From Saprospiraceae bacterium (lineage in GTDB: Bacteria; Bacteroidota; Bacteroidia; Chitinophagales; Saprospiraceae): DNA of 64,000 nt. Positions 1 to 64,000 of this stretch are shown in pieces (position 1 is the first letter of the stretch; every line of letters begins with the position of its first letter). The notes beneath the pieces were generated by a model. The model searched no databases. It worked only from the letters and a program-made list of their open reading frames with translations, and was not told the origin of the DNA. The stretch lies in the NCBI GenBank assembly GCA_031424515.1, contig JANPHO010000681.1, positions 189 to 64,188 on the forward strand, given 5' to 3'. The position numbers were made by a program, and so were the translations under genes.

Positions 1-8800: not shown

Positions 8801-10016
8801 AAGGTCCCTTACCTACTGGTATATCTGCGATGACTGAATTTGTGCTTGCATTTATTACTGAAACGGAGTTAGATCGCTCACTCACCACGTACACATAAAC
8901 GAGGCTACCATCAGAACTAACGGATACCCCAGCAGGTTGGCTACCAACATTGATAGTCGATATTACCAAATTACTACTTGTATTGATAATAGATACTGAA
9001 TTACTGCCCAAATTAGCCACGTAAAGTCGGCTGCCATCGGGGCTTAGAGTCACACCATAAGGATTGTTACCTACTGAAGTGGTTGTAACAACTGTATTTG
9101 TAACAGTATTGATGATTGTAACATTAGCTGAGCCATTATTGGCTACGTAAACACGGCTACCATCAGGGCTTATGGTTACACCATATGGATTAGTACCTAC
9201 ATTTATTGTTGTAATGAGTGCGTTTGTGCTTGTATTGATAACTGAAATTGTGCCTGCAACGGCGTTGGCTACATAAAGTCGGCTGCCGTCGGGGCTTACT
9301 GTAACACCTGTGAGTCCTGATGTTAAAGTTACGGTTGAAATGAGTGCATTAGTACTTGTGTTGAAGACAGAGACCGTACCCGTTCCATTATTGAGAACAT
9401 AGAGACGAGTTCCATCTGGGCTCACGATTACTCCAGTAGGGAAAGTACCCACCGTCAGAGTTGCGCTAACCGTATTCGTAGCTGTGTTAATGACTGATAC
9501 TGTACCACCATCATAATTGGTTATATAAACTCGATTGCCATCCGGGCTCACTGTTACGCCAAGAGGGCTAGTTCCAACAGTTATAGTAGTTACTACTGTA
9601 TTCGTACTCGTATTGATAACAGAAACTGTATTATCACCGAAGTTGGGAATATATGCCAACTCAGTGCCAGGTATAAAAGGCGTTACTGTTATTGTGGCTG
9701 TAAGCGCTGTATTACCAGCGTTGGTTGCTGTGAATGAGGGAATATTGCCCGTGCCACTGGAGGCTAATCCAATTGACGGCGTATTATTTGTCCAGCTGTA
9801 GACTGTTCCTGGGGCTCCACCCGTAAAATTAACTGCTGCTGTGGCAGTTGCATTACAGACAACTTGATTGGAGATTGTATTGACCGTTGGCGGAACACAT
9901 TGGCCATAGGATTTAACACTTACCATCATACTAAGCAAGCAAGCTATTAAGCTTATTTGCTTTAAAAAAGTGTAGTTGATTCTTTTCAAAGGCAAATGAC
10001 AATAGTGGTTAGCCAT
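5844..10016 (-). CDS. Giant T9SS-secreted surface protein (YVTN beta-propeller repeats, Ig-like/HYR domains, dockerin-like EF-hand, Por C-terminal sorting domain)
   Basis: About 7 repeats of the VSVINTSTNxVxxTIxVGxxPxGVxxSPDGSRxYVxN type. HYR-like KPTISCPP...DNC modules. DVNRDGEVDGLDMILIRN. C-terminal NPF...GVYFYRL sorting domain. The start is taken at MANHY (10016); the track ORF extends to 10085. Confidence 0.8.
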   Translation of the reverse strand: MANHYCHLPLKRINYTFLKQISLIACLLSMMVSVKSYGQCVPPTVNTISNQVVCNATATAAVNFTGGAPGTVYSWTNNTPSIGLASSGTGNIPSFTATNAGNTALTATITVTPFIPGTELAYIPNFGDNTVSVINTSTNTVVTTITVGTSPLGVTVSPDGNRVYITNYDGGTVSVINTATNTVSATLTVGTFPTGVIVSPDGTRLYVLNNGTGTVSVFNTSTNALISTVTLTSGLTGVTVSPDGSRLYVANAVAGTISVINTSTNALITTINVGTNPYGVTISPDGSRVYVANNGSANVTIINTVTNTVVTTTSVGNNPYGVTLSPDGSRLYVANLGSNSVSIINTSSNLVISTINVGSQPAGVSVSSDGSLVYVYVVSERSNSVSVINASTNSVIADIPVGKGPFAFGNFIKPGLTPCKGTPKQFTITVNTKPTISSTASLLDNNTTGQCGKIITYNSSFTGAPTPTISYEFKGVTIATGSGNGSGSFFNVGTTNVILSATNSCGVGTHTFDITIKDTEKPTISCPPNQSITLGSFECSRPVIFTDPSVSDNCPDVNLKRMDLTTISSGVSLSPGIYNLKYRATDKAGNTADCGFTIQVNGQLSSSRLTCIPTLTVSLDERQCASILDGPSLLTNGVYYCPSFYNTTITGKTNSTFTSADIGKTFTVTVSDNFNNRCSTLVSVVDIKAPVLNAPLDAIISCADVSQDGRILTDLALPSVIYECSKTTFSFQDKIINLPVGQTSFNTRPDGFPAGKNFDFAAAYGSSKIIVRTYTATDESNNSSTIQRVIYVKNIELSQVECPKDVTVACVQGDFNTSIQSTGTPVIKNSRLVQDASCGIDYLFSDERVDNAQGYLIKRTWTFISRLNNQRQSCVQTITVNDTKPTLTCPASKTVTIGADKKVVVLASSVGTASDNCTPANALVWSITQGTSTNTSLTYICADLGNKAVQISVKDAAGNTSSCNTMIQVVDPSNFCVNIPLLAISGNINKETGENISATVKVFQSNSPMADMEGSSFQFNNLVQGNSYRVQPERDNDIYNGVTTFDIALISKHVLDIQPFTSPYQMIAADVNRDGEVDGLDMILIRNLVLRRITRFPNNNSWRFIPKNFIFKDSKNPFADDFPEALNYNNISTDINKADFIAVKVGDVNLNAKANVLALSTRTARPTENIYLVDKKMEAGKEYIVDLNINNSTLAALQLALKIDKTNVATFSVQEGNLPQFESGNFEVNQKQGIVGMAWVNTKREVFSNENSIIQLRITPRQSAWLHELVSLEEQNMENLSYDTEGVEKQLQLKFSNLKTDNVVFELHQNRPNPFMSETTISFNLPETNTAELSVYDINGKQIYNLNKVFTKGFNEVKLDNSVIKNTGVYFYRLQSDKFTAVKRMQYFTN

Positions 10017-10637
10017 CTTGTTTTTGCCTGGTACTTTGAAATGAGCTTGTTGTAGCTCATGGGATTGTGGTGCTTTCATAATCATTGTTTTATGTCTAAA
10101 TTGGGATTATATAAGTTGCAAAAGCAATGCTTACTTAAACTACTGTTCCTATCGATGTACGATGGATCAACAATAATTCAAATAAAAAATAGCTTGCATC
10201 CCTTTAACTGGTGCAAAATTATTTTATGATTAAAAGCTTTAAAACGGTGGTAAAGTGGGAAAGTATGTTCTATGCGATGTTTTATAATACAACAAATATA
10301 GGCATTTATATGTTACGGAGGCAACTATATTACTGAGGATACTAAAAAATTAACATAAATTACACGTAATTGAGTACTTAACATATTTTATATTTTTTAT
10401 ATAAATTAAATTCATTTTATTGTCTTCTGAATATTTTAAGCCTATTAAAAATACCCCCCCTCAGTAAACACCTATTTGTTTGCTTATGCAAGCATTGTTC
10501 TGTTTAGTGCACTTTTTTCACTTTATAATTTTCAAGAAGAAAAACCTTATTTCAGTTTGAAAACCGTATATTTCCTAAAGTATGATTACTTTTGACGAAT
10601 TAAATCTACATTTTAATCCATAATCATATCTTTTATA

Positions 10638-12593
10638 GTGAAAGCAGTTTTTGTTTTTTTATCTTTTTTATGCTTTTTCAATATTTATAAAATATCAGCA
10701 CAGACACATATTGATAGTCTTTTGTTGAGATTACAACAGACCAATAAAGAGCGTCAAAAAATCCTTATTTTAGATACTTTAGCTGATAAAACGCGTGAAA
10801 CAAATGCCGCTGAAAGCCTTCGTTATAGCCGTGAACAATTAGCATTGGCTGAAAAAGTCGGTGATACTGAGGGGGTACACAAAGCATATTACAATTTGGC
10901 TTACAGTATTGATTCGGAAGGCAAAGCCGATTCGTCGTTATATTTTTCTCAAAAAGCATATACTTATTTTTTAAAACAGAAAAATTACACTTATGCTATT
11001 AAATCCGCTTACAATTCGGCTTACGAATTGGGCAATTTGGGACGTCAAAATGAAGCAGTTCCAATCGCTTTGGCTAATGCAGCGTATGCTGATTCCGTAA
11101 AAGATGCCAGCTTAATTGGTTTAACCTCTGCTGCTTTGGGTAGTTTATATGGCCAAATTGAAAGACCTACCGATGCGCTGCCTTGGTTTGAAAAAGCATT
11201 TAAAGTTTTTGAATCCTTAAATGATAAAGCTAAAACTGCTGGCGTTTATTTTGGACAAGCCGCCTCATATCGCCAATTGGATAAAGATAGCCTTGCCATT
11301 ATCACGATGGAGAAAGCACTTGAATTGTTCCGAGCTGAACATCTTACGATAAAAGAAGTGTACGCTCTGAATGCTCTGGGCGAACTCTACGCTGAAATAG
11401 AGCAATACGAAAAATCTATATCTTACTACGAAAAAGCCATTGATTTGTGCAAAAAAGTGCAGATTGATAATTTACTTTTTGTGATTTATTCGCATTGTGC
11501 TTACTCTTACATTAGGTTAAAAAGATACGATAAAGCTGAAAAGCTTTTAAAAATTTGTATGCCATTGGTGGAAAAAATGCAGACTTTCGAACAGGTTAGA
11601 TTCTATGAAACATTGAGTGGGCTTTATTCCGACCAAGGTAATTACCAAGAGGCAATGGTATATATGAAGATTGTTCGGAAATTAGAAATGAAAAAAAATG
11701 AAGAGATTAATAATCAAACAGACGCTCTCATTAAAAAACACGCCGTTGAAAAGCAAGAACAGGAGAATAGCCTATTGCAAGCACGAAACCGTTTTTATAT
11801 TGGTGGTTTAATGGCTATGCTTATTTTGCTGGGTTTTGCAGCATGGGCTTATTCACGTTTGAGGAAGCAAAAAAGTATTATTGAACAACAAAATGAATCT
11901 CTTGCATTACTCAATACCACAAAAGATAAATTATTCAGCATCATTGCCCACGATTTGCGCACACCTATTGGTACATTAAAAACCTACTTAGAAATGACGG
12001 ATTTTGGACTCTTGTCGCAAGCACAGTTTTCAACAGCTTCCCAGAAGCTCACCAATAACGTCAATGCTCTTTTTCAAACTCTTGATAATTTACTGCAATG
12101 GGCATATTCTCAACTCAAAGGCATCAAAACCCAACCTGAAACTATCAATCTGTACGAAGTAGTCAGTGAAGAATTACAATTTTTATATGAAACTGCTCAA
12201 CAGAAAAATGTCGCCATTATCAATAATATTGAACCTGAAACGACTGCTTTTGCGGATAAAAATCAAGTCGGATTGGTCATTCGCAATACGGTCAGCAATG
12301 CTCTAAAATTCACGAATTCGGGCGGTGAAATCGTTTTACAAAGCTTTGATACTGAGGGGGATAAAATTGAAATTAAAATATCCGATAATGGCATCGGCAT
12401 ACCACAAGACATTCAAAATCAATTGTTTACAATCAATGAAAAAACTTCAAGACGCGGCACCGCACAAGAAAAAGGGCAAGGCTTAGGCTTGATATTGGCA
12501 AAAGAAATGATGGAAGCCAATGAAGGCTCTCTTAAAATAGTAAGCGTTGAAAATAAAGGTACGACCGTATATTTGGAATTGCCCATTAGTTGA
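10638..12593 (+). CDS. TPR-repeat sensor histidine kinase (orphan)
   Basis: Signal peptide, about 300 aa of TPR-like repeats, one TM, HisKA H-box SIIAHDLRTP, and HATPase N/G boxes (NALKFT, DNGIGI, GQGLGL). GTG start. Confidence 0.8.
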   Translation: MKAVFVFLSFLCFFNIYKISAQTHIDSLLLRLQQTNKERQKILILDTLADKTRETNAAESLRYSREQLALAEKVGDTEGVHKAYYNLAYSIDSEGKADSSLYFSQKAYTYFLKQKNYTYAIKSAYNSAYELGNLGRQNEAVPIALANAAYADSVKDASLIGLTSAALGSLYGQIERPTDALPWFEKAFKVFESLNDKAKTAGVYFGQAASYRQLDKDSLAIITMEKALELFRAEHLTIKEVYALNALGELYAEIEQYEKSISYYEKAIDLCKKVQIDNLLFVIYSHCAYSYIRLKRYDKAEKLLKICMPLVEKMQTFEQVRFYETLSGLYSDQGNYQEAMVYMKIVRKLEMKKNEEINNQTDALIKKHAVEKQEQENSLLQARNRFYIGGLMAMLILLGFAAWAYSRLRKQKSIIEQQNESLALLNTTKDKLFSIIAHDLRTPIGTLKTYLEMTDFGLLSQAQFSTASQKLTNNVNALFQTLDNLLQWAYSQLKGIKTQPETINLYEVVSEELQFLYETAQQKNVAIINNIEPETTAFADKNQVGLVIRNTVSNALKFTNSGGEIVLQSFDTEGDKIEIKISDNGIGIPQDIQNQLFTINEKTSRRGTAQEKGQGLGLILAKEMMEANEGSLKIVSVENKGTTVYLELPIS

Positions 12594-12604
12594 TAAAGCA
12601 ATAA

Positions 12605-13567
12605 TCAATCAATAAGCCGACCGACCATAATGCCCGTTTGAGATTTATTACGAGCAAGGTAATCCACTAAAGGCACATCTGAAATCAATACCTGACGAAA
12701 CTGCGATGAGGCGTGCAGCATATATAATCGCCCATTTTGCCAGAGGGCAATGCCTGTGTGCGCCATATCCATGCCTTCTAAACGGTTGGTAATGCCAATA
12801 ATATCACCATCTTTTATTTTTGATTCTATATCCGCAACTTTATCTTTTTGAATAAAATATTTGACTCTATTGGTGATGTCGTTTTCCACTTTTTTCATGC
12901 GAGCGAAGGTATTTGGGTCGGCCATATTACCATACAACGTATCTTTTTTATAGCTCATATAAAACACCGATTTATCAAATATTTCACCGCCCATATCTTG
13001 CGTGATATTTTTTAAAACGCCTCTTTTTTCATTTTCAAAAAGCCAATCCGAGAAATAATGCAAGCGGGCTGCGTAATCAATTTCACCATTTCGATAGCGA
13101 ATTTGGGCTATTTTTTGTTTAAAAGTATCAAAATTGGGTGTTTTAGAGCGGCTCGTTTGGGTCAATGCAATCATACTTTCTACGAAGGTAACGCAATCGA
13201 AAATCCTTAAATTCACGACCAAAACTTCGGCTGAAATGGGTTGCAGTTTTACAGAGCCATCCGAGCGTTTGGTGGTATCAATCTTAGATTTCGGATAGGG
13301 ATTTCCTCTAAAAGTTTTACCAAAAGCGACTACACCTGCTGCCATACTGAGGGGCCTCGGCAAGGTCATTTTTTCATTAAAAATCTCTTGGTGCGTTGGC
13401 TGTTTAACTGGAACTTTCTTTTTAACAGCGGCAGTACCTTGCGAAAACACGATTGGACTGCTTAAAAACAGTAAAATACTGAGGGGGAGTAGTTGTATAA
13501 AAAAACGCTTTATGATAGTTATAAACATTGGATTCTTCTTTTTAATTCTTTGTAAATATATGTTCAT
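12605..13567 (-). CDS. DUF1460 / NlpC-P60-like putative cell-wall hydrolase
   Basis: Secreted. FDCVTFVES (candidate catalytic Cys) and DMAHTGIAL (candidate His), as in DUF1460 amidase-like proteins. An alternative start is at 13528. Confidence 0.5.
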   Translation of the reverse strand: MNIYLQRIKKKNPMFITIIKRFFIQLLPLSILLFLSSPIVFSQGTAAVKKKVPVKQPTHQEIFNEKMTLPRPLSMAAGVVAFGKTFRGNPYPKSKIDTTKRSDGSVKLQPISAEVLVVNLRIFDCVTFVESMIALTQTSRSKTPNFDTFKQKIAQIRYRNGEIDYAARLHYFSDWLFENEKRGVLKNITQDMGGEIFDKSVFYMSYKKDTLYGNMADPNTFARMKKVENDITNRVKYFIQKDKVADIESKIKDGDIIGITNRLEGMDMAHTGIALWQNGRLYMLHASSQFRQVLISDVPLVDYLARNKSQTGIMVGRLID

Positions 13568-13735
13568 TTCTGGTTTTATGCCTCTTTTTAAGGAAATTTA
13601 AGATGTAATTAGCCTATTTTTTATAAAATTCGTCTTTATAAAACATGAAAAACATACACTTGATTATACCATTACGAACTAATACTTACCTTGGAGGGTC
13701 AAACAATTATCTATTTTAAAACAAATTCTATATCC

Positions 13736-14551
13736 ATGTTACTCATTAGATATTTCAGTATCGTATTTTTCATTTTAATAATAAGTTGCCATAAAACGCC
13801 TTATGACGCTACGAATAAGGTCTATAAAAAGCAAATGAAGACTTATGCCAAGCGATTGAGTGAATATCCATTAGTGGATACAGTGGGTTTCAAACCTCCT
13901 GTGGATTGGGTAGGAACGACCAATTTTAACATGCGTAAACCTAATTTTGTCATCATTCACCACACCGCGCAAAACAGTTGCGACCAAACGCTTAAAACGT
14001 TCACCTTGCCGCGCACGCAAGTGAGTGCACATTATGTAATTTGTGAAGATGGGACGGTGCATCACATGCTGAACGATTACCTCCGAGCATGGCACGCGGG
14101 GGCAGGAAAATGGGGGAATAATACAGATATTAACTCCTGTAGCATCGGAATTGAGTTGGATAATGATGGTTTTGAGCCGTTTGCTGAGCCGCAAATGAAG
14201 AGTTTGTTACAGCTTCTTGAAAATTTAAAAAAGGCATACGGTATCCCTACCGCTAATTTTATAGGTCATGCTGACATCGCTCCGACTCGAAAAAACGACC
14301 CTAATGTAAATTTTGATTGGAAATTATTGGCTCAAAAAGGCTTTGGTAATTGGTATGGTGATACCACAGGCATCACTATTCCCATTTATTTTGAACCGCT
14401 ACAAGCCTTACGCATCATTGGCTACGACACGCGCGATAGCAGTGCAGCCATTGCAACTTTTAAAAGAAAATACATGAAAATTGATAAAAGTAGGGCTTTT
14501 ACTGAGGGGGATAAGAAAGTATTGTATAAAGTAATGCAGAATAGTTTTTAG
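13736..14551 (+). CDS. N-acetylmuramoyl-L-alanine amidase (Amidase_2/AmpD-PGRP fold) lipoprotein
   Basis: FVIIHHTA...SAHYVI...AWHAG...NSCSIGIELDN...HADIAP motifs. Lipoprotein-like signal ending in SC. ATG at 13736 is preferred over the TTG at 13691. Confidence 0.85.
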   Translation: MLLIRYFSIVFFILIISCHKTPYDATNKVYKKQMKTYAKRLSEYPLVDTVGFKPPVDWVGTTNFNMRKPNFVIIHHTAQNSCDQTLKTFTLPRTQVSAHYVICEDGTVHHMLNDYLRAWHAGAGKWGNNTDINSCSIGIELDNDGFEPFAEPQMKSLLQLLENLKKAYGIPTANFIGHADIAPTRKNDPNVNFDWKLLAQKGFGNWYGDTTGITIPIYFEPLQALRIIGYDTRDSSAAIATFKRKYMKIDKSRAFTEGDKKVLYKVMQNSF

Positions 14552-14557
14552 TTGTTG

Positions 14558-14629
14558 GTGCTTGGTTGTTAGTGCTTAGTAATTCGTCAACACGTGATAA
14601 CCAAGCACTAAGCACTAACAATCAAGCAC
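14558..14629. terminator. Long inverted repeat between convergent genes
   Basis: GTGCTTGGTTGTTAGTGCTTAGT / ACTAAGCACTAACAATCAAGCAC, 22/23 bp. Confidence 0.65.
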
Positions 14630-14642
14630 AAATAACTATAAC

Positions 14643-16310
14643 TTACTCTCTTAATTCGCGTCTCAATATTTTACCGACGTTTGTTTTAGGTAATTCATCT
14701 TTGAAAACCACGAATTTAGGTATTTTATAAGGCGTCAGATTGGTTTTACAATGTTCGATGACTTCTGCCTCAGTGAGTGATGGGTCTTTTTTAACGATAA
14801 ATACCTTTACCAATTCACCGGATTTGGCATCTTTTACACCAACTGCAGCTGATTCCAAAATTTTAGGATGCATGGACAATACATCTTCAATTTCGTTGGG
14901 ATACACATTGAAACCAGATACCAAAATCATATCTTTTTTCCTATCTACTATTTTAAAATAGCCATCTTCATCCATCAAGCCAATATCGCCAGTGCTCATC
15001 CAGCCATCTTTTAATACTTCTGCAGTGGCATCGGGGCGATTGAGATAGCCTTTCATAACTTGAGGCCCTTTAATTTGAATTTCACCCACTTCATCAATCC
15101 CCAAAATATTGCCAGCTTCATCTATAATGCGCATTTCAGTCGAAGGCAAAGGCATACCAATTGAGCCTAATTTGCCTGAACCATCAGCGGGATTCGTACT
15201 CGCACACGGGGAAGTTTCCGTCATGCCGTAACCTTCCACTAAGGGTGCATTGGTCACTTGCTTCCACTTTTCAGAAACGACTTTATTGACAGCCATACCA
15301 CCACCCAAGGCGAAAACCATTCGGCTGTGGTCGAGTGCCGCAAAATCTGGGTGATTCAATAAAGCATTGAATAGGGTATTGATACCAATGAAAACTGTTG
15401 GTCTATATGTTTTTAAATCCTTGATAACGGAAGGTAAATCGCGTGGATTAGGTACTAAAATATTCTGTGCGCCCATGCTGAAAAGCCCCATACAATTGAC
15501 GGTAAAAGCAAAAATATGGTACAAAGGCAGTGGACAAAATGCGACTTCTGAACCATCATCTTTCAAGACAAGACCACACGTCGTGCGCATTTGAAGCATA
15601 TTTGCTACAAGGTTGCGGTTGGTGAGCATAGCACCTTTCGATACGCCTGTAGTACCACCAGTATATTGTAGAGCAATGACGTCTTCTGATTTAGATTCAA
15701 AAGATTTTATCGAAAACTTTGCCCCCTCAGTAATTGCGTGTTTTACGGTGACAGTATTCGGTAAATTGAACTTAGGTACCATCTTTTTAACACGACGTAC
15801 CATAAAATTAATGAGTGGACCTTTTAGCCCGCCAACCATTTCACCCATACTGGCTACGATGATGGTTTTAATAGGAACTTCATCCAAAATGGACTCTAGA
15901 TGGTAAGCAAAGTTTTCAATAATAACGATGGCTTTTGCCCCACTATCATTGAATTGGTGCTTCATTTCACGCGGCGTATAAAGCGGATTGGTGTTCACAA
16001 TGACCAAGCCTGCCCGAAGTGCGCCAAATAATACAATTGGATATTGTAAAATATTGGGCATCATTATCGCCAATTTATCACCGGGTTCTAAGCCTCTGGA
16101 GTGCATGTAGGCAGCAAATTGTCGGCTGTACCTATCTACTTCATCGAAAGTCATATCCTTTCCGAAGCAAGTAAATGCCGTTTTATACCTATATTTTTTA
16201 AAAGTTTCCTCTAAAATTTCAAGTAGATTCTTGTATGTTTCAGGATTGATATTTGCAGGCATATTGGCTGGATATTTTTTAAGCCAAGGTCTGAAATCAG
16301 AAGTAGTCAT
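14643..16310 (-). CDS. fadD: Long-chain-fatty-acid--CoA ligase (AMP-binding family)
   Basis: YTGGTTGVSKGA AMP-binding motif, GYGMTE, TGDIG, 555 aa, and the FadD-like N-terminus WLKKYP. Confidence 0.85.
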   Translation of the reverse strand: MTTSDFRPWLKKYPANMPANINPETYKNLLEILEETFKKYRYKTAFTCFGKDMTFDEVDRYSRQFAAYMHSRGLEPGDKLAIMMPNILQYPIVLFGALRAGLVIVNTNPLYTPREMKHQFNDSGAKAIVIIENFAYHLESILDEVPIKTIIVASMGEMVGGLKGPLINFMVRRVKKMVPKFNLPNTVTVKHAITEGAKFSIKSFESKSEDVIALQYTGGTTGVSKGAMLTNRNLVANMLQMRTTCGLVLKDDGSEVAFCPLPLYHIFAFTVNCMGLFSMGAQNILVPNPRDLPSVIKDLKTYRPTVFIGINTLFNALLNHPDFAALDHSRMVFALGGGMAVNKVVSEKWKQVTNAPLVEGYGMTETSPCASTNPADGSGKLGSIGMPLPSTEMRIIDEAGNILGIDEVGEIQIKGPQVMKGYLNRPDATAEVLKDGWMSTGDIGLMDEDGYFKIVDRKKDMILVSGFNVYPNEIEDVLSMHPKILESAAVGVKDAKSGELVKVFIVKKDPSLTEAEVIEHCKTNLTPYKIPKFVVFKDELPKTNVGKILRRELRE

Positions 16311-16693
16311 ATTGAGTAGATATTTTATTTTAAAAATTCAAATTTGGTTAGCACACATAAACTTAGTAAGCAGGCGTATAAAAATAATCACGGCTTTTAG
16401 CCAAGCTACTTACTGCTGCAATATCTTAAATTTATTTGAAAAGAAAAATTTAAAAATAGATAATTTGTAAAACAAGACACTTCGAACCCTTGATTTTACA
16501 AGATATTATTCCGTTTCGGGCTTAAATTGAAAATTTATCATGAAACACAGACATATATAATAATATTCATTTGGGATAATGTATTGAATGAAATATATAA
16601 TTCAGCAAACCTTTAAAGCAAAATTGCTGTTTCTAAGTACGTATAGATTTGTAAACTTTTTACTTTATATAAAGTTTAGTTACCATATTTGAT

Positions 16694-16724
16694 GCCATCT
16701 GCCGAAAGGTTAGGTGGCTTTTTT
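16694..16724 (+). terminator. Orphan intrinsic terminator (GAAA tetraloop hairpin plus T6) with no upstream plus-strand CDS
   Basis: GCCATCTGCC-GAAA-GGTTAGGTGGC followed by TTTTTT. A TTG-N17-TAGATTTG promoter-like pair is at 16624-16651. Confidence 0.45.
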
Positions 16725-16803
16725 GTTGTTAAAATGAAAAGAGCCATCCCAATAATTTGGAATGACTCTTTTAAAATGCAAAATGTGGTATTAAAATCAG
16801 ATT

Positions 16804-17907
16804 TTACATATCATAACTAATTTCAACTTCCGCAGCTGTAGGGCGAGCTTGACAAGTGAGTATATAACCCGCCGCCACTTCGTCATCATCTAAAGCATAA
16901 CAAGCATCCATTTTTACTGAGCCTTTCATCACCTTAGCCATGCACGTAGAGCAAGCACCCGATGTACAAGAGTAAGGTGGGTCTTTTTTCAAAGCAATTA
17001 AAGCATCCAAAATGGTCTGATTGGGTTTCATTTCAGTCTCAATCACTTGACCGCTTAAGTGCACCGTTAATTTTGCCCCGGAAGCTACCGCACCAGCTGC
17101 TTTGGCTTCTGCCGGCGTATCATTGGTGAAATGCTCAATATGGATTTGTTTTTTATCGATATTCAAAGCATGAAGTGTATTGTTCACGGCTTCAATCATT
17201 CCTCCTGGTCCACATATAAAATAGGCAGTGTCTTTGGTGCGCTTGGTGTGGTCTTCTAAAAAACGCTCCACCACACTTTTATCAATCCGACCCACTTTGC
17301 CGAGCCATGATACTTTTCCTTTTGAAAACAAGCCACCCAAACCACCTGATTTTTCACGCTTCGGTTGGCTCAAAATATGCTCCACAAACAGCTGCCCTTC
17401 GTAGCGTTTTTGGAGAGAATCCAATTCATTTTTAAACATAATAGAATCTTCGCTTCTATTGCCATAAAGCATAAAAACTGTGGAAGCGGGCTCTTGTTCC
17501 AAGATAGTCCGCACCATACTCATCAAAGGCGTAACGCCCGAACCAGCTCCAAAAAGATAGTATGTTTTATGCTGTTCAGGGTTGACAGAAGCCACAAAAC
17601 GCCCTTGAGGAGGCATAACTTCTAAGGTATCGCCCACTTTTACATCGCTACAGAGGTAGTTAGAAACAGCCCCTTTAGGCACTTTTTTCACTGAAACCGT
17701 CCATTCATTTTGGATGGGGCTGCTACTGAGGGAGTATGCGCGGCGCTTTTCCTCGCCTTTAACCGCCACCTTTAAAGTCAAATATTGACCCGCTGAATAT
17801 TGAAAAACCTCTTTTAAATCCTCGGGAACAGCAAAACTGACGGATACAGAATCCACTGTTTCAGGAGTTATTTTTGAAACTAAAAGCTTATGAAACGTAT
17901 TATTCAT
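16804..17907 (-). CDS. PaaE/PaaK-like ferredoxin-NAD(P) reductase with C-terminal plant-type 2Fe-2S domain
   Basis: [13 protein letters not shown]...GQYLTL FAD-binding N-terminus, [18 protein letters not shown] motif, and a C-terminal CxxGxCxxC...C cluster (CTSGACSTC). Confidence 0.75.
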
Positions 17908-18013
17908 ATTTATAAAAAACTATATTATTTAATGATGTTTTCTTGTTTTTAATGACCTTTGAAACAGTGAACTTTGAAATAAGTTGCAAAGATAGAAATT
18001 GATTTACGAATAA

Positions 18014-18074
18014 CGATTATTGATTGAGGATTTATGAAGTACCTGTAACTTCTTCAATCCTCAATCAATAATCG
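18014..18074. repeat. Perfect 18-bp inverted repeat in a divergent promoter region
   Basis: CGATTATTGATTGAGGAT (18014-18031) / ATCCTCAATCAATAATCG (18057-18074). Confidence 0.7.
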
Positions 18075-18202
18075 ATGTTCTTAAATCAACACCCCCTCAG
18101 TATTTTGAGGAAAAAAGTGTTTAATTGGCGGGAAAGAGATAATTTTGTGTTTTTTAAAAAATATTAGAAATCAATTAGAGGAGATAAAAACAACCAATAC
18201 CA

Positions 18203-18410
18203 ATGCAAATATTGGCTTGAAAATGCCTTTAGGCATGGAATATTGGTAGAAATAGTAGACAATATGCTTTTAAAGTCCTGTAAGGACGATATATTTAATG
18301 CACCCTATTAGCTGTTTCAATATACCGTTCTTACGGAACTCTGATGATTTTCATTAATTCTTCTACCAATATATCATGCCTAAAGGCATTTTAAACCAAA
18401 TATTCGCATT
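18203..18410. mobile_element. MITE-like / structured palindromic element (about 208 bp)
   Basis: About 50-bp terminal inverted repeats: AATGCAAATATTGGCTTGAAAATGCCTTTAGGCATGGAATATTGGTAGAA versus the reverse complement of 18359-18410. Each arm contains the ATGCCTTTAGGCAT mini-hairpin. Internal hairpins are GTCCTGTAAGGAC and CCGTTCTTACGG. Confidence 0.55.
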
Positions 18411-18434
18411 ACTAATAAAACTTAAATAAAATCA

Positions 18435-18980
18435 ATGAATAAAGGAATTAAGATAACAATCCCTGAGCCTTGTTCTCAAAAATGGAATGAATTGACAGCT
18501 GTAGAAAAAGATCGATTTTGCTTATCTTGTGAAAAAGGAGTTATTGATTTTAGCACGATGACAGATAAAGAATTGATTCGGTATTTTAAAGACTATCAAG
18601 GAAATATCTGCGGCAATTTTAATTCAACTCAAACTGATAGAATCATTAAAGATGTAGTCATTTCAAAGAAATCATACCGATTATCAAAATTTATAGCCAG
18701 TTTATTTGGATTGTTTTTAAGTTTTAGTTCAAATGCACAATTGGCTGATACATCGAACATAAAACCTGTTGTTGAAATAAGTCCTTTACCACTAAACAAG
18801 CCATCAAAAGTTGTCTCTAACCAGTCAAATTTACCAAGCAAGACTAAATATCATGTTGAAGCCCTGTTGCAAGGACGAATAGGTGGTATTTGTATTCAAG
18901 AAATTGAAGAAGATAAAAGTAAAAAAGTATTAAAAAATAATTTTTTAAATCGAATTGAAGATATAATTAGACGATTCTGA
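18435..18980 (+). CDS. Hypothetical protein with N-terminal Cys motif (C-x16-CxxC) and one TM
   Basis: IPEPCSQKWNELT...FCLSCEKGVIDFS is a conserved-looking N-terminus seen in Bacteroidota hypotheticals. A central TM is followed by a low-complexity tail. Confidence 0.5.
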   Translation: MNKGIKITIPEPCSQKWNELTAVEKDRFCLSCEKGVIDFSTMTDKELIRYFKDYQGNICGNFNSTQTDRIIKDVVISKKSYRLSKFIASLFGLFLSFSSNAQLADTSNIKPVVEISPLPLNKPSKVVSNQSNLPSKTKYHVEALLQGRIGGICIQEIEEDKSKKVLKNNFLNRIEDIIRRF

Positions 18981-19015
18981 TAACTAAAGATTGAAATTTT
19001 AAAAATAAAAAATAT

Positions 19016-20566
19016 ATGAATACTCTAACCAAAGTAAAATCAGAATTTGATTTTTTGAAAAAATTGGGATTAAAACAATCCAATCATGGCACATCCACGG
19101 GGCTTGAATCCTTTGGTAGCCGTAAATCTATTCAATCTTTTTCACCCACCAATGCCGTTTTAATCGGTTCTGTTTCGGTGACGACGCGTGAGCAATATGA
19201 AGCAGTGGTTGCGAAAGCACAAGAGGCATTCCTTGTTTGGCGTGAAATGCCTGCGCCAAAACGCGGCGAAATTGTGCGCCAATTCGCGGAAGAGTTGCGC
19301 AAATTTAAAGACCCTTTGGGGCATTTGGTGAGCTATGAAATGGGTAAAAGCCTGCAAGAAGGCTTAGGCGAGGTGCAAGAAATGATTGATATTTGTGATT
19401 TTGCTGTCGGTTTATCCCGTCAATTATATGGTTTGACGATGCATTCCGAGCGTCCGAGCCACCGTATGTACGAGCAATGGCATCCGATGGGGATTGTGGG
19501 TATTATTTCAGCTTTTAATTTTCCAGTGGCGGTGTGGTCGTGGAATGCGGCTTTGGCGTGGATATGTGGTGACGTGACCATTTGGAAAGCGAGTGAAAAG
19601 ACCCCCCTCAGTAGTGTGGCGTGTCAGAACATTTTACAGAAAGTTTTAAAGGCTAATAATGTACCCGAAGGCGTATCGTGCATCATCAATGGCGATTACA
19701 AAGTGGGCGAATTCATGACCAAAGACGCCCGTATTCCCTTGATTTCAGCCACTGGTTCTACTCGAATGGGTAAAATTGTGGGCGCAACGGTAGGCGGTCG
19801 TTTGGGTAAAACGATATTAGAATTGGGTGGCAATAATGCCATCATCATCACGCCATCGGCTGATTTGAACATTGTTGTGCCAGGTGCAGTATTTGGTGCA
19901 GTGGGTACGGCTGGTCAACGTTGTACCTCCACCCGTCGTTTGATTATCCATGAAAGCGTGTATGAAACGGTTAAAAACGCCTTAAAAAAGGCTTATACTC
20001 AACTCAAAATTGGTAATCCTTTGGATGCCCACAACCACGTAGGGCCACTTATCGACATTGTGGCTGTGGATAACTACCTCGAGGCAATCCGCCAAGTGAA
20101 AGAGCACGGTGGAACGTTCGTCGTAGAAGGCGAAATACTGAGGGGGGATGGTTTGGATAGCGGTTGCTATGTCCGCCCATGTATTGCCGAAGTGAAAAAT
20201 GAATGGGATATAGTGCAACATGAAACCTTTGCACCCATTCTTTATCTCATGAAATACTCTACGATTGAGGAAGCGATTGCGATGCAAAACAACGTCCCAC
20301 AAGGTCTTTCATCAGCCATTATGACGGATAGTGTGCGGGAAGCGGAGAAGTTTCTCAGCGTTGCAGGCAGTGATTGCGGGATTGCCAATGTGAATATCGG
20401 AACAAGTGGCGCTGAAATCGGTGGTGCTTTCGGTGGTGAAAAAGAAACGGGCGGCGGTCGTGAAAGCGGCTCCGACGCATGGAAAGCCTATATGCGTCGC
20501 CAAACGAATACTATTAACTACTCCAAAGTTTTGCCTTTGGCGCAGGGGATTAAGTTTGATTTGTAA
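19016..20566 (+). CDS. ALDH7-type aldehyde dehydrogenase (alpha-aminoadipic semialdehyde / piperideine-6-carboxylate dehydrogenase-like)
   Basis: [24 protein letters not shown] catalytic-Cys block and [10 protein letters not shown], characteristic of antiquitin-like ALDH7. 516 aa. Confidence 0.85.
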
Positions 20567-20711
20567 AAATATTTCAATATCGAATCATCAAAAGAGGGAT
20601 ACAGAGCGTTATGGGTTTTGTATTCCTTTTTTAATAAACTAAAAACGAAAAAAAATCAAACTAAGGAACCGTTTAGTATTTATATTTGTTACGAATTCAA
20701 AATATAAGATA

Positions 20712-21248
20712 ATGATAACAGCAAATACCACAATATTTATAACATACAACCCTGATAATGGTATAGAGCAAACTCTTGCCTCTCGTTTACATACAATAGG
20801 TGCTGTAAATGGTTTTAGAATGTATATGCCTGATCGCTTTAATGCTAACAATCTATTGGATAGTGAAACTATCAGAAGAATCAACTTATCTGACTACTTT
20901 ATTGTCTTTTCTTTTGGAAATCTTTCAAATACTGTTAAGCATGAGATAGAAACGGCTTATGCTCATCTACAAGATCCAACGCGTATTATAGTTGTATATG
21001 ATAGGAGAAAAGGGAAAAACTTGACAGGTCATATAACAGAACACTTCAAAGCATTTGATTTTGACCCTGCCAAACAAGAGGTTTCAGATTTAGTAAAAGA
21101 AATAATTACCTCAATTAACCACAGAGAATTATTGAGTCAACTTAATAAAGAACGAAAAGCAAAAGAAGATAGCCAAGCATTAAATGCATTATTAGGTATT
21201 GGACTGGGCTTATTTGCATTGGCTTCACTATCAAAAAGTGATAAATAA
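20712..21248 (+). CDS. TIR-like domain protein with C-terminal TM anchor (putative)
   Basis: TIFITYNPD (beta-A), DYFIVFSFGNLSNTVKHEIETAY (beta-C plus alpha-C pattern) and RIIVVYD (beta-D), then a helical linker and the tail TM ALLGIGLGLFALASL. Confidence 0.4.
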   Translation: MITANTTIFITYNPDNGIEQTLASRLHTIGAVNGFRMYMPDRFNANNLLDSETIRRINLSDYFIVFSFGNLSNTVKHEIETAYAHLQDPTRIIVVYDRRKGKNLTGHITEHFKAFDFDPAKQEVSDLVKEIITSINHRELLSQLNKERKAKEDSQALNALLGIGLGLFALASLSKSDK

Positions 21249-21253
21249 CACTT

Positions 21254-21874
21254 ATGTACCCTCTTTCAAAAGCTATATTTGATAATACTGTATTTAATTA
21301 TATTGTACGTATTCAATCAATTGATTTATCTAATGTCATACGTTCATTATTAAACGAGGTTTTTGTTCCTCAAACAATCGTGGCAGAAATGGAAGATTGG
21401 ATTCAAGATCCTGTATTTGCTGCCAGGATAGGTTATTTTACCAATCAAATCAGGAACAATCAATTTTTCAAATTTTGTACTTCTTACAATGCTATCATTT
21501 TTGAGGAAGCCCAAAATCATATAGATAAAGGAGAAGCAGATGCAATTGCGCAAAGTGATAAAATAAATGTTTTATTGTTCATCACAGATGACACCCGATG
21601 TCAAAAGTACATTTTAGAATATTACCCCAATATTCGTATTCATACTACTTACTTTCTAATCTCATTAGCATACTTTCAAGGTTTACTGCCAGTTGCCGAA
21701 TCTGTATTGGCAGAGTTTCATCAAATTATGCAAGTCAAAAAAATGAAATCAACGACGAAACGTATTTATAAAGAAATGCTTCGTCGAGAAGCAACGGAAG
21801 CATTAAAAGTATTGGGTTTTGCCGTCGATAAAAAACAAATATCGTTTCTAACATCTTTGAAAAACCATATTTAA
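21254..21874 (+). CDS. PIN-like (DUF3368/PIN_3-type) putative nuclease
   Basis: IFDNTVFNYIV, VFVPQTIVAEM, IDKGEADAIAQS and LLFITDDTRCQKY follow the DUF3368 PIN pattern. It starts 5 nt after the upstream stop. Confidence 0.5.
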   Translation: MYPLSKAIFDNTVFNYIVRIQSIDLSNVIRSLLNEVFVPQTIVAEMEDWIQDPVFAARIGYFTNQIRNNQFFKFCTSYNAIIFEEAQNHIDKGEADAIAQSDKINVLLFITDDTRCQKYILEYYPNIRIHTTYFLISLAYFQGLLPVAESVLAEFHQIMQVKKMKSTTKRIYKEMLRREATEALKVLGFAVDKKQISFLTSLKNHI

Positions 21875-21930
21875 TTTATGTCAAATCATTTTTTTAATAT
21901 AATTCATCACATTTTACTGGTTTCAAACAA

Positions 21931-23259
21931 ATGAAAAACAACTTTTTACTCCTCCTTCTCCTCCTTTTCGTCGCTTGTAAAAAGAAAGCTGAAAAACAAG
22001 CCGACAAACAGGCTGAAATAAAAACGGAAACGCCCGCAGCAACACCCCCTCAGTATCAAGAGCCCGAAAAGGCAGTTGTTGAGCAAAAAAAAGCTGTAGA
22101 AGAGCCTTCTGTGTTGAATACTCAAAAGCCCAGTTTTAAGTTTATTGCACACAATATTAGCTTGAAAAAGGGGATCAAATTCCCGCTTTACACGCCCGAA
22201 GGCTATCGTGTGAGCATTTCGTATGAGGGTTTGAACAGGCTGCGTTTTTTGACGCCTTCGCCCGATGGACGTCTTTTTGCCACTGACATGTTCAATAAAT
22301 CGGATAATAAAAAAGGGAAAGTGCTCATTTTTGATGGATGGAATGATGCTACCCACAGTTATAAAAGTTGTAAAACATACCTTTCCAATCTGCATAATTG
22401 CAATCAAGTCGCTTTTTACAAAGACAATGGCAAGCAGTATATTTATGTCAGTGAAACGGGCAAATTGACCCGTTATGAGTATCAAACAGGTGATTCTGTG
22501 CCTCGTGATAAGGGTCAAATAGTTGCTCGATTCCCCGATTTTGGCTTGGATTATAAATACGGCGGTTGGCATTTGACCCGCAGTTTGACGTTTTATAACA
22601 ACAAATTATATGTGTCAGTGGGCAGCAGTTGCAACGCCTGCATTGAAAAAGAGGAAATACGCTCAACCATTGTAGAAATGAATCCCGACGGTAGCAATCA
22701 ACGCTTTTTTGCTCGTGGCTTGCGCAATTCAGTTCAATTGAAATGGCTGGGCGGTAAAATGTGGGTAACGAGCATGGGACGCGACCAAATCGGCCCCGAC
22801 AAACCTGAAGAAATGTTTCACACCGTAGCCGATGGGGGCTTTTATGGTTTCCCTTTTTATTATCAATATCAAGGAAAAGTGTACGCCGACCCACAATTTA
22901 AGGATTCAACACGAGCTAAATGGGTAAAAGAACCAACAGTGGCTTTTTGTGGTTTCAAAGCGCACAGTGCGCCATTGGGCTTCGATTATTTCAAAAACTT
23001 CGACGATCCGAATCTTAAAAACGCGTTTTTAGTAGCGCTTCATGGCTCCAATATGATCTGGCGGGAGCGTGGAAATGCCGTTGTAAAAGCGCGTGGAACA
23101 AATGATTATGATGAAATAGTCAAAGGCTTTTTACCGAAAGGTGGTAAGGAAGAAAAAGACCGCAAGGGTCGCCCTTGTGATGTATTGATGCGCGATAATA
23201 AATCTTTTTTCATAACCGATGATTTGAATGGGGTATTGTATTGTGTGTGGAAAGATTGA
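21931..23259 (+). CDS. Lipoprotein, glucose/sorbosone dehydrogenase-like beta-propeller
   Basis: Lipoprotein signal (LLFVAC), a low-complexity Lys/Glu/Ala linker, and a GGFYGFPFYY-type propeller motif. Confidence 0.45.
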   Translation: MKNNFLLLLLLLFVACKKKAEKQADKQAEIKTETPAATPPQYQEPEKAVVEQKKAVEEPSVLNTQKPSFKFIAHNISLKKGIKFPLYTPEGYRVSISYEGLNRLRFLTPSPDGRLFATDMFNKSDNKKGKVLIFDGWNDATHSYKSCKTYLSNLHNCNQVAFYKDNGKQYIYVSETGKLTRYEYQTGDSVPRDKGQIVARFPDFGLDYKYGGWHLTRSLTFYNNKLYVSVGSSCNACIEKEEIRSTIVEMNPDGSNQRFFARGLRNSVQLKWLGGKMWVTSMGRDQIGPDKPEEMFHTVADGGFYGFPFYYQYQGKVYADPQFKDSTRAKWVKEPTVAFCGFKAHSAPLGFDYFKNFDDPNLKNAFLVALHGSNMIWRERGNAVVKARGTNDYDEIVKGFLPKGGKEEKDRKGRPCDVLMRDNKSFFITDDLNGVLYCVWKD

Positions 23260-23267
23260 TTTTTTAA

Positions 23268-23303
23268 GAGACATTAGTCCCGAGGACTCGGGACTAATGT
23301 CTC
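23268..23303. terminator. Perfect 17-bp hairpin terminator
   Basis: GAGACATTAGTCCCGAG-GA-CTCGGGACTAATGTCTC directly after the stop at 23259. Confidence 0.85.
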
Positions 23304-23426
23304 CTAAAATTCGCATTAAAATATAAAATATGCAAAAAACACCCTTTCGGTAATTTTAATGTTACTAATATTTGCCCTAACTTTGTCGTTGTAAACATAC
23401 TATAGTATCAATTTAGGGTTCAAACT

Positions 23427-25289
23427 ATGAATAAAAGCGCGCGTATTTTTGTATTTTTCCTCTTATTTCTCCCATTTTATATCAAAAGTCAAGTCAAAAT
23501 TACGCTCGATAGAGCTACCGCTAACTATGCCGTTGGGGAATTGGCAGCTATCCGAATTGGTTCAAATACCTTTGGAAAAGGCAACTATGATATATATTTT
23601 GACCCCAAAAACAGTAATTCTACTATTAAAAAAGGGGAATTCACCATTCGGCAGGGGCAAAGTGATACGGTTATTCTGTTCACTATTTCATCGCCCGGAG
23701 TTGTCTTTTTAAAAGCATCGCAAAATAATGGACCTATCAATACGGTCACTATAGCATTCTCCCCCCTCAGTATCCAGCCTGCCGAGAAAGAACCTTCAGA
23801 CTTTGATGCCTTTTGGGCGCAACAAAAAAAAGGCTTGCAGAATATCGGGTTAAATCCTCAATTGACACTTCTTCGCACTTTGCCTAAAGGGTCAAAATTG
23901 TATTTATTGCAATTAAATAATGTGGATAACCGCAAAGTTTATGGCTATTTAGCTGTACCTTCCACGGCAGGAAAGCATCCTGCGGTGATTCAATTGCCTC
24001 CTTTTGGTGATGCACCAGTGGAAGCCAGTGAGTTTGTTTTGACGGATTTTGCGGAGCGTTGTAATGCCATCGCTTTACAACTGACAGTGCATAATGCGCC
24101 ACCTAATCAGACTGACCCCAATGCCTACAAACCCAGCAGTCTTTTAAAAGCGGAGGAATATTACAATAGATACATGATAACTGCCTGCTTGCAAGCGGCT
24201 GAATATTTGAGTAAAAGAACTGATTTTAATGGTAGCTTGGGTGTGTCGGGGAACAGCCAAGGCGCAGGCTTAGCGATGACTTTGGCGGGTTTGGATAGTC
24301 GGGTCTCGGCGGTAATTGCTGCAAATCCAGCTTCAAGTGACCAGCAGGCTTTTCGTTTTAATAAAGCCAGTGGTTTTCCAAGCTATGTGAAACAGGGTTT
24401 GGATTTAGGTTTGGATACCAATATCGTGAAAGCAACTTCCAAATACCATGATGTGGCTTATTTCGCTAAAAGATATAAAAATCCGCTTCTCGTTTTAAAC
24501 GGATATAAAGACGAAGTGACCCCTGCTGCATCGGTTTTTGCTGCTTTTAACCAATTTAAAGGCATGGGTGCGATGTTGCATGAGCGTGAAATAGGGCATG
24601 AATACACCATTGAATATTGGTTTGGTCGCTATGCTTTTTTCAAACAACATTTAGTGGGTTTTGAAAATCCATTCGATTTTAAGAAGTCTTTTGATATAAA
24701 AGCGGGTGAAAACCGCTTGAATGTGTCCACTGACACCGTTTTACTGAGGGGGGCGGTGTCTATTGACGGCGTCGTTAATGAAAGCGTTTCAGTGCGTTGG
24801 GAGAAGATGGAAGGCGTCGGTTCAGTCACTTTTGAAAAGCCTACACAGCGTCAAACCAGCGCCAAATTCAGTTTACCGGGTACTTATTTATTGCGCTTTT
24901 CAGCAACGTATGATTATAAAATCAACAGTACTGAACCCATGTTTTATACACTTTCCAATTATGTCTCAATTGAAATAAAGGATAAAACGGGTGGCAGTAC
25001 GCCCAAAGATACCGTCATTTCTGCCATTGAAAAAGAGAAAAGGCTATTACGCATTTCACCCAATCCGCATTCATCGGTGTTTCAAGTGGCTTGGGAACCG
25101 ATTTATAAGTACAAAACCATTCGCGTATATGATACAATCGGGCATTTGCACAATACAGTAAATGTACCAAGTGGGCAACTAAGTGCCAATATTTCAAATA
25201 CAAATTTGCCCGACGGCACTTATTTTGTTGAACTTGAAAATGTGAATGGGCGCAGGATTTCGATGAAAGTAGTGAAAAGTGAAAAGTAA
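23427..25289 (+). CDS. Acetylxylan esterase-like (CE7/AXE1) alpha/beta hydrolase with T9SS C-terminal sorting domain
   Basis: Signal peptide, nucleophile elbow GNSQGAG, an AXE1-like N-terminal region, and a C-terminal LRISPNP...GTYFVEL sorting domain. Confidence 0.6.
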   Translation: MNKSARIFVFFLLFLPFYIKSQVKITLDRATANYAVGELAAIRIGSNTFGKGNYDIYFDPKNSNSTIKKGEFTIRQGQSDTVILFTISSPGVVFLKASQNNGPINTVTIAFSPLSIQPAEKEPSDFDAFWAQQKKGLQNIGLNPQLTLLRTLPKGSKLYLLQLNNVDNRKVYGYLAVPSTAGKHPAVIQLPPFGDAPVEASEFVLTDFAERCNAIALQLTVHNAPPNQTDPNAYKPSSLLKAEEYYNRYMITACLQAAEYLSKRTDFNGSLGVSGNSQGAGLAMTLAGLDSRVSAVIAANPASSDQQAFRFNKASGFPSYVKQGLDLGLDTNIVKATSKYHDVAYFAKRYKNPLLVLNGYKDEVTPAASVFAAFNQFKGMGAMLHEREIGHEYTIEYWFGRYAFFKQHLVGFENPFDFKKSFDIKAGENRLNVSTDTVLLRGAVSIDGVVNESVSVRWEKMEGVGSVTFEKPTQRQTSAKFSLPGTYLLRFSATYDYKINSTEPMFYTLSNYVSIEIKDKTGGSTPKDTVISAIEKEKRLLRISPNPHSSVFQVAWEPIYKYKTIRVYDTIGHLHNTVNVPSGQLSANISNTNLPDGTYFVELENVNGRRISMKVVKSEK

Positions 25290-25294
25290 CATTT

Positions 25295-25383
25295 TAAGTG
25301 AAAAACTAAAAGTGAAAAGTGATAATAATCGGAAAATGAAAGTCCAATTTCAGGCGTTTTTTCACTTTTCACTTTTTCACTTA
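25295..25383. terminator. Inverted repeat between convergent genes built from GTGAAAAGT words
   Basis: TAAGTGAAAAACTAAAAGTGAAAAGTG / CACTTTTCACTTTTTCACTTA. Confidence 0.6.
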
Positions 25384-25392
25384 AAATACTTT

Positions 25393-26859
25393 TCACTTAA
25401 AAGTCTGCAACGCCAAAAATACGCCATTCGACCATCCAAAACCATCTTGTAGAGGGTATTCTCCGCCGCCAGCTTCGAGGAATTGGTCAAAAACGTTGTA
25501 TTTTTCAGTCATTTTACCCGTTTTTTCGTATATTTTGACATTGGCTGCAATCCAATTGGCTTTAATTTGATTCGCCAAATCCCTGAAGCCATAATTCATT
25601 AAGCCTTTAAAACCTATCCATTGCAGCGGCGCCCATCCATTCGGTGCGTCCCATTGTTGCCCTGTATTGTGTAAAGTCGTGGTCAAACCACCCGATTTGA
25701 AAAAGTCTTTTTCTAAAATGAAAGCGACTTTTTCTGCCTGTTTTTCAGTAGCTATTTTAAAAAATAAAGGAAATGTTGCGGCTAAAGTGAAATGTTCAGT
25801 TTGCTCATTTTTAATAAAATCATAGTCAAAATAAAACCCTTTGGCTTCATTCCAACAGTATTTTTCAATCGCTTTTTGCCTGTTTTTACTTAAATTTTTA
25901 TAAAAATCCGCTTTTTCACTATTATTTAAAAGTTCATAAGCTTCTGAAATAGTCTCTTCCAAATTGTACAAAAGGCAGTTCAAATCCACAGGAATCAAAT
26001 CTGTGGTGTGAATACTCGCAAATGAATCCACCTCCTTGAACCAACGACTGCTAAAATCCCAACCTGACTCAGCCGCCGCCCTCAAATGCCTAAAAATGAC
26101 TTCGGGCGCTTGAGTGGAATTGTGCGCAATTTCAACGTCTTCTTTATAGGATTCGGGGCGAGGTGTATTGTTTTCATCCCAATAACGGTTCAAAACCGCA
26201 CCATCGGGCAAATGAACAACTCGATGAGAAGCCGATACCCCCTCAGTATTTTCACTCTTACCCGTCATCCAAAACGCATATTCCTTTTCAAGTGCAGGCA
26301 AATATTGTATTAAAATGTCCTTTCCTTTTTCCTCGCTCAGCACTTTCACCATCATGGCATAAAACGGCGGTTGCGAACGCCCGACATAATACGAGCGATT
26401 GCCGTTCGGAATATGCCCAACGTGATTGAGTAGATACGTGAAATTTTCAACCATATTTTCAATCATATCCACCCGTTTGGACACTTGCAGACCCAACATT
26501 GTGAAATAGCTATCCCAGTAATAAATCTCTCTAAACCGTCCTCCAGGCACAATGTACGGATGTGGCAAAGGTATCAAAGAGTTTTTTTCACTATCGGGCT
26601 GACGGGTCAAAACATCCCAAAGCGCATGAATATGTTCGGTGATATTTTTAGTCATATCACTTTTAAAATCAGCCGCACTATCGCTCGGTTCATCAAAATA
26701 TTGATGTACGAAGGCTTTTAAATCTACCCCCTCAGTATAATGCTGTAAAATATCCTCCAAAGGTGTTTTCGGATAACAATCGGGGAATGTTTTACCATCC
26801 GGAAAAACATTATTCATCTGGACTGTTTCAAATAATTGCCCTAATTGATGTATTTCCAT
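25393..26859 (-). CDS. treF: Alpha,alpha-trehalase (GH37), cytoplasmic type
   Basis: GH37 signature PGGRFREIYYWDSYF plus QWDAPNGWAPLQ. No signal peptide. Confidence 0.9.
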   Translation of the reverse strand: MEIHQLGQLFETVQMNNVFPDGKTFPDCYPKTPLEDILQHYTEGVDLKAFVHQYFDEPSDSAADFKSDMTKNITEHIHALWDVLTRQPDSEKNSLIPLPHPYIVPGGRFREIYYWDSYFTMLGLQVSKRVDMIENMVENFTYLLNHVGHIPNGNRSYYVGRSQPPFYAMMVKVLSEEKGKDILIQYLPALEKEYAFWMTGKSENTEGVSASHRVVHLPDGAVLNRYWDENNTPRPESYKEDVEIAHNSTQAPEVIFRHLRAAAESGWDFSSRWFKEVDSFASIHTTDLIPVDLNCLLYNLEETISEAYELLNNSEKADFYKNLSKNRQKAIEKYCWNEAKGFYFDYDFIKNEQTEHFTLAATFPLFFKIATEKQAEKVAFILEKDFFKSGGLTTTLHNTGQQWDAPNGWAPLQWIGFKGLMNYGFRDLANQIKANWIAANVKIYEKTGKMTEKYNVFDQFLEAGGGEYPLQDGFGWSNGVFLALQTFK

Positions 26860-26889
26860 TGAGTTATGAGTTTTATAGTAGTTGAGACG

Positions 26890-26958
26890 TTAGACATTAG
26901 ATTTTTAGATTTAGACAGCTAATCTGTAATTTCTAATGTCTAAAAATCTAATGTCTAA
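26890..26958. terminator. 20-bp perfect inverted repeat between the MFS gene and the trehalase gene
   Basis: TTAGACATTAGATTTTTAGA / TCTAAAAATCTAATGTCTAA. It could act as an attenuator between co-directional genes. Confidence 0.5.
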
Positions 26959-26961
26959 TAT

Positions 26962-28233
26962 CTATTCAGAGACAGCTTTTTTCTGCAATTTATTAAAAAA
27001 GAAGAGGCAAATTATCAACATACTGAGGGGTACCAATGAAAAGTAAAAAGCGGATTGCCCTCCATACGCCTCAAATATATACCCTGTTATAATTGAACCC
27101 GTCGTGCCACCTAAAGCAGAAAATACCACTATCAAACCCGACATAGCAGCATGTCGATGAGCTGGTAAGCTGCTTAAAATTGTAGAGTTAATGCTTGGGT
27201 AAACTGGTGATAAAAATAAGCCAATCATTGGGAATACAAATGCGGCCATGGGAGCAGTTGCCCAACTTGTAATATCGGTACTACCCAGATTTTGAGCCAA
27301 AGGAATCGCAACTATTACTAAACCACCAGCTGCCACCAAGCAACCTGTAAGCGCATAGAACCAATGTATTTTACGCAATACCACACCCGCCAAAAAACGA
27401 CCTAAAGCCGTAGAAGCCGCCATAATACTCGCCATTTCGATACTCAAAGAGTTAGATAAATGCAAAACTTTGCTATTAAAAGTAGGCAACCAACTCATTA
27501 TTCCTTGTTCAATCAATACGTATAAAAAGGCACTCGCAATAAAAACTATCACCAAAGGTAGTGCTGCCAACTTAACCATTTCAGCAAAATCTCCTGCTAA
27601 AGGTTTGGCTTGTTCTACTTTTACCGATGATTCGTCAAGCGGGGCTGACAATAGTAATATAAATGCTACCAATGATAGAGCTGCTAATAAATAGTAGACT
27701 TGAAGCCATGAAGTGGATTGCGGATTGGAATTATCCACAAAAGCACTAAATATAAAATAGCCTGTCAAAACGCCTACCATAAAAAAAGATTCGATGAAGT
27801 TCATGAAACTCGCATGGTCTTTTTTATTTTCTGTAATTATACCTATAGTGGCATAAACCGATACTTTTATCAAAGCAAAACTCGCCCCAACAGCAGCAAA
27901 AAGCAATTTTGTGGTACCAAATCCAGGAAAAAGCGCCATAATTAAACACGCAGCAGTGACTATTGCCAGAGCAATAAGCATCGATTTTTTATAGCCAATG
28001 CGTACAATATAAGAGGAAATTATGAAGGAAACCCCCGCAATTGTTAAATCCTTAAATGCTTCTAAAACACTTGCCGAGGATTCTGAAATGCCATAATTAC
28101 CCTGCACTTGCAGAATAACCGTGCCCACGCTATTCAATAAAATGGCGAAAACGAAATAATTGAGAAAAAGAGAAAGCTTGATTTGCCAGTTAGTCATCAT
28201 TTTTGGTTGTCGTTTAGTTTTTTTAAATACCAC
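26962..28233 (-). CDS. MFS transporter (sugar, plausibly trehalose/glucose related)
   Basis: 12-TM topology, 423 aa, directly upstream of and co-directional with the trehalase gene. Confidence 0.7.
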   Translation of the reverse strand: MVFKKTKRQPKMMTNWQIKLSLFLNYFVFAILLNSVGTVILQVQGNYGISESSASVLEAFKDLTIAGVSFIISSYIVRIGYKKSMLIALAIVTAACLIMALFPGFGTTKLLFAAVGASFALIKVSVYATIGIITENKKDHASFMNFIESFFMVGVLTGYFIFSAFVDNSNPQSTSWLQVYYLLAALSLVAFILLLSAPLDESSVKVEQAKPLAGDFAEMVKLAALPLVIVFIASAFLYVLIEQGIMSWLPTFNSKVLHLSNSLSIEMASIMAASTALGRFLAGVVLRKIHWFYALTGCLVAAGGLVIVAIPLAQNLGSTDITSWATAPMAAFVFPMIGLFLSPVYPSINSTILSSLPAHRHAAMSGLIVVFSALGGTTGSIITGYIFEAYGGQSAFYFSLVPLSMLIICLFFFNKLQKKAVSE

Positions 28234-28661
28234 ACATCGCCCAAATATATTTCTTTTTTACTAACTAAAGGTATGAAAACATGAATTTTAGTAACATAAG
28301 GAGAACACGGACAGATGTTTCACGCAAAAAAAATCGTTAACAGATAACTCTGTTAACGATATAGCAATAAATAAACACAAAATTTTATTAAACACGATCA
28401 AATCGTAAACGAGGGTCAAAAAACATGCTCCGAAGTCAAGAACTTTAAAATATAGAATAAATTTCGTTGAACGTAAAGTGGTAGTTTTTATGTCTTCTGT
28501 TTGAAAGAAAACATGTCCTTTACTTCGGAGCGATGTCAAGCAATTTTATACTACTACAAGTGTTTTCATAATATTTGGCTTTCGTTTTTTTATTGTGATT
28601 ATTTGCTTTTGTTTTGTGTTTTTGGGTGCGTGTTACGAGTTTATTTAGCTCGAAATACACA

Positions 28662-29243
28662 TTACAGTTTATCGATTATTTTTCTTCTGACTCTTGATAG
28701 TGAAGGAGGTTCAATTCCCAAATAGGAGGCTAAATACTTACTGGGCACTCTGTTGACAATATCAGAATCATTTTTCATTACAAGATTATATCTTTCTTCG
28801 GCGGATAAAGCACTGGACAATGCCAATCGTTCTTCAATATTCAAATACATTTTATGGGTAGCCAAAAGATGATAATAAGTGTAATTTGGATGATTTTTTA
28901 TCAAACTCATAAAACTCTCATAATCAATCGTAAGCAGTTCCGTATTTTCAAGGGTTTTTAAATAAAAATCGGTTGGTTTTTTATTCATAAAACTATTCAG
29001 ATCACCAACCCAACTCCCTTCCGTTAAAAAATTAATCACCCTTTCTTTATTATTGTATTTGCTGTAAAAAACCAGACACCCCTTTGACACAAAAGCTATA
29101 CAATCGCATATTTGACCTTTTTTGAAAATATATTTTTTAGCCTCTATTTTTTGAATTTTGAAAAAATTGGCTATATCATCAAATTCTGTATCTGTGATTT
29201 CTTTAGTATCGAGAATCTGCTTTTTTAATTTTAAAAATGACAT
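28662..29243 (-). CDS. Crp/Fnr family transcriptional regulator
   Basis: cNMP-binding beta-barrel region plus a C-terminal HTH (YLASYLGIEPPSLSRVRRK). 193 aa. Confidence 0.8.
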   Translation of the reverse strand: MSFLKLKKQILDTKEITDTEFDDIANFFKIQKIEAKKYIFKKGQICDCIAFVSKGCLVFYSKYNNKERVINFLTEGSWVGDLNSFMNKKPTDFYLKTLENTELLTIDYESFMSLIKNHPNYTYYHLLATHKMYLNIEERLALSSALSAEERYNLVMKNDSDIVNRVPSKYLASYLGIEPPSLSRVRRKIIDKL

Positions 29244-29495
29244 TTGTGAACTAAGTTTACTTATTTAAAGTATGTCACGAAACTACAATTATTATGTATA
29301 AAAATAAAGCCAAAAAACGCGTTTTGTCAAATTACTTAACTAATGTTAAGTGATTTGTTCTGTTTTTAATTAAAAAATCAAGTAGTATTGTATTTGCAAT
29401 GCTTTTATATGAGCTTTATGTTTAATTTAATTTTCGGATTTTTAACAAATTTAAAAGTCACTAATATATTAAATTTCAAAAAATATGAAATGAAA

Positions 29496-29531
29496 AAGAG
29501 AATAAGGCACCCTTATGAGCCTTATTCTCTT
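29496..29531. terminator. Hairpin terminator downstream of the ABC exporter gene
   Basis: AAGAGAATAAGG ... CCTTATTCTCTT 12-bp stem with a flanking T-run. Confidence 0.75.
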
Positions 29532-29564
29532 TTATTTTAAAACCTTACTATTGGTATATTACTA

Positions 29565-31385
29565 CTATGCTAAACCCTGCAGTTCCACTAATTTGTAATA
29601 CTCACCATTTTGCTGAATGAGTGCGTTGTGGGTGCCTCTTTCTATTATTTCACCGTCTTTCATCACAATGATTTCATCTGCATGTTGCACCGTTGAGAGG
29701 CGATGAGCAATGATGATGGCGGTTCTGTTTTTCATCAATTCAGTTAAGGCTTCTTGCACCAACTTTTCACTTTCAGAGTCGAGCGCAGAAGTCGCTTCGT
29801 CCAATATCAAAATTTCAGGATTCCGTAAAAGTGCCCGGGCAATGGTCATTCGTTGACGCTGACCGCCACTGAGTTTCGTACCTCTATCGCCAATATTGGT
29901 TTGATACCCCCCCTCAGTATTCACGATGAATTCATGGGCATTAGCGGATTTGGCAGCCTCAATTACCGCAGCCTCCGTCACACCTTCCAAACCAAAGACA
30001 ATATTATTATAAATAGTATCATTAAAAAGAACAGCCTCCTGCGTCACTATGCCCATGAGTGCGCGTAAGTCCTTGATTTTTAAGTCTTTAATGTTTACGC
30101 CGTCTATCAAAATAGACCCCTCAGTTACGTCATAAAAACGGGGTAATAAATCAGCAATTGTCGATTTTCCTGCTCCAGATGCCCCCACGAGAGCAATGAT
30201 TTGACCTTTTTTAATGGTCAAATTGATATTTTTTAATATCATTTTATCGTTTTCACGATAGTAAAAAGAGACATTTTTATACTCAATTTTGTCTTTAAAC
30301 GAGCTGATACTGAGGGGGGCATCGCTGTCTTTAATAATCTCTTCGGCATCCAAAATTCCGTTGATGCGGTCTATCGCGGCGCGCCCCCGTTGAAGATGAT
30401 AATAGGCACTTGAAAATGATTTCGCAGGGTCAATAACCGTAAAAAAAGCGTATAAAAAAGCGATAAAACTCGACGGCGTCAAGCTCCCATTTTCCACTTG
30501 TTTAAAACCAAACCAAACCAAAACACAGACGGTAGTAATGCCCAAAAACTCCGTTAAAGGTGAGGATAAATCCCGCCGCCGCAAGGCTTTAGTCATGGCA
30601 TTGCGGAACATATTATTTTCTAATCTAAATTTTCCAGTTTGGTATTTTTCGGCGTTAAAACCCTTGATTACACGTACACTACCGAGCGTTTCATCCAAAA
30701 CGGTCATCATATCGCCCATTTTACGCTGAGTAAGAGCGGATTCTTTTTTGAGCGTTCTGCCGATACCACCGATGATAATGGCGGTTATGAGTATTAAAAC
30801 GAGCACAAAACCCGTCAAAACGGGTGAGATATAGACCATCATCGATATTGCACCAATAATCAGCAAGGGCTCACGCACGATGGTTTCAAGGACATTCAAA
30901 ATACTCCATTCCACTTCCATAACATCGTTGGAAATGCGGCTAATCAAGTCTCCTTTGCGTTCGTCACTGAAATAACTGAGGGGTAGGCTCAACGTTTTTT
31001 CGTAGAGCTTTTGACGAATATCTCGCACTATGCCCGTGCGCAAAGGCGTCATAAAAAACAGAGCGAGGTAACGGAATAGGTTTTTTAATAAAAATAAAAA
31101 AACCAAGCTACCACAAACATAAATCAATGCTTTTTCTTTCCCAAATATTTCAATAATATGCCCTAATTGGTAGTAAAATAAATCGGTCAACGTCTTTATA
31201 TTCCATTGAAAATCAGGCTTTTGTGTGGGTGGAATGGATTGACCTAAAAGGATTTGGAGAAACGGAATCAACATCGGGATACTCACAATATTGAAAAAAA
31301 CCATGAGGATATTGCACACTACATTGAGCGTGATATAGCCTTTATAGTTTTTGGCATATTGTAATATTTGAAAAAGAGATTGCAT
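29565..31385 (-). CDS. ABC transporter permease/ATPase, MsbA-like exporter
   Basis: 6-TM N-terminal domain, Walker A GASGAGKST, signature LSGGQRQR, Walker B ILILDEATSALD. Confidence 0.85.
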   Translation of the reverse strand: MQSLFQILQYAKNYKGYITLNVVCNILMVFFNIVSIPMLIPFLQILLGQSIPPTQKPDFQWNIKTLTDLFYYQLGHIIEIFGKEKALIYVCGSLVFLFLLKNLFRYLALFFMTPLRTGIVRDIRQKLYEKTLSLPLSYFSDERKGDLISRISNDVMEVEWSILNVLETIVREPLLIIGAISMMVYISPVLTGFVLVLILITAIIIGGIGRTLKKESALTQRKMGDMMTVLDETLGSVRVIKGFNAEKYQTGKFRLENNMFRNAMTKALRRRDLSSPLTEFLGITTVCVLVWFGFKQVENGSLTPSSFIAFLYAFFTVIDPAKSFSSAYYHLQRGRAAIDRINGILDAEEIIKDSDAPLSISSFKDKIEYKNVSFYYRENDKMILKNINLTIKKGQIIALVGASGAGKSTIADLLPRFYDVTEGSILIDGVNIKDLKIKDLRALMGIVTQEAVLFNDTIYNNIVFGLEGVTEAAVIEAAKSANAHEFIVNTEGGYQTNIGDRGTKLSGGQRQRMTIARALLRNPEILILDEATSALDSESEKLVQEALTELMKNRTAIIIAHRLSTVQHADEIIVMKDGEIIERGTHNALIQQNGEYYKLVELQGLA

Positions 31386-31523
31386 ATAAGTTATTGATAA
31401 TCAGTATTATAAAGTTTATGATGCCTAAGGAGTAGCAATTTTGTATATGGAAAATTTTTGACGCACCCCTCAGTACTTTGAGCATATTTTAAGCAAAAAT
31501 GCGTAAAATCGAAGCATAACTTC

Positions 31524-31544
31524 CCAAAAGTTTCAAACTTTTGG
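31524..31544. terminator. Short hairpin terminator
   Basis: CCAAAAGTTT-C-AAACTTTTGG immediately downstream of the 31551 stop. Confidence 0.6.
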
Positions 31545-31550
31545 AAAGTT

Positions 31551-32885
31551 TTATGCCATATGTGGACTTGCTGTCTTAGGTAGCTTTTTTTTCATCGTAT
31601 TTAAAAAATAAGGCTTACATAAATATAAAGGCACGATGAGCAGCATAGTACCCCATGTAATAAGTTTGAAATATTGACCATACTTATACAATTCACGCCC
31701 GATAATGCCATCCGTGGAGCCTGTTGTCAAAAGCCAGACAATCGTAAAAAGAGCAATAGTAGTGTAAAAAAGCCTTTTATTTTCTAAGTAGAACCCTGTT
31801 TTTTTCATCATCATTAAGCTGAATAAAACGTAGGCACAAGCGGGTAAAATCAAAATAAAAGCGTATTTCTGTTGATGTGGGAATATCAACGACATGGCTA
31901 TCATTAAGTAACTGACCTCCCAAAACAGCCTTTTTTTCTCATTTATGGCTATAAATGGCTTGGTTTTTAAAAATAAAAGCGTTAATCCTATGAAAAATAG
32001 ACGGGCTGAATTAAGCACCATTACCATTGTCGAGTTATCCAAATCCACAAAATGCCGATTCATTTCGTAACGGGTCACGTCATTGGTAAAAAAAGCGGGA
32101 ATAAAACCCGATAGGCTGTGAATACTTTCAGCTATGACATTCTGTTTTATCGTAAAATCATCATTGGCGGGGTTTAATACGATTGTCCACTCTTTTAACA
32201 TCAATAAATAGTCATTCCAAGTGTACAATACTGAGGGGGTGATTAAAAACAGTAAAATAAACCCCAAAGTCGCTAAACCCGCTTGCCAATATCGCCGCCA
32301 GAATAAATAAGGCAACATCACTAAAGGCATTAATTTGATGGTAATCACGGTTGCTAAAAGCGCACCTGCCCAAGCCCATTGCCGTTTTATGGCAAATCGC
32401 AAAGATTCTAATGAGCCGTACAACATGATAATAGTCGCTTGACTCAAATCAAAATTGTATAAAATAAAACGGGTGGAAAATAAAAGCGTCCCAAATACCC
32501 ACCAACGGTATTCTTTCCTTGTGAAGCTTTTTTTAATATCTAAAAAAACGATGATTAAATCAAAAATTCTGAAAAGGATGACCATATTAATCATGAGCCA
32601 CAATGCATCCGCTACTTTTAATGGCAACCATGAAAAAGGCATTAAAATGAAAGCGAAAAAAGGGGAGTAACTGTATTCGCACCATTCATCGCTACTCGGA
32701 TTGACGAGGTAAGGCACATGATAAATCATTTTACCAGCACTCAATGCCTTAGACGCACCCCAATAAACGGCAAAATCACCCGCACCCAATACCAGCACCC
32801 GAATGAAGTAAACCAATACCAACACCACTAAAAGCCAACGGACTTTTGAAAATTTATGGAGTATTTTTGAAAATGATGCAGCCAT
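31551..32885 (-). CDS. DUF2029/GT87-like integral membrane glycosyltransferase
   Basis: About 11 TM helices and an N-terminal GDFAVYWGASKAL motif typical of DUF2029. Confidence 0.5.
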   Translation of the reverse strand: MAASFSKILHKFSKVRWLLVVLVLVYFIRVLVLGAGDFAVYWGASKALSAGKMIYHVPYLVNPSSDEWCEYSYSPFFAFILMPFSWLPLKVADALWLMINMVILFRIFDLIIVFLDIKKSFTRKEYRWWVFGTLLFSTRFILYNFDLSQATIIMLYGSLESLRFAIKRQWAWAGALLATVITIKLMPLVMLPYLFWRRYWQAGLATLGFILLFLITPSVLYTWNDYLLMLKEWTIVLNPANDDFTIKQNVIAESIHSLSGFIPAFFTNDVTRYEMNRHFVDLDNSTMVMVLNSARLFFIGLTLLFLKTKPFIAINEKKRLFWEVSYLMIAMSLIFPHQQKYAFILILPACAYVLFSLMMMKKTGFYLENKRLFYTTIALFTIVWLLTTGSTDGIIGRELYKYGQYFKLITWGTMLLIVPLYLCKPYFLNTMKKKLPKTASPHMA

Positions 32886-32976
32886 TAATAGATATTTGCA
32901 GGAAATAGCTGCAAAAGTATAATTTTTTCTCGACTAAGCACGGTTTACACGAATTACCCTAATTTTACATCCAAAA

Positions 32977-33855
32977 ATGACAGTTGCTGGTTTTACATTT
33001 ATTCGGAATGCCATAAAGTTTGATTATCCCGTGGTGGAAGCTATCAAATCAATATTGCCTTTGTGCGATTATGTGGTGGTGGCGGTAGGCAATTCCGAGG
33101 ATGATACCTTGAATCTGGTTAAAAACATCGACCCTCACAAAATTCGCATCATCGAAACCATTTGGGATGATAGCTTGCGAGAGGGTGGGGAGGTCTTAGC
33201 CATCGAAACCAACAAGGCTTTTGATGCCATTTCTCAAGATGCTGATTGGTGTTTTTATATCCAAGGTGATGAGGTTTTGCATGAAATGTACCATCCAGAG
33301 ATAAAAAATGCCCTTGAAAAGTGGAAAATTGACCCTGATACTGAGGGGTTACTTTTTAAATACCGTCATTTTTATGGCTCTTATGACTATATCGGAACGG
33401 CGAGAGGATGGTATCGGCACGAAATTCGTATTATAAAAAATGATAAAGCTATTCGCTCTTACCGAGATGCGCAAGGTTTTAGAAAAAACAATAAAAAATT
33501 GAAAGTACGTCTTTTAAATGCCTTTATGCACCACTACGGATGGGTACGCCCGCCTGAGAAACAGCAGCTTAAACAATTGAATTTCAATCGTTTATGGCAT
33601 ACTGATGCTGAAATTCGAGATAAAATACCTGAAGTAGATGAATTTGATTACAGCAATACGGATGCCGTGGATTTGTTCAACGGCACACATCCCGCAGTCA
33701 TGCAAGAGCGTATTAATCAATTGAATTGGACATTTTCGTTTGACCCGACACAGCGTCCCCTGCCTTTTAAAGAAAAAATATCACGTTTTATTGAAAAATG
33801 GACGGGGCGACGAATCGGTGAGTATAAAAATTACGTTAATATTGGAGATGCTTAG
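32977..33855 (+). CDS. Glycosyltransferase family 2-like protein
   Basis: N-terminal FTFIRNAIKFDYPVVEAI...VVAVGNSEDDT pattern seen in Bacteroidota GT2-annotated proteins. Divergent from the GT87-like gene. Confidence 0.55.
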   Translation: MTVAGFTFIRNAIKFDYPVVEAIKSILPLCDYVVVAVGNSEDDTLNLVKNIDPHKIRIIETIWDDSLREGGEVLAIETNKAFDAISQDADWCFYIQGDEVLHEMYHPEIKNALEKWKIDPDTEGLLFKYRHFYGSYDYIGTARGWYRHEIRIIKNDKAIRSYRDAQGFRKNNKKLKVRLLNAFMHHYGWVRPPEKQQLKQLNFNRLWHTDAEIRDKIPEVDEFDYSNTDAVDLFNGTHPAVMQERINQLNWTFSFDPTQRPLPFKEKISRFIEKWTGRRIGEYKNYVNIGDA

Positions 33856-33896
33856 ATTCCCTACTTGACTCAAAACACAAACGTTACGAAATTTAA

Positions 33897-34973
33897 ATGT
33901 ATCTCATGAAACCATTAATAAGTCTTTTATATATTTTATTTGCCACTTTTTCACCCCTTTCTGCCCAAAACGGGATTGAACTCAAAAAGGAAATTGAAAA
34001 AGCCATGGTGTATGATTTGGTCATTGACACAGCGAAAATGACATGCTGGGTTATTGGCTGCATTGATCATGACTCGACATGGGTATTTGGATATGGACGG
34101 ACATCAAAACTCACTAAAACGGCTCCCGATGGCAATACTATTTTTGAAATTGGCGGCGTCACCAAAGCATTTACGTCCACGGTGGCTCAAATGATGGTGG
34201 AGCAAAAGATTTTGAATCAGGATTCTTCAATCAATCATTATCTCAAGTCTGCACAGCAATTTCCTTTAGGCAATACCCTTACTTTACTCCAATTAATGAC
34301 CCATACAAGTGGATTGCCCAAGCTGCCCGAAGCTTTTGGCATGGATGAAAAGGATAAAAATCAGCCTTATGCGTCTTATACTGAGGGGATGCTCTTTGAT
34401 TATTTAAAATCCGTGGATACAGCTGATTTGAGAATCGGGAAATACAATTATTCGCATATCAATCATGCCATTATTGAAAAAATAATAGCCAATAAGGGCG
34501 GTGAAAATAGTTTAAATAACATAGAAAAACGGTTTGACGATACGTCTTCTATATTCATTCAAGGCTATAACCCCGCGCAATTACCCGTTGCCAATTGGCG
34601 ATTCAATGAAACTTTTAAATATTCAGTAGGTATCAAAGCCACTATGAACGAATTATTGGATTTTATGAAACTCCAATTAGGCATAAAAGACACTTTTTTA
34701 TTTAAAATACTGAGGGGTACGCAAGAGCCACTTTTCAAAACGGATATTGATAAAAATACGTCGGTGGGTAAATCATGGCATATTTTAAAATATAAGAAAA
34801 AAATCATGATTTGCCTACAATCAGGCTCTACCAACGGGCAATCCACGTTCATTGCCTTCATTCCCGAAACCAAAACGGGCGTTGTGGTTATGGCTAATAC
34901 CCGCCTTGTGCAAGCCCCGCTGGGTATGCTCGTTTTAAAAATTCTGAACTATAATTGGCGGCGCGATGAGTAG
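33897..34973 (+). CDS. Beta-lactamase-fold (class C-like) protein lacking the nucleophile serine
   Basis: Signal peptide. FEIGGVTKAFT occupies the position where the family has S-x-x-K (GGC Gly codon at the Ser position). The rest has the serine hydrolase layout. Confidence 0.65.
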   Translation: MYLMKPLISLLYILFATFSPLSAQNGIELKKEIEKAMVYDLVIDTAKMTCWVIGCIDHDSTWVFGYGRTSKLTKTAPDGNTIFEIGGVTKAFTSTVAQMMVEQKILNQDSSINHYLKSAQQFPLGNTLTLLQLMTHTSGLPKLPEAFGMDEKDKNQPYASYTEGMLFDYLKSVDTADLRIGKYNYSHINHAIIEKIIANKGGENSLNNIEKRFDDTSSIFIQGYNPAQLPVANWRFNETFKYSVGIKATMNELLDFMKLQLGIKDTFLFKILRGTQEPLFKTDIDKNTSVGKSWHILKYKKKIMICLQSGSTNGQSTFIAFIPETKTGVVVMANTRLVQAPLGMLVLKILNYNWRRDE

Positions 34974-35103
34974 ATTTTAATTAAAAATGAGAAATGGATA
35001 ATTGAAAATTATTATAATTGTTAAAAAAGCGAGTTTTATACCACAAGAGTATGAAACTCGTTTTGTTTTAAATCTATTTCCAACTTATAAAAACATCTCA
35101 TCC

Positions 35104-36005
35104 ATGACATTCAAGCCCGCCTACTGGCATTTTATCTACATTTCAGCCCTCGTTTTACTTGGTTTTCAATATTATTCTAAGGCTACGCTTCTGAATAGGA
35201 CTTGTGAGTCTTTGAGTGGTATCAATCAGCAGTTACAAGATGATGCTGAGATAATAAGTACGTCTGCAGAAAGTATGAAATATGAAATTCGTAAAAAAAA
35301 GAGAGTAATCCTAAAAGATATCGTAGCTATTATTTAAAATCAGAGACAGCAGATACAGTTGTTAAGAATGCACTTGCGTACTTAAAGGAATGTAAAAATC
35401 AATTTAAAGCAACATCTTCTTTGGATAAAAATAAAATTCAAGAAATAAAGCAACATTTATCTAATTCGATGAATGCGTTAACTAATGTTGATGATTCAGT
35501 ACATAAAGGAGCAATCATTAAAAAGGGTCATTTAAAAATTTTTTTGGAAAATGAATCGTATTGGAAAAGGTTTATTAATCTCCCCTATGAAACTATTTTA
35601 ACAGAGTTTTTTAAAATTGAAAATATATTGTTGAATGATGAAAATATTTTTTTGAATTACACATTGGAGCGAGTTAGTCAAGAGATAGATTTAATATTCG
35701 ATAAATATAAAGTTGCTGTTGCACCTAAAAAAGCTGCTTTAATTGAAGGAGAATATTTTGAAAGCGATATTTATATTACTAAATATTCCTCTAATCCTAT
35801 GGAAATGTCAATTAGAGTTAATGGTATTGATTTGCCTTTAAAAGATGGAGTGGCTCATTATAAAAGTAAATTTCAATCTACGGGTAAAAAGAGTATTGAG
35901 GCAGTTGCTTCGATAAGAAACCTAATGACTGGTGAACATATTACAACAAAAGGTGAATTTGAATACGAAGTCCTACCTAAATGCAGTCGTGATTGTCAAC
36001 AGTAA
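35104..36005 (+). pseudogene. GldM/PorM-like paralog 1, split by a frameshift at the A8 tract (35293-35300)
   Basis: The N-terminal part (35104-35337) and the C-terminal part (open from 35295 to 36005) each align with paralogs 2 and 3. One extra A, or a -1 slip on A AAA AAG (35295-35301), restores a protein of about 300 aa. Confidence 0.7.
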
Positions 36006-36056
36006 TACCCCTCAGTATAAAACCATTTTTACTCAAAATTTCAAACCCACTTTAAC

Positions 36057-37013
36057 ATGAAATCTATTTCAAAGCATTTAATTTATATTCCAATTATTGC
36101 CTTTTTGGGGTTTCAATATTGGTCAAACAATTCTCTTTTGGAGAGGACTAGTGCGTCTTTGGGTGGTATCAATCAGCAATTTGAATTTGACGGTGAAATT
36201 ATACGGAGTTCGAATGAAATTTTAAAAGCCGAAATTGATAAAATGACTCAAGTAAATCCTAAAAGATATGAAAAGTACCAATCAAATGCAGATGGCTTGA
36301 TATGGCATACAAAAGAAGCAAGCAAACTACTGATTGAATTGAAAAAACAGTTTGTGGATTATTGCGGTGGTTGGGATACTGTGACTCATTGCCTAAAACA
36401 AGCCACAAATAGTTCGAAATCAGTTGATTTTTTCACTGATGACAGAAAAAATCAGATTAAAAATCAATTATCAACTATTTTAAATAGACTCTATATCGTT
36501 GATGAGTATGATAAGGAACTTGTTTTTAAGCACTATTCTGTGTCGAAGATTTTATACAATCAAAAATATTGGTCAGACCTCTCATCACTTACTCCGATGA
36601 GTGCTTTGACGGAGCTTTCAATGTTACAAAACCTCATAAAGTGCGACGAAACTGTTTATCTCAATTATGTATTGGATAAAGTTAGTCATGTTGATGTTAG
36701 ATTTGATGACTACAAAGTCGCTATTGCACCTCGAAAAGCGGTATTGATAGAGGGTGAAAGTTTTGAAAGTGATATTTATTTAACCCAATATGCCCGAACT
36801 TTACCAGAAGGGAGCACTATATCAGTGAATGGTGCTACTATCCCAATCGTGGATGGCATAGCACATTATAAAAGTCAACCTAATACAACTGGGAAGAAAG
36901 AGACTATTGCAACGATTACTATTAAGAATTCCGCAACTGGCGAAGCCAAGAGTTATATTGGTGGGTTTGAATATAACGTTCTGCCTAAATGTAGCCGTGA
37001 TTGTCAACAATAA
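36057..37013 (+). CDS. GldM/PorM-like paralog 2 (TM, GldM_N-like region, one Ig-like domain), LPKCSRDCQQ tail
   Basis: N-terminal TM with GFQYWS. LTPMSALTELSMLQNLIKCDETVYLNYVLDKV and FDDYKVAIAPRKAVLIEGESFESDIYL resemble the GldM core (FP..A....L...Q.D....E.. ; ...G....V.L). Confidence 0.45.
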   Translation: MKSISKHLIYIPIIAFLGFQYWSNNSLLERTSASLGGINQQFEFDGEIIRSSNEILKAEIDKMTQVNPKRYEKYQSNADGLIWHTKEASKLLIELKKQFVDYCGGWDTVTHCLKQATNSSKSVDFFTDDRKNQIKNQLSTILNRLYIVDEYDKELVFKHYSVSKILYNQKYWSDLSSLTPMSALTELSMLQNLIKCDETVYLNYVLDKVSHVDVRFDDYKVAIAPRKAVLIEGESFESDIYLTQYARTLPEGSTISVNGATIPIVDGIAHYKSQPNTTGKKETIATITIKNSATGEAKSYIGGFEYNVLPKCSRDCQQ

Positions 37014-37037
37014 AAACCTCTATTCACTTCAATTTTA

Positions 37038-38009
37038 ATGAAAATGAAACCCATTTATCAGCACAGTATTTATCTTTCAATTATACTTATTTTAGGATTT
37101 CAATATTGGTCAAAATTGCCCGTATTCGAAGCAACTCGTCTTTCATTTGGTCGCATTGATAAGCAATTGGAGGAAGATGGAAAGATGTTAATCTCGAATT
37201 GTGATACTTTTAAAAGTTTATTAGAATGGGTCAGTAATACGAACCCCAGTAAATATGCTGTTTATTCAAAAGAAGCCAATAGAACTGATAGTATTTGCTC
37301 TCTTGGCTATCAATATTTGGAAGTTTGCAAGTACGAATTTTTAAAACAGTGTAGCAAAGATAGTAGTATTGACATTTTAAAAATGCCTTCATCCAATTCT
37401 AAAACAGCAATATATTTCAATAATGATAAAATTAAAGAAATTAAAAATCAACTATTCAACGTGAAAAATGCCCTCTCTGATAATATTACAGATTCACTTG
37501 ACAGAGAACAACTGAAAAGGGTCTATAATTTATCTGATTTATTAAAAATTGAAAGTTATTGGGAGTACTTAAAATCTTTAGCCCCTATAAATGCATACAC
37601 AGAATTGACTAAAATTCAGAATTTCATTCTCAATGATGAAACTGCTTTTTTAAACTATTATGTTGATAAGATTGGTTGTTGCAGAGGCTGCTCTTTTTAT
37701 CCCCACTATTATAGAGCGAGCATTATCCCCACACGATTACCTATAATTGAAGGCGAATCTTTTGAAAGTGATATATACTTATCAAAATTGTTAAAAGACC
37801 CTTTAGTCTGTACATTTGAGGTAGATGGGAAACAAATGCCTGTAAAAAATGGAGTGGCTCATTTCGTAAGCATGCCTCAAACCATTGGTAAAAAGTCCAA
37901 TAAAATAACCGTAACGATGAAAAATCCTAAAAATGATAGTTTAATGACTTTAAATCGTGAATACGAATACGAAGTCCTACCCAAATGCAGCCGTGATTGT
38001 CAACAGTGA
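37038..38009 (+). CDS. GldM/PorM-like paralog 3, LPKCSRDCQQ tail
   Basis: Same architecture as paralog 2. The last 45 nt or so and the downstream CCCCTCAGTA are nearly identical to paralog 1. Confidence 0.45.
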   Translation: MKMKPIYQHSIYLSIILILGFQYWSKLPVFEATRLSFGRIDKQLEEDGKMLISNCDTFKSLLEWVSNTNPSKYAVYSKEANRTDSICSLGYQYLEVCKYEFLKQCSKDSSIDILKMPSSNSKTAIYFNNDKIKEIKNQLFNVKNALSDNITDSLDREQLKRVYNLSDLLKIESYWEYLKSLAPINAYTELTKIQNFILNDETAFLNYYVDKIGCCRGCSFYPHYYRASIIPTRLPIIEGESFESDIYLSKLLKDPLVCTFEVDGKQMPVKNGVAHFVSMPQTIGKKSNKITVTMKNPKNDSLMTLNREYEYEVLPKCSRDCQQ

Positions 38010-38131
38010 TACCCCTCAGTATTTTTTATATTTTTATTAAAAAGCACTAAATAATGCCCGCTCGTGGTTTAACTTTGCATACTTTTTACCAATTAATTCG
38101 GGCATTTTTAATAAAAAACTAAAAAATAAGT

Positions 38132-39373
38132 ATGCAACTCGTTGGCAATCAATACGAAATTCAAGGTATCAATCCCATTGAATTGTGCGAAAAATATGGC
38201 ACTCCGCTTTATGTGTACGATGCACAAGTAATTGAAAATCAATATAATAAGTTAAAATCTGCCTTTGGTGATATCAAAAGCCTGCGCATTAATTTTGCAA
38301 TGAAAGCCTTGTCGAATATCAATGTTTTGAAATTGATGCGGTCGTTGGGTTCGTGTGTGGATACGGTGTCTATTCAAGAGGTGCATTTATGCCTTCATGC
38401 GGGTTTTGAACCTGAACAAATTGGGTTTACACCGTCGGGCGTGACGTGGAGCGAAATAGAAGAAGCGGTGGGATTAAAAGTGAAAATCCACTTGGATTCG
38501 GTGCCCGTTTTAGAGAAATTTGGTCAAGTGTATGGCGATACATATCCCGTGGGTATTCGTTTGAATCCTCACATCATGGCGGGTGGAAATCTCAAAATTT
38601 CGACGGCTCATGAGCGGTCAAAATTCGGTATTTCTATTTTACAAGTAGATGATATTCAACGAGTTATGCGTGAAACGGGTTTGGTGATAGATGGCTTGCA
38701 CCAGCACACAGGTTCTGAAATAAAAGAAGCTGAAACGTTTTTGGAAGTAGCTGAAATCATGTTGGAAACGGCTAAAAAGTTCCCTGATTTGCAGTATTTG
38801 GATTTTGGCGGCGGTTTTAAAGTACCTTACAAACCGCATGATAAAGGGACGGATATGGAGAAAGTCGGCAAAGCGATTTCAAAACGTTTTAATGAATTTT
38901 GTGCTGAATATGGTCGTGAGCTGACGCTGGTTTTTGAGCCCGGGAAGTATATCGTTGCGGAGTGTGGTTATTTATTTGTGCAGGTGAATGTCGTGAAACA
39001 TAACCCCTCAGTATCTTTTGCTGCCGTGGATTCGGGATTGAATCACCTCATCCGCCCGATGATGTATGACTCGTATCATGAAATCGTGAATGTATCTAAT
39101 CCATTGAATGACAAGAAGTTATACAATGTAGTCGGCTATATTTGTGAAACGGATAACTTCGCTGAAGACCGCCCTTTACCCGAAATTACTGAGGGGGATA
39201 TCCTCTGCTTGCTCAATGCGGGTGCGTACGGTTTTACAATGGCGAGTAATTATAACAGCCGCTTCAAACCTGCCGAAGTGATGATTTATAAAGGTGAAGA
39301 TTACCTCATTCGTCACCGTGAAACGATGGAGGATATTTTAAAAAATCAAGTAGAAATGGATTTAGCCCTATAG
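38132..39373 (+). CDS. lysA: Diaminopimelate decarboxylase
   Basis: PLP-dependent Orn/DAP/Arg decarboxylase fold: YAMKA-like FAMKALSN, GGGF, EPGK/EPGR block, CETDNF. 413 aa. Confidence 0.85.
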   Translation: MQLVGNQYEIQGINPIELCEKYGTPLYVYDAQVIENQYNKLKSAFGDIKSLRINFAMKALSNINVLKLMRSLGSCVDTVSIQEVHLCLHAGFEPEQIGFTPSGVTWSEIEEAVGLKVKIHLDSVPVLEKFGQVYGDTYPVGIRLNPHIMAGGNLKISTAHERSKFGISILQVDDIQRVMRETGLVIDGLHQHTGSEIKEAETFLEVAEIMLETAKKFPDLQYLDFGGGFKVPYKPHDKGTDMEKVGKAISKRFNEFCAEYGRELTLVFEPGKYIVAECGYLFVQVNVVKHNPSVSFAAVDSGLNHLIRPMMYDSYHEIVNVSNPLNDKKLYNVVGYICETDNFAEDRPLPEITEGDILCLLNAGAYGFTMASNYNSRFKPAEVMIYKGEDYLIRHRETMEDILKNQVEMDLAL

Positions 39374-39409
39374 TGCGGCACTCCAGTTCCGCGCTACAAT
39401 AAAGAAATC

Positions 39410-40003
39410 ATGAAAAGTATCCTGAAATTAGCCTTGTTTTTGATGCCTTTTTTTACGCAGGCTCAAGATTTAATTCCTTACTCAAAACCACTACCTATTA
39501 TCTCAAAGGATGGAATGGTGAAAATGCCTGATGGACGTTCGGTGAAAATCGAAGATTTTAAGAATAAAGAAGCGGTGGTCATTTTCATGGTACGACACGC
39601 TGAAAAAGATACGGCGGGTGGTTCGAATGCGGATTTGAACGCTGTGGGTAGAGGTCGAGCGATGGCTTTGGTGAGTATTTTAAAAAAAATGAAAATTCAG
39701 AAAGTCTATTCAACGGATGTACCACGGACAAAAAATACGGCAAAACCATTGGCAGATCTAAGACATAAAGCAGTGGAAATTTATGACCCTAAAAAGCATA
39801 AAGAGTTTTTTGAATCCATTTTGAATACCCAAAAAGGAAATAAGATTTTAGTGGTGGGTCATTCGAATACAGTGCCTAAAATGCTGAATATACTGAGGGG
39901 TAGCGAAGAAGAAAAAGATATTCCCGATAATGAATATTCAAGATTATACATCATCAGTGTTAAAAAATTGGGTGATGCCAAGGTGACTTTAATTAATTTT
40001 TAA
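39410..40003 (+). CDS. Histidine phosphatase family protein (SixA/PGAM-like), secreted
   Basis: Signal peptide, VRHAEK catalytic motif, and a later GHSNT motif. Confidence 0.65.
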   Translation: MKSILKLALFLMPFFTQAQDLIPYSKPLPIISKDGMVKMPDGRSVKIEDFKNKEAVVIFMVRHAEKDTAGGSNADLNAVGRGRAMALVSILKKMKIQKVYSTDVPRTKNTAKPLADLRHKAVEIYDPKKHKEFFESILNTQKGNKILVVGHSNTVPKMLNILRGSEEEKDIPDNEYSRLYIISVKKLGDAKVTLINF

Positions 40004-40008
40004 GAAAA

Positions 40009-40041
40009 AATGTCGATGTGAAACGAATTCACAGCGACATT
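40009..40041. terminator. Bidirectional hairpin terminator
   Basis: AATGTCGATGTGAA / TTCACAGCGACATT stem with A-run and T-run flanks. Confidence 0.7.
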
Positions 40042-40064
40042 TTTTATGAGCATTTAAGATTAAT

Positions 40065-41465
40065 TTAAGCTGCTTTTTCAATTTCGCCCCTATAATCCAC
40101 TCTTTTATCCATTTTAATAATATCGGTTTTAGGGATTGTAAAATAGAATGTAGTGCCTTCCCCCTCAGTAGATGAGAGCCATATACGCCCGCCCAAATTG
40201 TGAATTATTTTTTTGCAAGTCGCTAATCCGATGCCTGTGCCTTCGTAATCGGATTGAGAATGTAATCGAGTGAAAATATCGAAAACCTTTGCCATGTGCT
40301 CTTGTTTTATGCCAATTCCATTATCAATGACGGCGAAAAGATGTTCATTATTATTGCTATTATCTATATAATTGATATTAATTTGAGGTGCCGTATCAGG
40401 TTTTCTAAATTTGATAGAATTTGAAATCAAATTTTGAAACAATTGCGTCATTTCTGTGACAGATGCCTTGAGGTGGGGAAGAGGTTGGCAATCAAGAACA
40501 GTAGCGGATTCAGTGATGGCAACCGTCAAATTATTTTTAACGACATTGAAAATATGATTCAAATCCACCTCTTTAGTATCGTGCGTGTTTTTACCCAATC
40601 GAGAATAAGAAAGTAGATTATCTAATAAACTTTGCATCCTTTTGACACCATCAGTTACAAAAAACATGTATTCGGTGATATTATTATCATCGCTCATGCT
40701 TTTCAATCGTCTTTGAATAAGCTGTGTGTACATACCTATCATGCGCAAAGGCTCTTTAAGGTCATGAGAGGCAGCAAAGGCAAAGTTTTGCAACTCAGCA
40801 TTGGATTCTTTGAGTTTTAGCTCTATTTGTTCCAAGTCTTTTACCTGTTGGATGATGGTATATTTTTGTTGACTTAGTTCAGTATTTTTATCTTTTAAAA
40901 TTTTAATGGCAAAAAGCTGAGCGCCTTCAAAAATAATCAATAAGCAAAATATGTAGCTACCAACAAAAATATAGCTGATGAGTTGATACAAATCATTGGT
41001 TGGTTTTAGGTTGATAGACGGGTCAATTAGACCATATATGTATATTCCGATATACATCCCAAATGTAACCATTAACCATACTGTTGACCATTTGAGTTCC
41101 TCCACCATGCAGCTACTGAGGGGTATCACAAAAAGCCACGGAATGTAAACGGAATAAAGCCCGCCCGAGGTCAAAGCAGCAGGAAATAACATGATACAAC
41201 AAATAAGAGCAAGTGTATTGCCTGAAATTTTAGTATTTCTATATTTTTTAAAATACCAGAGCGAAGGAAAAATAAGGAAAGGAGAAGCTAAAAACCACCA
41301 AATTGCTTTAGATTCCAGAAAAAAAGTCGTGCAAAATACTATAAGCGTGGCTGCAACAAAAAACAAATGCGCAAAAACCAGAATGCCGGCTTTTCGTTGG
41401 GCAATGAGCGGTGCATTACCAAAATTTGGTAAAAATTTATTGAGGGCTTCAGTCCAGTAATTCAT
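40065..41465 (-). CDS. Membrane sensor histidine kinase (orphan)
   Basis: Five to six N-terminal TMs, a coiled coil, H-box ASHDLKEPLR, and HATPase boxes (DNGIGI, GTGIGLATC, GEGTTFYFTIP). Confidence 0.8.
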   Translation of the reverse strand: MNYWTEALNKFLPNFGNAPLIAQRKAGILVFAHLFFVAATLIVFCTTFFLESKAIWWFLASPFLIFPSLWYFKKYRNTKISGNTLALICCIMLFPAALTSGGLYSVYIPWLFVIPLSSCMVEELKWSTVWLMVTFGMYIGIYIYGLIDPSINLKPTNDLYQLISYIFVGSYIFCLLIIFEGAQLFAIKILKDKNTELSQQKYTIIQQVKDLEQIELKLKESNAELQNFAFAASHDLKEPLRMIGMYTQLIQRRLKSMSDDNNITEYMFFVTDGVKRMQSLLDNLLSYSRLGKNTHDTKEVDLNHIFNVVKNNLTVAITESATVLDCQPLPHLKASVTEMTQLFQNLISNSIKFRKPDTAPQININYIDNSNNNEHLFAVIDNGIGIKQEHMAKVFDIFTRLHSQSDYEGTGIGLATCKKIIHNLGGRIWLSSTEGEGTTFYFTIPKTDIIKMDKRVDYRGEIEKAA

Positions 41466-41755
41466 AGATTATAATATAATGTGTTCAAAAACATACTCAA
41501 TAAAAGTACCAATATTATTCAGTATAACAATTAAGCTTCAAAAATACAATTTTAATTTTAGTATATAATTTTTTATTTAAAATTATGTGACAGTATAACG
41601 TATTTTTATTGAAAATATAAATTTTTACATCTTCAATCTCGTTTGTTGATGATGCGTTTTTAGCGTTTTTATACTAAAAATAGTCTTTTTAATTGCATTT
41701 CAGATGCGGGTATTCTTACATTTGTACTCCTTTTCAATTTCTTAAAACTATTACT

Positions 41756-42259
41756 ATGAGCAACTTGACACCTAATGAGGAGAATATCGCTTCTCACATT
41801 TACATCATCAGAAATCAACGCGTCATGCTGGATAGCGATTTGGCTGAAATTTACGGCGTGGAAACCAAAATGCTTAAAAGAGCTGTTCGTCGTAACATTG
41901 AGCGTTTTCCAGAAGATTTTATGTTTGAACTTACCGATGAAGAGTTTCAAAACTTGAGGTTCCAATTTGGCACCTCAAGTTGGGGAGGCTCACGATATGC
42001 CCCTTTTGCTTTCACAGAGCACGGTGCTGTCATGTTAGCGAGCGTGTTGAACAGTGAAACTGCCGTAAAAGCCAGTATTTATGTAGTTCGGACTTTTGTT
42101 AAAATACGGCAACTGGTAAGCGGCTATCAAGAGCTTTCGGAGAGAATGAATACGCTTGAAAATAAATACGATGGTCAATTTGAACAAGTAATCCACGCTC
42201 TCGAGCAATTGGCAGAGCAGAAAAATGAACCGCGTACACGCATCGGTTTTAAAAAATAA
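41756..42259 (+). CDS. ORF6N (KilA-N-related) domain protein
   Basis: IYIIRNQRVMLDSDLAEIYGVETKMLKRAVRRNIERFPEDFMFELT...SRYAPFAFTEHGAVMLASVL matches the ORF6N pattern. The ATG at 41756 is preferred. Confidence 0.8.
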   Translation: MSNLTPNEENIASHIYIIRNQRVMLDSDLAEIYGVETKMLKRAVRRNIERFPEDFMFELTDEEFQNLRFQFGTSSWGGSRYAPFAFTEHGAVMLASVLNSETAVKASIYVVRTFVKIRQLVSGYQELSERMNTLENKYDGQFEQVIHALEQLAEQKNEPRTRIGFKK

Positions 42260-42266
42260 GATTAAA

Positions 42267-42845
42267 ATGGCTAAAAAAGTATCAAAAGCAACTGACCCAC
42301 GATTTGAGGTTTTGAAAATGCTCACCGTAGAGCAAAAAGATAAATTATTGTTGAAACTTTTCAGAAAAGACCCACTTTTAGTTGAAAAACTGGCATTTGA
42401 GTTTTTTGAAGATAAAAGCGATTTGGAAAAACGGCGGAATGATATTAAAATGGAAATCAGTAGTTATATCGCCCAAGGAGCCATTGGCTGGGATACACCG
42501 GGCGAGTTAATGATGCGGATGCGCAGCTTGAATGGGCGCATAACGGAACATGTCAAAATCACAAAAGATAAGTACAGCGAGGTAGAACTGACGATTTTAT
42601 TGCTCAATACCGCCTTTGAACGCTTTTGGAAAATGCTCAATGAAAAAATAAATAGAGCGGATACTTTTGCTGAGTACTGCATCAAAAGAACGCTTTTTAT
42701 TATAAAATGCTTGGATAAACTCCACGAGGATAATTATCTGGATTTTAAGGATGATTTGGATAAGTTGTTTCAATATTTACATACTTATAAAAAGACTGAA
42801 TACTACGCTAAAAGCAATAATATTCCTAAAAAGTTTGAATTTTAG
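42267..42845 (+). CDS. Hypothetical all-helical protein
   Basis: ORF with good coding look, starting 8 nt after the ORF6N stop. No motif recognised. Confidence 0.5.
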   Translation: MAKKVSKATDPRFEVLKMLTVEQKDKLLLKLFRKDPLLVEKLAFEFFEDKSDLEKRRNDIKMEISSYIAQGAIGWDTPGELMMRMRSLNGRITEHVKITKDKYSEVELTILLLNTAFERFWKMLNEKINRADTFAEYCIKRTLFIIKCLDKLHEDNYLDFKDDLDKLFQYLHTYKKTEYYAKSNNIPKKFEF

Positions 42846-42855
42846 GAGAAATACT

Positions 42856-42890
42856 GTCACGCAAAGCGTGATGGCGCAAAATGCGCTCAA
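42856..42890. repeat. Double-hairpin repeat, copy B
   Basis: GTCACGCAAAGCGTGATGGCGCAAAATGCGCTCA. Its stems covary with the copy at 4917-4950. Confidence 0.6.
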
Positions 42891-42961
42891 GTGGGTATTA
42901 GAGAGAATCTAAATTTTGAAAAACATCTAAAAGACACTATTTTTGTAAGAAATATTAGAAA

Positions 42962-43282
42962 ATGGAAATAAGATTGAGCATTAAAGATAAATACGTTGAT
43001 GCTTTCATGGCATTGATTAAAAAGCTGAAATACGTTGAAATAAAAGAAATTTCAGGCGCAAGTTTTCAAACTGTTGGTGAACCTATCGTGGTATATAATA
43101 AAAAAGAAAAAATTTCCGCTGACGAAGTTGAGCAATTGATTATTGCCAAAGCCCTTCGTGATGCGAAGGCGATTGAGCGGGGGGAGTTGAAAGGAATTAA
43201 ATCTTATACAAATTATAAAGATTTAATTGCCGATTTAGAATCTGATATAGAAAACGACGATGATATTTATACCAACCGATGA
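42962..43282 (+). CDS. Putative antitoxin of the RelE-type pair
   Basis: Small acidic protein whose 3' end overlaps the toxin gene by 23 nt. No family recognised. Confidence 0.45.
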   Translation: MEIRLSIKDKYVDAFMALIKKLKYVEIKEISGASFQTVGEPIVVYNKKEKISADEVEQLIIAKALRDAKAIERGELKGIKSYTNYKDLIADLESDIENDDDIYTNR

Positions 43283-43580
43283 TTTTAGAAAGGCAGTCAA
43301 AAGACTGGCAAAAAAATATCCTTCTATTACAAGAGATTTAGACAGCCTTTTTGAAAAATTAGAGCAAAATCCTTTTGAAGGTGACCCACTGGGCGATAAT
43401 TCATATAAAGTTAGAATGGCTATCAGTTCCAAAGGTAAAGGTAAAAGTGGCGGCACGAGAGTGATAACTTGCGTGAAAATCATAGACGACACAATTCACC
43501 TTTTAACAATTTATGATAAATCTGAAATAGAAAACGTGTCAAAAGAATATCTCGACGAATTAAGGAAATCTATTGAATAA
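43260..43580 (+). CDS. Type II toxin, RelE/ParE (HigB/Gp49-like) family
   Basis: YKVRMAISSKGKGKSGGTRVITCV...IHLLTIYDKSE pattern typical of RelE-superfamily toxins. 106 aa. Confidence 0.7.
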   Translation: MIFIPTDDFRKAVKRLAKKYPSITRDLDSLFEKLEQNPFEGDPLGDNSYKVRMAISSKGKGKSGGTRVITCVKIIDDTIHLLTIYDKSEIENVSKEYLDELRKSIE

Positions 43581-43612
43581 AAACGGCAACTTCTCAACTG
43601 AAATTGCCGTTT
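43581..43612 (+). terminator. Intrinsic terminator after the toxin gene
   Basis: AAACGGCAA ... TTGCCGTTT followed by a T-run. Confidence 0.8.
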
Positions 43613-43713
43613 TTGCTTTTTATATCATTGCGAGGTATCGAAGCAACTGAGGGGGGTAAGGAGTTTTTAAAGAATCAATCAATCAAACATTAATTAGAGA
43701 TATACTAAATCGT

Positions 43714-44412
43714 ATGAAAAATTTCAATAGGAAAGATACAGTAGTAGCATTTGCACTCATGATTTTTGCTGTACTTTTAAATATAGCCAATCACCATTTT
43801 TATCCAATATTAGGGATACTTGGTTTTGATTTCGCTACATCCGTTATACCTGGTTGGCATACGCTCATATTTCCACCTTTTATTGTAGTTATGAGAGTAT
43901 TTTCTACTCTTACAGTATTACAAGCGTTAAGCATTTTTATCTTCATTTTTATTAAAAAACAGAAAGTTATTACTGAAAAATCGATTGAATACGTCAATAT
44001 TGTGCTATTACTTTTAGGAGGATTAAGCAGTTTAAACTATCTTTTTGAGCTTTTTACTACTTGGTATTCAGGGTATATTTATGAACAATTTGCATTTTAT
44101 AATCGTGTTTTTGGTGCGTACTGGTGGTCATATCTATTATTGTTGATGGTTGGCATTTTTTTACCACTGTTATTCTTATTTCATAAAATTAGGCAGAGTA
44201 TCTGGGCAACCTTAGCAATAGCTGTTTTTTGGAATATCAATAATTGTGTAGATAATATTGCCATAAAAGAAGCTGCTAAAGAACGTGATTATCAACCTTC
44301 TTCTTGGACTTACGATAGCACTTTCAATTTCTTTGACATACTCATATCCTTAGCCATTACTTTTTTAATATGCTTTTTTGTATTTTTTATCGCTCATAAA
44401 ACAAAGAAGTAG
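43714..44412 (+). CDS. Hypothetical integral membrane protein (about 6 TM)
   Basis: Hydrophobic segments throughout. No motif recognised. Confidence 0.5.
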   Translation: MKNFNRKDTVVAFALMIFAVLLNIANHHFYPILGILGFDFATSVIPGWHTLIFPPFIVVMRVFSTLTVLQALSIFIFIFIKKQKVITEKSIEYVNIVLLLLGGLSSLNYLFELFTTWYSGYIYEQFAFYNRVFGAYWWSYLLLLMVGIFLPLLFLFHKIRQSIWATLAIAVFWNINNCVDNIAIKEAAKERDYQPSSWTYDSTFNFFDILISLAITFLICFFVFFIAHKTKK

Positions 44413-44530
44413 TTTTATACTGAGGGGGTATCACCTTTCCCTAATTTTCCCTATTTTTGCAAACTTTTTAAATAAAAATCGTATCTGTTAGATATAAGGT
44501 ATTGGTTATCAATTTTTTAAATAAAGATTT

Positions 44531-47185
44531 ATGTCAGAACTCAGCGCAAAATACACGCCCTCAGATATTGAAGAAAAATGGTATAGCCATTGGGAAAAAT
44601 CAGGCTATTTTCACAACGAACCCGATGAACGTGAGCCTTTTAGCATCGTCATTCCGCCGCCGAATGTGACGGGTGTGTTGCACATGGGGCACATGTTGAA
44701 CAATACCATTCAAGATGCATTGACCCGTAAAGCCCGTTTAGAAGGTAAAAATGCCATTTGGATTCCGGGTACTGACCATGCGTCTATTGCTACGGAGGCG
44801 AAAGTCGTGCGTATGTTGCGTGAACGAGGCATCAAAAAATCGGATTTGACGCGTGATGAGTTTATGAAATATGCGTGGGAATGGAAGGAAAAATACGGTG
44901 GTATCATCCTAAAACAACTCCGCAAATTGGGTTCATCCTGCGATTGGGAGCGCACAGCTTTCACAATGGACGAAGGCTATTCCGTAGATGTCATTCATAC
45001 TTTCGTGGACTTGTACCGCAAAGGCAAACTCTACCGTGATTACCGCATGGTGAACTGGGATTGCGAAGCCAAAACGGTGCTTTCAAATGAAGAAGTAATT
45101 CACGGTGAGGAGCAAGCGCAGTTATTTCATGTAAAATATTTTATAGAAGGTTCAGATGAAGATGGTGTTATCATTGCAACTCAACGCCCTGAAACAATCA
45201 TGGCGGATGCTGCCGTGGCGGTTCATCCGAATGACCCACGTTATGCCCATTTAAAAGGTAAAAAAGTGATTGTTCCGCTTGTAAATAGAGCCATTCCAAT
45301 CATTTTTGACGATTATGTAGATATTGAATTTGGTACGGGTGCTTTGAAAGTAACCCCTGCACATGACCCCAATGACTACGAATTGGGTAAAAAACATGGC
45401 TTGGAAGTCATTGATTTATTGAATGATGATGGCACTTTGAATGAAAAATGTGGTGTGGCATCGCTCGTAGGTGTGGATAGATTTGAAGCCCGCAGACACA
45501 CTAAAAACCTTCTGACCCAATCGGGTAATTTGGTGAAATTAGAAGATTATAAAACCAATATTGGGCGTTCTGAGCGTACCAATACGGTTGTAGAGCCTAA
45601 AATGTCGCTTCAATGGTACGTGGATATGAAGGCTTTGGCTGCCCCTGCATTGGCAGCAGTTGAAAGCGACAATATTGATTTTTACCCTAAATCCTTTAAA
45701 AATGTCTATCGGCACTGGATGAGCGAAGATAATATTCGTGATTGGTGTATTTCAAGGCAACTTTGGTGGGGACATCGCATTCCTGCTTATTACTACAACG
45801 GTGAAACGTTTGTAGCCGAAACAGCGGAGGAAGCCTTGACTTTAGCGCAAGCAAAGTACCCCTCAGTAACGGCAGCGGATTTGAAGCAAGATGAGGACGT
45901 TTTGGATACTTGGGCTTCATCGTGGTTATGGCCTATTTCGACTTTGAATGGTTTTAAAAATTCAAAAGAGTTTGATTATTACTACCCGACAAGCGTATTG
46001 GTAACGGGTTGGGATATTATTTTCCTTTGGGTGGCACGTATGGCGATGGCTGGTTTTGAATGGAAACAGGAAAGACCATTCAAGGCTGTGTATTTCACGG
46101 GTATGGTGCGTGATAAGCAACGCCGTAAAATGTCAAAATCACTCGGCAACTCACCCGATGCGTTGCAATTGATTGAAGATTTTGGGGCTGACGGTGTGCG
46201 CTTTGGTATGTTGGCGTCAAGTCCTGCGGGTGGTGATTTGCTTTTTGATGAAAAACTATGCGAACAAGGGCGTAATTTCTGTAATAAAATGTGGAATGCT
46301 TTGCGTTTGGTGAAAGGTTGGGAAGTGGAACAAGGCTATCATTCGGAAGTTGAAAATTTATCGGCTGCGTGGTTTGAGGGTAAAATGAGCTTGATTTTAA
46401 CGGATATTGAAGAGAATTTCAAGCAATTCCGCTTGTCAGAAGCTTTAATGGGCTTGTATAATTTCATTTGGGACGATTACTGCTCATGGTATTTAGAGAT
46501 GATTAAACCCGAATATGGCAAGCCAATAGACCGTGTAACGCTTCAAAAAACGGAGATTATTTTCCGCCGATTAATGGCGATGTTGCACCCTTTTATGCCT
46601 TTTATTACAGAAGAAATTTGGCAACAATTGGATGGTAAAAATACTGAGGGGGCGGATTTATGTGTAGCTACCTATCCAAAAGCCACTGAATTTGATGCGG
46701 ATTTGATTAAAAAAGTAGAAGCTGCGAAGGATATTATTTCAAAAATCCGTGAAATCCGTAACAATAAAGGCTTAAAACAGCGTGAGCCTTTAGTCGTAAA
46801 ATATCAAGCGTCTGAAACAGCTAAAAACCTGCTTGACCCCGAGCACTCGGGGGAGGGTATCAGAAATTTAATTAAAAAACTCGGCGTTTTAGAAAGCCTT
46901 CAAACAACAGATGCAGACGCGCCTAATGCGGTCTCATTTGTATCTGGAACGGATAAATTCTACGTGGTTTTGAATCAAGAAATCAACGTTGAAGAGGAGC
47001 GTGAAAAAATCACCAAAGAGTTAGTCTATCAACAAGGCTTTTTGAAATCAGTCACTGCTAAATTGAGCAATGAGCGTTTTGTAGCGAATGCGAAGCCCGA
47101 AATTGTAGCATCCGAGCAACAAAAACAAGCTGATGCCTTGGCGCGGATTAAGATTTTGGAGGAGAGTTTGGCGGGGTTAATATAG
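44531..47185 (+). CDS. valS: Valine--tRNA ligase
   Basis: PPPNVTGVLHMGHML (HIGH), KMSKSLGN (KMSKS), a C-terminal coiled coil, 884 aa. Confidence 0.97.
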   Translation: MSELSAKYTPSDIEEKWYSHWEKSGYFHNEPDEREPFSIVIPPPNVTGVLHMGHMLNNTIQDALTRKARLEGKNAIWIPGTDHASIATEAKVVRMLRERGIKKSDLTRDEFMKYAWEWKEKYGGIILKQLRKLGSSCDWERTAFTMDEGYSVDVIHTFVDLYRKGKLYRDYRMVNWDCEAKTVLSNEEVIHGEEQAQLFHVKYFIEGSDEDGVIIATQRPETIMADAAVAVHPNDPRYAHLKGKKVIVPLVNRAIPIIFDDYVDIEFGTGALKVTPAHDPNDYELGKKHGLEVIDLLNDDGTLNEKCGVASLVGVDRFEARRHTKNLLTQSGNLVKLEDYKTNIGRSERTNTVVEPKMSLQWYVDMKALAAPALAAVESDNIDFYPKSFKNVYRHWMSEDNIRDWCISRQLWWGHRIPAYYYNGETFVAETAEEALTLAQAKYPSVTAADLKQDEDVLDTWASSWLWPISTLNGFKNSKEFDYYYPTSVLVTGWDIIFLWVARMAMAGFEWKQERPFKAVYFTGMVRDKQRRKMSKSLGNSPDALQLIEDFGADGVRFGMLASSPAGGDLLFDEKLCEQGRNFCNKMWNALRLVKGWEVEQGYHSEVENLSAAWFEGKMSLILTDIEENFKQFRLSEALMGLYNFIWDDYCSWYLEMIKPEYGKPIDRVTLQKTEIIFRRLMAMLHPFMPFITEEIWQQLDGKNTEGADLCVATYPKATEFDADLIKKVEAAKDIISKIREIRNNKGLKQREPLVVKYQASETAKNLLDPEHSGEGIRNLIKKLGVLESLQTTDADAPNAVSFVSGTDKFYVVLNQEINVEEEREKITKELVYQQGFLKSVTAKLSNERFVANAKPEIVASEQQKQADALARIKILEESLAGLI

Positions 47186-47209
47186 GTGTTTTTAACATCA
47201 TGAAATTTT

Positions 47210-47244
47210 AAAACGCTTGTTCTTTGACAGAGAACAAGCGTTTT
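47210..47244 (+). terminator. Intrinsic terminator after valS
   Basis: AAAACGCTTGTTCT-TTGACAG-AGAACAAGCGTTTT, a 14-bp perfect stem plus a T-run. Confidence 0.85.
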
Positions 47245-47276
47245 GTATTTTAGCATGTATTTTAAAATTCTGAATT

Positions 47277-47807
47277 ATGCCTAAACCCAAATTAAGCGAT
47301 TTCAAAAAACTCCTCGCTGAAATGACCGAGGAGGAATTGCGTGCCGAATTGCTCAAATTATTCAATAAATTGGAACAAGTGCAGATGTTTTACGCCCAAG
47401 ATTTGATGAATAAAGAAGATAGACAGAAGATATTGGAGGATTGCAAATCCAAAATTTATAAAAAATTTTGGACATCTTCAGGCAATCCACGAAATAATAT
47501 AAGCAATGCAGATATTCGTAAAATTATTACGGATTTTGAAAAAATTTCGGCTTTCCCACATGATGTAATAGATTTGATTCTATATCGAGTCGAGACGGCA
47601 ACCGATTTTGCAAGACAATTTGGTGGCATGCCCGATGCTGATTATAATGCTTCAACTACGGCATTTGAAAAAGCCCTAAAATTGATAGTTAAACACAAAT
47701 TAATGGATTATTTTGAGGATCGTTGTAAAGCATTGTTTCGTTATAGCAATTTGGATTACTGGTATATTGAAGAATTAGAAACTTTGTTTAAGGATAGAGA
47801 AGGATAG
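47277..47807 (+). CDS. Hypothetical helical protein (possibly DUF6155-like)
   Basis: Good coding look. The family assignment is from memory only. Confidence 0.45.
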   Translation: MPKPKLSDFKKLLAEMTEEELRAELLKLFNKLEQVQMFYAQDLMNKEDRQKILEDCKSKIYKKFWTSSGNPRNNISNADIRKIITDFEKISAFPHDVIDLILYRVETATDFARQFGGMPDADYNASTTAFEKALKLIVKHKLMDYFEDRCKALFRYSNLDYWYIEELETLFKDREG

Positions 47808-48274
47808 GTTGAATCATACCCCCTCAGTAAGAATCTCTAAAAATCTCGTTAGGAGCTCAACCTTCTATCGAGATTTTTACTTTTACTAGAAATATTGCAA
47901 TAAAAAAAATGTGAAAAAGTTAAGCCGTACATTGGATAGACTGTAAATCATGTTGAAGATTTAGTTATTTTAAAAAAGTGGTAGAAAAGCTTATTTATAA
48001 CACTTTGATTTACAACGGATAGATGTGAAGATACATGAGTGAAGGTTGATTTTTAATTTTGAAAATAGACCAATATAGGTGCTTTTGGTATGTTTTTTTA
48101 ATTAAATATAAGGAAAATGAGTTAGTGATAAACGAGTTTGTTGGCATAGTTTTAGGGGAATTAGTTCGTAATTAGCTAATATTTAAACTAAAAATGGTAC
48201 TTGATTTCTGCAGAAATTGGTCATTTAATTTAATCAAAACTTATTTTCGAATCCTTATTTTAACTAAAAAATTC

Positions 48275-48724
48275 ATGAAAAATTTTTTCGTAGCTGCCTG
48301 CATGTTGGTAGCATTTGCTTCTTGTACTAAAGACGACGCCGCAGTTGCTCCTGCATCAAAAAAAGAAATTATCGCTTCAAGTGACTGGAAAGTTTCAAAA
48401 ATAGAAACTGTTGTAAATGGCGCTACAGCTGACGTAACAGACAGCTTTATGGAAGAATGTGATAAAGATAATTTTGAAACTTTCGGCTCAAATGGCTTAT
48501 GGACCATGAATAATGGTACTACTATGTGTGACCCTTCTGAAGAACAAGTCAAAAAAGGGACTTGGATTTTCTCGGAAAATGAGACAAAATTAACTATGTC
48601 TGATGCTAATAGTAGCGAGACTTATCAAGTTGAATCATTAACTTCTGATTCATTTGTTACTTCTGTTTCAACTGAAATTTTGGGCATTCAAACGACTGTG
48701 AAATACTATCATGTAAAGAACTAA
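48275..48724 (+). CDS. Small lipoprotein (lipocalin-like guess)
   Basis: MKNFFVAACMLVAFASC lipobox. The ATG at 48275 is preferred over 48194. Confidence 0.55.
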   Translation: MKNFFVAACMLVAFASCTKDDAAVAPASKKEIIASSDWKVSKIETVVNGATADVTDSFMEECDKDNFETFGSNGLWTMNNGTTMCDPSEEQVKKGTWIFSENETKLTMSDANSSETYQVESLTSDSFVTSVSTEILGIQTTVKYYHVKN

Positions 48725-48925
48725 AATTGATTTTTTCAATTTAAAATTTATCCTTTTCAAGCACGTTTGTATTCATACAGACGTGCTTTTGTCTTTTTAG
48801 ATACCCCCTCAGTAAAAGCCCTTTCATCGGCAATTTCTTTTATGATAAAAAGCAATGCTTTCTTCCATTAAAGAACTTGCTGATGAAAGGGCTTTTTTAA
48901 TATTAAAATATTGATAACCAATAAT

Positions 48926-51001
48926 TTATGCTGCCATTTCTAAAGCGAGTCTTTTTGCTTTGGGCAATGTGAAATAGAATGTTGTACCTTCTCCGAGCGT
49001 GGATTCTAACCATATTTTACCACCGTAGGTTTCTACTATGCGCATGCAGAACGCTAAACCAATACCTGTACCATCAAATTCAGATTGTGTATGTAGACGC
49101 CGGAACATGGCGAAGATATTCTCATAGTTTTCGGGAGCAATGCCAATGCCATTGTCTTTGATAGAAAATACACATTCTTGGCGTTCGTTGTGCTGTAGAT
49201 TTATCTTTATAGTTGGCTGTTCGGATGTATTGTATTTGATGCCATTATTGATGAGATTCTGGAAAAGCTGCGTGATGAGAGAACTATGACCCCTCAGTAT
49301 TGGAAGGTTTTCGTAGATTATTTGAGCATTTTTTTCACGAATTAGGCTTTGCATATTCATTTCAGCCACTAAAAGGCAATTATTAATATCTACATCTACG
49401 GGCTTACCCAAGTTTTTATCAATTTTAGAATAATTCAATAAATCCTCGATGAGCCTTGCGGATTGATTGGCACTGGACTTTATGAAATTAAAATATTCAC
49501 GGTCAGTATCGTCAAATTTAGCTTTATTTCTGCGCTCAAAAAGCTGAGCAAAGGACATAATACTGCGCAACGGAGCTTTGAGGTCGTGTGAAGCAATGTG
49601 CGCAAATTCAGTTAATTCCTTATTGCTGTTTTCAAGTTGAGTTGCGTATTCCTGCAATTTTTCTTCTTTATAGTTGACCTCTTCAAGTGCCGCTTGCAAC
49701 TCTTTGGTGCGTTCTTCTACTTTTTGCTCCAGTATGCGATTTTGTTCACTGACAAGATTTTGACTCAGTTTAAACATCTGAATCATTTCAATTTGCATTT
49801 TTTCCTGCTCCTCTTTAATCAAGCCAAATCGATGCGCAATGGCGTAAGATAGGATAATTGCTTCTGATGCAATGCCCACGTGAAGGGCATACTCAGTGAA
49901 GATACTGTGCGGTATCAGTCCGCTATTTTCAAGTAAAAAAATACTTATTCCAATTGTGAGCGATGCCCAGCCCATTAAATAATATTTGGCAGTGGTATTG
50001 CCTCGCTTCCATATAATAACTGCGGCAATGACGATCACAGTGGTACTTACGGGCATGATTAAATGAGCAGATAAAAGGCTCAATTCAAAATATCCCGCAA
50101 AAGCGGCCATTAAAGATAGACTATAGAAGGATAAAATGATTTTGAGTGCTTTATGAATACTTGGTAGTTCTTTTTTAGTATTTAAAAAATTGACTGTAAA
50201 AAACATCCCAAAAATACCCGCGAGGCTCGGTAAAATGAGGGTGTAATCATTGAGTGAAGGGTTTTTATTGAAAATAAATTCGACTGTCAAACCCTCGTGC
50301 CTTACTATAAATGCACTCACGCAAAACAAATAAAGACTGTAAAGTACATAAACAATATCCTTCAATTTTAGATAAATGAAGAAATTATACAACACCAACA
50401 CCAAAATAACACCATAGAAAATACCATGTAGAAGGTCATGATAATGGCTTGTTTTGAGGATAGATTTATAAGTTCCTATTCTTGGTTTGATATTGCATAT
50501 CCATTTGGCGTTTACATTTAAAAAGTAAGTAATTGTGGTTGATTCCGATTTTTTTAAGTTAAAAGTTATATTATTGGTGTGCAAGGCTCTGGTTTCGAGC
50601 GGGGTATTTTGCCCTGATTTTTGGACATCAATAATTTTATCATTATCCACTGTGTAGAGCGTGGCTTTATCAATAAGTGGAAACATCAACTCAAGGTAAG
50701 ATTGATTAATATCTTTATTTTCCACCGAAAATTTTATCCAAATATTTTTTGGCTTTGAACCGCCCAAAAGGATGTGCTCATTGGTATTGCTTTTAAAAGT
50801 CGAATCTTTTATGATTGCGTCTATTGTCACAGCTTGCGGTTCATTCGATTTTATTTGACAATGCGCACCAATAAAAAAGAGAGTGTCCTCTTGATTTAGT
50901 TCAATCAGATTTTGACTGCTCAGAGTGTTAATTAAGGTGAAAAATGTAAGAATTAAGGTAAGAAACCTCATATTTTGTTGTCTTTTGCGTTTAAATTTCA
51001 T
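48926..51001 (-). CDS. 7TMR-DISM type sensor histidine kinase (orphan)
   Basis: Secreted N-terminal beta-rich domain, then 7 TMs, a coiled coil, H-box ASHDLKAPLR and a HATPase domain (DNGIGI, GTGIGLAFC, GEGTTFYFTLP). Confidence 0.8.
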   Translation of the reverse strand: MKFKRKRQQNMRFLTLILTFFTLINTLSSQNLIELNQEDTLFFIGAHCQIKSNEPQAVTIDAIIKDSTFKSNTNEHILLGGSKPKNIWIKFSVENKDINQSYLELMFPLIDKATLYTVDNDKIIDVQKSGQNTPLETRALHTNNITFNLKKSESTTITYFLNVNAKWICNIKPRIGTYKSILKTSHYHDLLHGIFYGVILVLVLYNFFIYLKLKDIVYVLYSLYLFCVSAFIVRHEGLTVEFIFNKNPSLNDYTLILPSLAGIFGMFFTVNFLNTKKELPSIHKALKIILSFYSLSLMAAFAGYFELSLLSAHLIMPVSTTVIVIAAVIIWKRGNTTAKYYLMGWASLTIGISIFLLENSGLIPHSIFTEYALHVGIASEAIILSYAIAHRFGLIKEEQEKMQIEMIQMFKLSQNLVSEQNRILEQKVEERTKELQAALEEVNYKEEKLQEYATQLENSNKELTEFAHIASHDLKAPLRSIMSFAQLFERRNKAKFDDTDREYFNFIKSSANQSARLIEDLLNYSKIDKNLGKPVDVDINNCLLVAEMNMQSLIREKNAQIIYENLPILRGHSSLITQLFQNLINNGIKYNTSEQPTIKINLQHNERQECVFSIKDNGIGIAPENYENIFAMFRRLHTQSEFDGTGIGLAFCMRIVETYGGKIWLESTLGEGTTFYFTLPKAKRLALEMAA

Positions 51002-51465
51002 TGGATACTTAAACTGGATTTAGGTTTCAAGAGTGTGTTAAAATGTCACTTTTTCGATGTAAAATGACGCGAAAACAGACTTTTTTGGCACATTGTAAAA
51101 TACATCTACTCTTTATAAAAGATTGTACCAATTTCTGTTTTTAAAAGTAGAACCAATGTTGAGGTTTTAATGAAAAAAGTAAAAATAGCCGTATATACTG
51201 AGGGGGGGGAAATAGTGCGGTAAACATTTATCTTTTAAATGAGATTAAAAAATCTTTGGTTTTTAAATTTACTTGGGCTAAAATAATCTCTATTTTCTTT
51301 TCTATTTCGGCTCTAAAAATCAGGTAAAATTCTCCGCTTTGCTCCGCATTTTACATAATTTTCAGCCCGACAGAAAATAGTAATTATTTTTAAACGCCTA
51401 CTTACTCGATTCCATTTCATTTTTTCTACTTTTGCGCCACATTTTACACCTTAAATATAAGTATT

Positions 51466-53115
51466 ATGTTTCCTAAGATAAATCCAACCACCACTAAGTC
51501 TTGGCGCAAATTAACCAAACATTATAAATTAGTAAAAGGCGTAGAGATGAAAACGCTTTTTGCCGAAAACCCAAAGCGTTTTGAGCAAATGTCAATGCGT
51601 TTTGAAGATATTTTATTGGATTATTCCAAAAATATCATCACTGACGAGACATTGACTTTATTGACTAAATTGGCTAAAGAGTGTGGCTTAAAAGCGGCTA
51701 TTGATGCCATGTTTAAAGGTGAGGTTATCAATGAAACTGAGAATAGGGCAGTTCTGCACACGGCACTGCGTAATCGCTCTAATAAGCCTGTACTGGTGGA
51801 CGGAAAAGATGTGATGCCAGAAGTAAAAGCGGTTTTGAAGAAAATGGAACAATTCTGCCAAAAAGTGATTTCGGGCAGTTGGAAAGGTTTTACGGGCAAA
51901 CCCATTACAGATATTGTGAATATTGGGATTGGTGGCTCGGATTTGGGGCCCGTTATGGTGACTGAAAGTTTGAAGCCGTTTGCGAATCATCTGAAACTCC
52001 ATTTTGTATCCAATGTAGATGCTACGCACATAGCAGAAGTTTCAAAAGTGATTAATTTTGAAACCACTCTTTTTTTAATAGCTTCTAAAACATTCACTAC
52101 GCAAGAAACCATGGCAAATGCCCACTCGGCTCGCCGAATGTTTCTGGACATTGCAAAAGATGAAAAACATATAAAAAAGCACTTTATTGCGCTTTCTACA
52201 AATGAAAAAGATGTTGTAAAATTCGGCATTGATCCTGATAATATGTTCGAATTTTGGGATTGGGTAGGTGGTCGTTATTCATTGACTTCTGCAATTGGTT
52301 TATCCATTGGTTTATCCGTCGGTTTTGATAATTTCAAGCATCTTTTGGAGGGTTTTCATGCCATGGATAAGCATTTTCAAACTGCTCCATTTGAGCGTAA
52401 TATGCCTGTTTTAATGGCAATGATTGGGGTTTGGTACGTCAATTTTTATGGTGCTGAATCCGAAGCCATATTGCCGTATGACCAATATATGCATCGTTTT
52501 GCGGCTTATTTTCAACAAGGGAATATGGAAAGTAATGGCAAATACGTGGATAGAAACGGCGAAGATGTAACTTACCAAACGGGGCCTATCATTTGGGGTG
52601 AACCGGGTACGAATGGTCAACACGCATTTTATCAATTGATACACCAAGGTACGCGTTTGATTCCGTGCGATTTTTTGGCGCCTGCCATCAGTTATAACCC
52701 AATGGGAGAACACCATACATTATTACTTTCTAACTTTTTTGCTCAAACTCAAGCTCTGATGACAGGTAAAACAGAAGCCGAGGTGATTGCAGAATTTGAA
52801 AAAGCAGGTAAAAAGAAAGCAAATTACGAAAAATTAGTGCCGTTTAAAGTATTTAAAGGCAATCGTCCGACGAATTCGCTTCTATTTAAACAATTGACAC
52901 CTCGTACTCTGGGTAGTTTGATAGCTATGTATGAGCATAAAATATTCGTGCAAGGCGTCATCTGGAATATTTTCAGTTTTGATCAATGGGGTGTAGAATT
53001 GGGCAAACAATTGGCAAATAATATCCTACCTCAGTTGCGCAACGATGCACCGACCGAGCAATTCGATAGCTCCACCAATGGCTTAATCAATGCATGGAAA
53101 GCGATGAAAGCTTGA
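51466..53115 (+). CDS. pgi: Glucose-6-phosphate isomerase
   Basis: [30 protein letters not shown] and [17 protein letters not shown] signatures. Confidence 0.97.
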
Positions 53116-53158
53116 TTGTGGTAAGCATTTTAAAGCAATAAAAATAGGAAAGCATAAA

Positions 53159-53194
53159 GAAACAGGTCGAAATCATGAGATTTTGACCTGTTTC
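53159..53194 (+). terminator. Intrinsic terminator after pgi
   Basis: GAAACAGGTCGAAAT ... ATTTTGACCTGTTTC followed by T6. Confidence 0.8.
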
Positions 53195-53361
53195 TTTTTT
53201 ATTGTTACCCCCTCAGTATTTTCATAATTTTAACCTTAAAAATGCGTTTCAACGTCACAATTAAGTCTTTGAAATAAATATATTTGCTATGTAAGCTCAA
53301 AGGGTTTAATTTTGGAAAAATTTTTAGAAACAAATTACTAAATATTAAAGTATAAAAATAA

Positions 53362-54543
53362 ATGAAATTCCTTTTAACAATTATTTTAGCTTGTTTTGTC
53401 AGTGTGGGTTTTGCCCAAGGTATTAGTTTTGTGGGTGAAGATATGAAGTGGGCTGATGTTTTGAAAAAAGCTAAAACCGAAAACAAGATAGTTTTCGTAG
53501 ATGCATATACGACGTGGTGCGGACCTTGCAAGCAAATGGCGAAAATGGTTTTTGTTGATAAATCAGTTGGAGACGTTTTTAATGCGAGTTTTGTCAACGC
53601 TAAAATAGATATGGAAAAGGGGGAGGGCTTAGACATCGCTCAAAAATACGGTGTTCGTGCTTACCCAACGTACATATTTGTGAATTGCGATGGCGAATTA
53701 GTACATAGGTCATTGGGCATGATGCCTCCCGATAAGTTCATTGAAGTTGCAAAAGCAGCAGTAAATCCTGAAACACAGTTTTTTACTTTGAAAAAAAGGT
53801 ACAAAGACGGTGAAAAGTCGCCTGAATTTTTGAAAACATTCGCCTACACCTGCAATGATGCTCAGGAGCAAAAATTAGCAATGGAAGTAGCCGCGTCCTA
53901 TATGGCTACTCAAAAAGATTGGCTAACGGATGAAAATAAAGCCTTTATAATTCAATTTGCACAATCCATTGAAAGTCCTCTATACGCTTATGTTAAAAAA
54001 AATAGACAGGAATTTGTAAAGAGTTTTTCAAAAGAAAGGGTCGATATGGTTATTGAAAATACAGCCGTAGATAATATAGCTCGATTTTCTTTTGATAGAA
54101 CGAAAAACCAGTTCGATTTAGCCAAAGCTACGGAGTACGGCTCTAAATATCTCTCTAAAGAAGAAACTGAGAAAGTGGTGAGTTTTTTGACATTGCGACA
54201 ATTTCAGATGAAGCAGGATATGCCTAATACCATTCAAACGGCTATCAAACATTTTGAAAAATATCCTTCTGAGGATGCCAATACGCTAAATGAGTACGCT
54301 TGGCTTTTTTATGAGCAATGCGATGATAAATCTCAATTAGGAAAAGCGCTTGCTTGGTCATTAAAATCAATTGAAATTAATGACAATGCAGCGTTTAACG
54401 ATACTGCGGCATCTTTATATTTTAAGTTAGGAAATAAAGCTAAAGCTAAAGAGTTTGCGGAAAAAGCAATAAAACAAGGAAAAGAAGCTGGGGAAGATAT
54501 GAAAGAAACGCAAATGCTTTTGAAAAAGATTGAAACGATGTAA
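53362..54543 (+). CDS. Secreted thioredoxin-fold protein with helical (TPR-like) C-terminal domain
   Basis: Signal peptide, then FVDAYTTWCGPCKQM (CxxC). Confidence 0.75.
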   Translation: MKFLLTIILACFVSVGFAQGISFVGEDMKWADVLKKAKTENKIVFVDAYTTWCGPCKQMAKMVFVDKSVGDVFNASFVNAKIDMEKGEGLDIAQKYGVRAYPTYIFVNCDGELVHRSLGMMPPDKFIEVAKAAVNPETQFFTLKKRYKDGEKSPEFLKTFAYTCNDAQEQKLAMEVAASYMATQKDWLTDENKAFIIQFAQSIESPLYAYVKKNRQEFVKSFSKERVDMVIENTAVDNIARFSFDRTKNQFDLAKATEYGSKYLSKEETEKVVSFLTLRQFQMKQDMPNTIQTAIKHFEKYPSEDANTLNEYAWLFYEQCDDKSQLGKALAWSLKSIEINDNAAFNDTAASLYFKLGNKAKAKEFAEKAIKQGKEAGEDMKETQMLLKKIETM

Positions 54544-54980
54544 TTAGAGGGTGATAGCTACTTTGTAATATTTTAATTTGATTTTCTTTTTTTTAGTAAG
54601 CTCTCTTTGTTGAAATGGCTTTTTTATTAATTTGTGACTGGGTTTATTTGATTCATATTTCATATATTACGTTTATTTGAAATTTGTAATTCATTTAAAT
54701 TTAGTTAATTATTCAACGTAAGGCGTTTTTATTTAGGTATATTATTAATTTGCAGTGACGTTTTTATAAAAGTACGTCTCTATAGATATATTATATATGT
54801 TAATAAAATTGCAATAATTAAAAAATACCTGCGTTAAACTTGTCACGTTTTGTTTAGTCTAAGATTATACATTTAACGTACAAGAGTGATACTTTACAAT
54901 AAGTTAACTTACGCCATTTTGTTTTACACTAACTTTGCAATGAAAACTCTATCTATAACCGATTAAAATACCCGTGAAAA

Positions 54981-55085
54981 ATGGCTCAGTCTCAAGATTT
55001 TATGTTGCTTGCATACCTATCTGTATGCGTAATTTTGATGAATATTCCATCGAAGAAAAACCAAAAAGTAGAAACAAAAGGTTAA
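54981..55085 (+). CDS. Candidate 34-aa small membrane protein (unannotated, speculative)
   Basis: MAQSQDFMLLAYLSVCVILMNIPSKKNQKVETKG has one hydrophobic helix and a basic tail. A TAACTTTG -7-like box is at 54930-54937, and a hairpin terminator lies 8 nt downstream. Confidence 0.25.
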   Translation: MAQSQDFMLLAYLSVCVILMNIPSKKNQKVETKG

Positions 55086-55092
55086 AAACCAA

Positions 55093-55120
55093 CGTCCGAT
55101 TCGAATAGTCGAATCGGACG
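55093..55120. terminator. Bidirectional hairpin terminator
   Basis: CGTCCGATTCG-AATAGT-CGAATCGGACG, an 11-bp perfect stem. Confidence 0.8.
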
Positions 55121-55152
55121 TTTAAATTTTATTCAATCCCAATTGAGTGTTT

Positions 55153-56025
55153 TTAAAAACACTCAATTGCCCAAGTCCTTAAAAAACTATCACCTACCTT
55201 TAAGATATTGATTCCCTCTTTTTTAGTTAAATCTTGAGTCGTATTCACCGAATCCGCTACGCCACACCAAGGCTCTAAGCAAACGAAAGGGGCATTTTTA
55301 GCTGCCCAAATGCCGAAAAGGGGAAAATCCTCGTAGGTCATACGTAACCCGTGCGGTGTTTTATCCGAAAGAATTGCCATTTTTTCTGATTTCAATTCTT
55401 TTAAAACGATGGCATCTTCGTAAAAAAGAGACGATTGCAAAGCAAAATGGTCTGAATCTATCAAAAAAGAATTGCTTTCAGTCAGTAATAAGCCTTCATT
55501 ACTGAGGGGGTATCGCCCAACTGTTTCTGATTGATTCAGCTGAATATAATAATCTTCGTAGCTTGTCCCTTCCACCAAAGGCACTTTAAATGCTGGATGA
55601 CCACCCACCGAGAAAAATATCTCTTGATTAGATGTGTTTTCGACATCATAAGTCACACTCAATTCATTGTCTTCAAGTGTATAATGTAAGCGAAATTCAA
55701 ACTCAAAAGGGTAATTTTTAAGCGTTTCATCATTTGAAACGAGTAAAAAACTGACTTTATCTGCGGTATGATTTTCTACCTCAAAAGTATAATCTCGAGC
55801 AAAACCATGTCGCGATAACGTGTATTTTTTACCATTAAAAATATAGGAATCATCCTTCAATGTACCCACAATAGGAAACAAAACGGGCGATTTTTTACCC
55901 CAATATGCCGCGTCGCCGCTCCACATATATTCGAGTTGATGCTCTTTGTGAAAAACGCTGCTCAATTCAGCCCCTTTAGCTTCAATAGCGACTTTTAAAA
56001 TATCGTTTTCAATAATTACTGTCAT
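55153..56025 (-). CDS. Aldose 1-epimerase family protein (LacX/YphB-like)
   Basis: N-terminal ENDILKVAIEAKGAELSSV, PVLFPIVG, RHGFAR and GGHPAF motifs. Confidence 0.8.
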   Translation of the reverse strand: MTVIIENDILKVAIEAKGAELSSVFHKEHQLEYMWSGDAAYWGKKSPVLFPIVGTLKDDSYIFNGKKYTLSRHGFARDYTFEVENHTADKVSFLLVSNDETLKNYPFEFEFRLHYTLEDNELSVTYDVENTSNQEIFFSVGGHPAFKVPLVEGTSYEDYYIQLNQSETVGRYPLSNEGLLLTESNSFLIDSDHFALQSSLFYEDAIVLKELKSEKMAILSDKTPHGLRMTYEDFPLFGIWAAKNAPFVCLEPWCGVADSVNTTQDLTKKEGINILKVGDSFLRTWAIECF

Positions 56026-56141
56026 AGATGTATTTAATTTTAGCCCAAAATTAATGTATTGCTCGGAGTAAATGCACCCCCTCAGTATTTTTGATAAATT
56101 TTAACTATTTTTATCTACTTTTTGAATATAAATTATTGAAG

Positions 56142-56738
56142 ATGAACTTTAAAACAAATATTTATATCGGGCTGAAAAATAAATACCCCCATAATAAAAT
56201 AGCCTATGGAAGTCAAATTATATTGCTTATCATACTTTTTTTATTATCAAAGAAAATTATAATGAGTAAACCTATTTGGATGATTTTAATTTATATTTTG
56301 CTATTTCTTCCTATTTTACTAAAAATTTTCAACCTATGGCATCAAGAAATATACACATATGATGAAGAAATTTTGTTAGAGATAGACGAAGAAAAAATAA
56401 TAATTGGAGAAAAAATGTATTACTGGAAAGAGATAAAAAATATAAAAATTGATTATCAAGATTATGAAGGTAAGCAGGAATATAAAGGAAGTGGAAATTA
56501 TCGTCCCAATAAATCGGCAGGATTTGAAAATTATATTTCTTTTTTAACCATTGATAATGAGCAAGTTAAGTATAATTTTAAATTAGATTCTGCAATACAG
56601 ATTTACACATTAAGGTGCGTTTTTGAAAGAATGGCAAAACAAAAAACACTAACTTTTGATGTGATAAAAAAATTGTATATGCCAGAAAATTATGCCGATA
56701 CTCAAAAGATAAAGTCACTTTATGAAGCCATAAGTTAG
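56142..56738 (+). CDS. Hypothetical membrane protein (2 TM)
   Basis: Very AT-rich ORF with two TM helices and a soluble C-terminal domain. The ATG at 56142 is preferred. Confidence 0.4.
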   Translation: MNFKTNIYIGLKNKYPHNKIAYGSQIILLIILFLLSKKIIMSKPIWMILIYILLFLPILLKIFNLWHQEIYTYDEEILLEIDEEKIIIGEKMYYWKEIKNIKIDYQDYEGKQEYKGSGNYRPNKSAGFENYISFLTIDNEQVKYNFKLDSAIQIYTLRCVFERMAKQKTLTFDVIKKLYMPENYADTQKIKSLYEAIS

Positions 56739-56835
56739 TAATTTAGGTTACTATTTTTAACATTTATGAGCAATTGCTTCTTATTAATATAGTATTTTAA
56801 ACGCAACCAAACTTTTTAATTCAATCTAAAATATC

Positions 56836-57441
56836 ATGAAATTATGTCTTTCTCTATTATTTTTTATTAGCTTTTTTAATAATGCATTTTCAAAACCATT
56901 ATCTTTTAAAGTGGATACTTTGCCATACTACGAAATACCCAATTATCCTGAAAAATATACTGCTGAATCAGTTGTAGCACGCATGATTGATGGGGTAGGT
57001 TTTCGTTTTTATTGGGCAACTGAGGGTTTGCGTCCCGAAGACCTCAAATTTAGACCAACTCCCGAAGCCCGAACCTCTGAGGAAACTATTGACCATATTT
57101 TAGGTTTATCTACCGTAATTATCAATTCTTTGAAAAATGAAGTGAATACACGTACGGGAGAGGAAACTTCCGCGCTAAGTTTTGAAATAAAAAGACGTAA
57201 AACCCTTGAAAATCTTAAAATGGCGAGTGATATATTGAAATCAGGAAAAGGCAAGTTAGAAGACTATAAAATTGTATTTAAAAATGGGGATAAAACCACA
57301 GAACTTCCTTTTTGGAACCAAATCAATGGACCCATAGAGGATGCTGTGTGGCACGTGGGGCAAGTGGTATCTTTCAGGAGGTCTTCAGGGAATCCATTCA
57401 ATTCAAAAGCCAGCGTTTTGACTGGGAAAGTGAGGAAATGA
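56836..57441 (+). CDS. Hypothetical secreted protein (DinB-like guess)
   Basis: Signal peptide. YWATEGLRPEDLKF...IDHILGL resembles DinB-superfamily helices. Weak call. Confidence 0.4.
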   Translation: MKLCLSLLFFISFFNNAFSKPLSFKVDTLPYYEIPNYPEKYTAESVVARMIDGVGFRFYWATEGLRPEDLKFRPTPEARTSEETIDHILGLSTVIINSLKNEVNTRTGEETSALSFEIKRRKTLENLKMASDILKSGKGKLEDYKIVFKNGDKTTELPFWNQINGPIEDAVWHVGQVVSFRRSSGNPFNSKASVLTGKVRK

Positions 57442-57473
57442 AAACGAGTGTTTCAATTTTAATAAAAAAATAC

Positions 57474-57498
57474 CCCCTCAGTATTGCATACTCAGGGG
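57474..57498. terminator. Hairpin formed by an inverted pair of the dispersed 10-mer
   Basis: CCCCTCAGTA-TTGCA-TACTCAGGGG (9 of 10 bp pair) in the 95-nt spacer between convergent genes. Confidence 0.6.
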
Positions 57499-57536
57499 GA
57501 TTTTCAATGGGAAATTATAAGTTATATTCGTCTGTT

Positions 57537-58193
57537 TTATAATGCGTCAATTGCTTTTTTGATGTGCTTATTGGCTTCACGGATTTCGTCCGTAAAATCC
57601 TCATATTTGTCTTTAACACCATCCCATTTATCTTCTGCTTTTGACATTAAGGTGTTGATTTCCTTACGGGCTTGCTGCATTTTATCTTTAAATAGCTGAC
57701 CTGTGTCAATACTTTTGGATTCAAATTTCTTTTTTAAAATCTCAAATTTCAATTTCAATTTTTCTGTTTCGGCAACGTAGAAGTTTTTTGCGTTTGCAAA
57801 TTCATCTCTGCTTTTCAGTTCAACTTCCAAATCATGTAAAGATTTTGTGATTTTATGGCGTTGTTCTTCAAAAAACTCAACAGTTTCGGCTTTTCCGAGC
57901 GCAAATTGTACTTCTAAATCGTCTAATTGTTCGCGTAGTGCATGTACGCGCTCTTCGCCAGCTGCTAATATTAAGGAATTTCTCAAATCCTGAAAAGTTG
58001 ATTTTGAAGCTTTCTTGATTTCATCAAATTTATCAGCTGCTTCAGCTTTACCCAACGCAAATTGAACGGCTAAATCGTCAATTTCTTCTTGAGTTTTAAC
58101 CAATGATTTAGCAATTTTTACTAAAATCGGTTTTGATGCGGTGCTTTTCATAGTTTCCATTTTATAATTTTTTTCTGTTAAATGATACCACAA
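57537..58193 (-). CDS. Hypothetical coiled-coil protein with internal repeats
   Basis: Repeats DDLAVQFALGKAEAADKFDEIKK and DDLEVQFALGKAETVEFFEEQRH. Fully helical and charged. Confidence 0.55.
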   Translation of the reverse strand: MWYHLTEKNYKMETMKSTASKPILVKIAKSLVKTQEEIDDLAVQFALGKAEAADKFDEIKKASKSTFQDLRNSLILAAGEERVHALREQLDDLEVQFALGKAETVEFFEEQRHKITKSLHDLEVELKSRDEFANAKNFYVAETEKLKLKFEILKKKFESKSIDTGQLFKDKMQQARKEINTLMSKAEDKWDGVKDKYEDFTDEIREANKHIKKAIDAL

Positions 58194-58362
58194 AACTATA
58201 GTCAGTACATTGATTTAAAAATGATTTCTATCATTGAAGAGCCGTTTTTAATCATCTTCTCGTCTAATCAGCATCATTGCGGATCCCCTCAGTATAGTCG
58301 AGTTTTGTAGTTATAAATAAGGCATTTAAGCACATTTTTTAATATCAAAAAACCGTTTAATT

Positions 58363-58992
58363 ATGAAAAATTTAGTGTTTTTAAGCTATTTACTTGTTTT
58401 AATGTCAAGTTGTAATGCTTACACCGATATTTATTCTACCACCTCACCAGACGCTAAATTCAGTAAATATAAAACTTTCGCCTGGTTGACGGATAAGGCA
58501 GATACTGTCAATTCGCCCTACAATAATGAAATAATTCGCAATAATATCCGTAATTATTTCAGTAAAGCCATGTCTGATAGAGGCTTTCAGGTGGATACCG
58601 AAAGCCCTGATATGTTGCTCGAATTGGTGGTTAAAAACACCCCCCATACGACTGTCACCCGCACTTATGACGATAATTACTACCGCTATCATAGATATTA
58701 CTATCGGAGCGTGTATTATTCACCCTTCCGCAATCGGTATTATTATACTTGGTATCCCAATTATGTGTATATGCGGCCGCCAGCGTTCTCTAATTATACG
58801 GATACGCACATGAACAATTCTGTGGTGTTGAATGTGGTGGATGCAAAGGAGAAAAAATTGCTTTGGGTGGGTTCAGTGGAGGCAGATATTTATGACCCCT
58901 CAGTCATAGAACGGGATATTCACCCTGCGATAGAGAAATTGATGGCTCGTTTCCCCGTAAAACCTTTGGATAAAACGGTAGCGATGAAATAA
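58363..58992 (+). CDS. DUF4136-like lipoprotein with Tyr/Arg-rich insert
   Basis: Lipobox LMSSC and the YKTFAWL motif. The insert is YDDNYYRYHRYYYRSVYYSPFRNRYYYTWYPNYVY. Confidence 0.5.
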   Translation: MKNLVFLSYLLVLMSSCNAYTDIYSTTSPDAKFSKYKTFAWLTDKADTVNSPYNNEIIRNNIRNYFSKAMSDRGFQVDTESPDMLLELVVKNTPHTTVTRTYDDNYYRYHRYYYRSVYYSPFRNRYYYTWYPNYVYMRPPAFSNYTDTHMNNSVVLNVVDAKEKKLLWVGSVEADIYDPSVIERDIHPAIEKLMARFPVKPLDKTVAMK

Positions 58993-59019
58993 TATTTAAT
59001 ACAAGGGACAAAGTAAAAA

Positions 59020-59055
59020 AGAGTCAGCTGGATTATCGATAATCCAACTGGCTCT
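59020..59055. terminator. Bidirectional palindromic terminator
   Basis: AGAGTCAGCTGGATTATCG / CGATAATCCAACTGGCTCT with A-run and T-run flanks. Confidence 0.75.
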
Positions 59056-59076
59056 TTTTTATTAAAACGCAGATTA

Positions 59077-59469
59077 TTACTTATCCGCCCAATAATCTAT
59101 CACCAAAACTTTATCTAAATGAGGTCCGAGTATAGCTCCAAATGCTTTGTGGTCGGGATGTGGCAAGTAAATAGCCCGGTCTTTTTCAGAAGCAAAAGTG
59201 AGAAAAAAGCAATGCGTGAAACCTTGGTTGAGGTTTTCAGGGCTATTGTTTAAGCCCCATTCGTAAGATTTAATCACTTTTATTTTTTTCGGTAAATCCC
59301 TAAAAGCGGCTTCAACTTTTTTAACGTCTTCGGCACTGCTTGTTTCTTTGAATTTAAATAAAACAACGTGGCGCAGCACTTTCACTGGCGCGGCTTTTTT
59401 CTTTGTCTGTGCATTCATAGTAATACTGACGGCAAGTAATAAAAGAATGATGGATGTGATTTTTTTCAT
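59077..59469 (-). CDS. Dabb (stress-responsive alpha/beta barrel) family protein, secreted
   Basis: Signal peptide, then LRHVVLFKFKE...SYEWG...HPDHKAF, the Dabb pattern. Confidence 0.8.
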   Translation of the reverse strand: MKKITSIILLLLAVSITMNAQTKKKAAPVKVLRHVVLFKFKETSSAEDVKKVEAAFRDLPKKIKVIKSYEWGLNNSPENLNQGFTHCFFLTFASEKDRAIYLPHPDHKAFGAILGPHLDKVLVIDYWADK

Positions 59470-59684
59470 AAAATTTTAGACATTTTTGATTCTTTAATGG
59501 ATTTTAAAATCATTTAAAGATAAACATTTTCAACTTTAAGTCATAGACCGATTTAATCTTAGGAAGCCTTTGAGGCTTTCTAAGATTTCAAATAATTGAA
59601 AATCAATTGTTTACGAATAAAATTCAGAGGAAATATTCTTCTGATTAATTTTATCCACGCACTTATATGATGATATATTAATCA

Positions 59685-61028
59685 TTATTTTACTGCACTC
59701 ACAATACTTTTTACAAATTTTGTGAAATCGAACGCATCTCCTGGCGTGCAACCCAAACGCACTATCACCATATCTTTTGAAGGGATGATGGTGACATATT
59801 GCCCTTCAAAACCATCAGCATAAAAGGCATCTTGAGGGAATGATTTATCTTGATGATTCATCCAAAATTGAGCGCCATAAGTGCCATTCGAATGCGCCGT
59901 TTCGGTGGAAGAATATTTTACCCAACCTTCGGGTAAAAGCCGTTCGCCATTCCAAACACCATCTTGAAGATACAATTGACCGAATTTCGCCCAATCTCTC
60001 GCCGTTGCAAACATGAATGACGAGCCGACATATGTGCCCGAAGCATCAGGCTCAAGAACAGCACTTTTCATCCCTATTTTATGAAAAAGTCGTTGGTGTG
60101 GAAAAGCTAAATAATCAGCAAGGGTAGGGAATTGTCGCCTGATAATCTCTTGCAAAATATTAGTCGTTCCGCTTGAATACGACCATATTTTGTCGGGTTC
60201 AGTAGCCGTTTTGCTCAATAAAGCAAAGCTACCCGCCCCTTTTTTTCTGAAAAGCATTTCAGTAGCGTCGCTTGGCGAGGCATAGTTTTCGTTAAAATCC
60301 AAACCACTGCTCATGCGCAAAAGGTGGTCAATAGTGATGTTTTTTCTATTGTCAACTTGCCATTCTGCAATGGGTGCAGGCTTTTTAATATCAATTTTAC
60401 CATCTTTTACTAACAGGCCTATCATGGCATTAGTCACGCTTTTGGTCATTGACCAACCGATTAATGGGGTTTGAGGCGTTATGTTTTTAGCGTATTTTTC
60501 AGCAATAATTTGACCTTTATAAAGCACGACTACAGCCCTTGTACGCACCACGTTTTTAGGGTCATTTTCGATAAAAGCGGCATCAATGGCTTTATTTAAA
60601 AGGGTTTTATCAATATTAGCGGGCTTTTCAGTGGCTGATTGAAGTTGCTCTGTGAGTGTATCAGCACTGGGCACATTGGGTTGATTTCGGAGTTCTTCTT
60701 CGGATATTTCATTAACCAAAGTGCAACCCAATCCTTTGCGGTAAATGGCTTTCGTTTTAGCCAAACCATAAATATCCGCAGTGACCGTTTGATGTTCTTT
60801 ATCCACTTCAATGTTGGCATAGGGGACAGTATAAAGGTCTTCAGTTTTGATACTATCCAAACCTCTTCCCGAAATGAACATACATGAGCACACCATTTTA
60901 GCGTCGTAGGATGAACCGATATAGGCGTATTTTAAGCCATAATTAAAACCATAAGCCAATAGCAAAATAAGGATTATGCCTATTCCGTACTGGATTTTTC
61001 GTTTAGATGATGTTCGATTAATTGTCAT
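59685..61028 (-). CDS. Serine hydrolase (beta-lactamase family)
   Basis: N-terminal TM and an intact S-x-x-K motif (GWSMTKSV). 447 aa. Confidence 0.75.
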   Translation of the reverse strand: MTINRTSSKRKIQYGIGIILILLLAYGFNYGLKYAYIGSSYDAKMVCSCMFISGRGLDSIKTEDLYTVPYANIEVDKEHQTVTADIYGLAKTKAIYRKGLGCTLVNEISEEELRNQPNVPSADTLTEQLQSATEKPANIDKTLLNKAIDAAFIENDPKNVVRTRAVVVLYKGQIIAEKYAKNITPQTPLIGWSMTKSVTNAMIGLLVKDGKIDIKKPAPIAEWQVDNRKNITIDHLLRMSSGLDFNENYASPSDATEMLFRKKGAGSFALLSKTATEPDKIWSYSSGTTNILQEIIRRQFPTLADYLAFPHQRLFHKIGMKSAVLEPDASGTYVGSSFMFATARDWAKFGQLYLQDGVWNGERLLPEGWVKYSSTETAHSNGTYGAQFWMNHQDKSFPQDAFYADGFEGQYVTIIPSKDMVIVRLGCTPGDAFDFTKFVKSIVSAVK

Positions 61029-61099
61029 AAAATATGGATGGTCATTTTAATGAAAAATAGGCTCTAAAGTTATTCAAAAACTGGAAATAATATCTTTTT

Positions 61100-62740
61100 T
61101 TATCTTTTTAAAAACGCCTTAATCATTTGACCCACATCCTCGGCACGGAGATAGGGTAGGGTTAGAGGTGCTGTTTGAGGTATGTATAAAATATAGGGAA
61201 CGTCGAGTAACTCACCCCTCAGTCCACCATGCCCACCCTTGTAGTTTTTAACCATAAATTCATAATTTGCGGCTAAATCATAGCCTTTTCTACTCGTTAT
61301 TAGCATGTCACCGGCTCTTTCTGTGCTCATGAGTTGATATAATCTGTGCAAGGCATCTGGATAATCAGTCATTAAACTTGCCTTAAGCCATTCATCGGCA
61401 GGATGAAAACCACTTTCAATCATACCCATCAGTATTGGGTGATTATTATAGGATAATGGGTCGTTTGCGTCACACAAATAGCGATAACCTTTAGTAGGAT
61501 GATAGATAATATCAGCCCTGTTTTGAGCATTAAAAATAGAAACGGTGGAGTCGTTTTTTAAACAAGCCACCAATTCTACGCCTTCAATGGAAGTAATAAT
61601 TTGGGGTAAATTCAGGTATTTATTTTTAGCAGGATAATGTTGCAGCAATGAGAGAGGTACTCGTTTTCGCCAGTGTTCTGCTGTAGGGACTTGAGCAGTA
61701 TCGCGCCAGTAAATATAAGCCGAGAGATTGCCATTGATAACAAAATAGCCGTTTTTATCCACAAAATCACTCAGTTTTTCATCCAAATCCTTTGAAAATA
61801 TATTGACAGAATTGCCTCTTATGAGTGAAATACCGTATTGTTCGAGCAGTGATTTAGGAATATCCAAATTCTTTGAAACGTCTGAAATGCCATGATCAGT
61901 TACAATCGCAACCATTCTTTTTTCGGACTGCCCTAAGCGGTGGATGGCTTCCATAAATTGCCCAATCAAACCATCAATGTGTTGGAGTAAAAGGTAATAT
62001 TCATCGGTTGTTCCTGAAATATGATTACTGGCATCCAAACTCGGGAAAGTGACCCATTGCACTTTCGGATTTCGATCGAGTTGTTCTATTGCTTTATCCA
62101 TCACAATAGACTCGTGCTCAAAATGATTTTTAGCAAATTTTTTACCCAACCACGGCAACTGGCGCAATTGTTTGAAACCATTCTGTTCTTGAAATTTTGA
62201 GGTTGTGTGCGCCCAGCTTGTCATTTCAGCGTGGTGGACACCTCTATTCATGTAAGTATTGATTGAAGCCGTGTAAAAAGTATCGTATAGCTCAAAAATA
62301 TTTTTGGGTAAGGGGTGAATATCCTTATTCATATTGCTATTCGACCGCCCCACATAGTTGCGCAAATTGCCTTTATCGAGCCGCCTATCAAACCACCGCA
62401 GCCCCATAATGCCGCTTTTTGAAGCATTTTCACCTGTAATAAAAGGATAGAAACCATAGCCTGTCATGGAAGGAAATGCCGCAATTCCATGTTCCACATA
62501 CGTTGATTTCTGAATTAATCGGGCTAAATTAGGCAATTTACCTTGCGCCAAAAGTTCTTTAAAAATTTGGTTGGATAAGCCATCGAGCAGTAAAACGGAA
62601 ACGGTATTGCCTACCGTTGGTGGGTGGATTGTGGTATATTTTTTTTCTATCGTTAAAAAATACACCACACCAATCAGTAAACCCACTATTACGAAGAGCA
62701 TTTTTAAAAATCGAAAAAGACATGAAGACTTTTTTTTCAT
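61100..62740 (-). CDS. Alkaline phosphatase superfamily protein (type I phosphodiesterase/nucleotide pyrophosphatase-like)
   Basis: N-terminal TM, VLLLDGLS metal-site motif, IVTDHG, GGHGG. Confidence 0.6.
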   Translation of the reverse strand: MKKKSSCLFRFLKMLFVIVGLLIGVVYFLTIEKKYTTIHPPTVGNTVSVLLLDGLSNQIFKELLAQGKLPNLARLIQKSTYVEHGIAAFPSMTGYGFYPFITGENASKSGIMGLRWFDRRLDKGNLRNYVGRSNSNMNKDIHPLPKNIFELYDTFYTASINTYMNRGVHHAEMTSWAHTTSKFQEQNGFKQLRQLPWLGKKFAKNHFEHESIVMDKAIEQLDRNPKVQWVTFPSLDASNHISGTTDEYYLLLQHIDGLIGQFMEAIHRLGQSEKRMVAIVTDHGISDVSKNLDIPKSLLEQYGISLIRGNSVNIFSKDLDEKLSDFVDKNGYFVINGNLSAYIYWRDTAQVPTAEHWRKRVPLSLLQHYPAKNKYLNLPQIITSIEGVELVACLKNDSTVSIFNAQNRADIIYHPTKGYRYLCDANDPLSYNNHPILMGMIESGFHPADEWLKASLMTDYPDALHRLYQLMSTERAGDMLITSRKGYDLAANYEFMVKNYKGGHGGLRGELLDVPYILYIPQTAPLTLPYLRAEDVGQMIKAFLKR

Positions 62741-62992
62741 GGAGGATACATTCTAAATCAAGATTTTTAAACACATAAATATACCCCTCAGTATTTGGGC
62801 GTTTTATTGTTAATTTCCATAAATATAACCTATTTTTCGATTATAATATTATGCAGTTCTTTGGCAAATCTCCTTGATACATTTTTTGAATAGTTAAAAA
62901 GGTACTGTAAATGGCCAATTTAAGTTATAGAAACGGTTGATTCGAAGTTAAAAGTACGTGTTTCGGAGGAGGGTTATAATGACATATTTAAC

Positions 62993-63199
62993 CTAAGTTT
63001 TGTGGTATCCCAATTTTTATCTATTAACCCCACCGCTTTAGCGTGGGGCAAAAAAGACATCCACATTTAAGGCTTTAGCCGTTAAAATTTCAACTTAAAT
63101 AATGAAATATTAGCGGCTAAAGCCTAGGAGGCACTTTTATGCCCCACGCTAAAGCGGTGGGGTTAATAGATTCAAGTTTTAGGATACCACAAAACTTAG
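62993..63199. mobile_element. Nested-palindrome element (about 207 bp), MITE-like or structured RNA
   Basis: Outer 18-bp perfect IR (62993-63010 / 63182-63199). Inner 32-bp perfect IR (63019-63050 / 63140-63171); each inner arm folds on itself (CCCCACCGCTTTAGCGTGGGG). The central IR is AGGCTTTAGCCGTTAA / TTAGCGGCTAAAGCCT. Confidence 0.6.
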
Positions 63200-63300
63200 A
63201 TTATTTATCTCTTTTCATTCATTTTAAACTTTCAACTTTTTAAACAGTCCAAAAAAAGTTAATAATTAAATCCGATTTTTAACTTTTAAAAAACATAACT

Positions 63301-63759
63301 ATGATGATGCCGATTAAAAATGGAATTCTGCTTCTTTCTGTTCTTTTTATGAATTGCAGAAGCGCTCAGTACACTGACAGAGTAGTAACTACTCAACGAA
63401 TGTCTATTTCACCATCCCAACAACCTTCGCGCGAGGCCGAATGGCGTTTTATTGCCGATAAATGGGTGGATTATGGCATTGACCATGATGCTATTGCTTT
63501 TGGTCAAGTGAAAGATGATTTTCGCCAAATCAGGATTCGGGTAACAGATGCCCCGCTTCAAATGCTGGACATGAAAATTCAATTTGATAATGGTGATGTT
63601 CAAGATGTGCAATTGCGCCGGATATTTAAGCAAGGCGAAGAGAGCCGTGTGATTGACCTCGTAGGAGGTTTGCGCCACTTGAAGAGAATTGATTTTTGGT
63701 ACGAAACCCGAGGTGTCAGAAAAGGCAAAGCGCGCGTGGCTGTATGGGGTAAGAAATAA
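63301..63759 (+). CDS. Hypothetical secreted protein
   Basis: Signal peptide or lipobox (LFMNC). Good coding look. No family confidently recognised. Confidence 0.5.
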   Translation: MMMPIKNGILLLSVLFMNCRSAQYTDRVVTTQRMSISPSQQPSREAEWRFIADKWVDYGIDHDAIAFGQVKDDFRQIRIRVTDAPLQMLDMKIQFDNGDVQDVQLRRIFKQGEESRVIDLVGGLRHLKRIDFWYETRGVRKGKARVAVWGKK

Positions 63760-63847
63760 TATTATAAAAAAGCAGCGAAAGCGCAGCTCGTGGTATCTTG
63801 TTTGTGATAAGCGTATAGCACATCTACCATTTAAAAATTAATTCTAA

Positions 63848-63891
63848 CGGTTTTGGGAAAAGTTTTCATTGAAATCTAATTCCCAAAACCG
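63848..63891. terminator. Bidirectional hairpin terminator
   Basis: CGGTTTTGGGAA ... TTCCCAAAACCG, a 12-bp perfect stem. Confidence 0.75.
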
Positions 63892-63931
63892 CATCATTGA
63901 GGGTCGAAAAATAGATTTAATTGCTTATAAA

Positions 63932-64000
63932 TTATAATCCCAAAACTTGCATCAATTCGGATGTCGTTTCCACTATCAAATCGGGTTTGAGGGCTTCCAA
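63932..64000 (-). CDS. 3' end of an unidentified CDS running off the window
   Basis: The open frame reads ...LEALKPDLIVETTSELMQVLGL, with the stop at 63932-63934 and a terminator hairpin downstream. Confidence 0.3.
   Translation of the reverse strand: MEALKPDLIVETTSELMQVLGL

Follow-up and report, generated by a model that had tools for sequence, protein, structure and literature searches.

The locus analysed here lies on the plus strand of a 64-kb window (the whole stretch of DNA that was analysed), in which ORF calls place three paralogous open reading frames of ~300-323 aa in tandem between positions 35104 and 38009 (Table 1). A first-pass annotation had described them as three tandem paralogs of ~300-320 aa, a description borne out by the ORFs and by family HMM matches with E values of 1e-98 to 1e-144, far beyond chance; copies 2 and 3 share 38% identity. 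Each of the three proteins consists of an N-terminal TM helix, a helical D1, a single Ig-like D2 and a Cys tail. The common ending pointed out in that annotation was found in all three copies, which close with ...VLPKCSRDCQQ and the stop codon, the residues before the tail being EYEV in copies 1 and 3 and EYNV in copy 2. The TM motif GFQYW attributed to every copy is present in copies 2 and 3, but copy 1 reads GFQYY, and the peptides quoted in the same annotation were all located within copy 3. Orthologues of copy 1 without the frameshift, 300 aa long, occur in L009 and L023, and P0006 is a further one.

Table 1. Features of the short GldM array and its borders (positions in the window).
Feature	Position	Strand	Description and basis
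Hairpin terminator of the upstream beta-lactamase-family gene	35026-35064	+	16-bp stem, then T-run
Copy 1, short GldM paralog	35104-36005	+	frame 1 35104-35337, then -1 frame (35301)-36005; ~300 aa on read-through
A8 tract of copy 1	35293-35300	+	1-nt frameshift of copy 1; downstream frame -1
10-mer CCCCTCAGTA	36008-36017	+	2 nt past the copy 1 stop codon
Copy 2	36057-37013	+	intact, 318 aa; ORF, Pfam, TIGR03517, AlphaFold2
Copy 2, TM helix	~36069-36128	+	
Copy 2, D1	~36129-36692	+	
Copy 2, D2	~36693-36983	+	
Copy 2, tail LPKCSRDCQQ	36981-37010	+	
Copy 3	37038-38009	+	intact, 323 aa (321 aa with the start at 37044); ORF, Pfam; P0007 is an identical protein
Copy 3, extra Cys cluster GCCRGC	37677-37691	+	D1-D2 junction
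10-mer CCCCTCAGTA	38012-38021	+	2 nt past the copy 3 stop codon; L009 similarity ends just after

GldM/PorM (TIGR03517; GldM_1st-GldM_4th; 6EY4, 7CMG, 6YS8) is the periplasm-spanning rotor of the proton-driven GldLM/PorLM motor of T9SS and gliding in Bacteroidota. The resemblance of the three proteins to it, previously noticed from the sequence alone, is significant both by profile (Pfam, TIGR03517) and by structure. The Pfam family for the Ig-like D2 (GldM_2nd, PF21601) scored 42.4, 25.8 and 44.4 bits, above the cutoff of 24.4 for all three copies (E 2.5e-11 for copy 1). The D1 family (GldM_1st, PF12081) reached 18 and 24.1 bits, just under its cutoff of 25; D1 nonetheless aligned to canonical GldM inside a match of E 2e-35 and, by Foldseek, to the motor structures 6ys8 and those prefixed 7sa. 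In whole-protein searches with TIGR03517, copy 2 (54.9 bits) and the fragment of copy 1 (26 bits) scored below the equivalog cutoff of 180 and copy 3 gave no match; the alignment extends from residues 38-310 onto profile positions 39-321 of 524 only. The same limit emerged from the comparison of copy 2 (P0001) with the canonical GldM P0051 (30% identity, E 2e-35, residues 38-308 onto 38-321), in which homology stops precisely at the D2/D3 boundary. P0051 is a four-domain GldM (D1-D4) of ~516 aa whose gene lies within a porP-gldK-gldL-gldM-gldN cluster (L018), so that the contrast drawn earlier with a canonical four-domain GldM of ~510 aa encoded with GldK, GldL and GldN could be seen directly. 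The three proteins stop 10 residues past D2, and neither D3 (PF21602) nor D4 (PF12080) was detected in them by Pfam, TIGR03517 or the structural model. The AlphaFold2 monomer of copy 2 (pLDDT 80.5) consists of helices at residues 5-210, a beta-sandwich at 221-309 and a disordered tail; its best Foldseek matches were PorM 7cmg (E 4e-10, TMq 0.62), GldM 6ey4 and GldLM/PorLM motor structures. The descent of the three genes from GldM is solid, and these half-length paralogs are a family of their own whose closest relatives are the canonical four-domain GldMs of gldKLMN operons.

The Cys tail is the most conserved element of this family. The pattern [PS]xCxxxC is borne by 54 clusters (50% identity), 49 of which have PK ahead of the first Cys, and P-K-C-x3-C is better conserved than any other element across these clusters, down to 27% identity, which answers in the affirmative whether homologues from other genomes keep the tail. 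Conservation over 44 representatives amounted to 3.59 bits for the tail and 2.72 for the N-terminus and TM region against 2.20 for D2 and 1.39 for D1, in keeping with the conserved ends and diverged middle parts noted within the window. Between orthologues pN of the tail is 0, and dN/dS ranges from 0.28 to 0.41, below 1 wherever measured; by these estimates, the family genes are evolving under purifying selection. One or both of the tail cysteines are missing from some paralogs (SKHSRDIE, PKYDFGC). The family is rare: its genome matches come exclusively from Saprospiraceae MAGs, a metagenome contig scan yielded one weak locus that added no contexts, and the literature searched holds no prior description of short GldMs of this type. 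Two ideas on the tail were discarded. A D2 plus tail profile searched against PDB sequences retrieved only weak Big_2-like LigA matches and no GldM/PorM, leaving the cysteines unplaceable on a solved structure, and an origin of the tail as an internal-deletion remnant of D4, with KCSRDC beneath AKCPGD in a MAFFT alignment, was dropped as too short a match.

The family genes occur solo or in tandem arrays of 2-5. The position of the array outside a gldKLMN context holds well beyond its immediate surroundings, with no gldK/L/N-like gene in the 64-kb window and no gld gene, gldL-like gene or conserved partner near the family genes in 13 distinct contexts (the window and 12 others). The idea of a split GldM with D3-D4 encoded by a separate partner gene was likewise discarded, since neither the fifth gene behind the L016 array nor the 127-aa one following those of L010/L002 proved related. 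This organism has a T9SS: among the products of the window are two Por_Secre_tail cargo proteins. To the left, both the transcription unit of the array and the DNA similarity between strains reach as far as the hairpin terminator of the beta-lactamase-family gene: BLASTN similarity to L009 and L023 begins at 35074/35077, and that to L009 ends at 38025. A search for the Bacteroidetes -7 box (TAnnTTTG) upstream of and within the array came up empty, and a sigma-70 promoter scan stayed at background level.

Judged from the assemblies compared, the locus is changing quickly in copy number, in mosaic alleles and in the apparent switching off of copy 1. Homologous loci carry 1 to 5 copies; P0008 joins a D1 of copy-1 type to a D2 of L009 type, and P0005 an N-terminus from copy 2 to a body from copy 1. 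The mosaics and the copy-number variation give substance to the early idea of a diversifying array. Between the window and L009, pS is 0.18-0.43 in the array and 0.71 in the flanking beta-lactamase-family gene, the only comparable flanking gene. As had been remarked, copies 1 and 3 are near-identical over their final 45 nt (3 differences), and the last 15 codons of these copies have reduced synonymous divergence. Frequent recombination of the family genes between strains is supported, and so is recombination of the copies among themselves, because of the mosaic alleles and the lower synonymous divergence at the ends of copies 1 and 3. The downstream word that had also been taken as a trace of gene conversion lends no support, because the 10-mer CCCCTCAGTA is a genome-wide motif, not specific to the locus, with 49 copies in the window. 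In copy 1, the A8 tract and the next G make up a slippery heptamer, A_AAA_AAG (35295-35301), and the two frames at the tract read EIRKKKRVIL... and ESNPKRY.... Among assembled contigs only, the source assembly (depth 8.5) has A8 at the tract, which leaves the frame off, L023 has A7CA, and a related strain from run X3 has A9, with the frame on. Copy 1 is probably off here through A9-to-A8 slippage, the A9 state being represented by one contig with a depth of 2.1.

Tyr17 of GldM is invariant and Arg9 highly conserved, and both are important to motor function. The family resembles GldM/PorM in its lone N-terminal TM helix and in a D1 and D2 homologous by sequence and fold. MAFFT and HMMER place K2, H7 and Y10 of this helix over GldM R9, N14 and Y17, an alignment by which a basic residue and a Tyr would fall in the R9/Y17 register. 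His7 is invariant and Tyr10 near-invariant in the family, in which the TM region is second in conservation. Unlike GldM/PorM, the PRQKMINLMYLV motif is otherwise not retained, with Lys at Arg9 and His at Asn14; the aromatic residues of FQYW form a belt on the TM helix, 6-7 residues are inserted between it and D1, D3 and the PorN-binding D4 give way to the PKCxxxC tail, and the genes form multicopy tandem arrays with mosaic alleles away from gldK/L/N. The family can also be compared with two laboratory constructs that served for cryo-EM of GldLM, GldM' (1-225, with D1 alone) and GldM'' (extending to the end of D2) (bioRxiv 10.1101/2020.05.11.089193; 10.1101/2022.01.28.478170). Like GldM'', it encodes TM-D1-D2, and such truncations still form a 5:2 complex with GldL; unlike these engineered canonical fragments, it has a diverged TM helix and junction, a dedicated Cys tail and an evolutionary history of its own. 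PorG of the P. gingivalis T9SS (...TFCNKQ-COOH) likewise places a conserved Cys a few residues from its C-terminus, but this protein is a non-homologous outer-membrane beta-barrel with one Cys rather than CxxxC, bonded to Cys356 of its partner PorK, and it is PorG and not the family that has a demonstrated essential intermolecular disulfide (bioRxiv 10.1101/2025.03.18.644022). Two further groups of short GldM-like proteins, for which the literature searched holds no description, share the D1-D2-only architecture. Class B (~305-313 aa, N-terminus MKKLFSNPRFLHxFY) ends in ...EVLPK and differs from the family in a tail without cysteines, whereas class C (295-358 aa) is lipoprotein-like, with a lipoprotein signal in place of the TM helix and the canonical GER linker kept; it stops after D2, often with a single Cys right after that domain (...EVGERCY), and stands in tandem in L008.

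Few ion-driven rotary motors are known, GldLM among them, and GldM is regarded as a single conserved four-domain shaft. Here a natural family has retained just the membrane-proximal half of GldM, bears a dedicated Cys tail, has expanded into arrays and undergoes recombination between strains, which suggests that the motor, or at least the rotor fold, has been adapted to something besides reaching the outer-membrane ring. Tentatively, and with somewhat less than even confidence, we favour short GldM-like dimers capped by disulfides, possibly docked on a GldL-type stator and unable to reach the GldK/N ring. The periplasm-facing proteins would dimerise in a GldM-like manner, and inter-chain disulfides between the tail cysteines, which would be located where canonical GldM runs along the dimer axis into D3, would cap the short dimer and stand in for the dimer contacts lost along with D3-D4; we consider this step evenly balanced. 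In PorM, D2 is a strand-swapped dimer, and a Cys engineered at Met-325, just beyond D2, cross-links the protomers in vivo (PMC5790014). Among the unrelated short lipoproteins ending in ...EVGERCY, mature P0127 and P0145 contain no cysteine besides that of the tail, which therefore cannot pair within its chain, and Cys232 of PorG, four residues from the C-terminus, makes its essential disulfide with PorK (bioRxiv 10.1101/2025.03.18.644022). It is more doubtful whether the conserved TM helix, through Lys2, His7 and Tyr10, would dock into a GldL-type stator ring, for which GldM(1-225) is enough in the 5:2 complex (bioRxiv 10.1101/2020.05.11.089193; 10.1101/2022.01.28.478170). Since D4, the PorN-binding tip, is absent, such dimers would not engage the GldK/N ring: D4 suffices to bind PorN, and D2-D3 plus D4 are required to bind PorK (PMC5790014). 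Their role would therefore be that of alternative short rotors, or of competitors or modulators of the motor, not of secretion shafts.

Several observations touch on these steps from the other side. The aromatic belt FQYW is typical of lipid-exposed helices and, with the insertion between TM helix and D1 and the replacement of Arg9 by Lys and Asn14 by His, speaks against a simple docking in the canonical GldL cage; a basic residue at position 2 equally fits the generic positive-inside rule. As to the capped dimer, the CxxxC might equally be an intrachain loop, a metal site or a link to another protein. The 13 contexts contain neither a gldL-like gene nor a conserved partner nearby, fast mosaic evolution of D1/D2 is unexpected of a simple motor subunit, and some paralogs lack one or both cysteines.

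Other explanations have to be weighed against the capped dimers. The short GldMs could be GldL-independent periplasmic adaptors or tethers, with the TM helix as a lipid-exposed anchor, D2 and perhaps D1 binding periplasmic clients, for example T9SS cargo by its C-terminal domain, and the Cys tail either binding metal or disulfide-bonded to a different partner in the manner of PorG and PorK. The aromatic belt and the TM-D1 insertion, both unlike the caged GldM helix, would suit this role, and so would constant ends with variable D1/D2 surfaces if the adaptors differ in specificity; the window has genes for T9SS cargo, and the functional intermolecular disulfide of the PorG C-terminal Cys offers a precedent (bioRxiv 10.1101/2025.03.18.644022). 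PorM D2-D3 does bind T9SS effector C-terminal domains, but the binding was mapped to the two domains jointly and not to D2 alone (bioRxiv 10.1101/483123). So high a conservation of the TM helix, with His7 and Tyr10 aligned to functional residues of GldM, is not what one expects of a plain membrane anchor, no candidate partner gene lies nearby, and we regard the adaptors as unlikely. Decay of non-functional gldM duplicates into truncated pseudogene remnants would account for the frameshift of copy 1 and the cysteines lost elsewhere, but it is effectively refuted by conservation: dozens of lineages, as distant as 27% identity, have uninterrupted frames and an invariant tail and TM motif, dN/dS stays at 0.28-0.41 with no non-synonymous tail change between orthologues, and the three-gene array is retained in a relative whose flanking gene nears synonymous saturation.

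The variability of the locus invites yet another explanation, a contingency or arms-race locus whose short GldMs would serve as decoys or blockers that can be switched; they might, for instance, poison the gliding/T9SS motor or mask it or its periplasmic surface, and thereby allow escape from phages or toxins that depend on the motor, with variation arising by recombination, copy-number change and poly-A slippage. It would draw on the 1-5 copies, the alleles P0008 and P0005, the lower pS of the array than of its flank, the A8 and A9 states on the slippery heptamer, a fairly high dN/dS and the enrichment of CCCCTCAGTA directly after family-gene stop codons (15/27 vs 4/111). This flank comparison is that of one gene, however, and the A9 allele that of one low-depth contig; dN/dS remains below 1, the proteins are periplasmic rather than surface-exposed, and the arrays are not flanked by toxin, phage or mobile-element genes. 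PADLOC and PHROGs returned no credible match for the three proteins, and a viral fold library only generic Ig-domain matches (TMq <= 0.25), without a viral structural counterpart. We find this explanation improbable. It is also tempting to speculate, at similarly long odds, that GldL is a general-purpose motor with interchangeable rotors, of which the short GldMs would be disulfide-locked 'stub rotors' serving a second, periplasm-internal output or a switchable clutch that disconnects the motor from the GldK/N ring. Cassette exchange, mosaic D1/D2 and poly-A switching would then be contingency control of gliding/T9SS, with a benefit such as evading phages that need T9SS-dependent surface proteins. 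As natural equivalents of the cryo-EM truncations, the short GldMs could be used to probe which parts of GldM specify docking on GldL, whether they compete with the full-length rotor and what effect a disulfide at the D2 tip has.

The literature searched contains no report of a motif like CCCCTCAGTA for this group. Its copies in the window (27 on the plus and 22 on the minus strand) are intermixed, and a switch of motif polarity near 35 kb suggested by a 14-mer with up to 2 mismatches was gone with the exact 10-mer. CCCCTCAGTA could serve as a family-wide signal for DNA uptake or for recombination.

The first-pass annotation had described three tandem paralogs sharing a C-terminal tail, and these proved real and far beyond chance (E 1e-98 to 1e-144 for the three copies with the family HMM). 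All end in ...VLPKCSRDCQQ, preceded by EYEV in copies 1 and 3 and by EYNV in copy 2, the N-terminal helix reads LGFQYW in copies 2 and 3 versus LGFQYY in copy 1, and identity between copies 2 and 3 is 38%. The suspected resemblance to GldM was borne out by profiles and structure alike. Pfam GldM_2nd scored 42.4, 25.8 and 44.4 bits in the three copies, always above its gathering cutoff of 24.4, and GldM_1st fell slightly under its cutoff of 25 (18 and 24.1 bits); residues 38-310 of copy 2 match positions 39-321 of the 524 in NCBIfam TIGR03517 (GldM/PorM), with 54.9 bits against a cutoff of 180. In the AlphaFold2 model of copy 2 (pLDDT 80.5), a long N-terminal transmembrane (TM) helix runs on into D1, whose helical bundle reaches roughly residue 210; residues 221-309 form a beta-sandwich, and the 9-residue tail is disordered. 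With this model Foldseek retrieved from the PDB PorM 7cmg (E 4e-10, TMq 0.62), GldM 6ey4 and 7sb2, and then GldLM/PorLM motor structures, PorM and GldM being likewise matched by profile search of PDB sequences.

When 1.84 billion representatives were searched exhaustively with the profile, the relationship extended to canonical GldMs (~505-550 aa), which match the family profile up to E 2e-49, always from position ~30 to 309-310 and never including the tail. Top-scoring among these is P0051 (516 aa; 30% identity to copy 2, E 2e-35), which contains all four GldM Pfam domains and is encoded in a textbook porP-gldK-gldL-gldM-gldN operon. Its alignment with copy 2 stops at ...FEYEV/I, residue 321 of P0051, past which canonical proteins go on as GERSV... 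into D3 and the short ones finish LPKCxxxC. Homology thus ends at the GldM D2/D3 boundary, placed at residues 320/321 (Leone et al. 2018, PMC5790014), and the three proteins are therefore truncated GldM paralogs made of TM, D1 and D2. The family is clearly derived from GldM yet falls outside GldM/PorM, scoring under the TIGR03517 equivalog cutoff, being devoid of D3 and D4 and lying outside the operon. The searched literature yielded no account of naturally occurring short GldM paralogs; "truncated GldM" there refers to cryo-EM constructs. Further short D1-D2-only GldM-like classes are present (P0060, P0064, P0106, P0127 and others), likewise without a description among the papers searched; in one, the TM helix has FLHxFY and the protein terminates exactly at ...EVLPK, and another, lipoprotein-like and with at least two tandem copies in locus L008, stops behind D2, its penultimate residue often being a lone Cys (...EVGERCY).

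Coordinates of the features discussed (L numbers are loci from other genomes)
Feature	Sequence	Position	Strand	Remark
Copy 1 ORF	window	35104-36005	same as copies 2, 3	split by frameshift
Copy 2 ORF	window	36057-37013	same as copies 1, 3	
Copy 3 ORF	window	37038-38009	same as copies 1, 2	
A8 run	window	35293-35300		copy 1 frameshift
Hairpin terminator, 16-bp	window	35026-35064		closes upstream transcription unit
GCCRGC cluster	window	37677-37691		D1-D2 junction, copy 3
Differing positions, run X3	window	37701-37720		just 3' of GCCRGC cluster
Flanks compared	window	28662-29243; 33897-34973	-; +	
Flanks compared	L009	336-944; 2018-3094		
Por_Secre_tail proteins	window	5844-10085; 23427-25289	-; +	
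ORF6N-domain protein	window	41693-42259	+	
Overlapping ORF	window	42225-42845	+	
Other short GldM-like class	L008	3-1622		
CCCCTCAGTA, example sites	window	1655, 36008, 38012, 44418, 47820, 62784		
CCCCTCAGTA, also present	L001-L007, L009-L018, L023, L024			
CCCCTCAGTA near family stop codons	window	36008, 38012		
CCCCTCAGTA near family stop codons	L005	5013, 5951, 6879		
CCCCTCAGTA near family stop codons	L009	4120, 6128		
CCCCTCAGTA near family stop codons	L015	7540		
CCCCTCAGTA near family stop codons	L016	8882, 11670		
CCCCTCAGTA near family stop codons	L023	3129		

Conserved ends enclosing a diverged middle, as first proposed, were confirmed by the information content of 44 representatives, which amounts to 3.59 bits in the tail, 2.72 in the N-terminus and TM, 2.20 in D2 and 1.39 in D1. 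A word-indexed search of 5.8 billion proteins returned 13 relatives only, P-K-C-S-R-D-C being invariant in all even at 27% identity; in the 54 clusters (50% identity) of the exhaustive search, C-x3-C followed by 1-6 residues is universal (54/54) and PK directly precedes the first Cys in 49. Canonical N-termini, as checked in PDB chains, read ...PRQKMINLMYLV..., and both MAFFT and HMMER align Lys2, His7 and Tyr10 of the family with GldM Arg9, Asn14 and Tyr17, of which Tyr17 is invariant and Arg9 highly conserved in motor GldM. Unlike the canonical protein, the family has an aromatic belt (FQYW) in this helix and a 6-7 residue insertion ahead of the first D1 helix. Among the copies, the GCCRGC cluster occurs in copy 3 only, which has 7 more cysteines besides this cluster and the tail; a related strain (sequencing run X3) carries several differing positions next to the cluster.

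Scanning 185,579 species, one genome each, identified 8 loci, every one in a Saprospiraceae MAG, a number that is a lower bound since only two peptide patterns were used. The contexts of family loci are mutually unrelated (allantoicase and a metal-efflux pump; HflX and a C39-ABC transporter; a methyltransferase; a polysaccharide synthase and a caspase-like protease; a DUF1016 nuclease-family gene), and neither gld genes nor recurring neighbours were found in any family locus inspected. In the window the array neighbours a GT87-family protein, a weak GT2-like protein, a beta-lactamase-family hydrolase, LysA, a histidine phosphatase and a histidine kinase, with no GldK, GldL or GldN anywhere within the 64 kb, so that its location away from any gldKLMN context also held. 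Two large secreted proteins of the window carry Por_Secre_tail (T9SS C-terminal sorting) domains, one together with beta-propeller, HYR and dockerin-like domains and the other being an AXE1-family esterase; given such cargo, a canonical T9SS is presumably encoded elsewhere in the genome. The intergenic gaps between the copies are 51 and 24 nt, and the three are probably co-transcribed; no promoter was recognised. The anti-repressor-like protein with an ORF6N domain gives a strong match to PADLOC's candidate defence family PDC-S05 (E 1e-57) and also hits phage anti-repressor PHROGs; with the overlapping ORF, which has no family match, its gene may form a small mobile or defence-related module.

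Architecture, ancestry, purifying selection and the lack of D3-D4 and of gld context are established. Beyond that, the short proteins may well adopt the N-in, C-out topology of GldM and a D2 strand-swapped dimer such as GldM and PorM form (PMC5790014). The tail cysteines lie 4 and 8 residues past the last D2 strand, close to the equivalent of PorM Met-325, and a cysteine introduced at that PorM residue cross-links both protomers in vivo (PMC5790014); in some of the unrelated ...EVGERCY lipoproteins the cysteine is the only one of the mature protein and hence intermolecular or free, and a PorG cysteine four residues from the C-terminus makes an essential disulfide with PorK (bioRxiv 10.1101/2025.03.18.644022). 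Because of these three parallels, inter-chain disulfides of the tail would probably hold the short dimer locked at its tip. Conservation of the TM helix suggests a specific in-membrane partner, most obviously a GldL-type ring, since GldM(1-225) suffices for assembly with GldL (bioRxiv 10.1101/2020.05.11.089193); that the helix would simply fit such a ring is made less likely by its aromatic belt and by the insertion. An adaptor working independently of GldL, possibly by binding cargo C-terminal domains as PorM D2-D3 does (bioRxiv 10.1101/483123), seems to us an unlikely reading, though one to be taken seriously. The short proteins, which we favour reading as disulfide-locked dimers, would be unable to engage the GldK/N ring, as they miss D4, the PorN-binding domain (PMC5790014), and would not serve as a canonical secretion or gliding shaft. 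For the T9SS and gliding-motor field, the family would represent natural TM-D1-D2 rotors with a conserved cysteine tip and an unusual, cassette-like evolution, the mechanism being what we infer.

Arrays are common, with three genes in L009, L010/L012-14 and L005, four in L016 and at least two in L008, the remaining loci having a solo gene. In L009 the three orthologues again follow the beta-lactamase-family gene, and copy 1 is intact there. The family genes are under purifying selection: dN/dS between window and L009 is 0.37, 0.28 and 0.41 for copies 1, 2 and 3 (the frame of copy 1 being restored, for this calculation only, by one A added in the tract), with zero non-synonymous change in the tail, and decaying pseudogenes are effectively excluded. 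The frameshifting A8 tract of copy 1 is A8 at depth 8.5 in the source run X1, A9 and in frame in one contig of the related strain from X3, and A7CA, in frame, in L023. Within its zero frame, CGT AAA AAA AAG, lies the slippery heptamer A_AAA_AAG, and the gene goes on in the -1 frame; slippage by -1, whether ribosomal or transcriptional, would therefore yield the same product as the A9 allele, and we infer that copy 1 may retain residual expression in this way. Synonymous divergence from L009 is 0.18-0.43 (pS) in the array versus 0.71 in the flanking beta-lactamase-family gene (pN 0.17), the one comparable flanking gene, and DNA identity is 85% in the array versus ~68% in the flanks, which are homologous but rearranged; downstream lies lysA in the window versus Uma2, Mur ligase and PorP/SprF-SprB genes in L009. 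Alleles are mosaic. The TM and D1 of P0008 are 92-100% identical to copy 1, but its D2 just 33-58%, against 74-88% to the L009 allele, and P0005 joins a copy-2 N-terminus (89%) to a copy-1-type body (D2 95%). L023 has one gene where the window has three. Over its first 600 nt this gene shares 94.7% identity with copy 1; in D2 the DNA is unrelated, the tail is kept, and the sequence past it corresponds to the same lysA-side flank (87% identity). A contingency or decoy locus appears to us still less probable than an adaptor.

Gene conversion between copies 1 and 3 had been suggested from their 3' ends and a shared downstream word, the 10-mer CCCCTCAGTA. The likeness of the ends is real, with pS over the last 15 codons of 0.375 versus 0.63 mid-gene and 0.75-0.875 in pairs with copy 2, and lends the idea modest support; L009 copy 1 and window copy 3 share their last 45 nt without a single difference. 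The word, by contrast, was ruled out as evidence, being abundant in the window and in distant loci alike. It is by far the commonest 10-mer of the window, with 49 exact copies in 64 kb (27 on the plus and 22 on the minus strand; 34 in coding DNA, in several reading frames, and 15 intergenic) versus a third-order Markov expectation of ~0.09, itself inflated by the motif. Density is similar in most of the distant Saprospiraceae loci (26 in 21 kb of L002, 17 in 17 kb of L010), the word being absent from L008. Its density, about one per 1.3 kb, resembles that of DNA uptake sequences or REP-like elements, and no report of it in a bacterial context was found in the searched literature. On one metagenome contig, two copies stand in inverted orientation, separated by 12 nt. 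CCCCTCAGTA lies within 25 nt past the stop codon, in either orientation, in 15 of 27 family genes versus 4 of 111 other genes of the same loci (Fisher p ~1e-9, inflated by the shared ancestry of family genes), and in P0004, from L024, the stop codon is gone and the word is translated into the tail (...DCTPLSKK).
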